Below the pieces are notes generated by a model, which had not been told where the DNA came from, ran no database searches, and saw only the letters and a list, made by a program, of their open reading frames with translations. A program made the translations under genes and the position numbers. Source: Candidatus Moanibacter sp. (GTDB taxonomy: Bacteria; Verrucomicrobiota; Verrucomicrobiia; Opitutales; UBA2987). Taken from it: 64,000 bases of DNA. This document shows positions 1 through 64,000 of the stretch, one piece after another; the first letter of the stretch is position 1; the number at the start of each line of letters is the position of its first letter. The stretch covers positions 1 to 64,000 of the forward strand of contig CBDCEW010000090.1 in the NCBI GenBank assembly GCA_965215885.1, in the 5' to 3' direction.

Positions 1-10
1 GGGATTTGAT

Positions 11-71
11 GTGGAACGCCCGCGTAATAGGCGCGAGCTAGTGAGCGTCCTTATTGACGCGTTTGTTAGGC
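11..71 (-). other. attC: integron attC recombination site
   Basis: Minus strand GCCTAAC (R'') ... CGCGT[C]AA / TTACGCG (L boxes with an extrahelical base) ... GTTCCAC (R'). 61-bp imperfect palindrome right after the cassette ORF stop once IS4 is removed. Confidence 0.85.
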
Positions 72-80
72 TTATAATTC

Positions 81-1399
81 CAGTACTGTCCGGTTATAAG
101 TCAAACAACTCCAACTGTTTAGGAATGCGGTGTTCATTGAAAGTGTAATCGGTTTCTGTAAGTAGTTCAGTCATAGGAGTTTTCTCAAATAGGGTGAAGC
201 TGAGAATCTGTAGGATTTTGTGCAAACTGATCTCCAGGCGAAGGCGTTTGCGGATGATGGCGATGAGCACATAGACGCTGACGGCAATCCAGATTTGAGT
301 CTTCACAGCATTCTCGGAGGTGCCGAAAAAGCTCTTGATGCGCAAGTGCTGTTTGATCCATTTGAAGAACAATTCGATCTGCCAGCGTAAACGGTAAATC
401 TGGGTGATGATTATGGCTGGGAGGGCAAACTGGTTGGTGAGAAACACGAAGCGCTCGGAACTGTCGGGGTCGAGGTAAGTGATACGCCGGAGTCTTGCGG
501 GGTAGGCCTTGGCAGGATAGAAGCTGACCAGGGCAACGGTCTGGTCCGAACGCAGACCGGTTGATTTGTCGACCTTTTGAGAGTAGAGGCGGCGAAACTG
601 AAAGCCGCGGCGGGCGCGTGTGACGAAGAAAGAACCGCATTGTGCGATCCGATAGAGGCGCTCGTAATGCAGATAGGCTCGGTCCATTACATAGTAAGCA
701 CCGGCCTCGGGGATGATGAGATCCAGAATGTTTACGTCGTGAACTTTTCCATCGGTAATCTCGATAAAATAAGGGATAGAGCCTCTGAGATCGAGAAGCG
801 TATGGACCTTCACCGCCCCCTTGTGCTTGCGGAAACGTGCCCACGGGAAGAGTGATAGACATAGATCGATCGTGGTGGAGTCCAGAGCGTAGAGCGTATT
901 GTCCAGGTCGATGCCCAGATCCTCGTTTGAATACAAAGGACGAGCCATTGCGATGAGGACCTGTGCAAAGTCGGCGTAGATGCGCCAGTCTCGTTTCTCG
1001 TTGGCATCGGCGAGCGTGCTTTTGGATACTCCGCTTCGAAGCCCTGCGTGGTATAGTTTTGGTTGTACTGCCCGCAGGCAGGTTTCGATGTCGCGCAGAC
1101 TCTCCCGGTAGGTCAACTCGGCAAAACCCATGCAGAGAAATTGTTCGAAGCAACTGAACTTTTGAACTTTGTAGGCGCCTCCGTAGCGTTGGACGCAACG
1201 ATGGAACTGATGGCGCGGAAGATAATCTATGATTTGAGAAAAAACGAATCGACCTGTATACATGATTTGGACCCTCGAAATTTTTGAGAGTCCACAAGGC
1301 TTTTTGCAATTTCAAGTCGAAAACAGCAGAAATCATATGTAAAATGTTGGTTATCAATCGATTAACCTGCGTTCCTAGAAAAACAACCGGACAGTAGTG
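81..1399 (-). mobile_element. IS4-family insertion sequence, copy 1 (1,319 bp)
   Basis: Terminal IRs cagtactgtccggtt / aaccggacagtagtg; 9-bp TSD ttataattc at 72-80 and 1400-1408. Confidence 0.93.
94..1263 (-). CDS. IS4-family DDE transposase (DUF4372-like N-terminus)
   Basis: LDSTTIDL, MDRAY and YRLRWQIELFFKWIKQ (YREK) motifs; three near-identical copies in the window. Confidence 0.93.
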   Translation of the reverse strand: MYTGRFVFSQIIDYLPRHQFHRCVQRYGGAYKVQKFSCFEQFLCMGFAELTYRESLRDIETCLRAVQPKLYHAGLRSGVSKSTLADANEKRDWRIYADFAQVLIAMARPLYSNEDLGIDLDNTLYALDSTTIDLCLSLFPWARFRKHKGAVKVHTLLDLRGSIPYFIEITDGKVHDVNILDLIIPEAGAYYVMDRAYLHYERLYRIAQCGSFFVTRARRGFQFRRLYSQKVDKSTGLRSDQTVALVSFYPAKAYPARLRRITYLDPDSSERFVFLTNQFALPAIIITQIYRLRWQIELFFKWIKQHLRIKSFFGTSENAVKTQIWIAVSVYVLIAIIRKRLRLEISLHKILQILSFTLFEKTPMTELLTETDYTFNEHRIPKQLELFDL

Positions 1400-1843
1400 T
1401 TATAATTCATCAATTGAGTTTTGTATCCGCTCAAGATCCGCCTGAAAAGCAATTTCAAGCTGTTCTAAAGATTGTGCTGCTCTCACCATATTTGTTTGAT
1501 CAATCCAAATTCCTGCGGATTGTGCGGCTGATTCTATCCTTCTTTGTGTCCCAAACCGTGGCTCAAAGAAAGGCATACCTGCTCTCAGAGATATAAGTAA
1601 TGCTTCCTTATCCATTTCGTTCTGGCTTCGATAAAATTCAACAAATTTTTTTCTTACCTCTTGGTACGACTGCTTCCTTTCATTTAACTCTGTAATAAGA
1701 AGCTCTCGCTTAGCAATTATCCTCGCTGTTTCAAGCTCAGCTGAGTGATTTTTTTGGAGAATCAAATACTGGGTCACACCAGTAAAAACAGCTCCAATCG
1801 CGCCAGCTATTATCAGTTGTTTCCAGTTCTTGCTATCGCTCAT
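1400..1843 (-). CDS. hypothetical integron cassette protein with N-terminal TM segment and coiled coil
   Basis: ORF from MSDSKNWKQLIIAGAIGAVF; AT-rich; lies between two attC sites. Confidence 0.75.
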   Translation of the reverse strand: MSDSKNWKQLIIAGAIGAVFTGVTQYLILQKNHSAELETARIIAKRELLITELNERKQSYQEVRKKFVEFYRSQNEMDKEALLISLRAGMPFFEPRFGTQRRIESAAQSAGIWIDQTNMVRAAQSLEQLEIAFQADLERIQNSIDEL

Positions 1844-1861
1844 ATTTGAATCCCAGAAAAA

Positions 1862-1924
1862 GCCTAACGCTATGCGTGATTCGCGGCGGCGCAAGCCGAC
1901 GTTGAGTCGACGCAATTGTTAGGT
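1862..1924 (-). other. attC: integron attC recombination site
   Basis: Minus strand ACCTAAC (contains the upstream ORF's TAA stop) ... TGCGT[C]GA / TCACGCA ... GTTAGGC; 63 bp. GTTAGGC is complementary to the GCCTAAC of the next attC. Confidence 0.88.
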
Positions 1925-2184
1925 ACTTTTTTCTTCATCTATTCGCATTTCGAGTTTCTCCCGTTCCAAGAAGTCCAAAAGATATTTCGCGATTCCACAG
2001 ACCACCATTGTGTGGCTTTCGTCATCAATCAGTTTCCATTGTCGCGTATGTCGCAGTGTCTCGTTGTAATCCGGATCTGCATGCGCACCTTCTTTGTCAG
2101 CGATGGACTTTATCAATTCACGGATAGTAATCCGTGTCTGGAGTTTGGCCCGTTTCGAGTCACGTAGCAACTACGAGTTAATTC

Positions 2185-3618
2185 TTAAGCGGCTTGAAAG
2201 AGGGAGCTGGCAAGATGGGGGCTGAGTTTCTCCGACTTGTGGGTACCACTTTTAGGATCAACGAAGTGGGAGAAACTCGATGGTCGCAGACTGCCCGCCC
2301 AAGTCTCGTATCTGAGTTGCTGCAGTAAGTCTGAAGTGGTTGGGCCCTGCATGGAGCGTTTATCGGTGCGCCACTTGGCCGGCTCGAAGATGCCTTGTTG
2401 ATGGCGCTTGGGATCGGATTGGTAGGAGGCCAGCCACAACATCGAGTAGGCTGCCACGTTGAGGGCGGGAAGGTTTCTGTTGGACGCTTCGGTCCTGACC
2501 TGGGCCTCGCCCATGCCTAAGAGGGTCTTCTCATCGCGGAAGTTGGGCTCTATCTGCCAGCGCCAAAGATAGTATTGGAGAAACTCTTCAAGCGCTAATT
2601 GGGGATCGGTGCAAATCAGGTAAGCGGGCTTTCTGTAGAGCAACTTTGCCTTCTTCTGAAGCCGGTATCGGAGCGGAGCAATGATCAAAAGCTGCAAAGG
2701 GCGTTTTGCTCCGCTCTTGCGCCACAAAAGATCCTTCACCCTCTTGACCTTAAAGCGGTGGCGCTTACCGGCCGCGAAGGCCTCCACATATTCCCACGGC
2801 ACTTCCTGGTCCTTGCGAATCTGTTCGGGCGTGGGAATCTCTGGCCCGTAGCTTGGTCGGCGTCCGGTTTTGGGCGCCTGCCCGGGCATTTTGCAAAGCG
2901 TAGCGTCCTTGCGGATGCGCCCGATCATGGTGGTGCGTTCGGGCAGAGCCTTGAGGAAGTCTCCATTGGTATAGCTGCCGTCGGCCACGACGATCAGTTC
3001 GCGTTCGACCTCCATAGAGTCTCTGAGCAGTGCAACGCGCTGTATGGCCTGTCGATTGAGTTTGAGCTGCTTTTTGCTCTCTTTATAGCATTGGACCTGC
3101 TCCTGTGTGGCTTTTGCCCCCGGCTTGCGCGCGGAGGGCGCATGGGTCAGATCAATAGGAATCATGCGGGCCGAACCGTCCTCTGCGGCAAGGGCGGCGG
3201 AAAGTTGGATGAATCGCTGGGCGAGCACGAGGTTAACTTGGAATTTGGGACCGAGGGGATCTCTGCGCCAGCCCACTCCGTGGATACGAGTTCCACTTTT
3301 TTGCCGTAGGGTGTCGTCAAGTGCTACGACCATGGGCCTATCGGGCGGAAGCATTCGCTCGATCTTCTCACGGATAACCGCGAAGCACTCATCAGGGTCG
3401 ACTCTGCTCTTCGAATACATCCTGTAGTGTGCGCTCCAATCCTCGTATTGGCGTCCGCCCGTCGTGATGATTCCAGTGACGGTACGCCTGCCCAGGCACA
3501 GAAGGGTGCACAAGATGTGCTCTCTGAAGCGATTGAAGCAGCTTGTTGTGGAGCAGGCTTTGGCACACGATCCAATGATACCTTCCAAGGTTTCTAGAAG
3601 TGAGGAGCCGTTTTTTTT
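2185..3618 (-). CDS. DDE transposase (IS701-like), probably translated through a -1 frameshift from the upstream ORF
   Basis: LDDTLRQKSG, VADGSY and YLWRWQIEPNFRDEK motifs; 5' end uncertain. Confidence 0.82.
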   Translation of the reverse strand, partial: KKNGSSLLETLEGIIGSCAKACSTTSCFNRFREHILCTLLCLGRRTVTGIITTGGRQYEDWSAHYRMYSKSRVDPDECFAVIREKIERMLPPDRPMVVALDDTLRQKSGTRIHGVGWRRDPLGPKFQVNLVLAQRFIQLSAALAAEDGSARMIPIDLTHAPSARKPGAKATQEQVQCYKESKKQLKLNRQAIQRVALLRDSMEVERELIVVADGSYTNGDFLKALPERTTMIGRIRKDATLCKMPGQAPKTGRRPSYGPEIPTPEQIRKDQEVPWEYVEAFAAGKRHRFKVKRVKDLLWRKSGAKRPLQLLIIAPLRYRLQKKAKLLYRKPAYLICTDPQLALEEFLQYYLWRWQIEPNFRDEKTLLGMGEAQVRTEASNRNLPALNVAAYSMLWLASYQSDPKRHQQGIFEPAKWRTDKRSMQGPTTSDLLQQLRYETWAGSLRPSSFSHFVDPKSGTHKSEKLSPHLASSLFQAA

Positions 3619-3803
3619 ACACCCACCGGATTGGGAGGGGCATTGGATCGGGCCAGGATCATATGGCCTTTGTCGGCAATAATCCACTCCACCATCTCTC
3701 CTTTGCCAAACTCCATCGCCTGAGCTACCGCCGAAGGCAGATTGATATACCACTGTTCGCTACGCTTGCGCCTGATGAGTTGAACTTTAGTTGGGAATCC
3801 CAT
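3594..3803 (-). CDS. small AbrB/MazE-like DNA-binding ORF inside the IS
   Basis: KVQLIRR..QWYINLPSAVAQAMEFGKGEMVEW resembles the swapped-hairpin pattern; ends over an A8 run. Confidence 0.65.
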   Translation of the reverse strand: MGFPTKVQLIRRKRSEQWYINLPSAVAQAMEFGKGEMVEWIIADKGHMILARSNAPPNPVGVKKTAPHF

Positions 3804-4547
3804 GGGCCATGATCTAGTTACATAACTAGATCACAGTCAAGCTAAATACTTGCTTTTGAAGAAAAAAGGGAAATAAGGGAGCAATATATCTAGTAAAAGG
3901 CCAAACTCCAGTCACGGATAGTAATCCGTGTGTTCATACAAGGTTGCTGAACCCATTCCCTCAACGGAAGCCGATCTTTGGATTTGTCGAAGAGAAGCGC
4001 AAAGACCGCTCTGCCCGTTGCGTCACGCGTCAGTCTACCGGGTATGTGAGTGTGGAGCCCGTCTGCGAACGACGGGATCGATTCAAGTAATCCTGTAATA
4101 TGAAGCTTATGAAGGGGCACCTCTTTGAACACTCGTAAGAGCAACGGTTGCGGCCGATCGCACATTAATTTCCGCAGTTCCACGGCGATGACGCGATAAA
4201 CATCCCTCGCACCACCTGCGAATAGCTCCAGATTCGCTTCGAGAATCGCCAATGAAGCCCGGAAGTCTTCTGATGTTTTGCTCATTTTATTTTTGTCTAG
4301 TATTTAGGTAGACTAAACGCACTTCCCATTAGGTTCATTGAACAAAATACTGAATCATTGGTGGGAGCAGGATAACCTCTTGGGTACCAGCACTCAAGTG
4401 TTTATTCCCGTTGGGATGCACCTGATTTCATAGCTGCGATTTCTACGATTGAAAGAGGTTTGATTACGTTAATGGCGGGTCGTATGGCGCTGATGAGCTT
4501 CGTGAACGTCGCCGGCCCACGACGCTGTGAAAGACGTGATTCGGCTC

Positions 4548-4835
4548 TTACTTCCAGCGGCCTGACGATTTAGGGTTGTTAACGAAGCCCCAGGCCTCTT
4601 CAGGAAGCCACCCGTCAACTAAATGAGGCTTCATTTCACTAATGATGAAGAAGCCACTAGGATACTTAGTGTGGATGAGGATTCGAAGTTCTGCAGGGGT
4701 CCTTTCCGAGATTATTATGACGCCCTGCGAACCCAAGGTATACCAGTTCAGAATCACGGGCAACGTATCAAGAAAATCCAGGATAGTTTGGTGCGGTCCC
4801 ATGTTTTCAGAGTAGCAGAAGAGGTAAGGTATCAT
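4548..4835 (-). CDS. hypothetical 95-aa protein (C-terminal DGWLPEEAWGF motif)
   Basis: ATG overlaps the upstream stop (ATGA). Confidence 0.7.
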   Translation of the reverse strand: MIPYLFCYSENMGPHQTILDFLDTLPVILNWYTLGSQGVIIISERTPAELRILIHTKYPSGFFIISEMKPHLVDGWLPEEAWGFVNNPKSSGRWK

Positions 4836-5335
4836 TGTGAGTTCTTCCCTCCTTCCCTGAGAGCCTTTTGGGCCGGATTGGCAATGGCTTGTAGAGACGC
4901 AGGATCCAGTGCGATTCGGCCCGACTTTTGCTGGATCATTTGAAGAGTTTCGTGTCGGAGCTGGTAATCTGCGGACTCCAATTTCTCTGGCTTGAAGATC
5001 GCGAATCCAACAATTACGAGACTCGCAACAGCAATAGGTATCAGAGCAGCACCGACTAGCAAATTGCAGAGAGTGGAATTTAGCCTAAAGAAGTATGCCG
5101 CAAGGAGGCAAGTCGGTGTGGAAATCGCACAAAGCCATAGAGCCGGGTTGACAGCGCTGCTCACCTGGACTTTTTGGACGGTCCTACCTGCGAGACTAGC
5201 AAGTTTTTCCAGAATCTCCTCTGCCACGACTCTGTGTATCCCTCTATGTTTGAAGTAGTATTTGGGCAATGCGCCTATTGGTATGAATTGCAATCCTTGA
5301 GAAAACGCAACCATTTGGTGTCTGCGGTTGGTCAA
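4832..5335 (-). CDS. hypothetical two-TM membrane protein (start may lie further downstream)
   Basis: Two hydrophobic segments followed by FKPEKLESADYQL; coupled to 4548-4835. Confidence 0.7.
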   Translation of the reverse strand: MTNRRHQMVAFSQGLQFIPIGALPKYYFKHRGIHRVVAEEILEKLASLAGRTVQKVQVSSAVNPALWLCAISTPTCLLAAYFFRLNSTLCNLLVGAALIPIAVASLVIVGFAIFKPEKLESADYQLRHETLQMIQQKSGRIALDPASLQAIANPAQKALREGGKNSQ

Positions 5336-5808
5336 AAGAGGGAGAGTTGGGAGGGGTGTTTGGCCTTCCGGCGGCGGGGGCGTGTGAGGGTGTGGGCGTG
5401 GGCTAGGATGTCGATAGTGTGGGTGTCGGTCTCTTGGATTTTGGAGGTGTGTTGCAAGGCCAGATCAACGGCGTTGCGAGCGTGTTTCAATTCGTCGTAG
5501 AGGGCGTCGCCCTGGTGGGCTAGGTGTTCCTGAAGGCACTTCAATAAGTAACGGGGAAAGTAGATGCTTCGAGTGACAGGATCGCTGTGCTCCTTGACCT
5601 CGGCGATGCGGTCGAGAATGAATCTCTCGTAGCGCTTGGCGGTCATGCGGAGGCCGCGTTCCTTCATCCACTTTGCCGGCCAGGTGATGGCGTATATCAG
5701 GCCCTTTAGATCGCGATAGAAGACGGTGCGATCTACCTCGCGGTAGAAGGTGCCCTGGATGATATCGAGGAGGTCGTCAGTGGTCTCTTTCGCAGGTGAC
5801 GAGTTCAT
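5332..5808 (-). CDS. hypothetical phage protein
   Basis: 158-aa ORF in the phage-like run, ending QLSLF. Confidence 0.65.
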   Translation of the reverse strand: MNSSPAKETTDDLLDIIQGTFYREVDRTVFYRDLKGLIYAITWPAKWMKERGLRMTAKRYERFILDRIAEVKEHSDPVTRSIYFPRYLLKCLQEHLAHQGDALYDELKHARNAVDLALQHTSKIQETDTHTIDILAHAHTLTRPRRRKAKHPSQLSLF

Positions 5809-6148
5809 GTGTCGGTGGCGGGTTGTGGGTGTGGTGGACGCGGGATATTCTGAGGGCGCGGTCGATCATTTTATTCCCCTGGGAGCGGAGCCAGTTGACA
5901 GCGTGGTCGCGCTCGTCAGCCGTGGCTTCTCGGGTAAGTTTGTAACCTTTCTGGCCCGAGAGAATTTCGCCTTCGCTGAGTTCGGCGAGCTTGCGGCAGG
6001 TCCGTTCGTCCCAGGCGTAAATCTGCTTTACCTGGCGGGCTGTTATCCAATCGCGGCCACGGAGAAATGTCAGGAATTCATCGACGCGGCGATCCTCTTC
6101 GGGATCAACGTGGAGAGTCGGAAATTCTGACTGTTGGAGGGTGTTCAA
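5777..6148 (-). CDS. hypothetical phage protein, possibly winged-helix
   Basis: WITARQV...ERTCRKLAE...ILSGQKGYKL. Confidence 0.6.
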   Translation of the reverse strand: MNTLQQSEFPTLHVDPEEDRRVDEFLTFLRGRDWITARQVKQIYAWDERTCRKLAELSEGEILSGQKGYKLTREATADERDHAVNWLRSQGNKMIDRALRISRVHHTHNPPPTHELVTCERDH

Positions 6149-6218
6149 CGGTTGAAAAGATACTACTCAAATGTATAGTAGTCACTCAGTTCGCAGTAGC
6201 GATTTTATGTCTCGTCAC

Positions 6219-6452
6219 TCATTCTTGAAGCAATGAGATATGACCATCCTCCTCCTTAGCGAATCCGTCTTTGACCATGTCGGCGCGAACTCTTGGACCG
6301 ATGGGTTCCCGGTCGTCGTCAAACCGATCAGTCGATATGCGGCCACCAACATTGCTGATGTATTGGATGTACATGGCATAACGCGCTTCCTTTCGATATA
6401 GCTCCATTATCATTTTGATTCCTCCGTCACTCAGGGGAGATTTCTGCTTCAC
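6219..6452 (-). CDS. hypothetical protein
   Basis: 77-aa ORF co-oriented with the phage genes. Confidence 0.45.
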   Translation of the reverse strand: MKQKSPLSDGGIKMIMELYRKEARYAMYIQYISNVGGRISTDRFDDDREPIGPRVRADMVKDGFAKEEDGHISLLQE

Positions 6453-6794
6453 CGCTTATTCTAACGATTCACAAAGTGCTGTTGGTAAGTTGTTAGCAGA
6501 TTCGGCTTGTTTCTGCCTAAGACTGCTGTTCCTTGTTTCGATATTATGGAAATAAAGCAGATAAGAATTCTCGAGGGAGACACCCTTGAAAAACTCGAGA
6601 GCAGAGTAAACGCCTTCCTCCTGGATGCGGCCACTCCTGTCAGGGACGACCCTGTTCGAGACGACAAACCGAAAGCCAATTGGCAGCCACTTGGAGGGAT
6701 CGTATTTACACCTGATGGTAACGCGATCATGCTGATGGTGGAATACTTTGCCGTCGGGCGTCGTTGGGGGAGATTTCTCGATTCGGTTTCATGG

Positions 6795-7253
6795 CTACTG
6801 CGTGTGGGCGAAATTGAGGAGGGATTCTCCCTTGTGGGCTTTGGCGCGGGAGTGTTCGGTGAGGGTGATTCGGAGTTGGCGAAGGGATTCGATGGGGAGG
6901 TTGCGCCAGTCTTTGTGGAATGCGAATTTGTCGCGGGCGATGGTGATGATGTAGGCCTCGGGAGCGGCGTGTGAGATGGCATAGAAGAGCCGGCGGCGTT
7001 CGCCTTCCTCGGCGACGCTTTCTATGCTTGCCGGGTGGGGTATGAGCCCACGGAGGCGCTTGCGCATGACATCGAATACGAGGTCGTATTCTTTGTGGGA
7101 GAATCCCTTGTGGGATCTGTCGTAGCCGAGGGCTTGGCGGTGGAGTTCATGGCGGGCTTCTGTGTCGTTTTGGCGCACGTCTTCCTTGGCGCAGAGACGG
7201 CGCCAGGTTTTCCAGTAATAGGCTTCCTCGGGGGGGAGTTTTTTGCGTTTCAT
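6795..7253 (-). CDS. Mu GemA/gp16-like protein
   Basis: ARHELHRQALGYDRSHKGFSHKEYDLV pattern; position downstream of gam. Confidence 0.5.
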   Translation of the reverse strand: MKRKKLPPEEAYYWKTWRRLCAKEDVRQNDTEARHELHRQALGYDRSHKGFSHKEYDLVFDVMRKRLRGLIPHPASIESVAEEGERRRLFYAISHAAPEAYIITIARDKFAFHKDWRNLPIESLRQLRITLTEHSRAKAHKGESLLNFAHTQ

Positions 7254-7286
7254 CCTCGTGGCCTTTCTGTCATTGTAGATCTCGTT

Positions 7287-7529
7287 ATGTTGGGTCTTAT
7301 CGTGCAATCTACAGGACTGCTGTTGGACATAGTGGGTGTAATTTTCATCTTCGTTTATGGGATTCCGCCGAGCCCTTATGATATCCCTAAAGGGGGATTG
7401 AGATGGGACGACGGACAGATGTCCGAGGTTACGAAGTTCAAAGATCGATCGAGGCTTGGACTCGGGTTCCTCATTGGTGGATTTGCGCTTCAGTTTGTTG
7501 GGCTGTGGATGAGCTGGTTAATCGCATAG
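7287..7529 (+). CDS. small two-TM membrane protein, opposite strand to the phage genes
   Basis: MLGLIVQSTGLLLDIVGVIFIFVYG...LGLGFLIGGFALQFVG. Confidence 0.6.
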   Translation: MLGLIVQSTGLLLDIVGVIFIFVYGIPPSPYDIPKGGLRWDDGQMSEVTKFKDRSRLGLGFLIGGFALQFVGLWMSWLIA

Positions 7530-7736
7530 GTTAATCAGTGATTTGTTGGCTACCTCTGCGTCGATGAATTCGTAGTGGCCGACGGCGAGTTCCAGGCCGA
7601 TCTGGTCGATGTCTTCGGGGAGGATCTCGTGGTCGTAGGTGGCCGGGTAGCCGTCGACTGATACCAAGGTGATATCGACCTCAGCGAGGGCTTTGGCGGA
7701 TGATGCGTGTTCTTCGAGATGGACGAATAGCTTCAT
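7518..7736 (-). CDS. hypothetical acidic phage protein
   Basis: 72-aa ORF coupled to the gam stop. Confidence 0.55.
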   Translation of the reverse strand: MKLFVHLEEHASSAKALAEVDITLVSVDGYPATYDHEILPEDIDQIGLELAVGHYEFIDAEVANKSLINLCD

Positions 7737-8290
7737 CAGCGCTGTCCCTCGGTGGAGGCCTCATCCTTCTTGATGTTGGAGAGGACTTTTGAGGTGTCGG
7801 TCTTGAGGGGGGTGACTTTGAAGTTCTCGGAGGTCTTGCTTTGGATACCGAGCACTTCGAGCCATTCCTCGTTGAGGCGTTCGCAGGCTTCGAGGTCGAT
7901 CTCGTCGCGCTTGCGAATCAGGTCCTTGACGAGGCCGTGGCGAGGAATCCTGCGAATGGTGGCGGCCGCGTCCGGTATAACGATCTTGCCCGACTTCTGG
8001 AGCCCGAAGGTGCCGAAGGCGGTCTTGATTTTCTTGCGCTTCGCGAACCACTCCGGGTGTTCCCGGCAGAGGCATTCAAGGGCCTCTGCCGCTTCTGCGA
8101 TACGCTCATTGAGGCCGGTCAGAACTTCGCCATCGTCGGCAACGATCATGGTGAGGTGGTTGTCGATGTCGGCCTGAATAGACCGGACTTTGACGGTGGC
8201 CTCGGTGATTTCCCACATGAGTCGGGTAGCGAGGACGATGTCGTCGACTTCTTCGGAGGGTGGGTCTTCTGTGGTGGCTTCTTTGGTCAT
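7736..8290 (-). CDS. gam: Mu Gam-like host-nuclease inhibitor
   Basis: Coiled coil, then EHPEWFAKRKKIKTAFGTFGLQKS and LIRKRDEID...LGIQSKTSENFKVTP. Confidence 0.75.
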   Translation of the reverse strand: MTKEATTEDPPSEEVDDIVLATRLMWEITEATVKVRSIQADIDNHLTMIVADDGEVLTGLNERIAEAAEALECLCREHPEWFAKRKKIKTAFGTFGLQKSGKIVIPDAAATIRRIPRHGLVKDLIRKRDEIDLEACERLNEEWLEVLGIQSKTSENFKVTPLKTDTSKVLSNIKKDEASTEGQR

Positions 8291-8501
8291 GTTGATGTTC
8301 CTTTCTGTTGGTGGTTGGTGTCGAAATGCTGCCGCATTCCGCTACTTGAAGATAGAAGGTTGAGTTCGGCGGCGTCGCCGCGTTCGACGCCGTCCGGGTA
8401 GTGGCCGGGGTGGTCGGTGGTGAGACGGCCGAGGGAGGGCCCAGGAGGAGAGAAATCCTTCCGGATTCCTCTACGTGGCTGTGGTTGGTGGGTGGGCATG
8501 A

Positions 8502-8915
8502 TCAGACGGTTTCGGGCAGTTCGAGGTTGGCGAAGATCTGGTGGGCGCGGACGAAGTATGACCAGTCGAGTTTCTTGCCGGCTTTGCGGGCCACTTTCTG
8601 GCCGCAGTTGAGGGTGAGAGTGAGTCGCTTGAGGCCGTGGAAGTAGGCGAGGTCGCGGAGGATGTCCCACTGGTCGCTGCGCGGAAAGTTTTTCCACCGT
8701 TCGCCGCGCCTGGCGGCGGGAAAGGTTAAACCGTAGTCGATGCAGATGGCGCGAATATCGCGGATGGGGGAAGCGTCGGGCAGCTGCTTTTTGAGGATGC
8801 CGCGGCGATTGAGCTGCTCGAGGAGGCGGTGGTCTTTTCCCTCTCTTATTTCGTCGCGAAATACGTTGGTGCCACAGAGGACCATGCCGCACTTTGAGCG
8901 GTCTTGGCGTCGCCA
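8502..8915 (-). pseudogene. C-terminal fragment of a MuB-like AAA ATPase
   Basis: KCGMVLCGTNVFRDE...LLEQLNRR (sensor region); Walker A/B part absent, truncated at the tRNA. Confidence 0.6.
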
Positions 8916-8920
8916 AAATT

Positions 8921-9010
<90 letters not shown>

Positions 9011-9012
9011 AG

Positions 9013-9230
9013 ATGTTTTGGTTGCCTACGTGTTTTGCGTGATTGGTTACAGTCTCAAATCACCCGCAAAATTATTCGCTGGTCGGGGTCATGACCTTAA
9101 GAAGTGTCTGTTTTTCCGCTTCGCTAACGGGTCACCCTGCGAAACAGACACTTCTAAGGCTTGACCCCTTGCTTCCAACATCGAACTAAGACATTTGCAA
9201 TCACGCAAAACACCTAGGCAACCAAAACAT
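9013..9230. repeat. nested inverted-repeat element (REPIN/MITE-like)
   Basis: 33-bp IR at 9013-9045 / 9198-9230 (1 mismatch) enclosing a second IR ggggtca..agaagtgtctgttt / aaacagacacttct..tgacccc. Confidence 0.8.
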
Positions 9231-9389
9231 ACAAATGTAGGATTTGCGTCCTGCTTGTCAGTGAAATAATGCGTGCCTGTGGGAATTGGCTCGTCCGCTG
9301 ATTGCGAACTCGGAACTGCGCCCAAGAATACCTACCCTGTCGGTCAACTCAGCTCTCAAGACAGATTCCGGAAAACTTCGATCCTCAAT

Positions 9390-9451
9390 CTTCGCCCGTC
9401 GAACACCGTTAGGAGCCGTGGGCCGGCGGAGCCGCCGTGGGTTTAACTCTT
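9390..9451 (+). repeat. 62-bp dispersed repeat, second copy at 11083-11144
   Basis: Shared core caccgttaggarccgtgggccggyggagccgc. Confidence 0.7.
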
Positions 9452-9654
9452 CGTCTCTGACATTCGAAGGCAAGCTCAGGGTGCTTAGAAGAAAGGTATG
9501 CCCGCTAAACACGCGAAGACACGCGAAAATCGGATCTTCGGGAAAGGGAGCAGCGGATTTCTCTAAACATTGCCCTAAAGAATAACAAGTCATCTCCGGT
9601 TTGGAATGAGAGCTATTGAGGCCTTTTCCGTTGCTGTGCTTTAATCGCTTCGGG

Positions 9655-9736
9655 TTTAATTCCCCGAAGCTTGCTTCGTTTCTAATTCATAAAGTCTAAT
9701 ATCAAATGCCTCGGGGCTTGCCCCGAGGATCTTTAC
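9655..9736. repeat. short double-hairpin element resembling IS200/IS605-type ends
   Basis: Hairpins cgaagcttgcttcg and cctcggggcttgccccgagg; no transposase. Confidence 0.45.
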
Positions 9737-9759
9737 TCCGCTGCCATTCTCGCATTCCT

Positions 9760-10392
9760 ATGAAAAGAGCAAAAGTACTAACTCTTATAATCACCCTTTG
9801 CCTCTCTGTCACGGTCAAGGCAGAGAATCCGGCAGGTATTGTCCTCTATTTCAAAGCGGGAGCCGAGGTGTATCTGCTCCTTGCAGATCATTCGAGTGAA
9901 TCAGCGCAAAAAAGAGGTTGGGCGGCGTTCGGTGGGGGAGCAAATGAGGGCGAGAGCGCGGCGGAAACGGCTGCTCGAGAGACTGAGGAGGAGACAAGAG
10001 GGTATTTTTCGCGGAAGGAGCTCCTAAAGAAGATTGAATCGCAGGAGCCGGTTTGTGATGGGCGCTTTGCCCTTTTCTTTGCCGAGGTCGATTTCGTTCC
10101 CGCGCTGCGAGTCGCGAATAGTGAAGTAGATTCAGAGGACCGGGCGTATGTGGAGCGGGGACCTTACGCCTGGGTGCCGTATTCGCAGATAGAAGGATAC
10201 CTTGAGAATGAGATCGATCCGGCGCACAGGCATCCGATTGATCCCAGATACCTGCCGGAAAGGCGGTATACTGATTGGTTTTGGCCGGTTTGGTTACGCA
10301 ATATTCGCATAGCTCTTGAAAGCAATGCATTGCCCTGGGAACAAAAATCGATCGACGTCGAAGCCGCGCCGGTGAGTTCAATCGATCAGTGA
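9760..10392 (+). CDS. Nudix hydrolase with N-terminal signal peptide
   Basis: Nudix box GGGANEGESAAETAARETEEET; leader MKRAKVLTLIITLCLSVTVKA. Confidence 0.82.
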   Translation: MKRAKVLTLIITLCLSVTVKAENPAGIVLYFKAGAEVYLLLADHSSESAQKRGWAAFGGGANEGESAAETAARETEEETRGYFSRKELLKKIESQEPVCDGRFALFFAEVDFVPALRVANSEVDSEDRAYVERGPYAWVPYSQIEGYLENEIDPAHRHPIDPRYLPERRYTDWFWPVWLRNIRIALESNALPWEQKSIDVEAAPVSSIDQ

Positions 10393-10656
10393 AAGAGAGA
10401 TGAATGGTGCAGTACCGCTACTCGTAATAGAGAATCGAAACTTCGAAAAAAGGCACTGGGGAGCATGAGGCGGGCTTCTGAGTCAAATGTTTTATTCAGG
10501 AAGAGGAATCTGACGCAAAGCCGTAGAGACACAAAGAAGAGGACGAAAATCGCTGACAGATCGCGAGTTCGACCATTTATCGTATTGAGGGCGAAGAGGA
10601 ATCTTTGTAGTCGCGAAAATGTTGTACCGGAGGAGTGCTAACGATGGAGAGTTGAG

Positions 10657-10965
10657 ATGATTAGAAAGGATCTTTTAGGAATCGTCCTGTTCCTAGGAGG
10701 GCTCGCGTGTCTTCTTTTTGCCGGGATCAATTTCTGCAAAAGCTTGTACGACTTCTACAAAGAGGAACTGTTCTCGGATTTTTTGAGCAGTCTGTTCGCT
10801 ACTGGAATACTCATATTTGTGGGAAGTGCAATCTGGGCTTTCGTGGATATTCGAGCGAAGGTGGGGCGAATCGAGAATCTTCTAAGGAGGCCATCCGGCC
10901 GTAATGAGAACAAACGCAAGGAGGAAGAGGAACAGGCAGAGTCGTCCGGGAAAAGTCCGAATTAG
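10657..10965 (+). CDS. small two-TM membrane protein
   Basis: RBS ggag; two hydrophobic helices. Confidence 0.65.
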   Translation: MIRKDLLGIVLFLGGLACLLFAGINFCKSLYDFYKEELFSDFLSSLFATGILIFVGSAIWAFVDIRAKVGRIENLLRRPSGRNENKRKEEEEQAESSGKSPN

Positions 10966-11411
10966 GGTACGATTATTGAAGCGACGAGGCTGACGACAGA
11001 GGCCGGCTGAGTAGCGAAGACGGATCGAGGGGCGAGCGAATCGGAGTCGCTTGGTGGTTCTTTCGGCTTTGAAACTATCGACCTTCACCCGCCGATCACC
11101 GTTAGGAACCGTGGGCCGGTGGAGCCGCAGTGGGGCTAATTCTTGATCCCGCTGACGGGTCTTCTGGATTGCTTCGTCTTTCCTCCTCGCAATGACAGCT
11201 GTTATTCCTGGATTGCTTTGCTTCGGCGAAGAGGAGGCTCGTTCTTCCCCGTTCCGCTCGGCGGGAAGAGCGACGACGGGTCGTAAACCTTGTCGACACG
11301 ATCCCGACTTTCGGACCGCGAAAAGTGAAATTCGAATGTCAGAAAAGCCGAAATCGACTTGTTAATGTACTAAATCATGTACATAATTGTGATTGAATAG
11401 AGCTAAATGCT

Positions 11412-11699
11412 ATGAAATTTCTAAGTGTAAAGGAGTTGAGGGCGCAGGCGGCGCGGGTGTGGCGAGAACTTCCGAGGACAAGGGAGATAGTAATCACGAA
11501 CAACGGGCATCCGATTGCGATTCTTTCCGCAGTGGACGAAGCGAACGTGGAAAGCACGCTATCTGCATTTCGGCGGGCGCGTGCAATCGAAGCCGTTGCT
11601 TCGCTCCAACGCGAGTCTTTAGAGAAGGGGATGGACAAGCTGACGCCGGGAGAGATTCAACGTGAGGTGAAGGCCGCACGCCAAAACCGGCGGATATGA
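11412..11699 (+). CDS. Phd/YefM-family antitoxin
   Basis: MKFLSVKELR...EIVITNNGHPIAIL; ATGA overlap with the PIN gene. Confidence 0.88.
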   Translation: MKFLSVKELRAQAARVWRELPRTREIVITNNGHPIAILSAVDEANVESTLSAFRRARAIEAVASLQRESLEKGMDKLTPGEIQREVKAARQNRRI

Positions 11700-12133
11700 G
11701 AGTAGTCTTGGATACAAATGTGCTTGTATCCGGACTCCTGTCGCCATACGGCCATTCGGCTAGGATTGTCAGATTGGTTGCTTCCGGTAAACTCGAGCTC
11801 GGTCTTGATGCCCGTTTGTTGTGTGAGTATAAGGATGTACTGCATCGACCGAAATTCGATTTTGAAGCCGGTAGAATCGATGCCTTCCTGGCTCAAGTCG
11901 AAGGCTGTGGGATAATTGTCGCATCGAGTCCGTTACCGATTCCTCTGCCGGACACGGATGATGATGCCTTTTTGGAAGTAGCATTAGCGGGTCGGGCGGA
12001 ATGCCTGGTGACGGGAAATATTGTCCACTTTCCCAAGGAGTTGAGACAAGGGATACGCGTGCTGTCGCCTGCGGAAATTGTCGAGTTTTATCGAGATCAG
12101 AGAGGCGTAGAAGAAGTGGAGAGGGATCAGTAA
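11696..12133 (+). CDS. PIN-domain toxin (PIN_3-type)
   Basis: MRVVLDTNVLVSGL...DTDDDAFLEVA...LVTGN. Confidence 0.9.
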   Translation: MRVVLDTNVLVSGLLSPYGHSARIVRLVASGKLELGLDARLLCEYKDVLHRPKFDFEAGRIDAFLAQVEGCGIIVASSPLPIPLPDTDDDAFLEVALAGRAECLVTGNIVHFPKELRQGIRVLSPAEIVEFYRDQRGVEEVERDQ

Positions 12134-12149
12134 TAGTGTCAAGAAAGGG

Positions 12150-13371
12150 ATGCCCGCTAAACACGCGAAAATGCGCGAAAGGCCGAATTTTTGGAAAGGA
12201 GAGTCCCGGCTCGCTGGGATTGCCGTTTGCCGTAATTTTGAATGCGGCGTTGTGTTTGTTGGTAGCAGTTGGACTTCCGGGTTGTGGGGGCTCGGATGTG
12301 GAGGAAACGGCGGCTGGGGATAATGGCAAAACACGCGGTTCTCCAGCGGCTGCGGATTCGGAAGGCAGAGAGAATTATCTCGCTCTCATTAAGCGTAGAC
12401 TGCCGGCCCGAAGCTACGCGACAAATGAGTTGCTGCCTGAAAACGGCTACCAACCCACGCCGCGCCGGGAGGGGGAACTGGATAGGATTCGCATCGGATT
12501 GCCGTGGGTCTTGAACGACGAAGCGGCGCCCTGGTTTATCGCTCAGGAGAAGGGCTTTTTTCGGGAGACGGGACTGGAGGCGGAGTTGCTTCCCGGGGGA
12601 CCGGGCTACGACTATTTGAAGCTCCTGGCGGGCGGCCAGGTCGACGTCGCAATCATCGGAAATGGCTTGCGTCTGCCGCTGGCAGTGGCCAGCCGGACCC
12701 GGCTCGACGCGGTCGCGATCGGGACCTTTCTGAAACATTCCCCCTCGGCCTGGATTGGACTGGATAACGGCGTACCTAAGAATCAGAGGAGCGGCAAGGT
12801 GCTCACCCGGAAGGATTTCATCGGGGTAAAAGTGGGTCTGGTTCCGGAAAGGATGTATGCGGCTCAATATGTGGAGCGATATTTTGAATTGCCGTCGGGA
12901 AGCATTGCGACGATGCGGGGGGGATTCTCCGCCGAACCCCTAATCGTGGGCGCATACCAGTACTACGGAGGCTGGATCATCAATCAGACCCGTCTCCTCG
13001 AAGCCCAGGGATATTACAACTGGACAGCACTGATGATGAAGGATATCGGGCTCGACGAGCCGAGCGATGTCTCGGTCGTGGAACGGAATACCTTCGAGAC
13101 GCGCCGGGACCTGCTGCGCCGCTACCTGTGGGCCATGGATAACGCCATTGTGTATCTGCTCGCCGAACCAGTGGAAGCGGCGCGCATTACGCAGCGTTAC
13201 GCATCCGGGAGTCAACTGAGTCTGGAGCAGATCGAGCAGCGGTTAGCGATGCAACGGCCGCTAGTCACGGGCGAGAATCCGGAGGAACCGCTGCAGTACA
13301 TGGATCTCGATATTTGGGACCGAAGCGCCGCCGTCCTGTTCGAACACGGGCAGTTGGAAGTGGAAGAGTGA
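12150..13371 (+). CDS. NMT1/THI5-like ABC substrate-binding lipoprotein (start uncertain)
   Basis: IGLPWVLNDEAAPWFIAQEKGFFRETGLEAELLPGG; lipobox-like LPGC. Confidence 0.82.
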
Positions 13372-13626
13372 TCAGTCGAAGCGCAGCGGAGACTCTGCTG
13401 TACGGCAGGATATCCTGTGATCAGATCGGAGTCCCAGGAAAGTGAAGGTGAATTTCTGGTAGGAACCGTGCGGCGGAGCGCCCGGTCCACCGCTAAGAGG
13501 TTGTAGGAGGTGGACCGGGCCCTCGCCTTCGGCGTTGCTCAGGGCAGGGCACGGTTGCCATGAAGGTCTACGGAGCATTTAGATCCGCAATGGGTTCGGT
13601 AGGCTGCTAGCCAGAGATTTTATGGT

Positions 13627-13755
13627 TCTACGGGTATATCGAGGTGGAAAAGGGTTACTTTCGCGAAGAGGGTCTCGAAGTTGAGCTGGTTCCAGGTGGC
13701 CCGGGACGCGATTCGCAGCGAATGCTGGTGGGCGGATCGATTGACATTGCGAACC
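13627..13755 (+). pseudogene. fragment of a second NMT1/THI5-like binding protein
   Basis: FYGYIEVEKGYFREEGLEVELVPGGPGRDSQRMLVGGSIDIAN, cut at the palindromic element. Confidence 0.65.
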
Positions 13756-13760
13756 AAGGT

Positions 13761-13898
13761 AAAAGGGTCAGGCCTTTGTATTTTCATATCGCAAATTGAA
13801 GAATGCCCAGCGTTCGAGGCGTAAGCGTTTTCGCGCAACCAGCCAGTCAGTGGCTCGCCTCCCTCCATTTCTGAAAATAAAAAGGCCTGACCCCTTTT
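13761..13898. repeat. palindromic MITE/REPIN-like element
   Basis: IR aaaagggtcaggcctttgtattttca / tgaaaataaaaaggcctgacccctttt. Confidence 0.75.
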
Positions 13899-13929
13899 GC
13901 GCACCTTTCGCGCAAAACCAGGACAGCTC

Positions 13930-16113
13930 CTATGGCCACAAGAGCACGAGGCCTAAGGCCGCGATGAGAGCGAAGAGGAGGAGGACGAGGAGGCGCCGGG
14001 AGAGGCGCTGTGGTCTGCCCGGTATACCGGCGAAGGGCACGCGGTGGGCGTCGGGCGGGAGTTTCCCGACCCGGGTCAGTTGGGCTGCGATGACCGCGTT
14101 GAGGCGCATTCTACCGTTGATGGCCCAGCCGCATGCTTCCAGGACGAGGCCCAGATTACGGGCCCGCAATTTGAGGTGGGCGAGAATGAGGGATGGGAGC
14201 ATGATGAGAAGGATGATGAGGATGGCTGTGTAGAGAAAATAGACTTTGTCGATTGTGGCAAAGGTGCGTGTGATAAAGGCGAAGGCGGAGCTGATGGCCG
14301 CGATAGCCACGCCGCCACCGGCCAGGATCCCGCCCAACCCGGAGGGAGACCTTGCATCGGAAGCTGCCGCCTTTGCGGCGTCCGCCTTGGCCGCGTTCTC
14401 TACGGGTTGATCGATGGCGGCGGCGGTTTTCGCTACGCTGGCCTGGAGTTCCTTCTCACGCGTGGCGGTGAATTTTTCGATTTGCGAGACAATGAGATCT
14501 CCAAGGAAAGTGAATGGGGCAAAGATGGCCTCGGTGTAGCTGATGGGATGGCTGATGACATGGACGACGGTGGCGTTCCAATCGCGCCCGACACTGTCGT
14601 AAAAGATTCCGTTTTTTCCCACCGTGAGGTGACCGTGGTGGCGCGCTGTGACAGCAGCTGCAATAAGGCGCTTGGGAGGTTTGCGATGGGGGTGCCGCAG
14701 CTCACAATAGACGAGGAAGATACGGGATTTCGAAGCGATGGCGATGTGCCTTTTGCGGTCGTCGACCTCGACGCAGAGGGTGAAAGCGCACCCGTCCATA
14801 TAGAGGGTGCCGATTTGGAAGATGGCCTGCTTTTCTGTGTTATAGAATTCGGGAAAGGAGACGAAGTTATTGACCAGCCTGAAGAGATGGCAGTGATAGC
14901 GGAGCAGTCGTTCCACTTCACCGATGGCGGCCAGTTCCCCGGCGATGGCACGATCCTGGACGACGAGTTCGAGGAGCTCGGCCTTCGTTTCTCCAGCCAG
15001 GATGATCTCGATGCGTTCGATCCCGAGCGACTCCACGTCGCCACCTGTTTTTGCTTCCATCCAGTTGGCGTAGGGTTGCAGGGTCTGACGGATTCGTTTC
15101 CAGTCGGATTCAGTGAGAAATTCCACGTCACGTTCCAGAATGGGACGCGCTACCGACGCCCGGAAACGTTGGAACTCACCGGCATAGGAGGGGTTGATCC
15201 CGCGATGTAGCGGGAGTTTCCCTTCTGCTTCGATGCGGCCCAGAGGCATACCACCCAGAACCTCGGCAAGTTCCGAGTCTGAGTCTGATCGAAGTGCCTT
15301 ATAATCGTCTTCGCCAACATTAAGTGCCGGTGTCGAGCGCGGATCGTAGGCTGCGATCCGGCATCGTTCGAAAAAATCGTCGATTTTCTTCCAGAGGGCC
15401 GAATAGATCGAGAACGCGCTCGGAGTCTCCTCCCCGAGACTGTAGACCGCGGCATCGCTCGAACCGTCTGAGGGATGCGCTTTGCGCCACCATGCGACGT
15501 AGGCCTCGAGGGAGGTGAAGAAGCGGTTGATGTGTGCCTCCGTAACGCCCGTGCCTCCAGCCGCCTCGGGGTTGCTCCCAATCAGGTTTGCGATCTCTCG
15601 GATGACCTCCCTGGCTTCCTGGTTTTGGGCGGCGGACTCAGGGATGACGCCGTCTCCATTGAATGGGCTTTGGGCAAAGATGCGGTTCTTGTTCAGGACG
15701 TCGTCAAGGGAGATCGTGCTGTCGTCGCTCTTGCCGAGATTGACCAGGACCCGCCGCGTCGACTCGAGAATACTCCGCCCCTCCGCATCGGAATCGTCGA
15801 TCTGGTCGAGCCGAATGTGATCACTACCGTCAGCCAGCGTCGAGGTGTCGCACAATACCTTGAACGTCCATTCGACGGCGGCAGTGAGTTGCCGGCACCG
15901 AACGAATCCCTCATTATCCCCGTCGATCAGTTCGAGCGTGCGCTGATCGAAATCGAAACCCTTGGTCGGGCAGGAAAGGGCAACCCAGAGGCGTTCGTCG
16001 AAGCCGCTAATCAGAGCCATGTCTTCAGGCTTTTCGAGAATGAGCTGGTCGATGCCGCCGGCGCGAAAAAACCTGGGTCGTCCTCCTCCTCGCGTTGGTG
16101 GATTCTTGGCCAT
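13930..16113 (-). CDS. 727-aa hypothetical protein with EF-hand-like loops and C-terminal TM helices
   Basis: DGDNEGFVR and NGDGVI loops; three hydrophobic C-terminal segments. Confidence 0.85.
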   Translation of the reverse strand: MAKNPPTRGGGRPRFFRAGGIDQLILEKPEDMALISGFDERLWVALSCPTKGFDFDQRTLELIDGDNEGFVRCRQLTAAVEWTFKVLCDTSTLADGSDHIRLDQIDDSDAEGRSILESTRRVLVNLGKSDDSTISLDDVLNKNRIFAQSPFNGDGVIPESAAQNQEAREVIREIANLIGSNPEAAGGTGVTEAHINRFFTSLEAYVAWWRKAHPSDGSSDAAVYSLGEETPSAFSIYSALWKKIDDFFERCRIAAYDPRSTPALNVGEDDYKALRSDSDSELAEVLGGMPLGRIEAEGKLPLHRGINPSYAGEFQRFRASVARPILERDVEFLTESDWKRIRQTLQPYANWMEAKTGGDVESLGIERIEIILAGETKAELLELVVQDRAIAGELAAIGEVERLLRYHCHLFRLVNNFVSFPEFYNTEKQAIFQIGTLYMDGCAFTLCVEVDDRKRHIAIASKSRIFLVYCELRHPHRKPPKRLIAAAVTARHHGHLTVGKNGIFYDSVGRDWNATVVHVISHPISYTEAIFAPFTFLGDLIVSQIEKFTATREKELQASVAKTAAAIDQPVENAAKADAAKAAASDARSPSGLGGILAGGGVAIAAISSAFAFITRTFATIDKVYFLYTAILIILLIMLPSLILAHLKLRARNLGLVLEACGWAINGRMRLNAVIAAQLTRVGKLPPDAHRVPFAGIPGRPQRLSRRLLVLLLFALIAALGLVLLWP

Positions 16114-16200
16114 TATCGGTTATTCTCTATATCGGGTTCCGGGGAAGTTAAAGAGTTAAAGAGTTGAAGGGTGGTGATCAACAACCGGTATTCAGTCTGT

Positions 16201-16345
16201 TCACAACCTCTCATCAAGCCAATCCACATTCTCGCTGCCGTTGTACTCGTGGCCCCCTACGAAGAGTTCGATGCGTAACGCATCCTCGGCGCCCGCCGCC
16301 GCGTATATACGCTTGACGTCACGGTAGAGATCACTGACCGAGTTA
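16201..16345 (-). pseudogene. C-terminal fragment of an alpha/beta hydrolase
   Basis: VKRIYAAAGAEDALRIELFVGGHEYNG...WLDERL*. Confidence 0.55.
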
Positions 16346-16532
16346 TGGGTATTGTAACAGCCATAATCGATCCGGAGCCCCGGGCACCTCAGCCTCTTCC
16401 GATGGCTCCTTCATCGAGGGCGTATGTATCAGCCAATCAAGCACATGGCCATCCAATCCCACTAACTTTGCCAGTGAAAATGGGGCCTCTCCGGAATATG
16501 ATTCCCATTTTTTCATGTTCGCGCGTCAGGGC

Positions 16533-16925
16533 TCAAGGAGATTCGATCAACAAACCCGGCACGCGTTCGAAATGAGCATCGTAAGCGACTAATCGTCCCC
16601 CGGCTTCGAGAGCTGCCGCTGCAATCCAGATGTCATTCGTCGGGATCGGAGTACCCTGTTCTCGGAGGACCTTCACGATCCTGCCGTAGCGCTCCGCGAT
16701 GTTCTCGGTGAGATCAAGCACCGCTACACCCGGTTGCTGTCGGAATTCGGCAAGTTCGGCAAGGTTCTGTTCACGACGCGTGCCGGACCCGAAACCTGCG
16801 TATAACTCGCCCAGTACCGTCACTGGGCGGAAAATCGCATCAACCTCCTCGATCCGTCCCTTTAGTCCTATTGACCCGCGCATCAACCGGCTGTAGGCGC
16901 TGGTGTCAAGGGACAACTTGGTCAT
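16533..16925 (-). CDS. vapC: VapC-family PIN toxin
   Basis: LDTSAY...VLGEL...GTPIPTNDIWIAA...DAHFERVPGL. Confidence 0.9.
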   Translation of the reverse strand: MTKLSLDTSAYSRLMRGSIGLKGRIEEVDAIFRPVTVLGELYAGFGSGTRREQNLAELAEFRQQPGVAVLDLTENIAERYGRIVKVLREQGTPIPTNDIWIAAAALEAGGRLVAYDAHFERVPGLLIESP

Positions 16926-16939
16926 CGCCAGCTATCATC

Positions 16940-17570
16940 GTCGTTGCGATTATTAATTCCATTCGCATAGCGCTGTTTGCCTCAAGCTTTCTGTTCTTTT
17001 GCCAATTTGCGGAAACATGCTTCGCGGCCACAGACAAAGCGAGACGGCCCAATTTCATCATTTTCTTTACCGACGACCAGGGCTATGGCGATGTCGGCTC
17101 ATTTGGGTCGCCAAATATCCGCACGCCGAATCTTGACCGGTTGGCGACGGAAGGGGTCAAATTCCGGAGTTTCTACGCTCAGCAAGTTTGCGGCCCCTCA
17201 CGTGCAGCGCTCCTCACGGGATCCTATCCAATCCGGGTGGCAGAGCCGGAAAATCGAAAGAATCCGAACACGACACTTCATGGCAGTTCGCAGCGGCTAC
17301 TGGAAGCTCGTCTTTCCCCGTGGCAAGCATTCACGGGGGCTCGGGTGGCTCCACCGATATGTCGACGAGGTTTCCGAACCCCAGCTTTTTCACCTGGGAA
17401 CCGATGTCGCCGAAACCAGCAATCTCGCCTATCAACATCCGGAGATCGTTAGAAAGCTCTCGGATTTTGCCGAAGAGGCCCGTCAGGAACTCGGTGATTC
17501 AGACCGTATCGGCCACGGCGCGCGTTTCTTTGACGAGGGTCCAAAACGGCCTGGAATGGACACACTGTAA
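16940..17570 (+). pseudogene. arylsulfatase with large internal deletion
   Basis: N-terminus PNFIIFFTDDQGYGD...CGPSRAALLTG joined out of frame near 17280 to C-terminus AVRSGYWKL...QLFHLGTDVAETSNLA. Confidence 0.8.
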
Positions 17571-17579
17571 GCGGAGGGG

Positions 17580-18767
17580 CTATCCAAACCAATAGTCGAC
17601 AGGACGTGTGAAAAATTCCTTCAAAGCAATCCCACCGGCTCCCACAAGCAAGTTCCGACTGGGTGCGAATTCCCTTTCGAAGGCTTTCATTCCGGGTAAC
17701 GCGAGCGGGCGACGTCCGCTCTTTACTTCAAAAGCGACGACATATTGCCCTTTTTCAAGGATGAAGTCGACTTCGCGATTCTTTTCTCGCCAGTAGAAGA
17801 GTTGTGTATCGGTTCCCTGTATCCCATTGAGCAGATGGGCTCCCACGGCGGATTCGACAAGACGACCCCATCGTTCCGGGTCCAACCGCAATTCCCTGAA
17901 ATCACACTGACTGTGTATCGAAACGAGTGCGCTATTAAATACCTGCAACTTCGGGCTTGATCCTCGTTGCCTCACCTTACTACCAGAAAATTTCGGCAAT
18001 CCGGTGACCATTCCCGCGCCTCGCAACAATTCCAGATAATGCGCAAGGGTGGTCGTGTTGCCGGCATCGTGGAGTTGGCCGAGCATCTTCTGATAGGATA
18101 AAATCTGTCCCGAATAGACACAGGCCAGCTCGAATAGGCGCCGTAACAGGGCGGGCTTGTCGACCCGCGAGAGAAGGAGGATATCACGGGAAATGGTGGT
18201 TTCCACCAGTGAATCGAGTATGTAGTTCTGCCAGCGGATGGGTTCCTTCATCAATGGCGCTGACCCCGGGTATCCGCCGTAATAAATGTATTCGTCGAGG
18301 CTGAGTCCGAAAGCTTCATGCATTTCTGAAAAGGACCAATGGGTCACGCGAATAACCTCAAAGCGACCGGCCAGGCTTTCGGTCAATCCCTTTTGCATCA
18401 TTAAGGGTGAAGATCCTGATAAGAGAACCTTTAGCGGTAACCCGGATCGGGTGTCTTCATCCCAGAGCTTCTTTATGACTTCGGACCAGTGTGGAACCTT
18501 TTGAATTTCATCGAGAACGAGCAAGCATTCGGACTTTAGCTGTTTTGTTTCTAACCTTGCCGCCCCCCATTGTTGCTCGATCCATACCGAGTCCTGTAAA
18601 GAAGGTAGATCAGCTGAGGCGTAGATCGACTTTACCTTCAGCCCCTCCATGATCTGTTGCGCCAGCGTTGTTTTCCCCACCTGCCTTGGGCCGGAAAGAA
18701 CCTGTAGAAACCTACGGGGTTCTCGCATGCGCTGAATCACCCCTTTATAGATAGGTCGCCGGAACAT
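17580..18767 (-). CDS. AAA_14 ATPase with DUF4143 domain
   Basis: GPRQVGKTT, LDEIQ, SGSS, ESLAGR and EVDF..EVKSG motifs. Confidence 0.9.
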   Translation of the reverse strand: MFRRPIYKGVIQRMREPRRFLQVLSGPRQVGKTTLAQQIMEGLKVKSIYASADLPSLQDSVWIEQQWGAARLETKQLKSECLLVLDEIQKVPHWSEVIKKLWDEDTRSGLPLKVLLSGSSPLMMQKGLTESLAGRFEVIRVTHWSFSEMHEAFGLSLDEYIYYGGYPGSAPLMKEPIRWQNYILDSLVETTISRDILLLSRVDKPALLRRLFELACVYSGQILSYQKMLGQLHDAGNTTTLAHYLELLRGAGMVTGLPKFSGSKVRQRGSSPKLQVFNSALVSIHSQCDFRELRLDPERWGRLVESAVGAHLLNGIQGTDTQLFYWREKNREVDFILEKGQYVVAFEVKSGRRPLALPGMKAFEREFAPSRNLLVGAGGIALKEFFTRPVDYWFG

Positions 18768-18905
18768 ACTATTTACTCAATATTCTGAGTAAATTAAGTC
18801 AAATACATAAGTAATTCTACTTTGTGCTCCAATGCGGTGAGATTCGGCAATCAGGATCGCCCCGAATGCACGGCCGATATTCGCGTGAAAGAGTGAAAGC
18901 GGAAA

Positions 18906-18975
18906 ATGAACGGTGCGCACTATCTGGCGGAAACACTTGAGGCGCGCGGTGTGACGCATGTCTTTTTCGTACCTC
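18906..18975 (+). pseudogene. N-terminal stub of a thiamine-pyrophosphate enzyme
   Basis: MNGAHYLAETLEARGVTHVFFVP. Confidence 0.55.
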
Positions 18976-19094
18976 GCACCCTTCGCCTTCGAAGGCGAAA
19001 GGTAATTGGGCGGCAAGGATGGGGTTCGGAACGGTTGGTCGACACAACGCAAGAACATCCTTATAGATAATGAGTTTCGAGCGGAAGATACGGT

Positions 19095-19441
19095 ATGAAA
19101 GAGAGGCTCTACACGGCGATAAGTGGCGGCATCCCAGACAGGGTTCCGGTCGTTCCAAAAATATGGGTCGATCTGGCTGCCAGGTTGACGGGGACAGACC
19201 TGCTCGAGGTGGTGAGCGATCTTGCGACCGCGCTCAGGGTGATCGTTGAAGCTGGATTGATGTGTGGTGTGGATGCGGTACTCCCGAGGACATCATCGGG
19301 GAAGCCGAGACGTGCATTCAGGAAGCCGGCAAGAGGGGTGGATATATTCTCGGTTCCGGCTGCGTCGTGCCTCGTGATTCGAGGAAAGAGAATCTATGTG
19401 CCTTGCGAGAGGCCGCCGGTAGACATTGTAAAGAGGGTTGA
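19095..19441 (+). pseudogene. uroporphyrinogen-decarboxylase/MtaA family gene with internal deletion
   Basis: N-terminus ERLYTAISGGIPDRVPVVP joined out of frame near 19277 to C-terminus GTPEDI..GGYILGSGCVVPRDSRKENL. Confidence 0.75.
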
Positions 19442-19445
19442 AAAT

Positions 19446-19514
19446 ATGAGGACGCCGATACGTTTCGCGATCGTGGGAACGGGAAACATGGCGCGCGTCC
19501 ACGCAATGGCATGA
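19446..19514 (+). pseudogene. 22-codon stub of a Gfo/Idh/MocA gene
   Basis: MRTPIRFAIVGTGNMARVHAMA, near-identical to the start of 21278-22378. Confidence 0.7.
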
Positions 19515-20836
19515 TTCAGTCTGAAAGACCCAATGTCCTTTTCGTTCTTGTTGACCAGTTGAGCGCGTGCTGGACTGGCTGCTACGGCAACCAGGATGTT
19601 GCGACTCCTCATCTCGACGCCTTCGCAGAGACAGCGACTCGTTTTGAACGGGCCTATACGGCTTCTCCTGTCTGCACGCCTTATCGGGGCACATTGTTTA
19701 CTGGACGCTATCCCACGCAGACAGGAATCACGGACAACCAGCGTCGAATACCCAATTGCGAGACAACTCTTGCTGATCTGTTCAATCGAGGCGGTTACCA
19801 CACCTGTCTGGTGGGTAAGTGGCATCTGGCGGGGGCGCCGGGGGGAAGCCGGTGGGTGTCGCCGGAAGACCGTGGCGGATTTCAGGACTTCGTCGGCTGG
19901 GAGTCCTGGCACTGGCAGCACTGGAACAACACGATTTTCGATGGCGAATCACAGGAACCCGTCGTCATGCCTGGACACGACACCGACGGTATCACCAATT
20001 TCGCGGTCGAACGGTTGCAACGTTATGCCCGGGCCGAGAGGGCCTTCTGCATGTTTGTATCCCACCAAGCCCCGCACGCCGCGTGCAAAGCGCCCGAAAG
20101 GTATCGGCAGATGTATCGAGGCAGGGAATTCCGCTGGCGGGAGAACAGCCGACCGGAGACCAGGTTCACGCAATATCAATGTGATTGCCAGGGACAGGAA
20201 TTCCTCGAAGAGTACCTCTCCGAAGTGACCCATCTCGATGACGCGTTTAAGCGATTGCTGGACGATTTGGAAAAATTCGGCCTGACCGAAAACACCATTG
20301 TCATATTCACCTCCGACCATGGCGAGATGGCCTCCAGCCACGGCCTTTATGAAAAGAGAGTCATGTATGACGAGTCTGTGCGCGTCCCCCTTCTTGTGCA
20401 TCTGCCCGGGCAACGTGACGGCCAGGTGTCGCCTGCGCCGGTCTCATCTGTGGATTTTCTTCCGACGCTGCTTGAACTCTGCGGGCTCGAACCCGGGACG
20501 ACGGCTGAGGGCGTGAGCTTCGCGGCCCAATTGAAGGATGCGGATGTTCCGCCTCTGCGTGAATCGGTCTTTTCGCAATTGCGTGATAGAGCAGCGATCC
20601 TCGAAGGCCCATACACACTGGAGCTCAGTCCTGATGGAAATGAAGTTTGCCAGCTGCTGGACATAGAAGCAGACCCTTGGCAACTGCAGGACTTTAAAGA
20701 GAACGACGATTACCGCGTTATCAGGGATGACATGAAGGCACGGTTCCAGGAATGGCTTGACGACATCCAGACGCGCATCGGGCAGCCGGAGCTTGCCGCG
20801 CGACCACGAGGTGGCCCTTCTGATGAGGCCACCTGA
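19511..20836 (+). CDS. sulfatase family hydrolase
   Basis: PNVLFVLVDQL, CTPYRGTLFTG, GKWH and FTSDHG motifs. Confidence 0.9.
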   Translation: MIQSERPNVLFVLVDQLSACWTGCYGNQDVATPHLDAFAETATRFERAYTASPVCTPYRGTLFTGRYPTQTGITDNQRRIPNCETTLADLFNRGGYHTCLVGKWHLAGAPGGSRWVSPEDRGGFQDFVGWESWHWQHWNNTIFDGESQEPVVMPGHDTDGITNFAVERLQRYARAERAFCMFVSHQAPHAACKAPERYRQMYRGREFRWRENSRPETRFTQYQCDCQGQEFLEEYLSEVTHLDDAFKRLLDDLEKFGLTENTIVIFTSDHGEMASSHGLYEKRVMYDESVRVPLLVHLPGQRDGQVSPAPVSSVDFLPTLLELCGLEPGTTAEGVSFAAQLKDADVPPLRESVFSQLRDRAAILEGPYTLELSPDGNEVCQLLDIEADPWQLQDFKENDDYRVIRDDMKARFQEWLDDIQTRIGQPELAARPRGGPSDEAT

Positions 20837-21277
20837 CCACCTGTATCCGAACACTTTTGGACGTGTCATTCTTCGTCCGGCGCATCCGCGACGCTCAACG
20901 AAGCCCGCCAGCTGTGCCCACATCGCCACCGGCACGGGTATGGAGTCAGCTCGAGCACCCGCTAGCGTTGTAGGACCGCCCTTGGGCGGGATCTCGCTGG
21001 ATCGGTCTGCCAGCTTGGGTCATCTCGCGCCCTTCGACCCGTCTTCGCTACGCTACGCCGAGGCAGGCAGAGATTCAGGGTCCCACATGCTGACGGTTGT
21101 TGATGTCGCCAGGGAGAAAAGTGCGATTCGCCCGCGAATCACGCGAAAAAGCGCGAAAGGGAGGCGAAGAGTGTCCATGATTGCTAAAATAGATGGCTTT
21201 TTTGTAAAAGTTAATTCTCTTTTGTGGCGGTGAAAAGGCGTGGATAAAAGCAGATTCTAGCCCCCATTTTAAATAAT

Positions 21278-22378
21278 ATGGAGACACCAATTCGTTTCGG
21301 GATCGTGGGAACGGGAAACATCGCGCGCGTCCACGCGATGGCGTTAAAGGAGTTGCCGTATGTAGAATTACGCTGTGCCTGTGATATGGTTCCAGGGCGC
21401 GCAGGTGAGTTTGCGGATGAATATGGATTTATTCAACATGCCGAAAACATCGATGACTTCATCAAATCCAGGATAAGCGTCGCCGCCGTATGCACTCCCC
21501 ATCCAAGTCATCCCGCATTAGTCGAACAGCTTGTAAGCCATGGCATACATGTCATGGTAGAGAAGCCTCTAGGGGTAGAACTCAAAAGTTCGGTCCGGGC
21601 GGTGGAGGCAGCCAGGTTGGCAAAAGTCTACCTTGGAGTGAACTTTCAGCGGCGCTACTGGCCGGCTGCACAACGCCTGCGCGAAGCCGTAGACAAAGGC
21701 CGCCTGGGCAAGGTCGTCCAGGGTGAATGCATCGTCCATTTTTCTCGCACTCTTGGGTACTTTTCAAAGGAGCGTTCGCCGTGGCGCGGCCGGTGGGCTT
21801 CCGAAGGGGGAGGCGTAACGGTGAATCAAGGTATTCATGCTTTGGACATGTTCCAGTGGTTCATGGGTCCTATCGAATGTTTGTTCGCCTGGTATGGTAA
21901 CGAGACCCATCCCGGTGTTGAGGTCGAAACGACGGTTACCGCGGCGGTGAAATTCCGGAGCGGCGCTCTGGGATCGATCAGCCTCGGACTATTGAGACTA
22001 CAGACGGAGCGCGGCTTTTCCCGGGTAGTCGTTTACGGGGATAGTGGCGCATGGGCCAGCCTCCATGAGGAGCCCGAGGGCGCCTATGGTCTGAACCGCG
22101 AATGGGAGATTCCGGGAGAGCAGGATGCCGCGCGCGCCACCTATGAAGCGGAACGCGCTGATGATCGTCGAATCTACCGCATCGTCGAGGAAGGCCGGAA
22201 ACCTCCGATTTACTACCCGGACTGTCAACGGGCCCATTATGAGGATTTCCTTAACCGGATCCGAAACAATGCGGAGCCGCTCGTCAATGGTGTTGAGGGA
22301 CTGAAAACGGTTGAGATTATTGAAGCCATCTATCGTTCAGCGCGCAACAGACAACCGATCGATTTTCCACTGAATTAG
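21278..22378 (+). CDS. Gfo/Idh/MocA oxidoreductase
   Basis: GIVGTGNIA, VEKP and GGG..NQGIHALD motifs. Confidence 0.92.
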   Translation: METPIRFGIVGTGNIARVHAMALKELPYVELRCACDMVPGRAGEFADEYGFIQHAENIDDFIKSRISVAAVCTPHPSHPALVEQLVSHGIHVMVEKPLGVELKSSVRAVEAARLAKVYLGVNFQRRYWPAAQRLREAVDKGRLGKVVQGECIVHFSRTLGYFSKERSPWRGRWASEGGGVTVNQGIHALDMFQWFMGPIECLFAWYGNETHPGVEVETTVTAAVKFRSGALGSISLGLLRLQTERGFSRVVVYGDSGAWASLHEEPEGAYGLNREWEIPGEQDAARATYEAERADDRRIYRIVEEGRKPPIYYPDCQRAHYEDFLNRIRNNAEPLVNGVEGLKTVEIIEAIYRSARNRQPIDFPLN

Positions 22379-22428
22379 TCCGCTTATTTAGGATGTCGCT
22401 TTGTTCGGTAAACAAAATAAGCGGACTA
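22376..22428 (+). terminator. hairpin after the oxidoreductase, possible terminator
   Basis: 14-bp IR tagtccgcttattt / aaataagcggacta. Confidence 0.45.
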
Positions 22429-22432
22429 GAAA

Positions 22433-24015
22433 GACCCCATTCGAAAAGCCTTTGAGCGGACGGTTTCAGGTTTTCCGCCACAGGCGGAAGCCTATGGCTG
22501 GCAGGCGTCGGGTTTCAGACGCGCAAGCAGAGCGGCCAACAATACGATGCCGCTGTTTGGAGGCATACTCATTTTCCGAGCTGCAAAGCGGTGATTCAGG
22601 CCGCCTGTTCCAGTCGTCGCAGTATGATAGTTTAGGCCAGAACCTTCTGTTCATCGCTTCGATGCCGCGGCGGCCGAGTTCGCCAAAGGCAAATCCATCT
22701 TTAAACATCAACTCCATGCGGAGCGAGCCTCGCGATACTCAACTTCTTGCCCTTCGCCCCACTGATACTGCGAAACCTCCTTGCGCCTCTTCGCCGATTT
22801 GTAATTTGCGGTGCTTATTTGAGAAATTGAACGATTTACCGTTTTCGCTGCGATACTTATTCTTCTTACAGTTTGACGGTAGCTTCTTTTCGTGAAACAC
22901 CCGTCATGAGCATACTCAACAACCCGCTTGGCGTCGGCAATTTCGCGCCTGATCTGGCTCAATACCCGCCAGAAGCTCCCGGCGAGTGGGAGGCAGTGAA
23001 TCCATCGACAGGCCCTCTTCAAGATGGCTCAGTTCCCCCGTTAGTGAGTCGGCCGCCTTGCGGCCCCGCTTGAGCAACCGCCGGTAGTGTTTCTTCAGCT
23101 TGCCCTTCGACTTCGGTTTGCCCGCGGCCAGACAAATCTGAAACTCCAGCTTGTCCATTTCCTCCAGCCAACGCCCAACCCATCCCTTGCGAAAATCCTC
23201 CAGCCCGAAGACATGCAACTTCTGACCCAAACGATTGGCCCGCATCAAAAGACCGCTCAGAATCTTCCCATCGGTGGGCCAGCAGCTGTTTGCTTTCACC
23301 GAGGTGCTGTCGATCGTCAGCTTCCCGAAATCGTCCCATTGCTCCTGGAGGATAAACCCAATCTGTTTATCAAAGATCAACTCGCGGGTCCTATGGCTGA
23401 CCAGGTTCACGTTCTCCAGAATCGTCGTCACCGCCGGCATTCTCAGTCCCCCGCTCTGCAAAAATCCGTACAAGCGCATCGACTCGCGCAGAAACCGCCG
23501 TGCCGGTTTCGTGGTCAACTGAACCCAGAAACCCTCGAAGCATCACGAACACGTATACCGCATAAGCCGGCATCCGCGGCCGGCCTGCCCCAAGATTCAA
23601 TTCAGCAGCCAGAATATTCTCCTCCTCGATGTCCAGCTCCGGCAGCTCCGCTGTGCGCCCTTCAAAGAACCTGCGATCTTCCAATCGAAGTTTCTTCTTC
23701 TCACGCGCATGGGCGTCCAGATCCTTCTCGATCGCCTCGATGATTTGCGCCGCGAACCCGGTCAATTCTTCAACTTGGAAAATCACGGAAATCCGTGTCT
23801 GGAACCGGCAGAATGAGGTTGCTAAGGGGCGTCTTGTCGCTTTTGTTCTCCTCTGTCGCACATGTTGGCATGTTTAACTCCTTTCTTAATCTTAAGTTGT
23901 TAAACACTAGTATGTTACGACACTTTTGATCAAGCCGAAAAACTGATTTTTCTCAAGTTTTTCTTGCGCTTTTTGCGCCTCTTTGCGGCAAATCAGTAGC
24001 TTTTCGGATAAGGTC
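22433..24015 (-). mobile_element. degenerate or chimeric copy of the 1,917-bp IS
   Basis: Ends gaccccattcgaaaagc / gcttttcggataaggtc; TSD tagaaa on both sides; many deletions and frameshifts. Confidence 0.85.
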
Positions 24016-24228
24016 TAGAAAGCGAAACCGATTTGTAATTTGCTGCTATTTGAGAAATTGAACGGATACTTATTCTTCTTACAGTTTGACATCTAACAGT
24101 CTGTCGAGATGAATTTCCGTGAATCCATCCTGGCGCAAGCTCAATTATTTGATGATCAGGAAATTACAAATCGGTTTCGCTCTTAATCCGAAAATCAATG
24201 GGATTTTCGTATTAGATCCTGTTCGAAA

Positions 24229-25338
24229 GTGGCGATGAAGATCCGAGATATAACGACACATGTTCTCTGCGGAAAATACGTATTCGTGCGTGTTTGGGGT
24301 GACGATGGAACCTTCGGCATCGGCGAGTGCAGTCCCATGGCCACTAAGGCGACGGTTGGCCTGGTGGATTTCTTGAAGCCTTTAATTATCGGTCGAAACG
24401 CGTTCGACATTGGACCCTTGTGGTTCAGGATGTTTACAGGCGGCTATAAGAACGGTCAGGGGCTGCTTCAATTTGCTATCAGTGGAATCGATATTGCCCT
24501 TCATGATCTCAAGGGAAAGGCGCTCCAGGTGCCGGTCTATGAACTGCTCGGCGGCGCATACCGAAAAGAATTCGAAGTTTTCAACAGCCTGTGGCGCTGG
24601 GATCTGCCGCCAGAGAAGGAGGTGGACCGCTTTGTCCAGGCTGTCGGCCAAGGCTATTCCGCGGTTAAAATGCATCTCGACCGCCGGTGGGGATTCGATG
24701 CACGCCCCGACGAAACGGTAGAGATTGTCCGAATGATCCGCAAGGAAGTTGGCGATCAGATTGGAATTCTCATCGATGTCAACAACGCTTACAGCTTACC
24801 GACGGCATTGCGCGTCGGCCGCGCGCTAGAAGCCTTGGGTGTGAGCCATTTTGAGGAGCCTCTTGCGGCGTATGATTATCAAGGCTATGCGCAGCTACAG
24901 GCAGCTCTCGACATGCCTATCGCAGCCGGTGAGCAGGAATATACCCGATGGCAGTACATGAACCTTATTTCTGAAGCGAAAGTCGACATCCTGCAGCCCG
25001 ATGTCATCAAGACAGGGGGATTTACTGAGAGCGTTAAGATCGGCGATCTCGCCCAGCAGTATGGCAAGCCGATCGTAACCCACAATGCGTATCCGACGGT
25101 CAATACGGTGGCGCAAATGCACTATTGGGCCGCCACGCAGGCCTGTTACCCGCGGCAGGAATATGTCACCGAACCTCATCCATTGCGCGACGAATACCCG
25201 CTCTTTCCTAATTTGCCGATTCCGGAAAAAGGACGAATAAAGCTGGGCGAAGGACCGGGCCTGGGCTTGGAATTGGATGAGAAGATGCTTAAGCGATGTG
25301 AAGAGATCACCTCGGATACGCCGATCCTGCATCATTAG
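24229..25338 (+). CDS. mandelate racemase/muconate lactonizing enzyme family protein
   Basis: ISGIDIALHDLKGK, DVN, EEP, AGE, QPD and GPGLG motifs. Confidence 0.92.
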   Translation: MAMKIRDITTHVLCGKYVFVRVWGDDGTFGIGECSPMATKATVGLVDFLKPLIIGRNAFDIGPLWFRMFTGGYKNGQGLLQFAISGIDIALHDLKGKALQVPVYELLGGAYRKEFEVFNSLWRWDLPPEKEVDRFVQAVGQGYSAVKMHLDRRWGFDARPDETVEIVRMIRKEVGDQIGILIDVNNAYSLPTALRVGRALEALGVSHFEEPLAAYDYQGYAQLQAALDMPIAAGEQEYTRWQYMNLISEAKVDILQPDVIKTGGFTESVKIGDLAQQYGKPIVTHNAYPTVNTVAQMHYWAATQACYPRQEYVTEPHPLRDEYPLFPNLPIPEKGRIKLGEGPGLGLELDEKMLKRCEEITSDTPILHH

Positions 25339-25526
25339 CCCGAAAATCTGTGAGATTTAACCTATCTGTTTTGCGGTGGCGGAAATCCCCCCGGGCTCGC
25401 GTCGCCTCGGCAAAGCGCAGCGACCACGGGTCGAACGGCATGCACATTGAATTATCAGATTAGTACGGCTCCCGGCGCGTTCCTTGCCGGATCGATCAGG
25501 GATGAAATTTGCCGCAGTAGTAGGAC

Positions 25527-25590
25527 GAAAAGCTCCCGCTTTCCGCTACACACTTCGATTAGGAACGTAGCGGAAAGCGGAAGCTTTTCG
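25527..25590. repeat. REP-like inverted pair
   Basis: gaaaagctcccgctttccgctac / gtagcggaaagcggaagcttttc. Confidence 0.6.
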
Positions 25591-25994
25591 ATCCTCGCGA
25601 GTTTTCGAGAACGAGGATCCCTCTGAGCGGGAAGGACGATAACGAAATCTGCAATTTCCGCTTTCGAAAGGACTGAAAATCATCGCCCGGAAACCCGCTC
25701 TGCCGTACGGCAGAGAAGTTTCAAGTCGGCTTTCGCTCTTTATTGAAGAGTTCTCTTATCGACCGTTGGTGGGGGCCGGATATTGCGATTTCGTCGATAT
25801 TCCGGACCCAGAGACGATTGATTACCCGGTGAACAGTCTTTTTTGAGAGGAACCGAGGAAATATCTCCAAGGCGCCTTTCTGGACAGCGGTGCGGAACCG
25901 GAAAACGGTAGTCAGCTGGCAGGGAAAGACAGGTCACGCCGTAGTGTTGACGAAGGCGGATCTGCAATCGAAGATCGCGGAACGGCAATAGTTA

Positions 25995-27911
25995 GACCCC
26001 ATTCGAAAAGCCTTTCGAGCGGGCGGTTTAAGGTTCTCCGCCACGGGCGGACCAGCCTATGGCTGGCAGGTTTCGGGTTTTAGGCTGCCGGCGCTGCCGA
26101 TGAGCAGGTATTGAGCGGCCATCGGCGTGGCTTGCTGCACAATACGTATATTTGCCGCTGTCTGGAGGCATACTCATCCCGTGGTGCTTTTTTCTCTGAG
26201 CTTCAAAGCGGTCAGATTCAGGCTGCCTGTTCCAGTTCCTCCCCTCGGCGTTTCTTCATCAGTATGATGCGGCAGAAGTTGTAGGCCAGAACCTTCTCGA
26301 GCAGTTCATCGCCTACCGCATCGATGCCGCGGCGGCCGAGTTCGCCAAAGGCAAATCCATCTTTAATCGTGAACATCAGCGACTCCACTGCGGAGCGATC
26401 GCGGCGTGCCTCGCGATACGCCTCGCTCTCCCAGTCCTCGGGGGTGGTCAACTTCTTGCCCTTCGCCCCACTGATACTGATCTGCTTTACCCCCATGCTC
26501 AGCACCTCCTTGCGTCCCTTCGCCGAAGCATATCCGTCATCGGTGCTGACCAGTTCAGCAATGACACCGGTGCGCTTGATCGAATCGCCGATGGCCGGCG
26601 CCAGCTCAATGGAGTCTGCCGCGTTGCCTTGCGGTACGATCAGGCTGGTGACAAAACCGTTTTCGCTGCGAACCAGTTGTGGCTTGTACCCGATCACTGG
26701 ATTGCGGCTGCCCTTCTTGATGTAGGCCGCCGATCCGTCCGAGAGGCTCAGGACCTTCTGTGTGGACGGTAGCTTCTTTTCGTGAAACACCCGATCATGA
26801 GCATACTCAACAACCCGCTTGGCGTCGGCAATATCACCCCTGATCTGGCTCAATGCCCGCTCCAGAAGCTCCCGGCGAGTGGGAGGCAGTGAATCCATCG
26901 ACAGGCCCTCTTCAAGATGGCTCAGTTCCCCCGTTAGTGAGTCGGCCGCCTTGCGGCCCCGCTTGAGCAACCGCCGGTAGTGTTTCTTCAGCTTGCCCTT
27001 CGACTTCGGTTTGCCCGCGGCCAGACAAATCTGAAACTCCAGCTTGTCCATTTCCTCCAGCCAACGCCCAACCCATCCCTTGCGAAAATCCTCCAGCCCG
27101 AAGACATGCAACTTCTGACCCAAACGATTGGCCCGCATCAAAAGACCGCTCAGAATCTTCCCATCGGTGGGCCAGCAGCTGTTTGCTTTCACCGAGGTGC
27201 TGTCGATCGTCAGCTTCCCGAAATCGTCCCATTGCTCCTGGAGGATAAACCCAATCTGTTTATCAAAGATCAACTCGCGGGTCGTATGGCTGACCAGGTT
27301 CACGTTCTCCAGAATCGTCGTCACCGCCGGCATTCTCAGTCCCCCGCTCTGCAAAAATCCGTACAAGCTCATCGACTCGCGCACAAACCGCCGTGCCGGT
27401 TTCGTGGTCAACGAACCCAGAAACCCTCGAATCATCACGAACACGTATACCGCATAAGCCGGCATCCGCGGCCGGCCTGCCCCAAGATTCAATTCAGCAG
27501 CCAGAATATTCTCCTCCTCGATGTCCAGCTCCGGCAGCTCCGCTGTGCGCCCTTCAAAGAACCTTCGATCTTCCAATCGAAGTTTCTTCTTCTCACGCGC
27601 ATGGGCGTCCAGATCCTTCTCGATCGCCTCGATGATTTGCGCCGCGAACCCGGCCAATTCTTCAACTTCATCCAGAAAATCACGGAAATCCGTGTCTGGA
27701 ACCGGCAGAATGAGGTTGCTAAGGGGCGTCTTATCGCTTTTGTTCTCCTCTGTCGCACATGTTGGCATGTTTAACTCCTTTCTTAATCTTAGGTTGTTAA
27801 ACACTAGCATGTTGCGACACTTTTTATCAAGCCAAAAAATGATTTTTCTCAAGTTTTTCTTGCGCCTTTTGCGCCTCTTTGCGGCCAATCAGTAGCTTTT
27901 CGGATAAGGTC
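25995..27911 (-). mobile_element. IS (ISNCY/IS5-like), 1,917 bp, copy A
   Basis: Imperfect 17-bp IRs; near-identical to 36574-38490 and 38497-40413. Confidence 0.93.
26218..27768 (-). CDS. DDE transposase, 516 aa
   Basis: IDSTSVKANSCWPTD, STDDGY and RSAVESLMFTIK motifs; RBS aaggag before MPTC. Confidence 0.9.
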   Translation of the reverse strand: MPTCATEENKSDKTPLSNLILPVPDTDFRDFLDEVEELAGFAAQIIEAIEKDLDAHAREKKKLRLEDRRFFEGRTAELPELDIEEENILAAELNLGAGRPRMPAYAVYVFVMIRGFLGSLTTKPARRFVRESMSLYGFLQSGGLRMPAVTTILENVNLVSHTTRELIFDKQIGFILQEQWDDFGKLTIDSTSVKANSCWPTDGKILSGLLMRANRLGQKLHVFGLEDFRKGWVGRWLEEMDKLEFQICLAAGKPKSKGKLKKHYRRLLKRGRKAADSLTGELSHLEEGLSMDSLPPTRRELLERALSQIRGDIADAKRVVEYAHDRVFHEKKLPSTQKVLSLSDGSAAYIKKGSRNPVIGYKPQLVRSENGFVTSLIVPQGNAADSIELAPAIGDSIKRTGVIAELVSTDDGYASAKGRKEVLSMGVKQISISGAKGKKLTTPEDWESEAYREARRDRSAVESLMFTIKDGFAFGELGRRGIDAVGDELLEKVLAYNFCRIILMKKRRGEELEQAA

Positions 27912-27989
27912 TAACTAACTTCAATTTCTGTTCTCATATGAAAGTTGTAAGCTTCGCGCTGGTGGTATTCGTATAAAGTACCTGTCCCT

Positions 27990-28601
27990 TATAACTGCTC
28001 AACCATTGGCGAATGCTTTCCAAGGCCTTTTGGGCACTTCGTCCACGCCGGAACCCGTAGGAGCCCTCAATGAAGTCGATCTCATAGATCGGCTCCAACA
28101 GCATCACTACGGCCCGTTCCAGTACCTTGTTCTCGGTGGTGGGGATTCCGCTCCATACGCTTCGTGCCGCCATCGCTGTACGACTATCCCGCTGAGCGGG
28201 ATTCGCTTCCGGCTGCTTGCCAGGCTTTGCCGGGTGGGAGTGATTACCCACCGGATAACTTCAACTCCTTTCAATATGTTCATAGGTTCCATATTTCCCG
28301 CAGTTCCAGACGCTCCGCTCCCGCAGATCTTTCACGGCGCGACGTAAGCTTCGTCGCGAGCTTTCTCGTCAACTTTGTCGTCCTTTTCGGTCGATCCTCC
28401 GACCAAACTTACGACGTGTCGGATTGGTACGCTGAGCACCGTCAGGCGTAGGAAGGTCGCTTGCGACCGAATAGAAAGCCGGTGTCCATCGCTCGAGAGC
28501 GAGCTTCCTACCCTCACGGTAATTCTCGCGACAAAGTTTGGAGGGAGTTTCCCACCCGTAAGGGAACCTTCGTCGTAAGTCCCGCTGAGCGGGATCGTCA
28601 A
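27990..28601 (-). mobile_element. group II intron remnant (5' RNA portion plus short reverse transcriptase fragment)
   Basis: GIPTTENKVLERAVVMLLEPIYEIDFIEGSYGFRRGRSAQKAL (RT domain 2/2a); structured upstream non-coding sequence; no YADD. Confidence 0.75.
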
Positions 28602-28677
28602 CCTAGTCGCTCTGCTTTGGGTGTAGGAGCGGCTTTACGCCGCGATGGGAGGCTTTTTATAGAGATATCGGCGGTGA

Positions 28678-29814
28678 CTATTTCCCATAGGGATCGGCGG
28701 CGTCGCGTAATCCATCGCCGAGGAAATTAAAGGCGAGCACGGCGAGGATGACAAAGACGGCAGGGGTTAAAAGCCACGGCTGCAAAGCCACCGCCTGTAC
28801 GTTCTGGGCCTCCTTGAGGAGGACGCCCCAACTGGTAATGGGTGGGCGCAGCCCGAGACCGAGGAAACTCAAGGCCGTTTCGCCCAGAATCATGGCGGGT
28901 AACGTCAAGGTGAGGCTGACGATGATATGGCTGGTAAAGCCGGGCAAGAGATGCCGCACCATGATGCGCGTGTTGCTTGCACCACAAATGAGCGCGGCTG
29001 TCGCGTAGTCCTCCTCTCGCAGGGAGAGGATCTTGCCCCGTACCACCCGGGCCAATCCGGTCCAGCCAAGAAAAGAAAGCACGACGGTGATGCCGAAATA
29101 GACTTGAAGGGGCGACCAGGTGGCGGGAAGAGCGGCGGAGAGAGCCATCCACAAGGGAATGGAAGGAAATGAGCGCAGGATTTCGATAAATCGCTGTATT
29201 GAATGGTCAACCCAACCGCCGTAATACCCCGAGACGGCGCCAAAAAGAAGGCCGAAAAAGAAGCTCATCGCCACGCCTACGAGGCCAACCGTCAGGGAGA
29301 TACGCGCCCCGTAGATGATTCGGCTGAACAGGTCGCGGCCCAGTGAATCGGCACCCAGCAGGAACACAGTAGCGCCCGGCTCCACTCCGAATAGATGCAG
29401 ATCCGTATCGAAAGTGCCCCAGAACCGGTAGGTTTCGCCTCGAACAAATAATCTCAATGGGTAGGTGCGGCTGCGATCCTCCACGTAAATCCGCTGCAGG
29501 GTCTCCGGATGGCGCGCACCCTTCAAAGCATAGACGAAGGGCCACAGGTGCAGACCCTGGTCGCTGACTAGATGCAGGCGTTGGGGCGGGGCGTAAATGT
29601 AGGGAATATTCCTGGAATCGAGCGTGTAGGGAGCCAGGAACTCACAAAATAGCGCTACCAGGTAGAGAGCGAGCACGACCATGCCGGACCATACCGCCAG
29701 GCGATGTTTGCGGAATCTCAGGGACACTAACTGCCACTGGGAAAGGGAGCCGAGTTCCTCGGCGTCAGGGGCTGCCTTCGGCAGCGTCACTGGATTCGCT
29801 TCGCTAATCGTCAC
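28678..29814 (-). CDS. peptide/nickel ABC transporter permease (OppC/DppC type)
   Basis: LLGADSLGRDLFSR, ETALSFLGLG and GDGLRDAADP motifs. Confidence 0.93.
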   Translation of the reverse strand: MTISEANPVTLPKAAPDAEELGSLSQWQLVSLRFRKHRLAVWSGMVVLALYLVALFCEFLAPYTLDSRNIPYIYAPPQRLHLVSDQGLHLWPFVYALKGARHPETLQRIYVEDRSRTYPLRLFVRGETYRFWGTFDTDLHLFGVEPGATVFLLGADSLGRDLFSRIIYGARISLTVGLVGVAMSFFFGLLFGAVSGYYGGWVDHSIQRFIEILRSFPSIPLWMALSAALPATWSPLQVYFGITVVLSFLGWTGLARVVRGKILSLREEDYATAALICGASNTRIMVRHLLPGFTSHIIVSLTLTLPAMILGETALSFLGLGLRPPITSWGVLLKEAQNVQAVALQPWLLTPAVFVILAVLAFNFLGDGLRDAADPYGK

Positions 29815-29852
29815 TGGCTCACTTCGTTCGCGTCAGTTGTCATTGGTCATTG
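29764..29852 (-). repeat. TGAC-anchored repeat array, downstream flank of the four-helix-bundle gene
   Basis: GTCA on + at 29764, 29786, 29810, 29832, 29839 and 29846. Confidence 0.7.
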
Positions 29853-30202
29853 GTGGGGCCGATGGATCGGATGTAGCGGTTGAGTTTGATGATAAACCTA
29901 TTGAGGTCCTTTTTGAGATCGTTGAACTCCAGCTCGGAAATCAGATTTCGATTCTTCGCCTTCGTAATCCATGTAATGGTTTCGAAAGCCGAGCCGCGGC
30001 TGTAATAGCAGAACTGTCGGTTCTCTTTGTAATGGTAACGTCCGTACCCCTCGCTGATATTGGCAGCAATGGAATCTGAAGCCTTTATGAGTTGCTTGCC
30101 AACTGCGTCTTTCTCGAAGTAATTCCAATTCTGAACGATTGACCACGCCTGATCGCCGATCTCCATTCCCATCTGATAAACCTCTAACTCCTCAAGTTTC
30201 AT
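29840..30202 (-). CDS. four-helix-bundle protein (23S rRNA intervening-sequence protein family)
   Basis: LEELEVYQ...QLIKASDSIAANISEGYGR...RGSAFET. Confidence 0.9.
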   Translation of the reverse strand: MKLEELEVYQMGMEIGDQAWSIVQNWNYFEKDAVGKQLIKASDSIAANISEGYGRYHYKENRQFCYYSRGSAFETITWITKAKNRNLISELEFNDLKKDLNRFIIKLNRYIRSIGPTNDQ

Positions 30203-30258
30203 TTTACGCACCCTTCAATTTCTATTTCTTCATTTAGTAGCAGCGGGTTAGCACCAAT

Positions 30259-30402
30259 TGACGCTGCCGCAAGCAGCAGCTGACATCCTCCGGAGGAAGA
30301 TTCCTGACGTGCAACAACGGCACTCATTGGCACTGCCGCAGGCAGCCCTTGACGCGCCGTCAGGCGCAAATGACGCGGCCGCAGGCCGTCCTGACAATGA
30401 TC
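30259..30402 (+). repeat. array of six 21-24-nt TGAC+hairpin units
   Basis: TGAC/TGGC at 30259, 30281, 30305, 30328, 30350, 30371 and 30392; the first six are followed by a short GC stem. Confidence 0.75.
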
Positions 30403-30410
30403 GCTTGCGC

Positions 30411-31496
30411 TCATCGGCGTCCTCCTTCAAAGCGGATGCGGGGGTCGAGCCAGAGCAGGAGGATATCGGAGATGAGGGTTCCGATTACAGTGAGGAAGGC
30501 GAGGATCATGACCATTGAGCCGGCCAGGAACATATCCTGATTCTGAAGGGCTCGCAGAAGGAGAGGTCCGGTGGTCGGCAGGCCGAGAACGACGGATACA
30601 ATGACTTCTCCGCCGATGATGGCCGGCAGGATCCAGCCTACCGTGCTGATCAAAGGGTTGAGCGCTACGCGCACAGGATATTTAACCAACAAACGCCATG
30701 GCGCCACTCCCTTGGCGCGCGCGGCGATCACATACAGCTTGTGCAGTTCGTCGAGGAGGTTGCCGCGCATGACGCGGATGAGTGCGGCGGTACCGGCCGT
30801 TCCGATGACGATCACCGGGATCCACAGATGGGCCAGGAGGTCGACGAATCGGGCGATCGACCATCGGGCGTTTTGGTATTCGGGCGAGAACAGACCGCCG
30901 GCGCTGACATCGAAGACCGCGTAGCCGATATACATGAACACGAGAGCGATTAGGAAGTTGGGGGTGGCCAGGCCAATGACACCGAGAACAGTAAAGAAAT
31001 AGTCGCCCCAGGAATATTGGCGGACCGCCGAATATATACCGATGGGAATGGCCATCGCCCAGGTAAAGAGCAAAGCTATGGAGGAGATCAGAACCGTCAG
31101 GGCAAGGCGTTCGCCGATCAGTTCGCCGACCGGGCGGTTCCACTCGAAGGACATTCCAAAGTCGGGCAATTTGAAACGCGGCCAGTTGAAACGTCGTGTT
31201 CCGTCGGCCCCGGTTCGCCAATAGTAGGAACTGTCGTCCTGGCGCTGGAAACCGAAGGGCAGGATGTCGTTCAACCATTTAATGTACTGCTCGAGGAAGG
31301 GCGCGTCTAAATTATAGCGCTTACGCAGGGCCTCGATCTCCGCCTGGTTTACAGTCGCACCCTGCTCTTCCAGGGTCGCGATGTAGGCGGTGAGATAGTC
31401 CCCCGGCGGGAGTTGGATAATAGCGAAGGACATCAACGAGATCAGCAGCAGGGTGGGGATCATCCAGAAGACACGCTTGAGGATCAGGTTGGTCAT
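30411..31496 (-). CDS. peptide/nickel ABC transporter permease (OppB/DppB type)
   Basis: IIQLPPGD, YVIAARAKG and LDPRIR motifs. Confidence 0.93.
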   Translation of the reverse strand: MTNLILKRVFWMIPTLLLISLMSFAIIQLPPGDYLTAYIATLEEQGATVNQAEIEALRKRYNLDAPFLEQYIKWLNDILPFGFQRQDDSSYYWRTGADGTRRFNWPRFKLPDFGMSFEWNRPVGELIGERLALTVLISSIALLFTWAMAIPIGIYSAVRQYSWGDYFFTVLGVIGLATPNFLIALVFMYIGYAVFDVSAGGLFSPEYQNARWSIARFVDLLAHLWIPVIVIGTAGTAALIRVMRGNLLDELHKLYVIAARAKGVAPWRLLVKYPVRVALNPLISTVGWILPAIIGGEVIVSVVLGLPTTGPLLLRALQNQDMFLAGSMVMILAFLTVIGTLISDILLLWLDPRIRFEGGRR

Positions 31497-31813
31497 TTCA
31501 GCTTCTAAGTTAGGTTTCGACCGCGATCATACTGGTAGGTCCTTCTGTGGAGAAGAGAATTGAATCCCGGCGCTAATAATGCGACAAAGCTGGTCGCACT
31601 CATCCAACAGGGCAAATATTCGTTCTTCTGACCCTTTGCCATTTCATGCTCCATTAACAATTCATAGTTCCAACGGTTCAACGATTAATTATCACTATTC
31701 CCTACAGCAGCCTAATGCCGCCCGGCGAACTCAAAGTGTTTCAATCCCGGCTAGCCGGGACAAAGAGGGGAAGGATTTCGTTGCAGATACAATCCTATCT
31801 AAAACGGACCAAC

Positions 31814-32263
31814 TTAAGAGTCCTCGCCCATTATTACAGACTCACACCGCACCCAGCCGGAGTCACCGCTCTTGTAGTGCTCTTTCTTCCAAATGGGCAC
31901 TCGGGATTTTACCTCATCGATGATAAAGCGGCAGGCCTTAAAGGCGGCGTCGCGGTGCAGGGCGGAGACTCCAACCCAAACCGCCATTTCCCCCAGCTGG
32001 AGATGGCCGATGCGGTGATAACACTGGGCCTCAAGGATATCAAACCGGTCCTCCGCCTCGGCCAATATGCGGTTGCCCTCCTTTTCAGCGAGTTTGGCAT
32101 AGGCTTCATATTCGAGGGAGGTGGGAGAGCGAGGCGTTACGGCCTCTCCTTCATTCGTATCCCGCACCCAGCCCTCGAAGGCTACGAATCCACCGGCCCG
32201 AACATCGGCAAACGGTTGCTTTAGATCCAGCTTCTCAAGAGCGGTATCCGCGATTCTAAACAT
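31814..32263 (-). CDS. moaE: molybdopterin synthase catalytic subunit
   Basis: GGFVAFEGWVR, LEYEAY, HRIG and VPIWKKE motifs. Confidence 0.93.
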   Translation of the reverse strand: MFRIADTALEKLDLKQPFADVRAGGFVAFEGWVRDTNEGEAVTPRSPTSLEYEAYAKLAEKEGNRILAEAEDRFDILEAQCYHRIGHLQLGEMAVWVGVSALHRDAAFKACRFIIDEVKSRVPIWKKEHYKSGDSGWVRCESVIMGEDS

Positions 32264-32343
32264 CAGGTTCGTTTTATCGTCTCTAAGAGCCTGCCGGCAA
32301 GTTCGGGGTACGAGTTTAGCGTGATGTTCGGACAGGCTCTTAC

Positions 32344-32604
32344 TCAACCGCCGGCGACAGGGGGGATAAAGACGACCTCATCACCGTCTTCCAATTCACA
32401 ATCAAAGTCGGCAAATTCTCCGTTTACCGCAACTTTCAGATCGTTGGTCGTCAACGCAAAAGCGAATTCGCTCTTGAGTTCCTCATAGAGAGCACGGGGA
32501 GAATCGGCAACGGTTTCACGCCTCTCACTGCTAAGCCCGCGCTGTTCACGGAGCAGGGCGTAGTATTGCAGCGCGACAGTTTTGGAGGAGGTAGGACGAC
32601 TCAT
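32344..32604 (-). CDS. moaD: molybdopterin synthase sulfur carrier
   Basis: YYALLRE, VAVN, C-terminal PPVAGG. Confidence 0.93.
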   Translation of the reverse strand: MSRPTSSKTVALQYYALLREQRGLSSERRETVADSPRALYEELKSEFAFALTTNDLKVAVNGEFADFDCELEDGDEVVFIPPVAGG

Positions 32605-32941
32605 ATCTTAACTGCCAGAAGAGGGGTCACAGAGCGCCACAGAGAAGCACAGAGGACCACGGAGAGTTGAACAGAAGGAACCGGAGAGGAATAAAAAAGG
32701 AAGATTAGCTCCACGGAATTGTTTGAACATCCAACATCGAACGCCCAACATCGAAGTAGGGACCTTCGGTGTTCATGTGAGGAGCATGGCCCGCAAACCT
32801 TTGAATTTCCTGCATTCCTGCTTTCCTTATTCACCTCTCCGTTTCTCTCTGTTTCTCCCGGCGCGCCGGGATTCAACTCTCTTCTCCCCGCAAGGACCTT
32901 CCATTTTCCGATTCTTTCCAAAATTGGCAATGCAGAATGGG

Positions 32942-33559
32942 CTATTCCTTCATTCGAATTCGTTTCAACGCTTCGAGATATTCCTCCTCCGTATTGACAT
33001 TATCGAGCGCATAGGGATTGGGCTGATCGAGCAGATGCGCATCGGATTTATAGAGAATCTCACGAGGAGAGAGGACGTTCCGGTTCTCGACATATTCCAG
33101 CAGGACCTCAAGAGAGTTCGGTTCATAAATGGCACACAAGGGTTCCGGCAACCCATCCCGCCTATTTCGAAAGGCAGTAAAGCGCCTGGAAGGAATTCGA
33201 TTGTTAAGGAGGTAGCGGATCGTATCGAGATCGAGAAAGGGGAGATCGACGGCCAGAACGAGCCAGGGACGATCCGGATGCATCTTGAGCGCCGTCAATA
33301 TTCCGGCGAGCGGACCGGCTCCCGCCGCGAGATCGAAGAGCGGCTTGACGTCGAAATCTACGAACTCAGCGGGCGGAACCTGGTCCTTACGCAACGAGAC
33401 ATACACCTCGGCACAGATCTGAGAGGCCAGCCTGATAATCCGACTCAGCTGCGTCCGGCCCTCGTATAGCAGGTCCGCTTTTTCCCGACCCATGCGCCTG
33501 CTGCGGCCGCCCGCCAGGACCAACCCCCAGAGTTCCTTTTCTTCGTTTTCAAGTTCCAT
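32942..33559 (-). CDS. mobA: molybdenum cofactor guanylyltransferase
   Basis: LAGGRSRRMG..KA, GPLAGI, AVDLP, EPLCA and NVNT motifs. Confidence 0.92.
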   Translation of the reverse strand: MELENEEKELWGLVLAGGRSRRMGREKADLLYEGRTQLSRIIRLASQICAEVYVSLRKDQVPPAEFVDFDVKPLFDLAAGAGPLAGILTALKMHPDRPWLVLAVDLPFLDLDTIRYLLNNRIPSRRFTAFRNRRDGLPEPLCAIYEPNSLEVLLEYVENRNVLSPREILYKSDAHLLDQPNPYALDNVNTEEEYLEALKRIRMKE

Positions 33560-33985
33560 GGTGCAAAGTATACAGACAATCCCGCTCTTCTCGACTCGTC
33601 TCCGCTCTGCCGGTGCACACTTTTAGCGTCAAACCTTCGATTGCTGGCTGCCCCGGTCTTGTGCCCATAATTACGAAATTGGGTTGGAGAACCCAAAGTA
33701 AATGTTATTCAGGCACTTGCAAGATTCTATTGATTACATAGTATGCCAGAATGGAGTTTCAACGATTGTTGTGTGTGGGTTCGTTAGAGGTAGAGAGCTT
33801 TTCCTGCAGGTTTGTTTTCAGTTAGAAACTTGTTGAGTATTAATCAGTTACAAAAGCGCTTTGAACGGGGAGTTGATTTCTGGTGGCAATTGAGTAGAAG
33901 CGAAGGGAGCTGGAGAAAGTTGGTATTGGCATTGTATGTAAAATAAAGTTTGCAGTTTTGCCTCCTTTCCATACTGTGCCGGTGC

Positions 33986-34702
33986 ATGCAAGAAGAGCTT
34001 TCGCGTAAAGAGAGGGAGGTGGTCGAAGCGGTACGGCGGGATCGGGTAAGCACGGTGTGGAGGCTGATGAAGGAGCAGAGGGTGTCGCGGCGAACGGTCT
34101 ATCGGGCTTTGCAAAAATATGGCCATTACTCCAGTTACAATGCCAATTGTGGCTACCTGAGCTTGAAAGACATTCCGCGCTTTGACGGGGCCGGTTTGTG
34201 GCGTTTTCGCAAGGGGCGCTTTTCGCGCCACGGCACCTTGGAGGAGACCGTGGAGGCGGTGGTGGGAGCTTCGCTTTGCGGCTACACGGTGGCTGAGTTG
34301 GAGACCCTCCTTGGGGTACGGGTGCACAACCCCATAAGCGTGCTTTGTAGAAAGAAGCGGTTGAGTCGATACTATGAAGGGCGTCACTGCGTGTATGTCT
34401 CGGCCGGGGAACAGGGCGGGGCCGAACAGAAAAAGCGGCGGCAAGGGCGAAGAACAGCGGCACAAGTTCAGGCAGGGGACCCCGGGGGCGCTTTGCAGGC
34501 AGCTCCCGAAGGGCTCGAAACGATGGTCGTGATCGCTTTGCTGGTCGCCTGTATCGGCCATCCCGAGGCCGGGGTCAAGGAGCTTGTCGAGCTTATGCAA
34601 GAGCAGGGAGTAGAGCTGAGCGGGGAGCAAATTGAGCGGGTGATGGCGTTTTACTCGCTCAAAAAAAACCGGAACGATCGCGGTAGCGGAGCTGTTACAT
34701 GA
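33986..34702 (+). CDS. HTH-like N-terminal ORF of the transposon
   Basis: VSRRTVYRALQKYGHYSSYNANCGY..IPRFD..GLWRF; ends ..LKKN at the A8 run. Confidence 0.65.
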   Translation: MQEELSRKEREVVEAVRRDRVSTVWRLMKEQRVSRRTVYRALQKYGHYSSYNANCGYLSLKDIPRFDGAGLWRFRKGRFSRHGTLEETVEAVVGASLCGYTVAELETLLGVRVHNPISVLCRKKRLSRYYEGRHCVYVSAGEQGGAEQKKRRQGRRTAAQVQAGDPGGALQAAPEGLETMVVIALLVACIGHPEAGVKELVELMQEQGVELSGEQIERVMAFYSLKKNRNDRGSGAVT

Positions 34703-36521
34703 TTTGCGGGCAGAGGCTGAACGGGCCCTGCAAACGGTGGGGGCTGTGCCTGCGCAAACGAGTTATCGCTTCGATGCCCGGGAGGACGAAGAGGGTCCTT
34801 CAGAGGTGCGCAAGACCCTGCGCCGCAAGGTGGTCAGTTTCTCCTATGGATGCTTCCAGGCGGTGGAAGTTGTGCGCGAGCAGGGGCAAGGGAGCCACCG
34901 CAACAGCTACCGTTCTGCTCGCCTGGAACAGATCGTGCCCTCGCATAGTCGCTACGCTTACGATCTGATTGCCTATGTGGGCAAGCGATGTTTGTGCGAA
35001 AGCGCCACCCTCAAAGAGGTGCACAGGGAACTGCGCGAGGGCCCGGGGCAGCTGCAGATTGCTCAAAGCAGCCTCTATGAGATGCAGCAGAAGTTTCTTT
35101 TTTATCTGGGTCGGCTGCACGCCGCGGCCGCTCCGGTGCTTAAAGATTACCTGAGCGCTCGCCCTTGCCTGCGCTGGCTGGTGGATGGGACCGTGGAACC
35201 GCAGACGCCGGTTTTCTTCGCTGTTCAGGAAGCCGACGAAGGGATCCTTTTGGGCAGCTGGAAAATGCCTTCCGAACAGAGCGAAACGATCAGTGGCTGT
35301 TTTGCCCGGGCGGCCCGGGCTTTTGGCCAACCCCACCATGTCTATCATGATTTAAGCGCTCAGATCAGCAAGGCCTGCGAGAGCGAAACCTTCCAGGCCC
35401 CCCATGGCGTCTGCCATTATCATTTCGCCCGCAATGTGGGCGAACAGCTTTATCGAAAACCCCAGCAGATGCTCAACGGGCGCTTGCGGCAATTGAAGCT
35501 CATGGAGCGCATGCGCGAGCAACGCAAACACATCACCGCAAAGCTCCGTGACGCCCTCCGTGAAAAACACGCCCTCGTCCTGGCCGATTTGCTCACCGCC
35601 AAAGCGCTCGCAGTGCCCTTCGATCCCACCCTTGCACGGGAACTGCTCATGGCCCTGCAATTGTGGATTTTGGATTATCCCTGCGACGGTCACCGCCAGG
35701 GCTTTCCCTTCGATCCTTACCTGCTTTATTGGCATCGGCGGGTCGTGCGCGCCCATGCCGCCCTGGAGCAGTGGCTTGCCCGCGCTCCTGCCAGTTGCTC
35801 TGTTCTGCGAAGCTTCTTTCATCTTTCGACCGGGTTGAAGCAGTATCTGGCTGATGCCCTCGTCATCGAAGCCGCTACTATCTATGAAAACGCTTTTTGC
35901 ATTTTCAGCGCTTTGCGCGATGCCCTTTGGCTCAGCGCCAGCGGCCCCTGCCCTTTAAGCGACCCTTATCTGTTGCAAGCAGGACAAGCCGCTGAGCTCA
36001 CCGAGGCTCTCCAGTTGCTGCGTGCCCAATATCGCCAAAAAGGCGCCTCCCTGACCAACCCCTCGAAAGCCAAACTCTACCGCACCGTGGTCACTCATCT
36101 GGACAAATACTGGCAGCGGCTGCTTCCCCCACCGGCCCATCCAGACAGCGTACGCACGACCAATGAGCTGGAAGGCACCTGGCGCACCTCCAAGCGCAAA
36201 CGCCGTCAAACCCACGGGCGCAAAAATCTGACGCGCGACTTTGAAGCGCTCCCCGAAGAATACATGCTCCTGGCCAACTTACACAATCCCCGCTATGTGG
36301 AGCTGGTTTTAGGCAGTATCGATAATCTGCCCCAAAAGCTTGCCCAGGCTGCACAGAAAGCACCCCCCTTCAGTCACTGGCGGGCGAACAGAAAAACCCT
36401 CGCCGTGGGTCGATTGCCCAAAAAGCTCCTGCGAAAAGAAAACTTCCTTGAGGAACTCTTCGAAGTCTGTAATCGCCAGGATCAATCCTTAAACCCGCAA
36501 CCCCATCGGATTGCCTCCTGA
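34662..36521 (+). CDS. DDE transposase-like ORF
   Basis: VDGT, FGQP..VYHDL, CHYHF and RTTNELEG motifs; frame open from the A8 run. Confidence 0.78.
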   Translation, partial: KKTGTIAVAELLHDLRAEAERALQTVGAVPAQTSYRFDAREDEEGPSEVRKTLRRKVVSFSYGCFQAVEVVREQGQGSHRNSYRSARLEQIVPSHSRYAYDLIAYVGKRCLCESATLKEVHRELREGPGQLQIAQSSLYEMQQKFLFYLGRLHAAAAPVLKDYLSARPCLRWLVDGTVEPQTPVFFAVQEADEGILLGSWKMPSEQSETISGCFARAARAFGQPHHVYHDLSAQISKACESETFQAPHGVCHYHFARNVGEQLYRKPQQMLNGRLRQLKLMERMREQRKHITAKLRDALREKHALVLADLLTAKALAVPFDPTLARELLMALQLWILDYPCDGHRQGFPFDPYLLYWHRRVVRAHAALEQWLARAPASCSVLRSFFHLSTGLKQYLADALVIEAATIYENAFCIFSALRDALWLSASGPCPLSDPYLLQAGQAAELTEALQLLRAQYRQKGASLTNPSKAKLYRTVVTHLDKYWQRLLPPPAHPDSVRTTNELEGTWRTSKRKRRQTHGRKNLTRDFEALPEEYMLLANLHNPRYVELVLGSIDNLPQKLAQAAQKAPPFSHWRANRKTLAVGRLPKKLLRKENFLEELFEVCNRQDQSLNPQPHRIAS

Positions 36522-36573
36522 CAACGACTCCAGTGCCCTCCCTCTGCTCCCCATTTTCTTCATGCTCTAACTA

Positions 36574-38490
36574 GACCTTATCCGAAAAGCTACTGATTGG
36601 CCGCAAAGAGGCGCAAAAGGCGCAAGAAAAACTTGAGAAAAATCATTTTTTGGCTTGATAAAAAGTGTCGCAACATGCTAGTGTTTAACAACCTAAGATT
36701 AAGAAAGGAGTTAAACATGCCAACATGTGCGACAGAGGAGAACAAAAGCGATAAGACGCCCCTTAGCAACCTCATTCTGCCGGTTCCAGACACGGATTTC
36801 CGTGATTTTCTGGATGAAGTTGAAGAATTGGCCGGGTTCGCGGCGCAAATCATCGAGGCGATCGAGAAGGATCTGGACGCCCATGCGCGTGAGAAGAAGA
36901 AACTTCGATTGGAAGATCGAAGGTTCTTTGAAGGGCGCACAGCGGAGCTGCCGGAGCTGGACATCGAGGAGGAGAATATTCTGGCTGCTGAATTGAATCT
37001 TGGGGCAGGCCGGCCGCGGATGCCGGCTTATGCGGTATACGTGTTCGTGATGATTCGAGGGTTTCTGGGTTCGTTGACCACGAAACCGGCACGGCGGTTT
37101 GTGCGCGAGTCGATGAGCTTGTACGGATTTTTGCAGAGCGGGGGACTGAGAATGCCGGCGGTGACGACGATTCTGGAGAACGTGAACCTGGTCAGCCATA
37201 CGACCCGCGAGTTGATCTTTGATAAACAGATTGGGTTTATCCTCCAGGAGCAATGGGACGATTTCGGGAAGCTGACGATCGACAGCACCTCGGTGAAAGC
37301 AAACAGCTGCTGGCCCACCGATGGGAAGATTCTGAGCGGTCTTTTGATGCGGGCCAATCGTTTGGGTCAGAAGTTGCATGTCTTCGGGCTGGAGGATTTT
37401 CGCAAGGGATGGGTTGGGCGTTGGCTGGAGGAAATGGACAAGCTGGAGTTTCAGATTTGTCTGGCCGCGGGCAAACCGAAGTCGAAGGGCAAGCTGAAGA
37501 AACACTACCGGCGGTTGCTCAAGCGGGGCCGCAAGGCGGCCGACTCACTAACGGGGGAACTGAGCCATCTTGAAGAGGGCCTGTCGATGGATTCACTGCC
37601 TCCCACTCGCCGGGAGCTTCTGGAGCGGGCATTGAGCCAGATCAGGGGTGATATTGCCGACGCCAAGCGGGTTGTTGAGTATGCTCATGATCGGGTGTTT
37701 CACGAAAAGAAGCTACCGTCCACACAGAAGGTCCTGAGCCTCTCGGACGGATCGGCGGCCTACATCAAGAAGGGCAGCCGCAATCCAGTGATCGGGTACA
37801 AGCCACAACTGGTTCGCAGCGAAAACGGTTTTGTCACCAGCCTGATCGTACCGCAAGGCAACGCGGCAGACTCCATTGAGCTGGCGCCGGCCATCGGCGA
37901 TTCGATCAAGCGCACCGGTGTCATTGCTGAACTGGTCAGCACCGATGACGGATATGCTTCGGCGAAGGGACGCAAGGAGGTGCTGAGCATGGGGGTAAAG
38001 CAGATCAGTATCAGTGGGGCGAAGGGCAAGAAGTTGACCACCCCCGAGGACTGGGAGAGCGAGGCGTATCGCGAGGCACGCCGCGATCGCTCCGCAGTGG
38101 AGTCGCTGATGTTCACGATTAAAGATGGATTTGCCTTTGGCGAACTCGGCCGCCGCGGCATCGATGCGGTAGGCGATGAACTGCTCGAGAAGGTTCTGGC
38201 CTACAACTTCTGCCGCATCATACTGATGAAGAAACGCCGAGGGGAGGAACTGGAACAGGCAGCCTGAATCTGACCGCTTTGAAGCTCAGAGAAAAAAGCA
38301 CCACGGGATGAGTATGCCTCCAGACAGCGGCAAATATACGTATTGTGCAGCAAGCCACGCCGATGGCCGCTCAATACCTGCTCATCGGCAGCGCCGGCAG
38401 CCTAAAACCCGAAACCTGCCAGCCATAGGCTGGTCCGCCCGTGGCGGAGAACCTTAAACCGCCCGCTCGAAAGGCTTTTCGAATGGGGTC
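36574..38490 (+). mobile_element. 1,917-bp IS, copy B
   Basis: Flanks taacta / tatcta. Confidence 0.93.
36717..38267 (+). CDS. DDE transposase, 516 aa
   Basis: Same protein as copy A. Confidence 0.9.
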   Translation: MPTCATEENKSDKTPLSNLILPVPDTDFRDFLDEVEELAGFAAQIIEAIEKDLDAHAREKKKLRLEDRRFFEGRTAELPELDIEEENILAAELNLGAGRPRMPAYAVYVFVMIRGFLGSLTTKPARRFVRESMSLYGFLQSGGLRMPAVTTILENVNLVSHTTRELIFDKQIGFILQEQWDDFGKLTIDSTSVKANSCWPTDGKILSGLLMRANRLGQKLHVFGLEDFRKGWVGRWLEEMDKLEFQICLAAGKPKSKGKLKKHYRRLLKRGRKAADSLTGELSHLEEGLSMDSLPPTRRELLERALSQIRGDIADAKRVVEYAHDRVFHEKKLPSTQKVLSLSDGSAAYIKKGSRNPVIGYKPQLVRSENGFVTSLIVPQGNAADSIELAPAIGDSIKRTGVIAELVSTDDGYASAKGRKEVLSMGVKQISISGAKGKKLTTPEDWESEAYREARRDRSAVESLMFTIKDGFAFGELGRRGIDAVGDELLEKVLAYNFCRIILMKKRRGEELEQAA

Positions 38491-38496
38491 TATCTA

Positions 38497-40413
38497 GACC
38501 TTATCCGAAAAGCTACTGATTGGCCGCAAAGAGGCGCAAAAGGCGCAAGAAAAACTTGAGAAAAATCATTTTTTGGCTTGATAAAAAGTGTCGCAACATG
38601 CTAGTGTTTAACAACCTAAGATTAAGAAAGGAGTTAAACATGCCAACATGTGCGACAGAGGAGAACAAAAGCGATAAGACGCCCCTTAGCAACCTCATTC
38701 TGCCGGTTCCAGACACGGATTTCCGTGATTTTCTGGATGAAGTTGAAGAATTGGCCGGGTTCGCGGCGCAAATCATCGAGGCGATCGAGAAGGATCTGGA
38801 CGCCCATGCGCGTGAGAAGAAGAAACTTCGATTGGAAGATCGCAGGTTCTTTGAAGGGCGCACAGCGGAGCTGCCGGAGCTGGACATCGAGGAGGAGAAT
38901 ATTCTGGCTGCTGAATTGAATCTTGGGGCAGGCCGGCCGCGGATGCCGGCTTATGCGGTATACGTGTTCGTGATGATTCGAGGGTTTCTGGGTTCGTTGA
39001 CCACGAAACCGGCACGGCGGTTTGTGCGCGAGTCGATGAGCTTGTACGGATTTTTGCAGAGCGGGGGACTGAGAATGCCGGCGGTGACGACGATTCTGGA
39101 GAACGTGAACCTGGTCAGCCATACGACCCGCGAGTTGATCTTTGATAAACAGATTGGGTTTATCCTCCAGGAGCAATGGGACGATTTCGGGAAGCTGACG
39201 ATCGACAGCACCTCGGTGAAAGCAAACAGCTGCTGGCCCACCGATGGGAAGATTCTGAGCGGTCTTTTGATGCGGGCCAATCGTTTGGGTCAGAAGTTGC
39301 ATGTCTTCGGGCTGGAGGATTTTCGCAAGGGATGGGTTGGGCGTTGGCTGGAGGAAATGGACAAGCTGGAGTTTCAGATTTGTCTGGCCGCGGGCAAACC
39401 GAAGTCGAAGGGCAAGCTGAAGAAACACTACCGGCGGTTGCTCAAGCGGGGCCGCAAGGCGGCCGACTCACTAACGGGGGAACTGAGCCATCTTGAAGAG
39501 GGCCTGTCGATGGATTCACTGCCTCCCACTCGCCGGGAGCTTCTGGAGCGGGCATTGAGCCAGATCAGGGGCGATATTGCCGACGCCAAGCGGGTTGTTG
39601 AGTATGCTCATGATCGGGTGTTTCACGAAAAGAAGCTACCGTCCACACAGAAGGTCCTGAGCCTCTCGGACGGATCGGCGGCCTACATCAAGAAGGGCAG
39701 CCGCAATCCAGTGATCGGGTACAAGCCACAACTGGTTCGCAGCGAAAACGGTTTTGTCACCAGCCTGATCGTACCGCAAGGCAACGCGGCAGACTCCATT
39801 GAGCTGGCGCCGGCCATCGGCGATTCGATCAAGCGCACCGGTGTCATTGCTGAACTGGTCAGCACCGATGACGGATATGCTTCGGCGAAGGGACGCAAGG
39901 AGGTGCTGAGCATGGGGGTAAAGCAGATCAGTATCAGTGGGGCGAAGGGCAAGAAGTTGACCACCCCCGAGGACTGGGAGAGCGAGGCGTATCGCGAGGC
40001 ACGCCGCGATCGCTCCGCAGTGGAGTCGCTGATGTTCACGATTAAAGATGGATTTGCCTTTGGCGAACTCGGCCGCCGCGGCATCGATGCGGTAGGCGAT
40101 GAACTGCTCGAGAAGGTTCTGGCCTACAACTTCTGCCGCATCATACTGATGAAGAAACGCCGAGGGGAGGAACTGGAACAGGCAGCCTGAATCTGACCGC
40201 TTTGAAGCTCAGAGAAAAAAGCACCACGGGATGAGTATGCCTCCAGACAGCGGCAAATATACGTATTGTGCAGCAAGCCACGCCGATGGCCGCTCAATAC
40301 CTGCTCATCGGCAGCGCCGGCAGCCTAAAACCCGAAACCTGCCAGCCATAGGCTGGTCCGCCCGTGGCGGAGAACCTTAAACCGCCCGCTCGAAAGGCTT
40401 TTCGAATGGGGTC
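38497..40413 (+). mobile_element. 1,917-bp IS, copy C (tandem with B)
   Basis: Flanks tatcta / tatcta. Confidence 0.93.
38640..40190 (+). CDS. DDE transposase, 516 aa
   Basis: Same protein as copy A. Confidence 0.9.
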   Translation: MPTCATEENKSDKTPLSNLILPVPDTDFRDFLDEVEELAGFAAQIIEAIEKDLDAHAREKKKLRLEDRRFFEGRTAELPELDIEEENILAAELNLGAGRPRMPAYAVYVFVMIRGFLGSLTTKPARRFVRESMSLYGFLQSGGLRMPAVTTILENVNLVSHTTRELIFDKQIGFILQEQWDDFGKLTIDSTSVKANSCWPTDGKILSGLLMRANRLGQKLHVFGLEDFRKGWVGRWLEEMDKLEFQICLAAGKPKSKGKLKKHYRRLLKRGRKAADSLTGELSHLEEGLSMDSLPPTRRELLERALSQIRGDIADAKRVVEYAHDRVFHEKKLPSTQKVLSLSDGSAAYIKKGSRNPVIGYKPQLVRSENGFVTSLIVPQGNAADSIELAPAIGDSIKRTGVIAELVSTDDGYASAKGRKEVLSMGVKQISISGAKGKKLTTPEDWESEAYREARRDRSAVESLMFTIKDGFAFGELGRRGIDAVGDELLEKVLAYNFCRIILMKKRRGEELEQAA

Positions 40414-41711
40414 TATCTAAGATTGAAGCGGGAAAGCTCCGAATTGATACTGCTCCAGTTAATGTGACGAGAATTTTCCGGGAAATTGCCCAAATCTTCT
40501 CCGCAAAAGTAGATGAGAAAGGACTGAAACTGCAAACGAACATCGATCAATCTATTCCGGCGGAACTCCTTATTGATGGCGCTCGACTCCGACAAATTCT
40601 GTTCAATCTCGTGGGCAATGCCGTCAAGTTCACCGAAGAGGGATTTGTACGCCTGGCAGTGGAAAAGAAATTCACATCGAGTGATCGCAGCAAACTGGAT
40701 TTGTCCTTCAGTGTGCAGGACACCGGCATTGGAATTAGGAAAAATGACCAGGAACGGGTTTTCGAAGCCTTCGCTCAGCAGGATAGCCGGAAATCCCAAG
40801 AGTATGAAGGGACCGGTTTGGGGTTGGCGATCACGAAGCGACTGGTCGAACTCATGGGCGGCTCCATAAGACTCGAGAGTAAAGTAAACGAGGGTACGAC
40901 TTTTGCAATTCGGCTAAAGGAAGTGGCGGCTCCATCAATTGATTCATTCGTCGAGTCTGAGAGCGCTGACAGACCCCCGGTCATTTTTGAGACGGCGTCT
41001 GTGCTCGTCGTTGAGGATAATGCGACGAATCGAGTCCTCATCCGGGAGTTGCTCGAAGAGGTTGGACTGCGTGTCCTCGAAGCCGAGAATGGGAAAATCG
41101 GATTGGAACTGGCGATTGAGAACGAACCGGAGCTTATCCTCATGGACATTTCGATGCCCGTGATGAATGGCGTAGAAGCAACTCGTCAAATTTGGAGCGT
41201 GTCCCAACTTGCCAAAACCCCGATCGTTGTTCTCACCGCGTCGATGAGAAAAGAGGACCGTGACACGGAAGACGATCCGGAATGGGACGGGTATTTGACC
41301 AAACCCATTCAACGAAACGTATTGTTTGACGAACTGAAACGATTTCTGCCCCACAGGATTGATTCCTCACAGGGGACAACGATTACGGCCGTGCCTGATG
41401 CAAAGGCAATGTCGAAGGATCAAGAGGCCTTTATCGGCGATGCGTCGCGTTTGTCCGAACTCGTGCGACGACTGGAAACAGATATGAGGACTGAGTTTGA
41501 GAATTGTTCGAAACGGCTGCGTATGACGCGAGTACAGCAGTTCGCCGAGGCGTTAAGAACGATGGGACAGGAATATCAATCTGGGATGGTGGTTCGGTTC
41601 GCGAGGAATCTTGAGCAGTCGGTCAACAATCTGGACATCGCCGAAATTAAGGAGAATTTAAAAGGGTTCCCTCCGATCGTAGAAACTCTAAAGCAACAGA
41701 TTGCTATTTGA
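40414..41711 (+). pseudogene. 5'-truncated hybrid histidine kinase (HATPase plus receiver)
   Basis: Starts at (L)SKIEAGKL at the IS end; NAVKFT, DTGIG, GTGLGL and MDISMP motifs; H-box missing. Confidence 0.88.
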
Positions 41712-41967
41712 TCAGAGAGCGTTCGTATGAACATATGGCTGGCTGGGAAAGAGCCCACCCCCGGCCCTCCTTTGGATGAGTGTCCGATTTTCGATTACGA
41801 CTATGACGATTTACGATGGCCCGATGCTTACTCGCAAGTTCCGGGTAGTGCGGCCGGTTACCCGACCGCACCCCCCGCAGACCCCGACAAGCGTGATTAG
41901 CTCGACCGGTTCCTCAGTCGTAGATCGTAGCAGTAAAAATCGGAGGGCAATTAGATCTCGAGGACGA

Positions 41968-42171
41968 TTACGATCGGGATGGATACCTGTTAGTGGTCGC
42001 ACCGTTGTTCAAAAACATCGAAGGGATCGCAGCGAGGAGTCCAAAAATGAGTCCCGCCATGAGGCCGGACGTCATCGCTTCGTAAAGGCCACGGTGGCTG
42101 GACCAGAGCAGACCCATGAAAATACCGTATGGTACTCCCGTGCTAAGAATGATTCTCAGGATTGTATTCAT
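41968..42171 (-). CDS. small hypothetical membrane protein
   Basis: Two hydrophobic stretches. Confidence 0.4.
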   Translation of the reverse strand: MNTILRIILSTGVPYGIFMGLLWSSHRGLYEAMTSGLMAGLIFGLLAAIPSMFLNNGATTNRYPSRS

Positions 42172-42489
42172 GATTTTTACATTTCCTTTAAGAATTATCC
42201 GTGCCAATTTTGAAAACATCGTTAAATGATTGTGACACAAAGATATAGAGATTTCATTCTCATACACATTGCATTGCGCTCATTGCAGAGGCATTGCGTC
42301 TGTGTTGCGATCGCTTGTCGTCCCGTGAAGTTTACGTGGTCCCAACCCGGTATTTGCCTTGACTTAGACTTTCTTCGAGTTGCTAAGATATGGGAGTTCA
42401 TGGACTTGTGACAGAAGAGGGTTTTGCCTGAATTGTCCCGGCTCGAGTTGGGAAGGGTCCGTGACTGAATAAAAAGCAGGAGTTAAGAC

Positions 42490-42872
42490 ATGGCGGGACC
42501 GAGTTCAGTTCTACTGGTTGACGACGAAGCGCATATCAGGTTGTACCTCAAGGCGCTCCTTAAGCGGTTGGGAGTAGAGACATTCTATGAGGCTTCGGAT
42601 GGGGAGCCCGCAATCGCTTTGTATGAGCAGGAGAAACCTGATTTGGTACTCCTGGATGTGAATATCCCGGCATGGACGGGTTGGAAGTCCTGGAGAGAAT
42701 CACCGCGAAGGATCCCGATGCTGTCGTAATCATGCTTACTGCGCAGGCCTCGAGAAAGGTAGTGGAGAGAAGCAGCGAAGGAGGAGCGCGACAGTATATC
42801 CGCAAGGATTCCCTCAAGGAAGAAATGATCAAGATTCTCGAAGAGACCTTTGCCGATATCTGGGGCGATTGA
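42490..42872 (+). pseudogene. CheY-like response regulator with a 1-bp frameshift near 42665 (real or sequencing error)
   Basis: VLLVDDE...PDLVLLDVN / MDGLEVL...VIMLTA...YIRK. Confidence 0.8.
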
Positions 42873-42903
42873 GAGTGTATTGAGGACACGAAATACCATC
42901 AAA

Positions 42904-43110
42904 ATGAGCAAAGAAGAATCAACCGAATTGAAGGCAGATAGTTCACCGGGATCATTGCGTGAAGTGAGGTATTCTCTGAAGGAGCTCTTACAGAAGATGG
43001 AGCATGAGCGCACCGATTCGATGATAGCCAGGGAGATCGTAGATCAGTCAGAGATCTCTGATCTTTTTAAGAGCAAGTCCACCAAGAGAGGTTCAAGTGA
43101 AAAGAAATAA
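42904..43110 (+). CDS. small hypothetical protein
   Basis: 68-aa ORF overlapping the ATPase start. Confidence 0.55.
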   Translation: MSKEESTELKADSSPGSLREVRYSLKELLQKMEHERTDSMIAREIVDQSEISDLFKSKSTKRGSSEKK

Positions 43111-44803
43111 GGAATTTCTTGGGCTTCTTCTTGAGGAAGTGCCGTCCTCGTCGGCTAAGGAGGAAATCGAGCAGGTTCTCGATACCCATGAAGGCTTTAC
43201 TCTCGAAATGCTGGAACGCCTTATCTCGAGCGAGATTGTTTCAAAGGAAGTTGCGTGCAGGGTTTGGGGTAAGTCCATTGGGCATGCCTACGTCGATCCT
43301 ATCGTAACCATCACTACCGCTGAGGCGCTCGAAAAAGTGCCGCTCGATATCGCGCGAAAAGGGCGAGTGCTTGGACTCTACGTGATCGACAATGTCATGA
43401 CCGTTGCGACGGCAGAACCGGACGATGAGGACCTGTTGAAGAATCTTCGAAATATCGCTCAAATCGAGTTAAGTCCTGTTTTCGCTCTTCCTTCTGAGAT
43501 CGCTGATGCGATCGAAATTCATTACTCAACAGAGCTGTCGATAATCGAGTCGATCAAAGACTTCGAGAAAAAGGAGGGCAATCTCCTTGCGAAGCTTTCC
43601 CAGGAAGATCTCGCATCACTGAGCGAGTCCGAGTCGCTCATCAAAGTGCTCGATGCTCTATTGTATTTCGGAATTAAGCAGAATGCCTCGGATATTCATA
43701 TCGAACCTCGCGATAATGATTGCCGGGTGAGATTTCGTATCGACGGTAGGATGCAGGAGATCATTCAGATTTCCTCTACCGTTCATCCCGCCATCGTCTG
43801 CCGGCTCAAAGTAATGTCGCGGGTCGACGTCGTCGAATCTCGATTTCCTCAAGATGGTAGTTTCTCGCTAACGCTGGGAACAAACAGAGCCGATTTTCGT
43901 GCCTCCTTCATTCCTTCATCCCATGGCAACAATGTCGTGTTGAGGATACTACCGATGTCCGGAAAGAAGGAGATAATCTCTCTCGACGGCATGCTGGTTT
44001 CTCAAGATGTCCTTCGACCATTCCGCCGCCTGATCAAGAGCCCGAATGGCATCATTTTCGTCACGGGACCCACCGGGTCCGGGAAAACGACTACCCTGTA
44101 TGCCGCGCTTCATGAAATTGCCAAGCCTGAGATCAAGGTCGCTACGATTGAGGATCCGGTCGAAGTGCGTATGGATGGGATTGTACAGTCGCAGGTAAAT
44201 TCTTACATAGATTTGACTTTCGCACTGATCATGCGGTCGATTCTGCGCCAGGACCCCGACGTCATTCTGGTGGGTGAGATTCGCGATCACGAAACGGCGA
44301 AAATCGCAACCGAAGCGGCCCTCACTGGACACCTCGTCCTTTCGTCTCTGCACACAAATACCGCCATACAGGCGATCCTGCGGCTCGTGGAAATTGGAAT
44401 CGAACCGTTCCTCGTCGCCCCATCGATAATTGGGGTGATTGGCCAGAGATTGGCCGGCCGTATCTGCGACCATTGTAAGATCAGCTACAAACCCTCTCAG
44501 GCAGTCCTCAACCGATTTTTCTACGATTCAGCCGAGGCCGATGTTAGCTTCTATCGAGGATCGGGTTGCAGTTACTGCCGTGAGTCGGGATATCGGGGCC
44601 GCATCGCGTTTCATGAGCTTGTCGTCGTCACGGAAGAGATGCGAAATCTTATTTCTCGGAATGCAGGGCTTCAGGAATTGAAAGAAGCAGCGGAGGCGGT
44701 TGGCTATAAGTCGTTGCGTTATGATGGATTGCTTAAGGTGCTGCTTGGAATGACGACAGTCGAAGAGATTGAGAAACATACGTCCCTGGAGTGGTCGCAA
44801 TAA
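43097..44803 (+). CDS. GspE/PilB-family secretion/pilus assembly ATPase
   Basis: ASDIHIEP, GPTGSGKTT, TIEDPVE, LRQDPDVILVGEIRD and two CxxC motifs. Confidence 0.93.
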   Translation: MKRNKEFLGLLLEEVPSSSAKEEIEQVLDTHEGFTLEMLERLISSEIVSKEVACRVWGKSIGHAYVDPIVTITTAEALEKVPLDIARKGRVLGLYVIDNVMTVATAEPDDEDLLKNLRNIAQIELSPVFALPSEIADAIEIHYSTELSIIESIKDFEKKEGNLLAKLSQEDLASLSESESLIKVLDALLYFGIKQNASDIHIEPRDNDCRVRFRIDGRMQEIIQISSTVHPAIVCRLKVMSRVDVVESRFPQDGSFSLTLGTNRADFRASFIPSSHGNNVVLRILPMSGKKEIISLDGMLVSQDVLRPFRRLIKSPNGIIFVTGPTGSGKTTTLYAALHEIAKPEIKVATIEDPVEVRMDGIVQSQVNSYIDLTFALIMRSILRQDPDVILVGEIRDHETAKIATEAALTGHLVLSSLHTNTAIQAILRLVEIGIEPFLVAPSIIGVIGQRLAGRICDHCKISYKPSQAVLNRFFYDSAEADVSFYRGSGCSYCRESGYRGRIAFHELVVVTEEMRNLISRNAGLQELKEAAEAVGYKSLRYDGLLKVLLGMTTVEEIEKHTSLEWSQ

Positions 44804-44926
44804 TCTCACGGATTTGTAATCGATTGAGGAATCATTCGTAACGTTTTCGGCAGAGCCCTCTCAGGCGGAATAGAGACTGAGGATGGTCTTGCCAGTCACT
44901 TCTCGAATTTTTGAAACAATAGGTCT

Positions 44927-45343
44927 ATGGGCAGTAACGATTCGCAACTATCTGAAAAGAAGCTGATTTTGATTGCGGAGGATTATCCTCAGAATATGCT
45001 CCAAGCGGTGAGCGTGACAAGGCGTCTCGGATACCAAGTTGAGGAGGCTGGTAACGGACGCGAAGCATATCAAAAGTCAGTGGAGAGGCACCCCTTTCTC
45101 GTCTTGATGGATATACTCATGCCGACCATGGATGGCTTGACCAGCATAAAGGTGCTAAAGGCCAATCCGGAAACGAGAGATATTCCAATTATTGTTTTGA
45201 CTTCTCTCGGCGCCGACGGCGACTGCGAAAAGTGTCTCCAGGCTGGAGCCGATGGATATTTGAAGAAACCGATAAAGGAAGGGGAGCTCAGAGCCAAGAT
45301 TTCAGAAATAACAGGAAGGGAGGATCCAAAGCGCGATGTATAA
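44927..45343 (+). CDS. single-domain response regulator
   Basis: ILIAED, MDILMPTMDG, IIVLTS and KP motifs. Confidence 0.9.
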   Translation: MGSNDSQLSEKKLILIAEDYPQNMLQAVSVTRRLGYQVEEAGNGREAYQKSVERHPFLVLMDILMPTMDGLTSIKVLKANPETRDIPIIVLTSLGADGDCEKCLQAGADGYLKKPIKEGELRAKISEITGREDPKRDV

Positions 45344-46136
45344 GGTAAGTACCCTGTATCTCGACCTGAGTGCCGGTAAGGCATCGGAGGATCTTAGCAG
45401 GAAGGAATTCGAAAGCGTGGAAGACAGGGAGCTACTGGATTATCTGGAGAAGTTTGTTCAAATTCGCCTTTCTTCGGATGCTTCTTTCACCCCAATTCTG
45501 CAAGTCACTTCGACGTCCGGAGTATTTCGGATCGAAAGGAGCAATGGAATGCTCCTTGTCTCCAATACGAGTGACCCAAACCTGATAAATATTGAAGCTT
45601 CGCCGGATGAGGCATTCAAAATCGTTACCGGCGTTGATTCCGCTCCGTCGGTTGAATTATCAGAACGGCGTGCCGAGAGTAGCTTCACCAGAGCCTATTT
45701 AGTTCCCATCGTCGTGCTGGCCGTTCTTCTGGGGATCGGAGCGGCGATTGGAAACCGGGTGATGAGGAAAGAAGAACCGTTGTTTCCGAAAGTTGATACT
45801 CCTGAAATCATTGACAGCGTTCGCATCAGCGAGTTGGAGGAAGAGTTTACGGGCGTGTTTGTTACCGGTAGGTCCACGGGGGACAGGATCATCGCTCTTT
45901 CACAGAATGGAAGAGTTGAGTTCCTGGAGTTTGTGGATTCGTTATCAGATGGGAAACCGGCCGGGGTAATGAACGCGAGGCGAAGCTACACATTCGCTGA
46001 GAAGCGCGATCGCCTCTTTGCGGTCGCCGATGGGATACACGTAATCAACTTGCTGCAGGCCGGTGAGATCGAATACTACGAGGATCGATACGAACGATTT
46101 CCGGGTTCGATCGACGCTCTCTTGGGGGAAGAGTAG
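45336..46136 (+). CDS. hypothetical single-TM protein
   Basis: 266-aa ORF with a central hydrophobic helix. Confidence 0.75.
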   Translation: MYKVSTLYLDLSAGKASEDLSRKEFESVEDRELLDYLEKFVQIRLSSDASFTPILQVTSTSGVFRIERSNGMLLVSNTSDPNLINIEASPDEAFKIVTGVDSAPSVELSERRAESSFTRAYLVPIVVLAVLLGIGAAIGNRVMRKEEPLFPKVDTPEIIDSVRISELEEEFTGVFVTGRSTGDRIIALSQNGRVEFLEFVDSLSDGKPAGVMNARRSYTFAEKRDRLFAVADGIHVINLLQAGEIEYYEDRYERFPGSIDALLGEE

Positions 46137-46155
46137 GAATCAGCCCGATGGCGGA

Positions 46156-46671
46156 CTAGTCATCACCTCCGAGGCTGATGCTCCCAAGAATATATAAGGG
46201 CTGATGCTCAAAGCCAAGACGGAAGCTACCGGTCGAAAGAACTCCGTCGTCGATAATCGAATCGATCTCTCTGAGTTGCGTACGGGAAGCCATGATTCCG
46301 TTATCCAATGTTTGGCGAATTACAATAACTGCTTCGAATAGTTCGCCCCGATTATAGGAGTAGTTCCTCCACACGTAATTTCCGTCGATCGGAGTTCTCC
46401 GAGACCAACTCGTTTCACCCAGGAACCCTTCCATTCCTTCCGGAATCGTTCCGCCTCGGGGAGTTCTGCTGGGCCATTGCCCATTTTCAAGTTCGAACCG
46501 TTGGAAGGCGCCCCCGAAGACGCGCAAATCATTGCCTACGATCGAATTCTGGCTGGACCGCATGATCTGACGAAATCCCGGTATAGCGAGAGCGCCGAGG
46601 ATGCCAATGATGAGTCCGACGACGGAAAGCTCAATAAGTGTGAATCCGCGGTTATTTCGGAATCGACTCAT
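46156..46671 (-). CDS. type IV pilin/pseudopilin-like protein
   Basis: Prepilin cleavage/methylation motif RG|FTLIELSVVGLIIGILGALAIP. Confidence 0.9.
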   Translation of the reverse strand: MSRFRNNRGFTLIELSVVGLIIGILGALAIPGFRQIMRSSQNSIVGNDLRVFGGAFQRFELENGQWPSRTPRGGTIPEGMEGFLGETSWSRRTPIDGNYVWRNYSYNRGELFEAVIVIRQTLDNGIMASRTQLREIDSIIDDGVLSTGSFRLGFEHQPLYILGSISLGGDD

Positions 46672-48193
46672 GTATTCTGTAGCTGAGTTAGAAGGTTGGA
46701 TGAATACTTTAGATAAATCGAGCCTTTTGTTCACTTGCCAGATAGCAGCCATCCAGTTAAGAGATTGGGAGACAGATCAAATTTTTCGTGAAGTTGGCCG
46801 ATGCTCCTTCTTTTCCCAGGCTTTCTAATCGTTGAATTTGGTGAACGACACCCTAAAAGACTATTCTATTCGTCTTTCTCAGATGGAACCACTAAGGCTT
46901 GATCCCATACTGCGAAAAATGGAACTTAGGCATTTTCCTTCACGCTAAACACGTTTTGCAAAAGGACAGAAATGATCAAGTTCAAGCAATGAACAAAAAA
47001 AACCAAAATAAGCTCGAGATAGAATTCGCGGAAAAGGACGCGGAGCTCAAACAGCTAAAATCGGAGTTGGCGGCGAGCGTCGCGCTGCAAAAGAAAGCGG
47101 AGGACGCTCAGAAGTTCAGCCAGCAGTGCCTCGATCTCGCTCTCAAACATGGAAACGTCTCCTATTGGAACATTGGGTTGGACTACGGCCATTTCGAATT
47201 CAGCGAGCGCTATGCTGAGACGTTCGATTTCGCGCTTGAGGCACTGCCTGACGCCCGGCGCGTCCAAGAGCGGTGGTACGAGTCGATGCACGAGGAGGAT
47301 CGCGAGGCGGTGCGGGAAACGTTCCGCAAGATGGATGAAGAGCGTCGCGATGGCTGTCAGTGGTCGGCACGTTTCCGTCGTTTATCGGGTGATTGGAGAT
47401 ACATCGATGCTTACGAAATTGTAGTGGCTAGAGACGAAGGAGGAAAAAGGTCTCATATGGCCGGCATCGGGTTTGACGTCACGGAACAAAAACGTGCGGA
47501 GGATGAAGCCTTGCAGGCCCAGGAGGCATTGCGGAAAGGTGAGGAACAGCAGCGGGTAATCATGAACGCAATTGGCGATCTTGTTGACCAGATTACTCCG
47601 TCCGGAGAGGTCATATACGCCAACGAACCATGCCTGAATTTCTATAGGAGAGCCGGTCTGAAGAAGGACGAGATTATCAATGGGTCCGTCTTTGATTTAG
47701 TGCCTGAGGATCACGCCGAAAAGATACGCGAAAAGATAGCGGGATGCAATCCAGAGAATCCTGTTTGGGCGCATGAGCACGAATTTTTGGACGGAGACGG
47801 GGAAGCCCATCATATGCTTTGGAAAGACCAGGCGCTTTTTGACGAGCAAGGTAACTTGTCGAGCATCGTGGGAACTGGGAGGGATATTACTGGGGAAAAG
47901 AAGGCGGAGTTGGCGATAAAAAGGGCGCAGGAGGCATTGCGGAAAAGTGAGGAACAGCACCGCATAATAATGGATGCGGTGGCCGATCCAATTGACCAGA
48001 TTACCCCATCGGGGGATATCATCTTCTCCAACAAAGCTTACCTGAAATTTTACGGAAAATCAGGAATCGAGAGAGACGAAATCATTGGAGCGAACATCTT
48101 CGATTTAGTGCCCCCGGAGCATGTCGATACCATTCGCGAGAAAATTGCCGAGCTTAGTCTGGAGACTCCAATCTTTGAACACAAAGAGGAATT

Positions 48194-49539
48194 CACTACT
48201 GTCCGGTTGTTTTTCTAGGAACGCAGGTTAATCGATTGATAACCAACATTTTACATATGATTTCTGCTGTTTTCGACTTGAAATTGCAAAAAGCCTTGTG
48301 GACTCTCAAAAATTTCGAGGGTCCAAATCATGTATACAGGTCGATTCGTTTTTTCTCAAATCATAGATTATCTTCCGCGCCATCAGTTCCATCGTTGCGT
48401 CCAACGCTACGGAGGCGACTACAAAGTTCAAAAGTTCAGTTGCTTCGAACAATTTCTCTGCATGGGTTTTGCCGAGTTGACCTACCGGGAGAGTCTGCGC
48501 GACATCGAAACCTGCCTGCGGGCAGTACAACCAAAACTATACCACGCAGGGATTCGAAGCGGAGTATCCAAAAGCACGCTCGCCGATGCCAACGAGAAAC
48601 GAGACTGGCGCATCTACGCCGACTTTGCACAGGTCCTCATCGCAATGGCTCGTCCTTTGTATTCAAACGAGGATCTGGGCATCGACCTGGACAATACGCT
48701 CTACGCTCTGGACTCCACCACGATCGATCTATGTCTATCACTCTTCCCGTGGGCACGTTTCCGCAAGCACAAGGGGGCGGTGAAGGTCCATACGCTTCTC
48801 GATCTCAGAGGCTCTATCCCTTATTTTATCGAGATTACCGATGGAAAAGTTCACGACGTAAACATTCTGGATCTCATCATCCCCGAGGCCATTCTGGATC
48901 TCATCATCCCCGAGGCCGGTGCTTACTATGTAATGGACCGAGCCTATCTGCATTACGAGCGCCTCTATCGGATCGCACAATGCGGTTCTTTCTTCGTCAC
49001 ACGCGCCCGCCGCGGCTTTCAGTTTCGCCGCCTCTACTCTCAAAAGGTCGACAAATCAACCGGTCTGCGTTCGGACCAGACCGTTGCCCTGGTCAGCTTC
49101 TATCCTGCCAAGGCCTACCCCGAAAGACTCCGGCGTATCACTTACCTCGATCCCGACAGTTCCGAGCGCTTCGTGTTTCTCACCAACCAGTTTGCCCTCC
49201 CAGCCATAATCATCACCCAGATTTACCGTTTACGCTGGCAGATCGAATTGTTCTTCAAATGGATCAAACAGCACTTGCGCATCAAGAGCTTTTTCGGCAC
49301 CTCCGAGAATGCTGTGAAGACTCAAATCTGGATTGCCGTCAGCGTCTATGTGCTCATCGCCATCATCCGCAAACGCCTTCGCCTGGAGATCAGTTTGCAC
49401 AAAATCCTACAGATTCTCAGCTTCACCCTATTTGAGAAAACTCCTATGACTGAACTACTTACAGAAACCGATTACACTTTCAATGAACACCGCATTCCTA
49501 AACAGTTGGAGTTGTTTGACTTATAACCGGACAGTACTG
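48194..49539 (+). mobile_element. IS4-family copy 2 (1,346 bp, 27-bp internal duplication)
   Basis: Same IRs; TSD agaggaatt at 48185-48193 and 49540-49548. Confidence 0.93.
48330..49526 (+). CDS. IS4 transposase, 398 aa
   Basis: As copy 1 but with ILDLIIPEA duplicated. Confidence 0.88.
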   Translation: MYTGRFVFSQIIDYLPRHQFHRCVQRYGGDYKVQKFSCFEQFLCMGFAELTYRESLRDIETCLRAVQPKLYHAGIRSGVSKSTLADANEKRDWRIYADFAQVLIAMARPLYSNEDLGIDLDNTLYALDSTTIDLCLSLFPWARFRKHKGAVKVHTLLDLRGSIPYFIEITDGKVHDVNILDLIIPEAILDLIIPEAGAYYVMDRAYLHYERLYRIAQCGSFFVTRARRGFQFRRLYSQKVDKSTGLRSDQTVALVSFYPAKAYPERLRRITYLDPDSSERFVFLTNQFALPAIIITQIYRLRWQIELFFKWIKQHLRIKSFFGTSENAVKTQIWIAVSVYVLIAIIRKRLRLEISLHKILQILSFTLFEKTPMTELLTETDYTFNEHRIPKQLELFDL

Positions 49540-52500
49540 AGAGGAATTTACAAATGAGGAAGGAGAGGAATTCCACCTGTTCTGGAGAGATCAGGGCTTG
49601 TTTGACGAAGATGGAATCCTGACGGGCATCGTGGCAGTTGGGAGGGATTTCACCGCTGAAAAGAAAGCGGAAGCGGAGATAAAGTGGGCACAGGATGCTC
49701 TGCGCAAGAGCGAAGAGCAGTATCGCCTCGTCGTTGAATCGCAGTCTGAAATGATCAATCAGTTCAGGCCGGATGGGGAGATAATTTTCCTTAACAACAA
49801 CTACCGCAACTTTGTCGAGCGAGTCTGGGGCTACCATAAAGTAACTACCGGTATCAATCTTTTCGGAGTCGTCGATGAGAATACGGGTACGTGGATCAAG
49901 CGGGAAATCGGAATACTTAAGACGGAGGAAGATCGGTGGGAGCATGAGGAATGCATTCGTGATTTAGATGGGATAGAGATTTTCGTCCGATGGGAAAACA
50001 AGGCCCTGTTCGACGAAGAAGGCAGGGTAACTTCGTTTCTTAGCGTTGGTCGCGATGTTACGTTGGAGCGGAAAGCCGAAGAAAAAATCAGGGAAGTCCA
50101 GGAGGCCCTTCGGAAGAGAGAGCAACAGCACCGCGTGATCATGGACGGAATTCCCGACATGATTGACCAGGTAACTCCAGAAGGAGAGATTATCTATTCC
50201 AATAGATCACGACGGGAATTTCTGAGAGATGCCGGAGTGGAAGAGAGTGGCGGTGTAGGAGCGAATATTTTTGACCACATGGCCTCCGAGGATGCGATTG
50301 AACTTCGCGAAAACTTCGAGAACTTCGATCCGGAGCATCCAATCTCTCAGCATGAAATGATATTTATCGGCGCAAACGGTCAGAAATATCACCTCCGATG
50401 GAGAAATCAGGCGCTGTTTGATGACGACGGAAAGGTCTCGAGCGTTGTCGGAATCGGGCGGGACTTTACCTCGGAAAAGCGAGCGGAAGGAGAAATCAGA
50501 CGGGTTCAGGAGGCACTCAGCCAGCGCGAAGCCCAATACCGGCTCGTTGTCGAATCACAGTCGGAGATAATCAATCAATTCGAACCCTCAGGAGAGATTA
50601 TATTCTGTAACAAGAATTACGAAGACTACTTTGAGAGGTCGTGGACATCGGAAAAGGGACGGATCGGGTCGAACTTGTTCGAAAATGTGGATAAAGATAC
50701 CGCCGATCTAATAAAAAGGGAACTCTCCAAACTGAAAACAGAAGATGACCGGTGGGTGTATGAAGAACGCAATAAAGAAAGTGACGATAGAGAGATCTTG
50801 GTGCATTGGGAGAATAAGGCGCTCTTTGATGCCGACGGCAAAGTATGGAGTTATCTGAGTGTTGGCCGCGATATCACAGAAGCCAAGTTAGCCGAGCAGA
50901 AAATACTGAGAACGCAAGAAGCGCTTCGCCAGAGTGAGGAGCGAAACCGGCTGATTCTCGACCGTGCCTTCGCCGCTGTTGTCAGTATGGACCTGGAAGG
51001 AAGGATCACGGCCTGGAATTTTCGCGCCGAAGAAACGTTTGGTTGGTCGAAGGATGAAGCAATCGGTCGATTGGTAGGAGAGACGATTATACCGGTTCGT
51101 TACAGGGAAAGACACAGGAAGGGCTTGGAGTTGTAATTGAGGACAGGCAAATCGAGAATAATTGATAACGTCATCGAGATAGAGGCACTACATCGTGATG
51201 GGCACGAATTTCCGGTCGATATCGCCATTACCCATATCCAACTTCCAGGCGGTAGACTATTTACAGCGTTTATTCGCGACATCTCGGACCGAAAGAAGGC
51301 CGAGGAGGCGCTTCGGAAACAGGAAGAGCGCTTCCGTCTGCTTGTGCAGAATTCCACGGATCTTGTTGTTATTCTGGATGAAAATCTCAAGCGGCGATAC
51401 GTAAGCCCCTCCTTCGGACGAATCACTGGATTCAAGCCCGAAGAAACAATCGGAAGCGATGGGTTGGGTTTTGTCCATCCCGAGGATCGACCACGCCTCC
51501 AGGCGGAGTACGCGAAGAGTCGTAAGGATCCGGAGTATATTGTCAGGGCGGACTATCGATTGCGCCATGCCGATGGATCGTGGGTTTATATGGAGGGAAT
51601 TGCTACGAATCTCTTGAGCGAGCCCAGTGTGAACGGATTCGTTGTGAACAGTCGCGATGTCTCAGAGCGAAAGCGGTCAGAAGAAGAGTTGCGAAAAGCC
51701 AAAGAAGCGGCCGAGTCGGCAACGCGCGCCAAGAGCGAATTCCTGGCCAACATGAGTCATGAAATTCGGACGTCGATGAATGCAATTCTGGGATTTTCGG
51801 AGTTACTCGAACGGAAAATCGAAGACGCGAGTCTGAAGCATTATCTGGACTCGATATCATCAAGTGGAAGGACGCTTCTCGGTTTGATTAACGACCTGCT
51901 CGATCTTTCAAAAATCGAGGCCGGGAAGTTGAACATAGAGTGGGAGCCGGTTAATGTGGGCACCGTGTTTGAGGAGATCAGGGACATTTTTGAGTTACGA
52001 ACAAAGGAGAAGAATCTGGATCTATTTCTGGACATTGATGCGGCGCTCCCGAGTTGGATTCTGCTCGACGAAGTGCGCGTGCGGCAGGTGCTTTTCAACC
52101 TCGTTGGAAACGCGATAAAATTCACGGAATCCGGTCATGTTCGATTACTCGTGGAAAAAGCTTATGATGAAGTAGACGAGAGTAAGCTGGATTTGAGCTT
52201 TTCAGTCGAAGATACGGGTGTAGGCATCAAGGCAGAAGAACAGGATCGAATCTTTGAGGAATTTGAACAGCAGAGCGGACAGAGTTCGCGAATCTTCGGC
52301 GGAACGGGACTGGGCCTGTCGATTACGAAACGGCTTGTGAATTTAATGGGTGGAACGATCGAGGTAGAGAGTGAAGTAGGGAAGGGGACAACGGTAAAAG
52401 TTGTATTGAAGGACCTCGAGGTGGCATCTGTAGACGAAGATGCGAGAAAGACGGATGATGAGGACTTCGAAGAGGTGATTTTTGATCCTGCTACCGTGCT

Positions 52501-53216
52501 CGTGGTGGAAGATAATAACCTTAACCGGGCCCTTGTAAGAGAACTTCTCGAAAACACGGGGTTGACGATTCTGGAAGCAGAAAACGGTCTCGAAGCCGTA
52601 GAAGCGGCGGTAAGGAATCATCCGGAATTGATCCTGATGGATATCTCAATGCCGGTAATGAATGGTCGAGAGGCCTCAAAGTCGATCAGGGAGAATTCGG
52701 AAATTGGCTCCACGCCGATCATAGTATTGACCGCTTCGTCTTCGAGCAGGGAAGCTGTTATGACACCCGAACTTGCTCTAGACGGGTACCTTTCGAAGCC
52801 GGTGCAGCGATCTCATATGATCAATGAAATAAAACGATTCCTGTCTCATCGGCGGCTGACGGAGACGACCGCGGAAACCAGGTCGGAAGGTTCGGTCGAA
52901 GAGAGTCCCGTGAGCGATCCGCTCATTCCGATCGACCCTGCCCGCAGGAGTTCGCTTCGGAACCTCGTTGAACGTCTCAAAGGTGAGATAATGGAAGAAT
53001 ACGAAGTGTGTGCCAAGAGGAGGAGGGTGGCAAGAATTCGAGCGTTCGCTGAGAAGATCGGCCGTATGGGAAAGGAGCATGACGTGCAGGATCTCACGGA
53101 TTTCTCCAATGAACTCAGCGCAGTTCTGGCAAGTCTCGACGTCGCCAAAATGGCCCACAAGCTGGGTGAGTATCCGCGAATCGTAGACCGGATAGAGAAC
53201 CGGGTTGCTTAGGCAC

Positions 53217-54062
53217 TTATTCGACGTACTTGCTGTATATTCGATCGACGGTGCCGTCGGCTCTCAATTCGTCCAAGGCTTTTCGCAGTGGTTCCAATAC
53301 ACGTGGATCGGTAGCTTTGTGAAAAGCATAACCCATGTGGGACTTCTGCAACACGTAAACGGTCCCATAGTGTTTCAGGTCAAAATTGACTAACCTGATC
53401 TGATATTTTGCGATATCCTCGGCGTATGCGATCGCATCCACACGCGCACTATCGAGCATTCGTACCATACTTTCGGGGGAATTTATGAGGATGATAGAAT
53501 CCTCACTGACCCCGAGCGTCCTGAGGAGCTGATGCCCTATATCGTCACGGATCGCGCCAATCCTGATACGATTCATATCCGCAACGGACTTGATATCCAG
53601 GTTCTTGTTCTTTGGCGCGATGAGTGACACCTGAGTCGGAATAATCGGACCGACGAATTTGAAGTGCTGGAGCCGTTCGACCGTATAGGTGGTTGAGAAG
53701 AGCGCAGTACCCGGCTTTTCCAAGAGGTACTTGTAGCTCCTTGGCCACGGCAAAACGGTGAGGGTGACAGCGGACTTATCAATCCCAAGTTTTCTGAATA
53801 TCTCGTGGAGAATCTCGACGGTAATCCCCTTAAGAACACCCTTTTCGTCAAGAAAATTAAATGGAGGATATTGCTCCGTCATCCAGGACATGCTCTCAAT
53901 CTCCCGAATCGCCTCTTCGGGGGTTTGTCCCAGCGCCGTTGTGGACAGGAGTACAATAGCGATCGCAATAGGAATTTTCAAAGCCTGCAGTTTTATCATT
54001 CGTTTACCCCATTGTTTCAAAATTCGAGAATTGCTGAAGCGGTTCACTTTTGCTTGAATCAT
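53217..54062 (-). CDS. family-3 extracellular solute-binding protein (start probably about 60 nt downstream)
   Basis: TEQYPPFNF, PWPRSY, ERLQHFKFVGP and RVDAIAY motifs. Confidence 0.88.
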   Translation of the reverse strand: MIQAKVNRFSNSRILKQWGKRMIKLQALKIPIAIAIVLLSTTALGQTPEEAIREIESMSWMTEQYPPFNFLDEKGVLKGITVEILHEIFRKLGIDKSAVTLTVLPWPRSYKYLLEKPGTALFSTTYTVERLQHFKFVGPIIPTQVSLIAPKNKNLDIKSVADMNRIRIGAIRDDIGHQLLRTLGVSEDSIILINSPESMVRMLDSARVDAIAYAEDIAKYQIRLVNFDLKHYGTVYVLQKSHMGYAFHKATDPRVLEPLRKALDELRADGTVDRIYSKYVE

Positions 54063-54072
54063 GCACGACTAC

Positions 54073-55348
54073 TCAGAAATTCCAACCCGCGAAGACCCGA
54101 TAATCAATGAGTCGGGTATTCGATGTATCGCCGTCGTATTTGACAAACGCGACTTTTAGTTTGGCGAAAAAACTCTCTGAGAAATTCCGCGAGAGAATTA
54201 TGTCCCATTCGTTCGTTTCACCGCGAAAGATCGGAGACTTCACATCCGAATAGAGGTAAAGAAAATAGAGGCTGTTTTTTGACCAGGCGTGCTTGGCTTC
54301 CAGATAGACGGACCGCGCGCCGCCGGTGAATCCAAAATCGGTCTCAACCATCGGTTCTTCGATGATATACTTTGGCTGGAACGGGCTGCGTAGGTCGTTT
54401 CCTGGACCGTCACCCGCTACGATGAATACTCCTGGTTCAAGGCTCATCTTCCCCACGGAGATCTTCACTCCCGCCTGAATTGCGTCGGCGCGCAGCTCGG
54501 TGCCGATTGTTTCTTCAAACCGCTTGAATCCGCGTTGCCCGATATACTTCAGACGTGCCTCCACCGAAAGATCATCGGAATGGAATAGAGTGTAGTCAAA
54601 GTTGACACCGAATGTATTGTAGAGATCGTCCCCAATGTAATCGTACAATGTCAGGATTGTCTTCTCCACTCCAGTAAACGAAGCCTCGACGAACTGAAAA
54701 CCGGTCGTCGAATAGGTTACGCCCTCGGTTCTCTCGATCGGGATAAAATTCACCGCCGTTCCACCTGAGGTGAGATCGTCGCGCGAGCTCCAACTGCTGA
54801 ACTTGTCCAGGATGCCGGCACTGAGCTTCAGGCCCTCGAAGTGACCTAAATCAAAAACGATCGCTTCGTAGGCCTGTTCCTTCTGTCGAATATTGTAGGT
54901 GGCAGCGAATGTGAGGTCGATACGCTGACGTCCAAAAGTCAAAGATGATTCCTTAAGACCCAGATTATCCAAATCAAACCGAAGGAAAGCATTATTTCAG
55001 AAGAGAATAATCGGAGTTTGACAGGACGTAGGCGGGGTCTTGATTGCCAAAGGCTTCTCTATTGCCGACGGAATAGAACTTCCAAGCATAAATATATTGA
55101 AGACCAAAGGAGAAACCGCCGACCTTGGGACTTATGTAATTGAGGGTTGCAGCGGTAGTACCCGAATGAAGATCGCGGTCCCGGGAACCGCTCTCGGAGA
55201 AATGACGTCCCATAAATAGGGTCTGAATTCTTCCCGAGATCTTTCCGTATCCATTCTGATCCAGCTTTTCAAGAAATGACACCTTTTCCTGGCTGAAGGC
55301 GGAGCAGATGGTCAGAACGAACGCGAATACAACCGTGAGATTCCTCAT
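54073..55348 (-). pseudogene. outer-membrane porin-like (OprD-type) gene with a 1-bp frameshift near 54995
   Basis: Signal peptide, beta-strand pattern, GRQ motif and C-terminal DYRVFAGWNF; an extra A in CTG AAAT AAT. Confidence 0.75.
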
Positions 55349-55366
55349 CGTTTCAAGATCACCGGC

Positions 55367-57168
55367 CTATACTTTTTCCAGCTGGGCTCGCAGCTGGGCG
55401 ACGATTTCGGGGTACTCGGCAAGAATGCGCTTAATCTCGGTAACGTCTAAACTCTGCAGCACGTCTCGCAACCTTTCTGCAAAGGTATTAAGGGCGGGAA
55501 TATCGTGTTCGGACCCTAAGGCCCCGACCCCTTGAGCAAACCCCTTAATGCGCGCCACCCTCCGTCGTTTGGCGCAGTTTTTGTATTCTTCCATCAGCTC
55601 TCCTTCGAGTCGAACGAGCAATTCCTCCACCGATGACTTTTGACCAAGCTCCAGAGCGCCAACACTGGAAGAAGCCTTCTCTTTGAGGTCAATGTCCTTG
55701 AGGCCCGCTCTGCTGGTTTCCCGTTGCGTGCTTTCATATTTCAAAAATCGTTTCAACTCACCGATTATCTGCCACCGCTGAACCGGTTTTGACAGGTAAC
55801 CGTTGAGACGCAATTCGGGTACGAGAATCTCTTCGGGTTGCGATGATGAGGCGGTCAACACTACAATCGGAGTATCTCCGACTTCCGGATCGTCCCTTAT
55901 AAGACTGGTTGATTTCTTTCCGTCCATTATCGGCATGGATATGTCCATGATGATTAAATCCGGACGCTCCTGTTTTGCCATCTGATATCCAACTAGACCG
56001 TTTGCTGCTTCCAGGACGGTTAAACCGGTGTCTTCCAGGAATTCTTTTACAAGGGCGCGATTGAGATCGTTGTCCTCAACAACAAGAACGGTTGCGGGAT
56101 CGAAAGACACTTCTTCTCTCGCCCTTACATCTTCGATACCAGGCTGAACCTTTGAGATTGCGGGAACCTCCAGGTCCTCCAACGTCACGGTAACGGTCGT
56201 ACCTTTACCCAGTTCGCTGTCCAACGAGATCGATCCACCTAGGAGGTGGACGAGACGTTTCGTGATAGCGAGACCCAGCCCCGCTCCTTCAAATGCCCGA
56301 GTGCTTTGACCGCTCTGTTGCTCGAAGGCCTCGAATATTCGCTCTTTTTCCGCGTCTCTTATACCGACTCCAGAGTCCGCAATTTCGAATCTCAAGGTTA
56401 TCTTGCTTTTGAATTCGGCGGAGTAGTCCTTTTCCGCGGCGAGACGTACAAACCCCTGTTCGGTAAATTTCACGGCGTTGCCCATGAGATTGAACAGCAC
56501 CTGCCGCAGGCGTACTTCATCGAGCAAGATCCATTCCGGTAGACCGGGATCGACCTCCATGATGAGTTCGAGGCCCTTCTCCTCCGCTCTGAGACTGAAA
56601 ATCTCACCGGCATCGTTCAGAATCGCTGAAACATTTACGGGTTCCCATTCGATGTTAAGCCTGCCCGCTTCGATCTTTGACAGATCGAGAATATCATTAA
56701 TCAGGCGCAAAAGTGTCTTACCGCTGGCTGAAATGGAATCGAGATACTGTCGAAGTGTCTCATCTTCAATTTTCCGTTCCAACAGCTCCGAAAATCCGAG
56801 AATCGCATTCATGGGAGTACGAATCTCATGACTCATATTAGCCAGAAACTCGCTTTTCGCTCGATTTGCGAGGTTCGCTGACTCCTCTGCTTCTTCAGCC
56901 GCTTCTTTAGCCTCCTGCAGTTCCGCCGTCCGTATGGCTACCTTGTCTTCGAGCTCTCGATTGTACGATTGCAGTTGGGAGCTTTTCTCGCGGATGTCAG
57001 CCGCCATTTCGGAAAATTCCTTGGCCAGGGCGCCGATTTCATCCCCTGATTTGAGAAGCGATCCCATCCTGTCGAACTCCTGCGTCTCGCCGGTATTCTC
57101 CCCGACCGGATTTAAAGCCGCTACCTCGTGCGTGAGGTTTCGGACCGGTCTGACGACAATAAACCAGA
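55367..57168 (-). pseudogene. 5'-truncated HAMP hybrid histidine kinase
   Basis: HAMP (DEIGALA..F..M), SHEIRTPMN, HATPase and receiver; sensor region cut by IS4. Confidence 0.88.
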
Positions 57169-58487
57169 CAGTACTGTCCGGTTATAAGTCAAACAACTCC
57201 AACTGTTTAGGAATGCGGTGTTCATTGAAAGTGTAATCGGTTTCTGTAAGTAGTTCAGTCATAGGAGTTTTCTCAAATAGGGTGAAGCTGAGAATCTGTA
57301 GGATTTTGTGCAAACTGATCTCCAGGCGAAGGCGTTTGCGGATGATGGCGATGAGCACATAGACGCTGACGGCAATCCAGATTTGAGTCTTCACAGCATT
57401 CTCGGAGGTGCCGAAAAAGCTCTTGATGCGCAAGTGCTGTTTGATCCATTTGAAGAACAATTCGATCTGCCAGCGTAAACGGTAAATCTGGGTGATGATT
57501 ATGGCTGGGAGGGCAAACTGGTTGGTGAGAAACACGAAGCGCTCGGAACTGTCGGGGTCGAGGTAAGTGATACGCCGGAGTCTTTCGGGGTAGGCCTTGG
57601 CAGGATAGAAGCTGACCAGGGCAACGGTCTGGTCCGAACGCAGACCGGTTGATTTGTCGACCTTTTGAGAGTAGAGGCGGCGAAACTGAAAGCCGCGGCG
57701 GGCGCGTGTGACGAAGAAAGAACCGCATTGTGCGATCCGATAGAGGCGCTCGTAATGCAGATAGGCTCGGTCCATTACATAGTAAGCACCGGCCTCGGGG
57801 ATGATGAGATCCAGAATGTTTACGTCGTGAACTTTTCCATCGGTAATCTCGATAAAATAAGGGATAGAGCCTCTGAGATCGAGAAGCGTATGGACCTTCA
57901 CCGCCCCCTTGTGCTTGCGGAAACGTGCCCACGGGAAGAGTGATAGACATAGATCGATCGTGGTGGAGTCCAGAGCGTAGAGCGTATTGTCCAGGTCGAT
58001 GCCCAGATCCTCGTTTGAATACAAAGGACGAGCCATTGCGATGAGGACCTGTGCAAAGTCGGCGTAGCTGCGCCAGTCTCGTTTCTCGTTGGCATCGGCG
58101 AGCGTGCTTTTGGATACTCCGCTTCGAATCCCTGCGTGGTATAGTTTTGGTTGTACTGCCCGCAGGCAGGTTTCGATGTCGCGCAGACTCTCCCGGTAGG
58201 TCAACTCGGCAAAACCCATGCAGAGAAATTGTTCGAAGCAACTGAACTTTTGAACTTTGTAGTCGCCTCCGTAGCGTTGGACGCAACGATGGAACTGATG
58301 GCGCGGAAGATAATCTATGATTTGAGAAAAAACGAATCGACCTGTATACATGATTTGGACCCTCGAAATTTTTGAGAGTCCACAAGGCTTTTTGCAATTT
58401 CAAGTCGAAAACAGCAGAAATCATATGTAAAATGTTGGTTATCAATCGATTAACCTGCGTTCCTAGAAAAACAACCGGACAGTAGTG
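57169..58487 (-). mobile_element. IS4-family copy 3
   Basis: Same IRs; flanks taaaccaga / atcatacat do not match. Confidence 0.93.
57182..58351 (-). CDS. IS4 transposase
   Basis: Near-identical to copy 1. Confidence 0.92.
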   Translation of the reverse strand: MYTGRFVFSQIIDYLPRHQFHRCVQRYGGDYKVQKFSCFEQFLCMGFAELTYRESLRDIETCLRAVQPKLYHAGIRSGVSKSTLADANEKRDWRSYADFAQVLIAMARPLYSNEDLGIDLDNTLYALDSTTIDLCLSLFPWARFRKHKGAVKVHTLLDLRGSIPYFIEITDGKVHDVNILDLIIPEAGAYYVMDRAYLHYERLYRIAQCGSFFVTRARRGFQFRRLYSQKVDKSTGLRSDQTVALVSFYPAKAYPERLRRITYLDPDSSERFVFLTNQFALPAIIITQIYRLRWQIELFFKWIKQHLRIKSFFGTSENAVKTQIWIAVSVYVLIAIIRKRLRLEISLHKILQILSFTLFEKTPMTELLTETDYTFNEHRIPKQLELFDL

Positions 58488-60117
58488 ATCATACATCGAT
58501 CTTCATCGAAGAAGCGATCCCTGGGGTAATGATTTTTATTTTCGATCGAGCAATGGTTGCGAATTTTCGAGAGGAACTGTTGAGGGCTCAAATCGGCGGG
58601 ATCGAGACTGCTTACGTAGTAAGAGCGTTCAGAGGAAGGTTCAGCTTTGTTTGGATAATGGAAGGTGCGTTGCACACAGGCGAACTGGCGGGCATGGGGC
58701 AGGCCGGCAGAGGGAGCGCTTAGAGAATGGGTTGCTATTTGACGTATTTCGAGTCGCCCATGGTCATTGTCCACGGTTTGGTGGAGAAAAAGGGGGTGGA
58801 GCTGAAGAGATTCTGAGCGTATTGATGCATGTTGGGCTGATTGTCTTTAATTTGAATAACATAGTCAGCACTGAGTTCTTCGACGACGATGTGGGCAGTT
58901 TCTTTTTGATTATGCATGGCGTCGAAGGTGAAGGTGGAGCCGTCCAAAATGGGCATCTTTCGCAAGAGAGTCTGGGCGGCGGTGATCTCGTTGGATTTAT
59001 CGGCGGTAGCGACTTGGGCTAAGGTTTGAGCGCTTTGGTGATCGACTGCGGCCACCAGGTGCAGAGCCTTTGATTCTTCGGTGTTTGTGCCTTTGAGGGT
59101 CTTGCCGTCGACGGCAATATCGCGGGGCAAACAGCCGTCTTGTAAGCAGATGAATTCGGTGAGGGTTTTATCGAAGAGCTCGGCCTTTACGTTTTGCAAG
59201 ACCCGATAGAAGACATCATAGCAAGGGGCCTTATAGCGGCCTGTTTTGGGGTTTTTCCAGGAGCGTAAGGCGCGCAATTGGGCTTGATTGAGATGATGGG
59301 CCAGGCGCACGATGCCCTTGAGGGTCTGTTTGCCGCACATCGTGCCGAGCACAATCATGCTCAGGACCGTGGCGAGCCGATATCTAAGGCCCGCTTTACG
59401 ACGGAAGTCTTCTATCTGATTGAAGCGTTCCCACAGGCTGCTCATCTGTTCCACTTTGAGGCAGACCGCATGGGAGTTATCGGTTTCATTGAGCGCCTGG
59501 CTCTGTGCCGCGGGCAATGGCCCTGAAGCGCGCAAAAGCTCAAGGGCATTAGCCTTGAGGGGTTTGACCCAGATCTGCTTGGGACGCTCATGGCGTTGAT
59601 AGAAATCTTCGCGTTGGCGGCCATATCCCGCGCTCAAGCCCAAGGGCGTCCACCCGCTCGCTTCGTAGCAAGTGCCCCGGTGAATCTGTGGGTCCACGAA
59701 CGTTTCCGCTACTAAGGGACGATAGCCAAAAGCCTCCTGCCAGTGATCGGCTAAGACTCTCAGGCACATACCCAACGTCTTGGAGGCCAAATTTGCAAGA
59801 TCCACCCCGGGCAAAATCAGAAAACGCCGGTTCTGTACTACCAGTTTCAATCGTGCATGCCGTTGCGCCCCGTCCCACCCGATCCATTCGTCTCGATCCT
59901 TCAGCCGGTAGGATGCGGCCCCCCACAAGAGCAGGCCCATCCATTGCCCGTCGATCTGCGCCACATAGCGCAGGGTCTCTCCTGCGCTGCCCGCACTGTG
60001 TAAATAATGATGTTGTTTCAATAGATCATTGAATCGCTCCTGCTCTTCGGGCAGGACCAGACGCAGAGTTAAACGATCTATCGAAGGATTCAGTTGGTAA
60101 GATTTTTTGTCTTTCAT
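58488..60117 (-). pseudogene. DUF4338-ISAs1 transposase (frameshift near 58790, C-terminus cut by IS4)
   Basis: HHYL, RDEWIGW, RFLILP, NLASK, ETFVD and GTCY..GW motifs followed by DDE motifs. Confidence 0.8.
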
Positions 60118-60212
60118 CCCATCTTAACATGACTGATTCCCTCGGGTTTGTTTAGCTCTTTTTTTATCTTCTTGCTTATCAGCTAGTTGCTTCCTGGAAT
60201 CCTTTTACCCTG
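58488..60212 (-). mobile_element. ISAs1-family element with DUF4338-like N-terminal domain, 3'-truncated
   Basis: CAGGG end at 60212; AVDGKTL, KSNEI, DAMH, IKDNQ, HGRLE and IEN..H..RD..FDED motifs. Confidence 0.82.
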
Positions 60213-60409
60213 AGGTATGCCCCGGGTTCGATCGAATTGGCTTGCATGATCATCGAAAAGCATGACTAAGGAAGCTGCCGCGGAAATTTTAATGTTTTCA
60301 AGTGACAATTTTTCAGGTAAGGGTTCTGCTTCCGATTAAGGGCGCAAGTGTTCAGACTGCTCTGGCATTGGATATACTTAATTGTGAAACACGACACTAG
60401 AGTAGAAAC

Positions 60410-60994
60410 ATGAAAATCCTTATTGCCGAGGATGATTTAATATCGCGCAGACTGCTCTGCACAACACTGGAACAGTTTGGGCACGAGATTCTTGCCTTCA
60501 ACGATGGGGAAGAGGCCTGGATATCTTTCAATGAGGAGCCCGTCCGAGCTATTGTGAGCGATTGGCTAATGCCGAAGCTCGATGGGCTTGAGTTTTGCCG
60601 GCGGGTACGTGCGAGAGAAAATACGGAGTACACCTATTTTATCCTTCTTACGGCAAACATTGAGGGGAAGGATTCGTATATGGAAGCGATGCAGGCAGGG
60701 ATCGACGATTTTCTGGCAAAACCTCTTGATCGTGATCAGATCTGGATGCGTTTGCGAGTAGCAGAACGAATCCTGCGTTACACGACCGAGATCAGCAATT
60801 TGGAAAGCATGCTGCCTATCTGTTCATACTGTAAGAAAATCAGAGATGACAACAATTATTGGCAACAGGTGGAGACGTATATAGGAGGAAAAACAGGAAC
60901 CAATTTCAGTCATAGCGTATGTCCACAATGCTATGAATCGATTATTGAGCCTCAGTTGGAGAAGCTTCGTCAATCGGAGGAGAACTCAAATTAG
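60410..60994 (+). CDS. response regulator with C-terminal Cys-rich domain
   Basis: ILIAEDD, SDWLMP, KP; LPICSYCKKIRDD...FSHSVCPQC. Confidence 0.92.
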   Translation: MKILIAEDDLISRRLLCTTLEQFGHEILAFNDGEEAWISFNEEPVRAIVSDWLMPKLDGLEFCRRVRARENTEYTYFILLTANIEGKDSYMEAMQAGIDDFLAKPLDRDQIWMRLRVAERILRYTTEISNLESMLPICSYCKKIRDDNNYWQQVETYIGGKTGTNFSHSVCPQCYESIIEPQLEKLRQSEENSN

Positions 60995-61101
60995 GTACTA
61001 GGATTCATAATTACGGTAATGTATGCCGAGGCGATTTTGTATGGAGGGGGAGGCGGTCGTGTCGTGCCTCTTCGAGAGGCTTTGCGCTACTCGACAGATT
61101 C

Positions 61102-61413
61102 CTAAAAGAGCCGAAAGGCCTTCATACTTTCCATCGCCGCCCAGATCAGAAGAGCAAAAGCTACAATTGCCAAAAAGCGCAAAGCGAAACGTCGCAATTT
61201 GCTCGCTCCCTCATACTTACCGAAACTGCTCTGAAAGAAATTTGAAGAATCCAAGAATCCGAAAAAGCCGGCTCCGAAGATATTCTTAAACCTGCGCTTA
61301 TCAATCCCATACTTATCGGATCGTTGTCTACGGCGGGCTCGCCACACAAAAAATCGTCTTAACATCACGAAAAGCTCCAGATGTATAAGACGAGGAAGAA
61401 TAAGAAGTGGCAA
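61102..61413 (-). CDS. small hypothetical membrane protein (start uncertain)
   Basis: Basic region plus a C-terminal TM helix. Confidence 0.5.
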   Translation of the reverse strand: MPLLILPRLIHLELFVMLRRFFVWRARRRQRSDKYGIDKRRFKNIFGAGFFGFLDSSNFFQSSFGKYEGASKLRRFALRFLAIVAFALLIWAAMESMKAFRLF

Positions 61414-61452
61414 GATTGAAAGGCATGGAGGAGTTGTTCAGTCGCAACTGAG

Positions 61453-62451
61453 ATGAACTTTTGCATACTCGGAGCGGGTGCTTGGGGAACGGCGATGGCT
61501 CTACATCTGGCCCGTCAAAAGCATACCGTCACTTTGGTGCCGAGGCGCATGGAGCATGCCTTGGAGCTTTCTTCGAGTCGCGAGAACAGACGCTATTTGC
61601 CGGGACACCAGCTGCAAAACAGCATACAGATAGGTTGGGAGCTGAAGCCGGTGCTTATGGAGGTAGATGTAGTACTTCTGGCTTGCCCTTCCAAGGGTTT
61701 GAGAGATGTCTGCCAAAAGGTGAAGGAACAGATCGGCGTGGCCCAGCAACTTAAGCTTTTGGTGGGACTCAGCAAAGGTCTGGAGGAGGGGACGAATCTC
61801 CTACCCTCTGAAGTGATTGCATCTGTCCTATCCGACTACGAAGTAGGTGTCTTGACGGGGCCCACTTATGCGGGCGAGGTAGCGACAGGCAAGCCGACTG
61901 CTATTGTGTTTGGAACGAATAAAGATTCGGAGTTTACTCTGGCGCTTCAAGAGGCGATTAGCGACCAGAGTTTGCGCGTTTATCGGACAGCTGACCCCAA
62001 AGGAGTGGGATTAGGCTCCTGTCTCAAGAATGTCTACGCCATTGCCGCAGGAATTTGTGACGGATTGAAATTGGGAGACAATGCGAAAGCGGCGCTTATT
62101 ACACGGTCTCTTGCCGAAATGGTACGATTGGGTGCAAGTTTAGGGGGACAGGTTGACACGTTCTACGGACTAAGTGGATTTGGCGATCTCGTTGCAACAT
62201 GTAATGGAACATGGAGTCGAAATCGGAAATTCGGGAAACTGATCGCGGAAGGCCAACCGATTGAGAGTCTCATAGCGGACAGTAAAATGACAGTCGAAGG
62301 CTATCGGACCACCGACTGTTTCTACCGTCTCTGCCAGGAAAAGCAGCTCGAAGCACCGATACTCAATGAGATAGAGGCTGTTCTATTCCGAGAAAAGGAA
62401 CCGTCCCTCGTTCTCAAGTCACTGATGAATCGAGACTTGAAGGCTGAGTAG
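61453..62451 (+). CDS. gpsA: NAD(P)H-dependent glycerol-3-phosphate dehydrogenase
   Basis: [31 protein letters not shown] and VEG motifs. Confidence 0.95.
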
Positions 62452-62947
62452 CATTTGCACTTTGCGCCGGATCCGCGAATTTGCGGGACAGCGCATCGGC
62501 AACATTTTTTGGAACCAATTTTTCAATATTTCCCGAAAAACGAGCAACCTGCTTGATGAGGCGTGAGCTAGTAAAGAAATAATCCTGGTTCGGCATTAAG
62601 AATATGGTTTCCAACTCGCTCGACAGATGGCGATTCATCTGCGTCATCTGAAACTCGAACTCGAAATCGGAGATCGCCCTCAATCCTCTCACAATTGCGC
62701 TGGCACCCAACTCTTGAGCATAATCCACAAGGAGGCCGTTGAATGAAGTTGCCTCCGAATTTAAGTCATCGGGCAGATTTTCCCTTATCAATAAAAGGCG
62801 TTCTTCTACGGTAAAAAGAGGCCCCTTATCATTGTCATACGCGACTGCAATAATTACTTTATCAAACAATCGGCATGCGCGGAAGAGGACATCGAGGTGT
62901 CCGTTGGTTGGGGGATCGAATGTTCCCGGATAAATACCGATCCTCAT
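62414..62947 (-). CDS. coaD: pantetheine-phosphate adenylyltransferase
   Basis: [12 protein letters not shown] and [12 protein letters not shown] motifs. Confidence 0.96.
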
Positions 62948-63153
62948 TTAAACCTGTCGTTCTTTACGAATTGGCTTTTTGATCCTACTGAGGTAGTGCT
63001 TACTGTCGATACATTTTTGCTGGATCCACGGCCGCCGGAAAGTATGAAATAAGCTGACTAATCCCGGCAGGCCGCGATCGGACTTTATGCCATTTCCCGA
63101 GGAGTTACCAGGTTTCTTTCCCATCCCGGCCGACCGGGACTAGAGACAAGAAA

Positions 63154-63750
63154 ATGAATTTACCAAATCTGCTGACCCTTTCCCGTATACCCCTGCTTTT
63201 TGTTATTTCCGGCCTGATCTACCTGGAGAAGCCGGGAGCTGCGTCATTAGCGTTTCTATTGTTCGTGTTTGCGGGGCTGACGGACTGGCTCGACGGTTAT
63301 ATTGCTCGAAAGTATAACTTGATATCGAATTTCGGTAAACTGATGGATGCGCTGGCGGATAAAGTGATCATTGTAGGTATGTTCATTATTCTTCTGGCGA
63401 TTGGGATGCTTCCGCCATGGGCGATCTGGTGTGTTCTTCTAATAGTGAGTCGCGAGTTTCTGGTTACGGGCTTGAGGCTCGTAGCGGCAGGTAAAGGAGT
63501 GGTCTTAGGCGCGGAGGCAACGGGCAAACATAAAACGGTGGTGCAAATCGTTTGTATCAGTGTGCTGCTTCTGGTACCGGTGCTGAAGAATGATATTGGG
63601 TCCCTGACCGGTTGGAAATCGGGCGCTACTGTAGAATTTGTAGAATTGGTGGGTCTTATACTTTTTGTTGTAGCGACCATTTTAACGGTTTTTTCCGGCT
63701 GCAGGTATCTGGCGAAATACTGGGCGGTGATGTTCGAAGCACAGGGTTGA
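63154..63750 (+). CDS. pgsA: CDP-diacylglycerol--glycerol-3-phosphate 3-phosphatidyltransferase
   Basis: NLPNLLT, TDWLDGYIAR..GKLMD..ADK and REFLVTGLR motifs. Confidence 0.95.
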   Translation: MNLPNLLTLSRIPLLFVISGLIYLEKPGAASLAFLLFVFAGLTDWLDGYIARKYNLISNFGKLMDALADKVIIVGMFIILLAIGMLPPWAIWCVLLIVSREFLVTGLRLVAAGKGVVLGAEATGKHKTVVQIVCISVLLLVPVLKNDIGSLTGWKSGATVEFVELVGLILFVVATILTVFSGCRYLAKYWAVMFEAQG

Positions 63751-64000
63751 ATGCGGGTGTATCATAGCTGGGTTCGGATTCTTCCGACATCCGTGGTAAA
63801 GAATCTGGCCACCTTGGGACCGCTCGGCTATGTTAAGAAAGCTCCCGGTTCCGTGGCTACTGTAGCCGGATTGATCTGGTACACGGTGGTCTTCATGCAA
63901 TTAGGGTATCCAGGGTATTTTTTCACCCTGATTCTTACAGGTTACTTGGCCGTTGAAATTTGCGGAGAAGCGGAGAAACGGATTTTCAAGAGGGATCCGA
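63751..64000 (+). CDS. pgpA: phosphatidylglycerophosphatase A (partial, runs off the window)
   Basis: LATLGPLGYVKKAPGSVATV...AE..FKRDP; follows pgsA. Confidence 0.8.
   Translation, partial: MRVYHSWVRILPTSVVKNLATLGPLGYVKKAPGSVATVAGLIWYTVVFMQLGYPGYFFTLILTGYLAVEICGEAEKRIFKRDP

What the first reader, a model, noticed from the sequence alone, without database searches (positions are those of the whole stretch)
11..4285. Integron cassette array without an integrase in view
Seen: two 61-63-bp attC sites with R''/R' boxes and extrahelical bases. The R' half of attC 1862-1924 (GTTAGGC) exactly complements the R'' of attC 11-71 (GCCTAAC), as expected for one circularisable cassette, and one ORF's stop lies inside R''. 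The array continues off the left edge. Upstream, where intI/attI would normally be, lie a moron-like pair, phage genes and a tRNA. Inference: a CALIN, or cassettes captured on a tRNA-anchored island.
Basis: partly seen in the sequence, partly recalled or inferred. Interest (0 to 1): 0.72.

Follow-up and report, generated by a model that had tools for sequence, protein, structure and literature searches.

The report
Integrase-less integron array, hit by ISs
This is a real row of integron gene cassettes with no integrase gene beside it, about three quarters of the marked stretch being two inserted transposons, and it is likely an ordinary orphan cassette array that the intact integrase elsewhere in the same genome could still act on.

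Summary
Both attC sites are real. 1862-1924 scores 62 bits with a model built only from this genome's integrase-linked arrays. 11-71 scores weakly there (16 bits) but is 85-91% identical to 61-bp sites in marine gammaproteobacteria. The core-site match and the stop inside R'' are as reported. The left edge is a contig end. The array continues on overlapping contig C49 (same locus, IS4-free allele, bridged by a public-run contig) with three more attC sites, so five in all. No tyrosine recombinase lies on C90 or C49; an intact IntI lies on C100. It meets the CALIN definition. A tRNA-anchored island is unsupported: no integrase, no att duplication, and the phage genes are a truncated Mu-like remnant. 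The 'moron' pair is a conserved module, cassette-borne in 4 of 11 homologous loci. One curiosity: a non-attC landing site inside the array recurs at four loci with different cassettes. The scan noted similar orphan landing sites in other genomes.

The parts
1..16 (-). Start of an ORF-less segment that follows attC 11-71; it continues on contig C49 (54307 downward)
   Evidence: Window 1-80 matches C49:54298-54377
11..71 (-). attC2, 61 bp, R'' GCCTAAC, R' GTTCCAC (GTTCCGC in the C49 allele); bottom-strand bulged bases G, T, T
   Evidence: weak under model R1 (15.8 bits); 85-91% identical relatives
72..80 (.). First copy of the 9-bp IS4 target duplication; it holds a copy of the cassette-2 stop codon directly before R''
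81..1399 (-). IS4-family element, 1319 bp, transposase 1263-94 (389 aa); 39 full copies in the assembly, 30 with an exact 9-bp duplication; absent from the C49 allele
   Evidence: NF033592 255 bits over cut-off 115
1400..1843 (-). Cassette-2 gene, 147 aa, intact, N-terminal hydrophobic segment then a charged helical region; no homolog found
   Evidence: (only itself among 1193 candidates)
17..1867 (-). Cassette 2, crossover to crossover: 1851 bp with the IS4, 523 bp without
   Evidence: Computed from core sites and IS boundaries
1862..1924 (-). attC1, 63 bp, R'' ACCTAAC, R' GTTAGGC, bottom-strand bulged G and T; same family as attC sites in the IntI-linked arrays
   Evidence: 62.3 bits, E 5.5e-14; fold z -3.06
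1919..2137 (-). 3' part (72 codons and stop) of the cassette-1 gene; stop inside R'' of attC1
   Evidence: Aligns to the C-terminal part of 185-190-aa homologs
2138..3911 (-). IS701-type element, 1774 bp (transposase 3753-2185, small MazE/AbrB-like ORF 3803-3594), flanked by a 20-bp palindromic duplication at 2118-2137 and 3912-3931
   Evidence: NF049999 194 bits over cut-off 170
3932..4285 (-). 5' part (118 codons) of the cassette-1 gene; the uninterrupted gene would be 190 aa; weak HEPN-like fold hint
   Evidence: homolog L026 is a clean cassette
4295..4441 (-). 147-bp non-coding element, 88% identical to C97:77178-77322; lies where the 5' core site of cassette 1 is expected; no GTTAGGT is present
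   Evidence: not found in 300 other genomes of the order
4446..4472 (-). 27-bp motif also found just after two attC sites on C49 (54257, 51221)
   Evidence: 25 of 27 identical
4548..5229 (-). Conserved two-gene module (about 130-aa protein with two hydrophobic segments, then a 95-aa protein); possibly a decayed upstream cassette; no detectable attC after it here
   Evidence: Both genes adjacent in 11 of 11 loci; cassette cores in 4 of 11; no model hit or fold at 4484-4547
5332..8885 (-). Mu-like prophage remnant and orphan ORFs: Gam (8290-7736) and the C-terminal third of a MuB-like AAA ATPase (8885-8502); no transposase or integrase
   Evidence: PF07352, phrog_491; 39% identity to residues 278-412 of an AAA_22 protein
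8921..9010 (-). tRNA-Ser(TGA); no duplicate of its 3' part on C90 or C49

Best explanation
The stretch is the upstream end of a five-attC cassette array with no integrase gene on either of its contigs (a CALIN), likely built by an integron integrase acting from elsewhere in the genome and now decaying under IS insertion. Shown: the attC sites, four cassettes with matched core sites (cassette 2 here; a RelE/Gp49-HTH toxin-antitoxin pair, an ankyrin gene and a DUF454 gene on C49), the two IS insertions, the C49/C90 join, and an intact IntI on C100 whose array uses the same attC family. Inferred from integron biochemistry: IntI would fold the bottom strands, cut at G/TT and excise or stack cassettes. 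Cassette 2 would excise as a 523-bp circle, or 1851 bp with the IS4, with a perfectly paired R box. Cassette 1 has lost its 5' core site and its gene is broken, so it is likely fixed. How the array first came to lie beside the tRNA is not resolved; secondary-site insertion into a decayed mobile region followed by stacking is my preferred route.
For: Independent model hits on C90 and C49. Chain of exact core matches GTTAGGC/GCCTAAC, GTTCGCC/GGCGAAC, GTTAGCG/CGCTAAC, GTTGGGC/GCCCAAC; background 19 of 670. PF00589 hits 6 places, none on C90 or C49; no intI remnant by tblastn in C90:1-30000 or C49:25001-end (best E 0.82). IntI C100:128290-129222 scores 431 bits against TIGR02249 cut-off 265. One X4 contig of 1727 bp spans C49:53442 to window 2167. 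IS4-free joints 71/1400 in 3 of 4 runs laid. Cassette-1 homolog L026 has matched GTTAGGC/GCCTAAC cores. CALINs and in-trans mobilisation are discussed in PMC4889954 (passages); secondary-site insertion in 10.1101/2022.09.11.507474 (abstract and passages).
Against: attC 11-71 is weak under the genome's own model and shows no covariation above shuffles. No excised circle or reordered array was seen in either read-laying run (contigs only, low depth). The 5' core of cassette 1 is missing, so the array's origin cannot be read. The assembly is 90% complete with 5.5% contamination, so C100 could belong to a sister strain and an unassembled intI cannot be excluded elsewhere. The second metagenomic homolog of cassette 1 (L027) shows no clear attC.
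Confidence: 0.85

Rival explanations
1. The array is the remnant of a complete integron that stood here and lost intI and attI by deletion, perhaps in the event that also truncated the Mu-like block. It is a CALIN either way; this rival concerns origin.
For: The 5' core of cassette 1 is missing and the upstream region is a patchwork of truncated pieces. The genome holds a frameshifted intI on C105 and a 5' fragment on C100, so integrase decay happens here.
Against: No intI fragment within 30 kb on either side. The upstream 262 bp show no similarity to the attI regions of C100 or C105 at E < 0.05. PMC4889954 reports intI pseudogenes near only 15 of 279 CALINs (passage).
Confidence: 0.3
2. The cassettes were captured on a tRNA-Ser-anchored island or prophage and arrived with it.
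For: tRNA-Ser lies 4.6 kb upstream with phage genes between. C92 has a loosely similar layout: tRNA-Ser, a partial tyrosine recombinase, an attC-like site, a TPR gene. CALINs in phages and prophages are published (PMC9892861, passages).
Against: No integrase on C90 or C49. No tRNA 3' duplicate of 14 bp or more. The phage genes are of the transposable Mu type (recalled: these integrate by transposition, not at tRNAs) and the ATPase gene is cut 36 bp from the tRNA end. The flanking pair has no viral match.
Confidence: 0.12
3. The array is only an assembly fragment of one of the complete integrons, cut off by the contig break.
For: The window starts at a contig end in a 105-contig assembly full of IS copies.
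Against: The integrase would lie upstream (rightward), where C90 runs on for 114 kb without one; public-run contigs tile 3887-8949 with overlaps. The downstream end runs into ordinary genes on C49. The intI genes of C100 and C105 lie mid-contig with their own arrays.
Confidence: 0.03

Closest known systems
[quoted passage not shown] 2016, PMC4889954, passages read)
   Same: At least two attC sites, same strand, within 4 kb of each other, no nearby intI; five sites is the reported average; IS elements present; IntI on the same genome; cargo of unknown proteins and a toxin-antitoxin pair.
   Different: Nothing essential. It includes a non-attC landing site in mid-array and ORF-less segments, which attC-based tools would not annotate.
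Cassette insertion at secondary attG sites, giving SALINs and small CALINs (Loot et al., 10.1101/2022.09.11.507474; abstract and passages read)
   Same: A possible origin: many isolated attC sites are scattered through this genome (35 model hits at E <= 1), with IntI available in trans.
   Different: No G/TTAGGT junction is preserved upstream of cassette 1, so an attG event cannot be shown here.
Phage- and prophage-associated CALINs (PMC9892861, passages read)
   Same: Cassette array beside a cryptic prophage remnant; that paper also reports a CALIN headed by its own attI.
   Different: Only a few early Mu-like genes remain, upstream of the array; no evidence the array lies inside the phage.
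IS4 and IS701 families (De Palmenaer et al. 2008, PMC2266710, passages read)
   Same: The IS4 element makes 9-bp duplications, within the family range; the second transposase passes an IS701 model.
   Different: IS701 elements are described with 4-bp duplications; this one makes 20-23-bp duplications of palindromic targets.

Membership tests
CALIN | At least two attC sites clustered within 4 kb on one strand | tested here: met
   11-71 and 1862-1924, plus C49 52489-52578, 51781-51843, 51272-51328; own model, not IntegronFinder's
CALIN | No integron integrase nearby | tested here: met
   No TIGR02249 or PF00589 hit on C90 or C49; no remnant by tblastn
CALIN | Call by the IntegronFinder attC covariance model | not testable with these tools
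   That model is not available; model R1 from this genome's integrase-linked arrays was used instead
attC site (1862-1924) | R''/R' cores, L-box stem, bulged G and T on the bottom strand | tested here: met
attC site (11-71) | R''/R' cores, L-box stem, bulged bases on the bottom strand | tested here: met
   Structure and 61-bp relatives fit; model score is weak (15.8 bits) and covariation is not significant
Gene cassette (cassette 2) | 5' core complements own R''; one gene ending at attC | tested here: met
   in the IS4-free allele the stop abuts R''
Gene cassette (cassette 1) | 5' core site GTTAGGT upstream of the gene | tested here: not met
   No GTTAGGT or TTAGGT on the top strand in 4286-9000; homolog L026 does have matched cores
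attC site (function) | Recombined by IntI | not testable with these tools
   Needs a recombination assay; no circle or reordered array in contigs of the runs laid
tRNA-integrated island | Integrase beside the tRNA | tested here: not met
tRNA-integrated island | Duplicated tRNA 3' end closing the element | tested here: not met
   None of 14 bp or more on C90 or C49
IS701 family (2138-3911) | Transposase passes an IS701 model | tested here: met
   NF049999 194 bits, cut-off 170
IS701 family (2138-3911) | 4-bp target duplication | tested here: not met
   20-23 bp in 5 of 6 full copies; about 30 bp with a mismatch in the sixth; family norm from PMC2266710
HEPN fold (cassette-1 family) | Structural match and R-x4-6-H motif | tested here: inconclusive
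   Model of homolog P0002 (pLDDT 93.6) matches 7ae2_A at Z 6.5, rmsd 3.4, 108 aligned, tied with unrelated helical hits; conserved K133 and H137; no Foldseek hit

The most novel reading that the evidence does not exclude
The array is one node of a genome-wide network of integrase-less landing sites served in trans by one IntI. Inside it (C49:53270-53500) sits a non-coding site, unlike this genome's attI regions and not a canonical attC, that recurs on C4, C93 and C76. All four copies end at the same GTT and are followed by different sequence whose heptamer is matched by the next R'' (3 at model-positive attC sites, 1 by heptamer only). Contigs of another sample diverge at the same base. It would be a dispersed third type of IntI target, an attI-like site with a bulged hairpin.
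Probability: 0.25. Interest if true: 0.6.

Novelty: new member of a known kind. Interest (0 to 1): 0.27.

Why it matters
CALINs are common (279 in the first survey, 2961 in a later one, from passages of PMC4889954 and 10.1101/2022.09.11.507474), so this one is ordinary as a class. It is a clear natural example of decay in progress: one cassette gene broken by an IS in all alleles seen, another with a polymorphic IS4 that spares the gene, and a toxin gene with an early stop. If the internal landing site proves to be an active IntI target, it would help test whether orphan arrays are still loaded in trans. The cargo offers two unnamed families for defence screens.

Tried and rejected
A third attC after the two-gene module (4484-4547): only GCCGAAT after the stop; no model hit at E <= 10, fold z +0.5, no partner core upstream; left as possible but unsupported. 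The 147-bp element as a second landing-site family: its C97 and C92 relatives end in GTT but have no matching R'' at an attC downstream; rejected. IS4 targeting of attC sites: 1 of 39 copies lies within 200 bp of a listed attC; rejected. My first heuristic attC scan gave 218 genome-wide hits, mostly noise, and was replaced by model R1. A mixed-length attC alignment was poor and dropped for 7 of those 11 sites. The automatic cassette test on the 11 pair loci confirmed a partner core in only 1; a simpler core-pair test found 4, matching inspection. Relatives: of 40 genomes, matches to 4286-9700 were the tRNA, an upstream repeat and one orphan ORF; no syntenic empty site. The two C49 non-coding elements were not found in 400 other genomes of the phylum, bar one 21-bp match, nor the landing-site motif in viral contigs. 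A degenerate attC2 pattern in 300 genomes gave mostly coding chance hits. No Pfam, PADLOC or NCBIfam family for the window's cassette genes or the pair; PHROGs gave only an unnamed family for the pair's first gene. No phage record for the ATPase fragment. The protein atlas gave no result. Rfam finds only the tRNA. Promoter scan of 4200-5400 is at chance. A cassette-length line printed used the wrong end point and is not used.
Full report
Setting. The window is G000:C90:1-64000, so its left edge is a contig end. The assembly has 105 contigs, is 90.3% complete and 5.5% contaminated. All features below read on the minus strand.

The attC sites. To test them independently I built a covariance model from 7 attC sites of the two integrase-linked arrays on C100 and C105. 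Its structure covaries in that alignment (90% of cells paired, 0 of 500 shuffles as high). Site 1862-1924 scores 62.3 bits, E 5.5e-14; site 11-71 scores 15.8 bits, E 0.16. The first also folds well (z -3.06), the second does not (z -1.07). Site 11-71 is of another subtype: 8 plasmid-collection records from Photobacterium, Alteromonas and Vibrio match at 85-91%, as does one viral contig. I fetched 4 of the 8. With the viral match, all five are 61 bp with AAC and GTT in register. Pairing is 95% against 25-43% for slid controls, but the set is too uniform to show covariation (158 of 500 shuffles). The upstream R' complements the downstream R'' exactly; the background among cross-contig attC pairs is 19 of 670. 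I accept both sites, the second with less certainty.

About 3.1 of the 4.3 kb are transposons. 81-1399 is an IS4-family element (NF033592 over cut-off) with 39 full copies, 30 of them with an exact 9-bp duplication. Here the duplication contains the stop codon of the 147-aa cassette-2 gene, so the gene stays intact and the IS sits between it and attC2. Only 1 of the 39 copies is near an attC, so this is not targeting. 2138-3911 is an IS701-type element (NF049999 over cut-off) with a 20-bp palindromic duplication. It splits a gene whose natural homologs are 185-190 aa and align to both halves. One homolog in an unrelated metagenome contig is a clean cassette with matched cores (L026); the other (L027) shows no clear attC.

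The continuation. The last 750 bp of contig C49 equal window 1-80 plus 1409-2078, with 4 substitutions and no IS4. In public runs, 3 of 4 laid show the 71/1400 joint. One 1727-bp contig of run X4 spans C49:53442 to window 2167, into the end of the IS701-type element, with the C49 substitutions. A contig of X3 carries the window's substitutions without the IS4. So C49 and C90 are two alleles of one locus, the IS701-type insertion is shared, and the IS4 insertion is polymorphic. X3-X6 are one study and may include the source sample, so they are not independent of the assembly. On C49 the array continues: about 1 kb without a recognisable gene, a Gp49/RelE-HTH toxin-antitoxin pair (toxin frame with an early stop), attC 52489-52578, an ankyrin gene, attC 51781-51843, a DUF454 gene, attC 51272-51328, a second ORF-less segment, then ordinary genes. 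Four cassettes have exact matched cores.

Integrase. PF00589 hits 6 places, none on C90 or C49, and tblastn finds no intI remnant within 30 kb on either side. An uninterrupted 310-aa IntI lies on C100 (431 bits, cut-off 265); by inspection it keeps the catalytic motifs and integron-specific insertion (motifs recalled; sequence). A frameshifted intI lies on C105 and a 5' fragment on C100. attC1 belongs to the same family as sites in those arrays. The model finds 35 sites genome-wide at E <= 1 among 150 candidates scored, many isolated. The definition of a CALIN in PMC4889954 (passages) is met.

The upstream side. Cassette 1 has no GTTAGGT before it. Instead come a 147-bp element shared with C97 and a 27-bp motif that on C49 follows two true attC sites. 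It is a conserved module: both genes are adjacent in 11 of 11 genome loci from several phyla, and 4 of 11 have cassette cores, 3 exact and 1 with one mismatch. No viral contig encodes a relative. In the window no attC is detectable after it, so a decayed cassette is plausible but unproven. Beyond lie orphan ORFs, Gam and the last third of a MuB-like ATPase, cut 36 bp from the tRNA-Ser end. There is no tRNA 3' duplicate. This is a decayed Mu-like remnant beside a tRNA, not a recognisable tRNA island. C92 shows a loosely similar layout at another tRNA-Ser, which suggests these tRNAs collect mobile debris.

Mechanism. Shown: anatomy, IS insertions, allele polymorphism, an integrase in trans. Inferred from known integron biochemistry: the cassettes were stacked by IntI at G/TT crossovers, and cassette 2 and the C49 cassettes remain excisable. 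No circle or reordered array appeared in the contigs laid, which is weak negative evidence. For origin I favour secondary-site insertion and stacking (10.1101/2022.09.11.507474, abstract and passages) over loss of a local intI, but the missing 5' core prevents a decision. Phage-borne CALINs exist (PMC9892861, passages) but the evidence here does not place the array in a phage.

The one unusual feature. The toxin-antitoxin cassette on C49 is preceded not by a canonical attC but by a non-coding element ending at a GTT (C49:53270-53276). It recurs on C4, C93 and C76 with different 5' extents and the same 3' end. In all 4 the heptamer at the junction is complemented downstream: at model-positive attC sites on C49, C4 and C93, and by heptamer only, 131 bp away, on C76. 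Contigs of run X1, another study, diverge at the same base (loose end at 13274, 2 contigs). It holds a bulged hairpin (z -2.4) but with spacers unlike attC, and it did not match the attI regions of C100 or C105. It was not found in 400 other genomes. One literature search on dispersed attI sites (listing only) gave nothing specific; that is too thin to claim it is unpublished. The scan's own notes describe orphan attI-like pads in other genomes; these are unchecked AI notes.

Cargo. The 190-aa family has 244 representatives at E <= 0.001. A model of homolog P0002 (62-sequence alignment, pLDDT 93.6) gives no Foldseek hit; its best near-full-length match to a natural protein is a HEPN toxin at Z 6.5, rmsd 3.4, 108 residues, tied with unrelated helical hits. 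A defence RNase is a lead, not a finding. The cassette-2 protein has no homolog in the search made.

Verdict. Observation confirmed; CALIN supported; island reading not supported. A new member of a known kind, interest 0.27. Papers seen: passages of PMC4889954, PMC9892861 and PMC2266710; abstract and passages of 10.1101/2022.09.11.507474; others as listings only. No supplements were read.

Noticed in passing
window 2118-3931; copies on C49, C86, C94, C102: IS701-type element with a small MazE/AbrB-like ORF that duplicates 20-23 bp of palindromic targets (5 of 6 full copies; about 30 bp in the sixth), against 4 bp described for the family. One copy sits in the hairpin of the repeat at window 9640-9737.
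   Followed up: partly
L011:13270-13500 (C49:53270-53500); C4:3686-3913; C93:106555-106669; C76:24154-24221: Repeated non-coding element ending at one GTT and followed by different cassettes; attI-like or atypical attC; no integrase beside the copies.
   Followed up: partly
window 4548-5229; L035-L045: Unnamed two-gene module, adjacent in 11 of 11 loci across phyla, cassette-borne in 4; no Pfam or PADLOC hit; candidate defence pair.
   Followed up: partly
L011:14100-14307 and 11040-11275; window 4446-4472: ORF-less segment of about 200 bp with 32-bp tandem units, starting exactly at attC crossovers twice on C49; unit number differs in run X4.
   Followed up: partly
L032:2200-6735 (C92): tRNA-Ser(GGA), partial tyrosine recombinase, attC-like site 4520-4576, frameshifted TPR gene, then a duplicate of the recombinase 3' end: a cassette-like insert at a recombinase gene end.
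   Followed up: partly
L011:10871-10920: Left half of an attC in the opposite orientation near the distal end of the array.
   Followed up: no
window 9013-9230 and 9640-9737: Two multi-copy non-coding repeats (MITE-like); the first has 33-bp terminal inverted repeats and also lies beside the tRNA-Ser genes of C37 and C92.
   Followed up: no
window 5332-5808: 158-aa ORF with about 48-50% identical homologs on C92 and in G006, both outside any obvious phage context.
   Followed up: partly
L009:16345-18119 (C100): A transposase element (ISAs1-like by recall) lies between the intact intI and its array; a 91% identical intI 5' fragment lies 13 kb away inside the array.
   Followed up: no
L026:930-1195: The attC of the cassette-1 homolog is interrupted by a short insertion of about 140 bp just after R''.
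   Followed up: no
window 11412-12133: Phd/YefM-PIN toxin-antitoxin pair; another PIN-like ORF at 16533-16925.
   Followed up: no

Follow-up and report, generated by a model that had tools for sequence, protein, structure and literature searches.

A clade of insertion sequences with a Tn5-like transposase whose target site duplications are whole DNA hairpins

The window analyzed here is a stretch of 64,000 nucleotides from a contig of Candidatus Moanibacter sp., in which an insertion sequence (IS) of 1,774 bp spans positions 2138-3911 and is flanked on both sides by an exact 20-bp repeat, TCACGGATAGTAATCCGTGT, identical at 2118-2137 and 3912-3931. Immediately inside these target site duplications (TSDs) lie perfect 13-bp inverted repeats (IRs), CTGGAGTTTGGCC at 2138-2150 and its complement at 3899-3911; the family consensus of the IR end is CT(G/T/C)GA(G/C)TTTGG. 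The features of the locus are as follows.

1919..2117, minus strand: 3' part of the interrupted host gene (homologue comparison)
2118..2137, plus strand: TSD copy 1, 20 bp (sequence and folding)
2138..2150, plus strand: IRR, terminal inverted repeat on the transposase downstream side, 13 bp, perfect; the same end in all copies
2185..3624, minus strand: ORF B, Tn5-fold DDE transposase, 479 amino acids counted from 3624 (Pfam DDE_5 and NCBIfam NF049999, structure model)
2632..2670, minus strand: basic insert 2 of ORF B, residues ~319-331, 9 amino acids longer than in relatives with 5-bp TSDs (alignment)
3085..3144, minus strand: insert 1 of ORF B, residues ~161-180, 11 amino acids longer than in relatives with 5-bp TSDs (alignment)
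3594..3803, minus strand: ORF A, 69 amino acids, AbrB/MazE-like (swapped-hairpin) domain, weakly assigned (PF04014, predicted fold)
3611..3618, minus strand: A8 run in the overlap of ORF A with ORF B in the -1 frame, predicted slippage or frameshift site; the run is conserved in relatives
3810..3833, no strand: conserved dyad immediately upstream of ORF A, with two CTAG boxes in its inverted arms; recurs in relatives
3899..3911, minus strand: IRL, terminal inverted repeat on the transposase upstream side, 13 bp, perfect (sequence)
3912..3931, plus strand: TSD copy 2, identical to copy 1
3932..4285, minus strand: 5' part of the interrupted host gene (homologue comparison)

The 20-bp TSD pairs as a 7-bp stem capped by a 4-nt loop, leaving a single unpaired base at either end (-7.2 kcal/mol, z = -5.75, with 0 of 200 shuffles equally stable), and its opposite strand folds similarly (-7.0 kcal/mol, z = -5.39). 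Sequence and fold thus agree with the original prediction of 13-bp IRs flanked by a direct repeat that folds as a hairpin. The prediction had also equated the repeat with the hairpin itself; a hairpin is indeed duplicated, but the actual repeat is longer than the 18-nt hairpin by 1 nt at either end. In public runs X1 and X2, which are possibly source samples, contigs cross both junctions of this copy. The insertion splits a host gene, intact homologues of which are 185-190 amino acids long and 76-85% identical over the 5' part, and the target hairpin codes for part of the host reading frame. Because the hairpin lies within coding sequence, we regard this target as a chance palindrome and not a terminator. 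Terminator targeting is ruled out both for this copy, whose target is coding and absent among six terminator-like hits, and as a general rule, a U-tract-like flank being present at only 8 of 58 distinct sites (defined below). We note that no joint skipping the element at 2138-3911 was found in contigs of eight public runs, which is uninformative on the absence of an empty allele.

ORF B carries the catalytic residues Asp-103, Asp-215, and Glu-359, which are invariant columns in the alignment, and the full YREK motif (Tyr-352, Arg-355, Glu-359, and Lys-366), all four residues of which are invariant in 34/34 clade members. It scores above the cut-off for Pfam DDE_5 and for NF049999 (IS701_3; 194 versus 170 bits) and below it for NF033540 (69 versus 150 bits), NF049921 (29 versus 250 bits), and each of the four IS4 models tried; IS30 models gave no match to the element proteins at E ≤ 0.1. 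The closest structural match to its predicted structure (pLDDT 80, pTM 0.83) is Tn5 transposase (E = 2.6e-9). PF04014 matches 41 of 53 ORF A homologues at E ≤ 0.1 and is below cut-off for the copy at 3594..3803; the model of ORF A has an AbrB/MazE-like topology, its best fold hits being MazE, C56, SpoVT, and AbrB, none of them at E ≤ 0.001. A -1 shift at the A8 run is predicted to yield an ORF A-ORF B fusion of ~540 amino acids. An A8-A10 run is present in 119/119 scored relatives (excluding a small number of loci that have different starts), and ORF B is in the -1 frame in 110 of them; in-frame fused forms of 537-545 amino acids occur in the protein collection, some of which may be homopolymer errors. 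The codon phase of the A-run varies among relatives, which suggests transcriptional slippage. No stimulatory hairpin was found after the A8 run (z = 0.11, folded with DNA parameters). RNA run X17 covers parts of the element and carries no evidence on expression or slippage. The dyad at 3810..3833, a half-site of which recurs at 3888-3894 within the left end, is likely an operator.

A BLAST search within the genome returned 10 hits: 6 complete copies, 1 degenerate copy, 1 copy without one end, and 2 fragments. All six complete copies have hairpin TSDs (20, 23, 32 with one mismatch, 22, 22, and 21 bp) of mutually unrelated sequence, and the surviving ends of the four incomplete copies likewise adjoin a hairpin. 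Four of the six target hairpins are dispersed repeats with 33, 64, 15, and 9 single occurrences elsewhere, and these indicate that the pre-insertion state has one hairpin copy; the other two, including that of the 2118-2137 site, occur in the genome only beside the element. Further, in run X9 an unbroken 5-kb contig places the same element at another site, where its hairpin TSD is 24 bp long. Hairpins adjoin just 238 of 20,000 random genome positions, as against 6/6 copies, which confirms that the hairpin TSD of the 2138-3911 element is real and beyond chance.

For relatives in genomes and metagenomes, we used an alignment of 48 proteins as the query. A single-protein query gave no match to genome contigs, and the alignment query gave 310 genome stretches, 77 loci of which were analyzed together with 80 among 582 metagenome loci. 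The listed relatives are ~40-65% identical and come from Verrucomicrobiota, Bacteroidota, Acidobacteriota, and Kiritimatiellota, among others, with clade members in both high- and low-GC genomes. The conserved IR motif served to set their element ends, without reference to duplications. A hairpin adjoins 315 of 331 ends, that is, 153/167 outside one genome rich in copies (G061) and 162/164 within it. Compared with the background at random genome positions (as above) and at positions in the same loci (317/19,187; 1.2-1.7% overall), the enrichment is ~60-fold, related genomes being non-independent samples. Outside G061, TSDs of at least 12 bp flank 25 of 68 distinct elements with at least 40 nt on each side (16/29 in genomes and 9/39 in metagenomes). 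The remaining 43 have no matching TSD, their flanks sharing only 0-3 nt; in 35 of these the two sides bear different hairpins, and in 8 one side bears a hairpin. In 12 cross-matches among these unmatched relatives, the left flank of one locus equals the right flank of another, and such reciprocal swaps, like the unmatched flanks, fit chimeric assembly of collapsed repeats or recombination.

G061 itself has 89 matches, all on one chromosome. Among its 82 copies with both flanks, 53 have a TSD of 18-34 bp and 29 do not, 17 of the latter being in tandem arrays and 12 single. An additional set showed hairpin TSDs in 13 of 16 elements flanked on both sides, and hairpin TSDs are also present in assemblies of cultured strains (L034 and L036) and in single-contig chromosomes (G061, G062, and G523). 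In four Acidobacteriota relatives of 32-34% identity (L268-L271), the right ends adjoin hairpins, and a search of 3.7-4.2 kb upstream of the transposase revealed no matching copy on the left. Element ends were sought and none resolved in L243, L247, L249, L250, and L258; in L248 and L251, the ends were found and a TSD was absent. Overall, the other copies and the homologues behave as the idea of structure-directed insertion had anticipated, with TSDs that are long (16-34 bp), variable, and palindromic.

Tandem arrays show the hairpin as a spacer. G061 has 14 tandem junctions, each with a hairpin spacer of 19-23 nt, 7 of which are identical; the array in G062 reads hairpin-IS-hairpin-IS-hairpin; and run X1 contains an IR-32-nt hairpin-IR junction at about single-copy depth. 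Such arrays would be explained because each insertion leaves two fresh hairpin targets beside the element.

The rule of the footprint was scored on 73 non-tandem TSD sites (6 from the genome of the window, 25 others, and 42 from G061), which came down to 58 distinct sites once repeats of a hairpin core within a genome group were discarded. In the 73 sites, TSD length ranges from 16 to 34 bp with a mode of 22, there is no short-TSD class, and 11 TSD pairs contain one mismatch. Across the 58 sites, TSD length correlates with hairpin length (r = 0.87), with stems of 6-15 bp (only 6-8 bp in 36/58) and, in 51 of 52 symmetric sites, loops of 3 or 4 nt. The TSD extends 1 nt past the stem at both ends in 31/58 and 0 nt in 13/58, so that 44/58 sites are within a 0/1-nt rule and 14/58 are outside it, some by several bases. 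Equality of TSD and hairpin length, as first proposed, therefore holds only as a tendency: the one tracks the other, but the TSD is mostly the hairpin plus 2 nt and plus 0 in 13 sites. The companion proposal, that the cuts fall at both feet of the stem, fits the TSD ends, which lie 0-1 nt outside the feet in the 44 sites and suggest cutting at that place. Watson-Crick pairs form between the halves of the TSD dyad at frequencies of 84-98% for positions 2-8 and 36% for position 1, dropping to background (22-43%) at the eight positions beyond the TSD. We found no sequence consensus at the cut, where the first and last TSD bases are mixed, and no target sequence shared among the sites, which have complementarity alone in common. 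At one repeated hairpin family in G061, both orientations of the element are used without bias (7 versus 6).

DDE enzymes attach the 3' ends of the element to the target, one to each strand, and the interval between the two joins sets the TSD length. The best explanation for the hairpin footprints, and in our view probably the correct one, is strand transfer at the 5' feet of a cruciform followed by gap filling. Both strands of the target palindrome would be folded into a cruciform, extrusion of both being suggested by the footprints; the transposase would join the element ends at its 5' feet; and host gap filling of the long 5' overhangs would copy the hairpin, leaving one on each side. A fixed spacing of active sites could then yield TSDs of 16-34 bp because the folded strands keep the two joins close, whatever the length of the arms. 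Stems of 6-8 bp rarely extrude unaided. Since stems this short make up 36/58 targets, folding is expected to be assisted or transient, and protein assistance or single-strand capture may be needed. The 14/58 sites outside the 0/1-nt rule and the elements with no matching TSD (43/68 outside G061 and 29/82 within it), which still adjoin hairpins, also count against the cruciform account.

Four other explanations were weighed. First, only one strand might fold, in a lagging-strand gap, a transcription bubble, or an R-loop, the transposase either capturing the single hairpin while the other strand loops out or attacking the strands successively, which would leave the same footprint. Stems of 6-8 bp with 3-4-nt loops fold easily in single-stranded DNA and are poor spontaneous cruciforms, and the prevalence of such targets (36/58) speaks for this account. 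We nevertheless consider it rather unlikely, because the repeated target shows no orientation bias, G-T and A-C stem mismatches are both rare with no clear bias relative to the element, and symmetric overhangs predominate. Second, insertion could occur beside a hairpin with an ordinary short stagger, the hairpin being copied afterwards when the polymerase slips or switches template. The single mismatch near the junction in the 11/73 TSD pairs is what error-prone repair might leave; against this stand the lack of a short-TSD class, the mere 0-3 nt shared by the flanks of unmatched elements, and a register that is tight and symmetric in 44/58 sites, all of which make post-insertion copying very improbable. 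Third, the target could remain duplex and be read by a protein dimer that recognizes symmetric sequence, bends it, and cuts 16-34 bp apart, a scheme to which the AbrB-like domain encoded by the element, of a class that binds palindromic duplex DNA, would lend itself. We give it very little credence, given that the targets have complementarity and not sequence in common, that the spacing varies by single bases from 16 to 34 with stem length, and that a branch without an AbrB-like ORF behaves alike. Finally, an assembly artifact, or a circle that integrates by recombination with a hairpin it carries, is scarcely credible: many relatives do come from short-read assemblies with chimeric flanks, and IR-hairpin-IR junctions do occur, but every site has a TSD of its own, with two that are unique in the genome, unpaired end bases are included in the TSDs, and TSDs are found in the cultured strains, the single-contig chromosomes, and the unbroken X9 contig.

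The relatives bear on which part of the element carries the hairpin trait. Copies of the G523 branch have a helix-turn-helix-like upstream ORF that is unrelated to ORF A, and no AbrB-like ORF, and yet they have hairpin TSDs of 18-23 bp in 4/4 cases. ORF A is thereby ruled out as the hairpin reader, the copies without it still duplicating hairpins. We infer that it is the DDE protein, rather than the AbrB-like ORF A, that confers hairpin specificity; a role in regulation or in helping to bind the element ends is more likely for ORF A. Seven distant relatives of 23-26% identity, found as plasmid and genome transposases (e.g. WP_099513491.1 and WP_067777305.1), have the same DDE core and similar ends (CTCGACTTTG); the TSDs are exactly 5 bp in five of them (examples being CTAAG, CTTAG, ATTAG, and CTGAG), the sixth has matching CTCAG flanks, and in the seventh no TSD was resolved. 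This 5-bp-TSD sister group has no ORF A and mostly Phe for Tyr and Arg for Lys in the YREK motif, and all seven lack both ORF B inserts of the hairpin clade. The corresponding segments are 44-49 versus 34 residues long (~156-200) and 25-27 versus 18 residues long (~312-338) in the hairpin clade and the 5-bp group, respectively, and both longer segments are basic. In a quick tree of 46 proteins, built with no reference IS, a single clade (SH-aLRT 99) unites the 34 hairpin-associated rows and excludes the seven. The two basic inserts are candidates for hairpin- or junction-binding parts, the correlation being on a single branch. We tentatively propose, as a scenario that may well be right but that we stop short of favoring, that a multi-phylum Tn5-fold clade switched from a fixed 5-bp duplex stagger to a four-way junction by gaining the two basic inserts; its members would act like junction resolvases, cutting any hairpin with a short loop at its 5' feet, aim by structure alone, regenerate their own targets, and build tandem arrays.

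The clade makes the cruciform model testable in that 58 distinct natural sites define a rule at the level of single bases, the enzyme is Tn5-like and has relatives of solved structure, and intact recent copies exist, with the 5-bp-TSD sister group as a natural control and the two short inserts as candidates for deletion or swapping. If the model is true, insertion sites would report hairpin or cruciform formation in living bacteria, and DNA shape, in place of sequence or a guide RNA, could direct a transposase to its target. We also note that IS finders that expect short TSDs will mis-call the ends of such elements because a hairpin TSD extends the apparent IR.

Among known systems, long variable repeats accompany IS1549/IS1634, and hairpin targeting occurs in members of the IS1182 family besides IS1272. 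REP-targeting elements (ISPsy8, ISPpu9/10, and ISRm22) resemble the present clade in that several copies here also lie within dispersed hairpin repeats. They are described in PMC1525189 as inserting at a fixed point in a conserved palindromic repeat with a 0-6-bp duplication, unlike the present clade, which uses unrelated hairpins (two unique in the genome, one coding) and duplicates them whole. The strict IS4 family shares the full YREK motif, and its D(60-110)D(100-150)E spacing compares with spacers of 111 and 143 residues in ORF B, 111 being just over the range; it differs in having a single ORF without frameshift and a TSD of ~10 bp, as against the ORF A/B overlap at an A-run and TSDs of 16-34 bp. 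To the IS701 family the element is linked by its NF049999 score, the Pfam DDE_5 match, and short IRs beginning with CT. According to De Palmenaer et al. 2008 (PMC2266710), IS701 elements have a duplication of exactly 4 bp, which upholds the ~4-bp norm quoted in the original prediction, and the YREK tyrosine in only 4/27, in contrast to the 16-34-bp TSDs and the tyrosine in 34/34 of the present clade. Because the 4-bp duplication is lacking, we do not file the element as a typical IS701 member, despite the profile assignment.

The closest parallels are in behavior. IS1272 (IS1182 family) targets hairpins of variable sequence and, according to PMC5678879, removes the hairpin and leaves no TSD; in its Fig. 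13, Wan et al. 2017 offered as a possibility a pathway b, in which the entire stem-loop is duplicated when the joins are made to a cruciform at its 5' feet. In the present clade the hairpin is kept on both sides, which is the footprint that pathway b, as set out there, predicts. IS1630 of Mycoplasma fermentans (IS30 family; Calcutt, Lavrrar and Wise 1999, J Bacteriol 181:7597) uses inverted repeats of 19-26 bp as its targets and duplicates them, as stated in PMC2853133 and PMC3317919 and cited in PMC7648426, and on that description it has whole-hairpin duplication in common with the clade of the 2138-3911 element. It differs in its IS30-type transposase, the present clade having a Tn5-like fold, a two-ORF layout, and a spread over several phyla. 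In the literature searched, ISfinder and most subscription journals being outside the search, we found no account of hairpin duplication by IS701-like elements or by the present clade, which may already bear an ISfinder name, and no published test of the cruciform duplication model. Overall, whole-hairpin duplication (IS1630, 1999) and the cruciform model (2017) were known before; what is new is a Tn5-like clade with an IS701 profile that shows this behavior.

Hairpin repeats serve as targets of the IS across the genome that carries it (G000), in which at least four dispersed families of such repeats, distributed over many contigs and with 11-66 pattern matches each, were used in this way. Tandem arrays of the form IS-hairpin-IS were found in genomes G061 (loci L208-L235) and G062 (loci L177 and L182) and in X1, a public sequencing run with contigs crossing both junctions of the IS. 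Seven arrays at separate sites share one identical 20-nt spacer, and the outer target-site duplications (TSDs) match in several of them. Further, the flanks of L215 and L217 are identical, the copy number being one versus two. On the chromosome of Luteolibacter sp. Populi, flanks were exchanged between the IS copies L027 and L028, which is consistent with a chromosomal inversion between the two copies. Where the two copies of a TSD differ by one base, the more perfect palindrome often belongs to the copy in which the altered arm adjoins the IS; the sample, too small to weigh this pattern, comprises four cases for it (G000 C102:121512-123285, L099, L186, and L207) and two against it (L087 and L196).

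The IS also contains a conserved dyad of its own, located as follows in the window:

3810-3833, dyad with two CTAG boxes, immediately upstream of ORF A, the AbrB-like ORF of the IS
3888-3894, half-site of the CTAG dyad, within the left end of the IS

The dyad at 3810-3833 is likely the operator for the AbrB-like protein. With a 10-bp stem and a 4-nt loop, it is the sole internal hairpin of the window copy that matches the IS's own target rule.

Other apparent mobile DNA is present in the window, an IS4-family transposase gene lying about 850 bp from the IS:

94-1263, minus strand, separate and apparently intact IS4-family transposase (NF033592, 255 bits; DUF4372 and DDE_Tnp_1)
5332-8290, minus strand, run of ORFs resembling phage or transposable-phage genes by eye
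7736-8290, minus strand, Gam-like ORF within this run, also judged by eye

Hairpins adjoin the right ends of four relatives at 32-34% identity (L268-L271, in genomes G351, G282, and G176). Their left ends were not found within 3.7-4.2 kb upstream of the transposase, and they may therefore be larger transposons. Judged by eye, ORFs upstream in L268 resemble XRE- and Ner-type regulators, and a similar XRE-like ORF occurs in L270 and L271. L290 (genome G500) is a 2.4-kb member with hairpins at both ends and a different upstream ORF, which may resemble DUF4338 proteins.

Follow-up and report, generated by a model that had tools for sequence, protein, structure and literature searches.

In Coxiella burnetii, the intervening sequence (IVS) in 23S rRNA has complementary ends, encodes the protein S23p (PF05635) and is cut by RNase III, as described in the part of PMC4990558 that deals with it. 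Diversity-generating retroelements (DGRs) use a GC-rich DNA hairpin with a variable stem and a conserved purine loop (hairpin section of PMC3240598), and the ligand shown for the DGR protein Avd is an RNA stem-loop with a UNCG loop, according to the portion of bioRxiv 2023.10.23.563531 cited here. In REPtrons (TnpA-REP/RAYT) the unit is described as a tetranucleotide located 0-2 nt 5' of a short hairpin (PMC6006769, in the part on unit structure). CGTC-tagged REPs are reported to have a stem of 8-9 bp, a loop of 4-5 nt and a CCA tail, and to occur mostly as dimers (PMC3733652, in the part on these repeats). The STRR heptamer repeats of cyanobacteria are 7-bp repeats that lie between operon genes and can form hairpins, as stated in the relevant passages of PMC2670836.

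The family of small four-helix-bundle proteins to which S23p belongs is common and has solved structures, and its function is without assignment; bacterial heptamer repeats are likewise unexplained. The locus described here links both. In the literature searched, which left most subscription journals outside its scope, no description of gene-plus-arm cassettes outside rRNA was found. The locus suggests that mobile cassettes lacking a transposase exist in a form not yet described.

The small gene, its arms and its protein

The window is the whole stretch of DNA that was analysed, 64,000 nucleotides in length. The cassette (C90) and its host genes have the following layout:

31496-30411, minus strand: oppB-type ABC permease, host gene (Pfam PF19300 + PF00528; best NCBIfam model Opp4B, below cut-off)
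30259..30410, plus strand: upstream arm, seven TGAC/TGGC anchors 21-24 nt apart with hairpin spacers
30203..30258, minus strand: AT-rich spacer (39% G+C) between the upstream arm and ATG 30202
30202-29840, minus strand: four-helix-bundle gene, 120 aa (PF05635/TIGR02436)
29749..29849, minus strand: downstream arm, with three anchors at 7-nt intervals followed by hairpin units of 22, 24 and 22 nt and one final hairpin
28678..29814, minus strand: oppC-type ABC permease, host gene (Pfam PF12911 + PF00528)

The order on the minus strand is oppB, four-helix-bundle gene, oppC, and the small gene splits the two permeases as the original prediction had stated. The oppB stop codon abuts the upstream arm. 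The spacer contains a purine-rich stretch resembling a ribosome-binding site ahead of ATG 30202, which is the most likely start of the small gene since alignments of homologues begin there; the ORF caller had picked GTG 30211. The stop codon of the small gene is the TGA of a TGAC anchor, and both possible start codons of oppC (GTG 29814 and GTG 29790) consist of anchor letters within the downstream arm. That this arm supplies the beginning of oppC had been proposed and is correct, but the proposed figure of about 17 codons is too low: counting the last hairpin of the arm, the first 22 codons or so are arm sequence. The N-terminal tail of OppC is likewise translated from the arm at five related junctions (L026, L015, L035, L039 and L042). 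The small gene has a G+C content of 46%, compared with 58% for the host genes. A scan of 29600-30600 revealed no match to a sigma-70 promoter or a terminator.

Just past the oppC stop a palindrome-rich stretch is present (28340-28660), in which a GTAG-tagged REP-like hairpin was seen by eye near 28623-28645. A group II intron remnant lies at 27934-28251 on the minus strand; RF02005 matches it weakly at 28033-28243 (25 bits, below the gathering score of 49; E 3e-4). This match overlaps a short ORF that by eye resembles a reverse transcriptase fragment, and a transposase gene adjoins. A DDE transposase occurs twice with an identical listed translation, at 26218-27888 (minus strand) and 36597-38267 (plus strand), ISNCY being the best NCBIfam match, below cut-off. 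A third copy, in pieces, lies at about 22466-23861 (minus strand).

The small protein scores 93.8 bits against PF05635 (cut-off 33.8) and 89.4 against TIGR02436 (cut-off 24). Its structure model is all-helical, with four helices and a pLDDT of 96, and matches Xcc0516 (2gsc) at a TMq of 0.85-0.89; BT_0352 was also matched. The match to Avd is more distant (4dwl, TMq 0.74, 7% identity). The fold of the model is that of Xcc0516 and Avd, which agrees with the relationship to the DGR protein that had been stated for the family. By analogy with these two proteins a homopentameric ring is likely. The dN/dS of the cassette gene between C90 and its paralogue on C5 is 0.11, and by this ratio the small protein is under purifying selection. 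Family matches were obtained in 113 of the 151 genomes sampled from the class, and the family comprises 2,984 clusters at E<=0.001. At E<=1e-15 only 2 of 41 genomes contain the subfamily of this protein, its own genome and one with a distant match of 35%, so that there is no close relative with the same cassette to compare. Viral contigs gave 15 pattern matches, none of them a relative.

Arm repeats at this locus and at homologous loci

The anchors of the upstream arm lie on the plus strand at 30259, 30281, 30305, 30328 (TGGC), 30350, 30371 and 30392, with a spacing of 22, 24, 23, 22, 21 and 21 nt. The six upstream units predicted originally had the right spacings and are more precisely seven anchors bounding six intervals. 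On the minus strand the anchors of the downstream arm were located at 29849, 29842, 29835, 29813, 29789 and 29767, with the predicted periodicity of 7, 7, 22, 24 and 22 nt. The arm units have stems of 2-7 bp and 3-nt loops and form tandem arrays. The loops are GCA or GGA in the upstream arm, read on the plus (non-coding) strand, and GAA in the downstream arm, on the coding strand. The description of each unit as an anchor plus a GC hairpin holds with two exceptions, as pairing in the first upstream hairpin is imperfect and the loop of the third is 7 nt long. Complementarity between the arms is partial, as had been noticed, with inverted repeats of 31 nt (84%) and 26 nt (85%). The last downstream stem shows a double change with respect to C5 (GCCGAG-GAA-CTCGGC here, GCCCAG-GAA-CTGGGC on C5) by which pairing is kept; being a single case within coding sequence, this is a weak indication.

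Clusters of at least two TGAC-plus-hairpin units occur only six times in the 6.36 Mb genome. Those with at least three units are the two arms described here and a gene-less patch on C38, and the C5 paralogue is among the two-unit clusters. The inverted TGAC arrays at this locus are more than chance. A hairpin follows TGAC in 757 of 36,100 cases and the control tetramer GTCA in 944 of 36,100, showing that hairpins follow TGAC no more often than control tetramers. This indicates that the units are not a dispersed REP family. The patch on C38 (about 69900-70140) is a mosaic of TGAC-plus-hairpin units mixed with other 7-mer repeats, partly duplicated. The genome contains 41 short-period arrays of many words; when a strict rule is applied, 40 of them have no inverted partner nearby.

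Homologue loci in other genomes were surveyed among the best 80 of 113 from GTDB and the best 80 of 154 from metagenomes; they are not independent, many being from Mucilaginibacter and some duplicates. An inverted array was scored in loci with full 220-nt flanks if at least three reverse words were present upstream and at least three TGAC/TGAA-type words downstream. Such arrays surround the gene in 59 of 77 GTDB loci and 55 of 67 metagenome loci, and were absent from control windows 1.2 kb away (0 of 68 and 0 of 42, respectively). The titles of the GTDB loci name Bacteroidota, Scalindua, Deltaproteobacteria, Calditrichota, Ignavibacteria, Cloacimonadia and Verrucomicrobia. In 59 of 80 loci the neighbours on both sides are co-oriented. 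The 62 of 154 neighbours that were scanned are ordinary genes without common function, in pairs such as gyrB-gyrA, pheS-pheT and thyA-folA, and include no transposase, integrase or reverse transcriptase. The idea of a small module consisting of a protein and inverted arrays, with no transposase, is supported by the presence of such flanks at paralogues, by an orthologous junction in the relative G006 that is without this gene and by the fold of the protein.

The top 30 TIGR02436 loci from the class have inverted 7- or 8-mers with many other words, and most four-helix-bundle genes have plain 7-mer arms without hairpins. Only 17 of 80 GTDB and 15 of 80 metagenome loci have hairpin units, mostly downstream. 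At L258, L263, L265, L268 and L269 related four-helix-bundle genes occupy seemingly the same type of junction with different 7-mer words. This implies that the repeat word changes faster than the protein. Nested arms were seen at L053, L055, L056, L084, L198, L103 and L107, where one or both flanks contain an inverted TGAC-array pair of their own; these look like gene-less cassettes stacked beside the gene. By eye, the upstream arm of L195 (about 6-190) contains a second copy of itself, inverted, near-perfect and about 55 nt long.

Strand polarity of the loops and pairing of the arms

Read on the TGAC strand, the triloops between anchors comprise 80 GNA, one TNC (the mirror form) and 31 others, compared with 21 GNA, 32 TNC and 273 others in the far flanks. 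The GNA loops are divided into 17 upstream, where the TGAC strand is antisense, and 63 downstream, where it is sense. As GNA is found on the TGAC strand on both sides, the loop polarity follows this strand and not the transcript. Of the 64 triloops only GNA forms a DNA mini-hairpin, according to the triloop data given in PMC13037366, and the RNA counterpart tested there melts at 39 C, compared with 76.5 C for the DNA mini-hairpin. The arm units are of this GCGNAGC type, with a GNA triloop closed by C-G on one strand, and the arms may act as single-stranded DNA mini-hairpins. ViennaRNA DNA energies gave no advantage for the TGAC strand, and DNA and RNA energies per unit do not separate the strands; the argument about the strand therefore takes the measured mini-hairpin data as its one basis. 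A role of the RNA would also explain why GNA is commoner in the downstream sense arm (63 versus 17).

Such a role could be that of an mRNA version of the rRNA IVS, in which the arms pair in the transcript and RNase III excises the cassette, so that the oppB and oppC messages are separated. For both C90 and C5 about 57 pairs between the arms are predicted by RNA folding, and in 63 of 78 loci the inverted complementarity exceeds the best of 68 far-flank controls. The Coxiella IVS, with its complementary ends, a protein of the same family and an RNase III cut (PMC4990558, in the part on this IVS), offers a precedent. However, translation of oppC begins within the downstream arm, so that cleavage without ligation would remove its only start codons, both of which lie in the paired region; excision of the IVS is described as proceeding without religation in the corresponding part of PMC4990558. 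Mismatches between the arms on the mRNA strand show no G-U excess, with 316 G-U against 388 A-C over 119 loci (kept from 143 non-redundant of 184), a test that base composition may bias. Per locus, 36 favour G-U and 61 favour A-C, and this locus has 7 G-U and 4 A-C. In local alignments the two arms of a locus are each other's best match in only 9 of 78 loci and within the top five in 34, and the upstream arm studied here scores 56 against the downstream arm of C5 and 44.5 against its own. Given the absence of a G-U bias and the position of the only oppC starts in the downstream arm, mRNA excision is the weaker reading and is regarded as unlikely. The suggestion that the mRNA could loop out the gene survives as a predicted pairing, but as a selected function it has four results against it. 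The RNA-processing module proposed originally is weakened by the missing G-U excess, by a loop polarity that follows the TGAC strand and by the loss of the oppC starts on cutting. Likewise, the notion that each array is cognate to its protein loses ground, because the upstream arm fits the C5 arm better and related proteins are accompanied by different 7-mers.

At the level of RNA a translational coupling switch can also be envisaged. Pairing of the arms would hide the oppC start, which would be opened by translation of the small gene or by the pentamer binding to the downstream RNA hairpins. This would be in keeping with a predicted duplex that covers the oppC start, with anchors that supply the stop of the small gene and the start of oppC, with the downstream enrichment of GNA units and with the co-orientation of both neighbours at most loci. 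In addition, all five Avd protomers contact the RNA stem-loop (bioRxiv 2023.10.23.563531, in the portion describing this complex). The lack of a common function among the neighbours argues against it, as does the turnover of the cassette at one junction (see below), together with the many opp junctions that are without a cassette. Besides, GNA triloops are not a stable RNA motif as far as described in the triloop part of PMC13037366. A coupling switch is therefore thought to be improbable.

Turnover at opp junctions, a copying model and known systems

The genome contains 13 TIGR02436 matches at 11 places. A protein that is 90% identical lies on C5, likewise between oppB and oppC and with arms of the same type, and a member of another clade lies between oppB and oppC on C94 with a different inverted 7-mer. 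Most of the other paralogues have other inverted words (by eye). Inverted arrays, which the original prediction expected around the paralogues, are present at most of them, with words that differ. Tandem double-domain four-helix-bundle genes were seen at C101:129467-130186, C104:28081-28716 and C72:9397, flanked by longer REP-like inverted repeats and not by 7-mers. Four oppB copies have no oppC match within 3 kb (C94:95601, C2:27872, C97:150797 and C57:779); those on C94 and C57 have repeat-rich DNA past the oppB stop, as if one arm had been left behind.

Between C90 and C5 the dS of the cassette gene is 0.39, compared with 1.5 for oppB and 1.67 for oppC. Judged by this divergence, the cassette is of far more recent date than the paralogous host genes around it. 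The closest orthologous operon found is that of the relative G006, with 79-82% nucleotide identity. Its host genes are closer to those of C90 than are those of C5 (dS 0.96 and 1.24), yet its arms are unrelated. This suggests that the cassette has likely moved, replacing another. Orthologous operons thus do not always carry the gene, as the G006 junction is without it; an empty allele of this exact junction was not found. Instead of the gene, the G006 junction has two short reading fragments that match no NCBIfam model. The N-terminal one aligns with a profile built here at positions 2-19 (E=0.13, rank 3 of 2,109 fragments), and the stretch is likely the remnant of another four-helix-bundle gene. 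The G006 orthologue of the C5 oppC retains a short remnant of the same TGAC downstream arm, which points to C5 as the older site. Informative sites near the ends of the junction lean to C5, by 9 against 7 (30500-30411) and 7 against 6 (29760-29700), compared with 57 against 180 in the body of oppB; these counts are small, and the lean at the gene ends is suggestive of short co-conversion, of which it would be expected.

Among 30 oppC loci the full gene is present in four (L014, L026, L035 and L042), a truncated gene in one (L039) and arms only in one (L043), and many of the more distant loci have short plain junctions. The opp junctions of G006 form a decay series from the full gene (L035) via the truncated gene (L039) to arms without a gene (L043). 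The cassette was likely copied into the present junction from the sister operon. In the simplest order the cassette would have occupied the C5-type junction first and would later have been copied here, replacing another. In principle C5 and C90 could come from different cells, the assembly having 5.5% contamination.

It might be argued that the arrays arise and spread by slippage and ordinary recombination and that the gene hitch-hikes, with no specific interaction between protein and arms. The 41 short-period arrays, 40 of them without an inverted partner nearby, and a repeat word that changes faster than the protein (L258, L263, L265 and L269) are what such a process would leave, and ordinary gene conversion can explain the sharing between C5 and C90. 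It leaves unexplained why the gene is surrounded by the same inverted layout in different phyla, why the loops have an 80:1 polarity and why the protein is under purifying selection, and is given little chance of being correct.

The reading preferred here, to which a probability of about 0.5 is given, is that a cassette of about 650 bases spreads as DNA between operon junctions without a transposase of its own. The arms, exposed as single strands, would fold into DNA mini-hairpins, and a pentamer that is likely Avd-like would bind them. The bound protein would bring in a borrowed copying activity from the host or acting in trans (recombination or a reverse transcriptase), by which the cassette would be copied into a junction with homologous ends. 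The present copy would derive from the C5 junction through homology-dependent conversion between the conserved oppB end and oppC start, by which an older cassette was replaced. The host may tolerate the cassette because the anchors supply stop and start codons and the operon stays readable. The scarcity of hairpin units among the homologue loci, the plain 7-mer arms of most four-helix-bundle genes and the RNA stem-loop bound by Avd weigh against this reading. The locus provides sequence evidence for the copying and replacement of a package of gene plus arms within a short time. A concrete candidate ligand, TGAC plus a GNA mini-hairpin, as single-stranded DNA versus RNA, can be named, and it becomes directly testable what this long-orphaned family does and where Avd originated. 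A more far-reaching proposal, which is conceivable but doubtful, is that such cassettes are a distinct transposase-free class of mobile elements. In this class an Avd-like pentamer would recognise, at its own ends, mini-hairpin arrays of single-stranded DNA and would drive a homing-like process of copying and replacement from one operon junction to another, for which a reverse transcriptase or recombinase would probably be borrowed. One landing site would then be the 23S rRNA IVS, and the heptamer repeats of many bacteria would be leftovers.

A CRISPR-like or guide-array reading was rejected, as each spacer is complementary to itself, only 4 nt are constant and an effector gene is absent. A DGR was rejected as well: the neighbours are oppB and oppC, no reverse transcriptase occurs among the 62 homologue neighbours and no long repeat pair in 29500-30700. 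The cassette shares with DGRs the four-helix fold of Avd (4dwl and 8ub7, TMq 0.71-0.74) at an identity of only 6-8%, and its 3-nt GNA loops differ from the 4-nt GRNA loop of the DGR hairpin (hairpin section of PMC3240598). The repeat word may resemble that of one STRR family. Unlike STRR, the repeats of the cassette enclose one specific gene, contain mini-hairpin inserts and are found in many further phyla. The Gut-1 RNA motif (RF01706) gave no match, and Rfam was empty for the cassette at E<=5 and for 20 related loci at the gathering score. The short stems, 3-nt loops and tandem arrangement of the units also set them apart from CGTC-tagged REPs.

Like the ORF-bearing 23S rRNA IVS, the cassette encodes a PF05635 protein, is of similar size, has complementary ends round the gene and is patchily distributed, as far as these IVS are described in the part of PMC4990558 cited above. 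The long stem of an IVS is present as a prediction (about 57 pairs; inverted repeats of 31 and 26 nt). It differs in being located between protein genes and not in rRNA (27500-33000 and 20 related loci gave no match to rRNA) and in having ends of periodic arrays that supply start and stop codons. Its ORF is under purifying selection, whereas the Coxiella S23p is described as decaying (PMC4990558, in the part on this protein). With REPtrons it has in common a small gene flanked by inverted units in which a short hairpin follows a tetranucleotide after 0-2 nt. In contrast to REPtrons, the gene is all-helical and not a HUH/Y1 transposase, the tag is TGAC and the units are not dispersed, arrays being present only at C90, C5 and C38. 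No RAYT partner with TGAC arms was found, and no TGAC-hairpin cluster is located at any of the 29 Y1_Tnp matches of the genome, many of which are partial or paired. As it encodes no HUH enzyme, its units are not dispersed and it does not lie in rRNA, the cassette is a member of neither group, and combines a REPtron-like layout with an IVS-like gene content.
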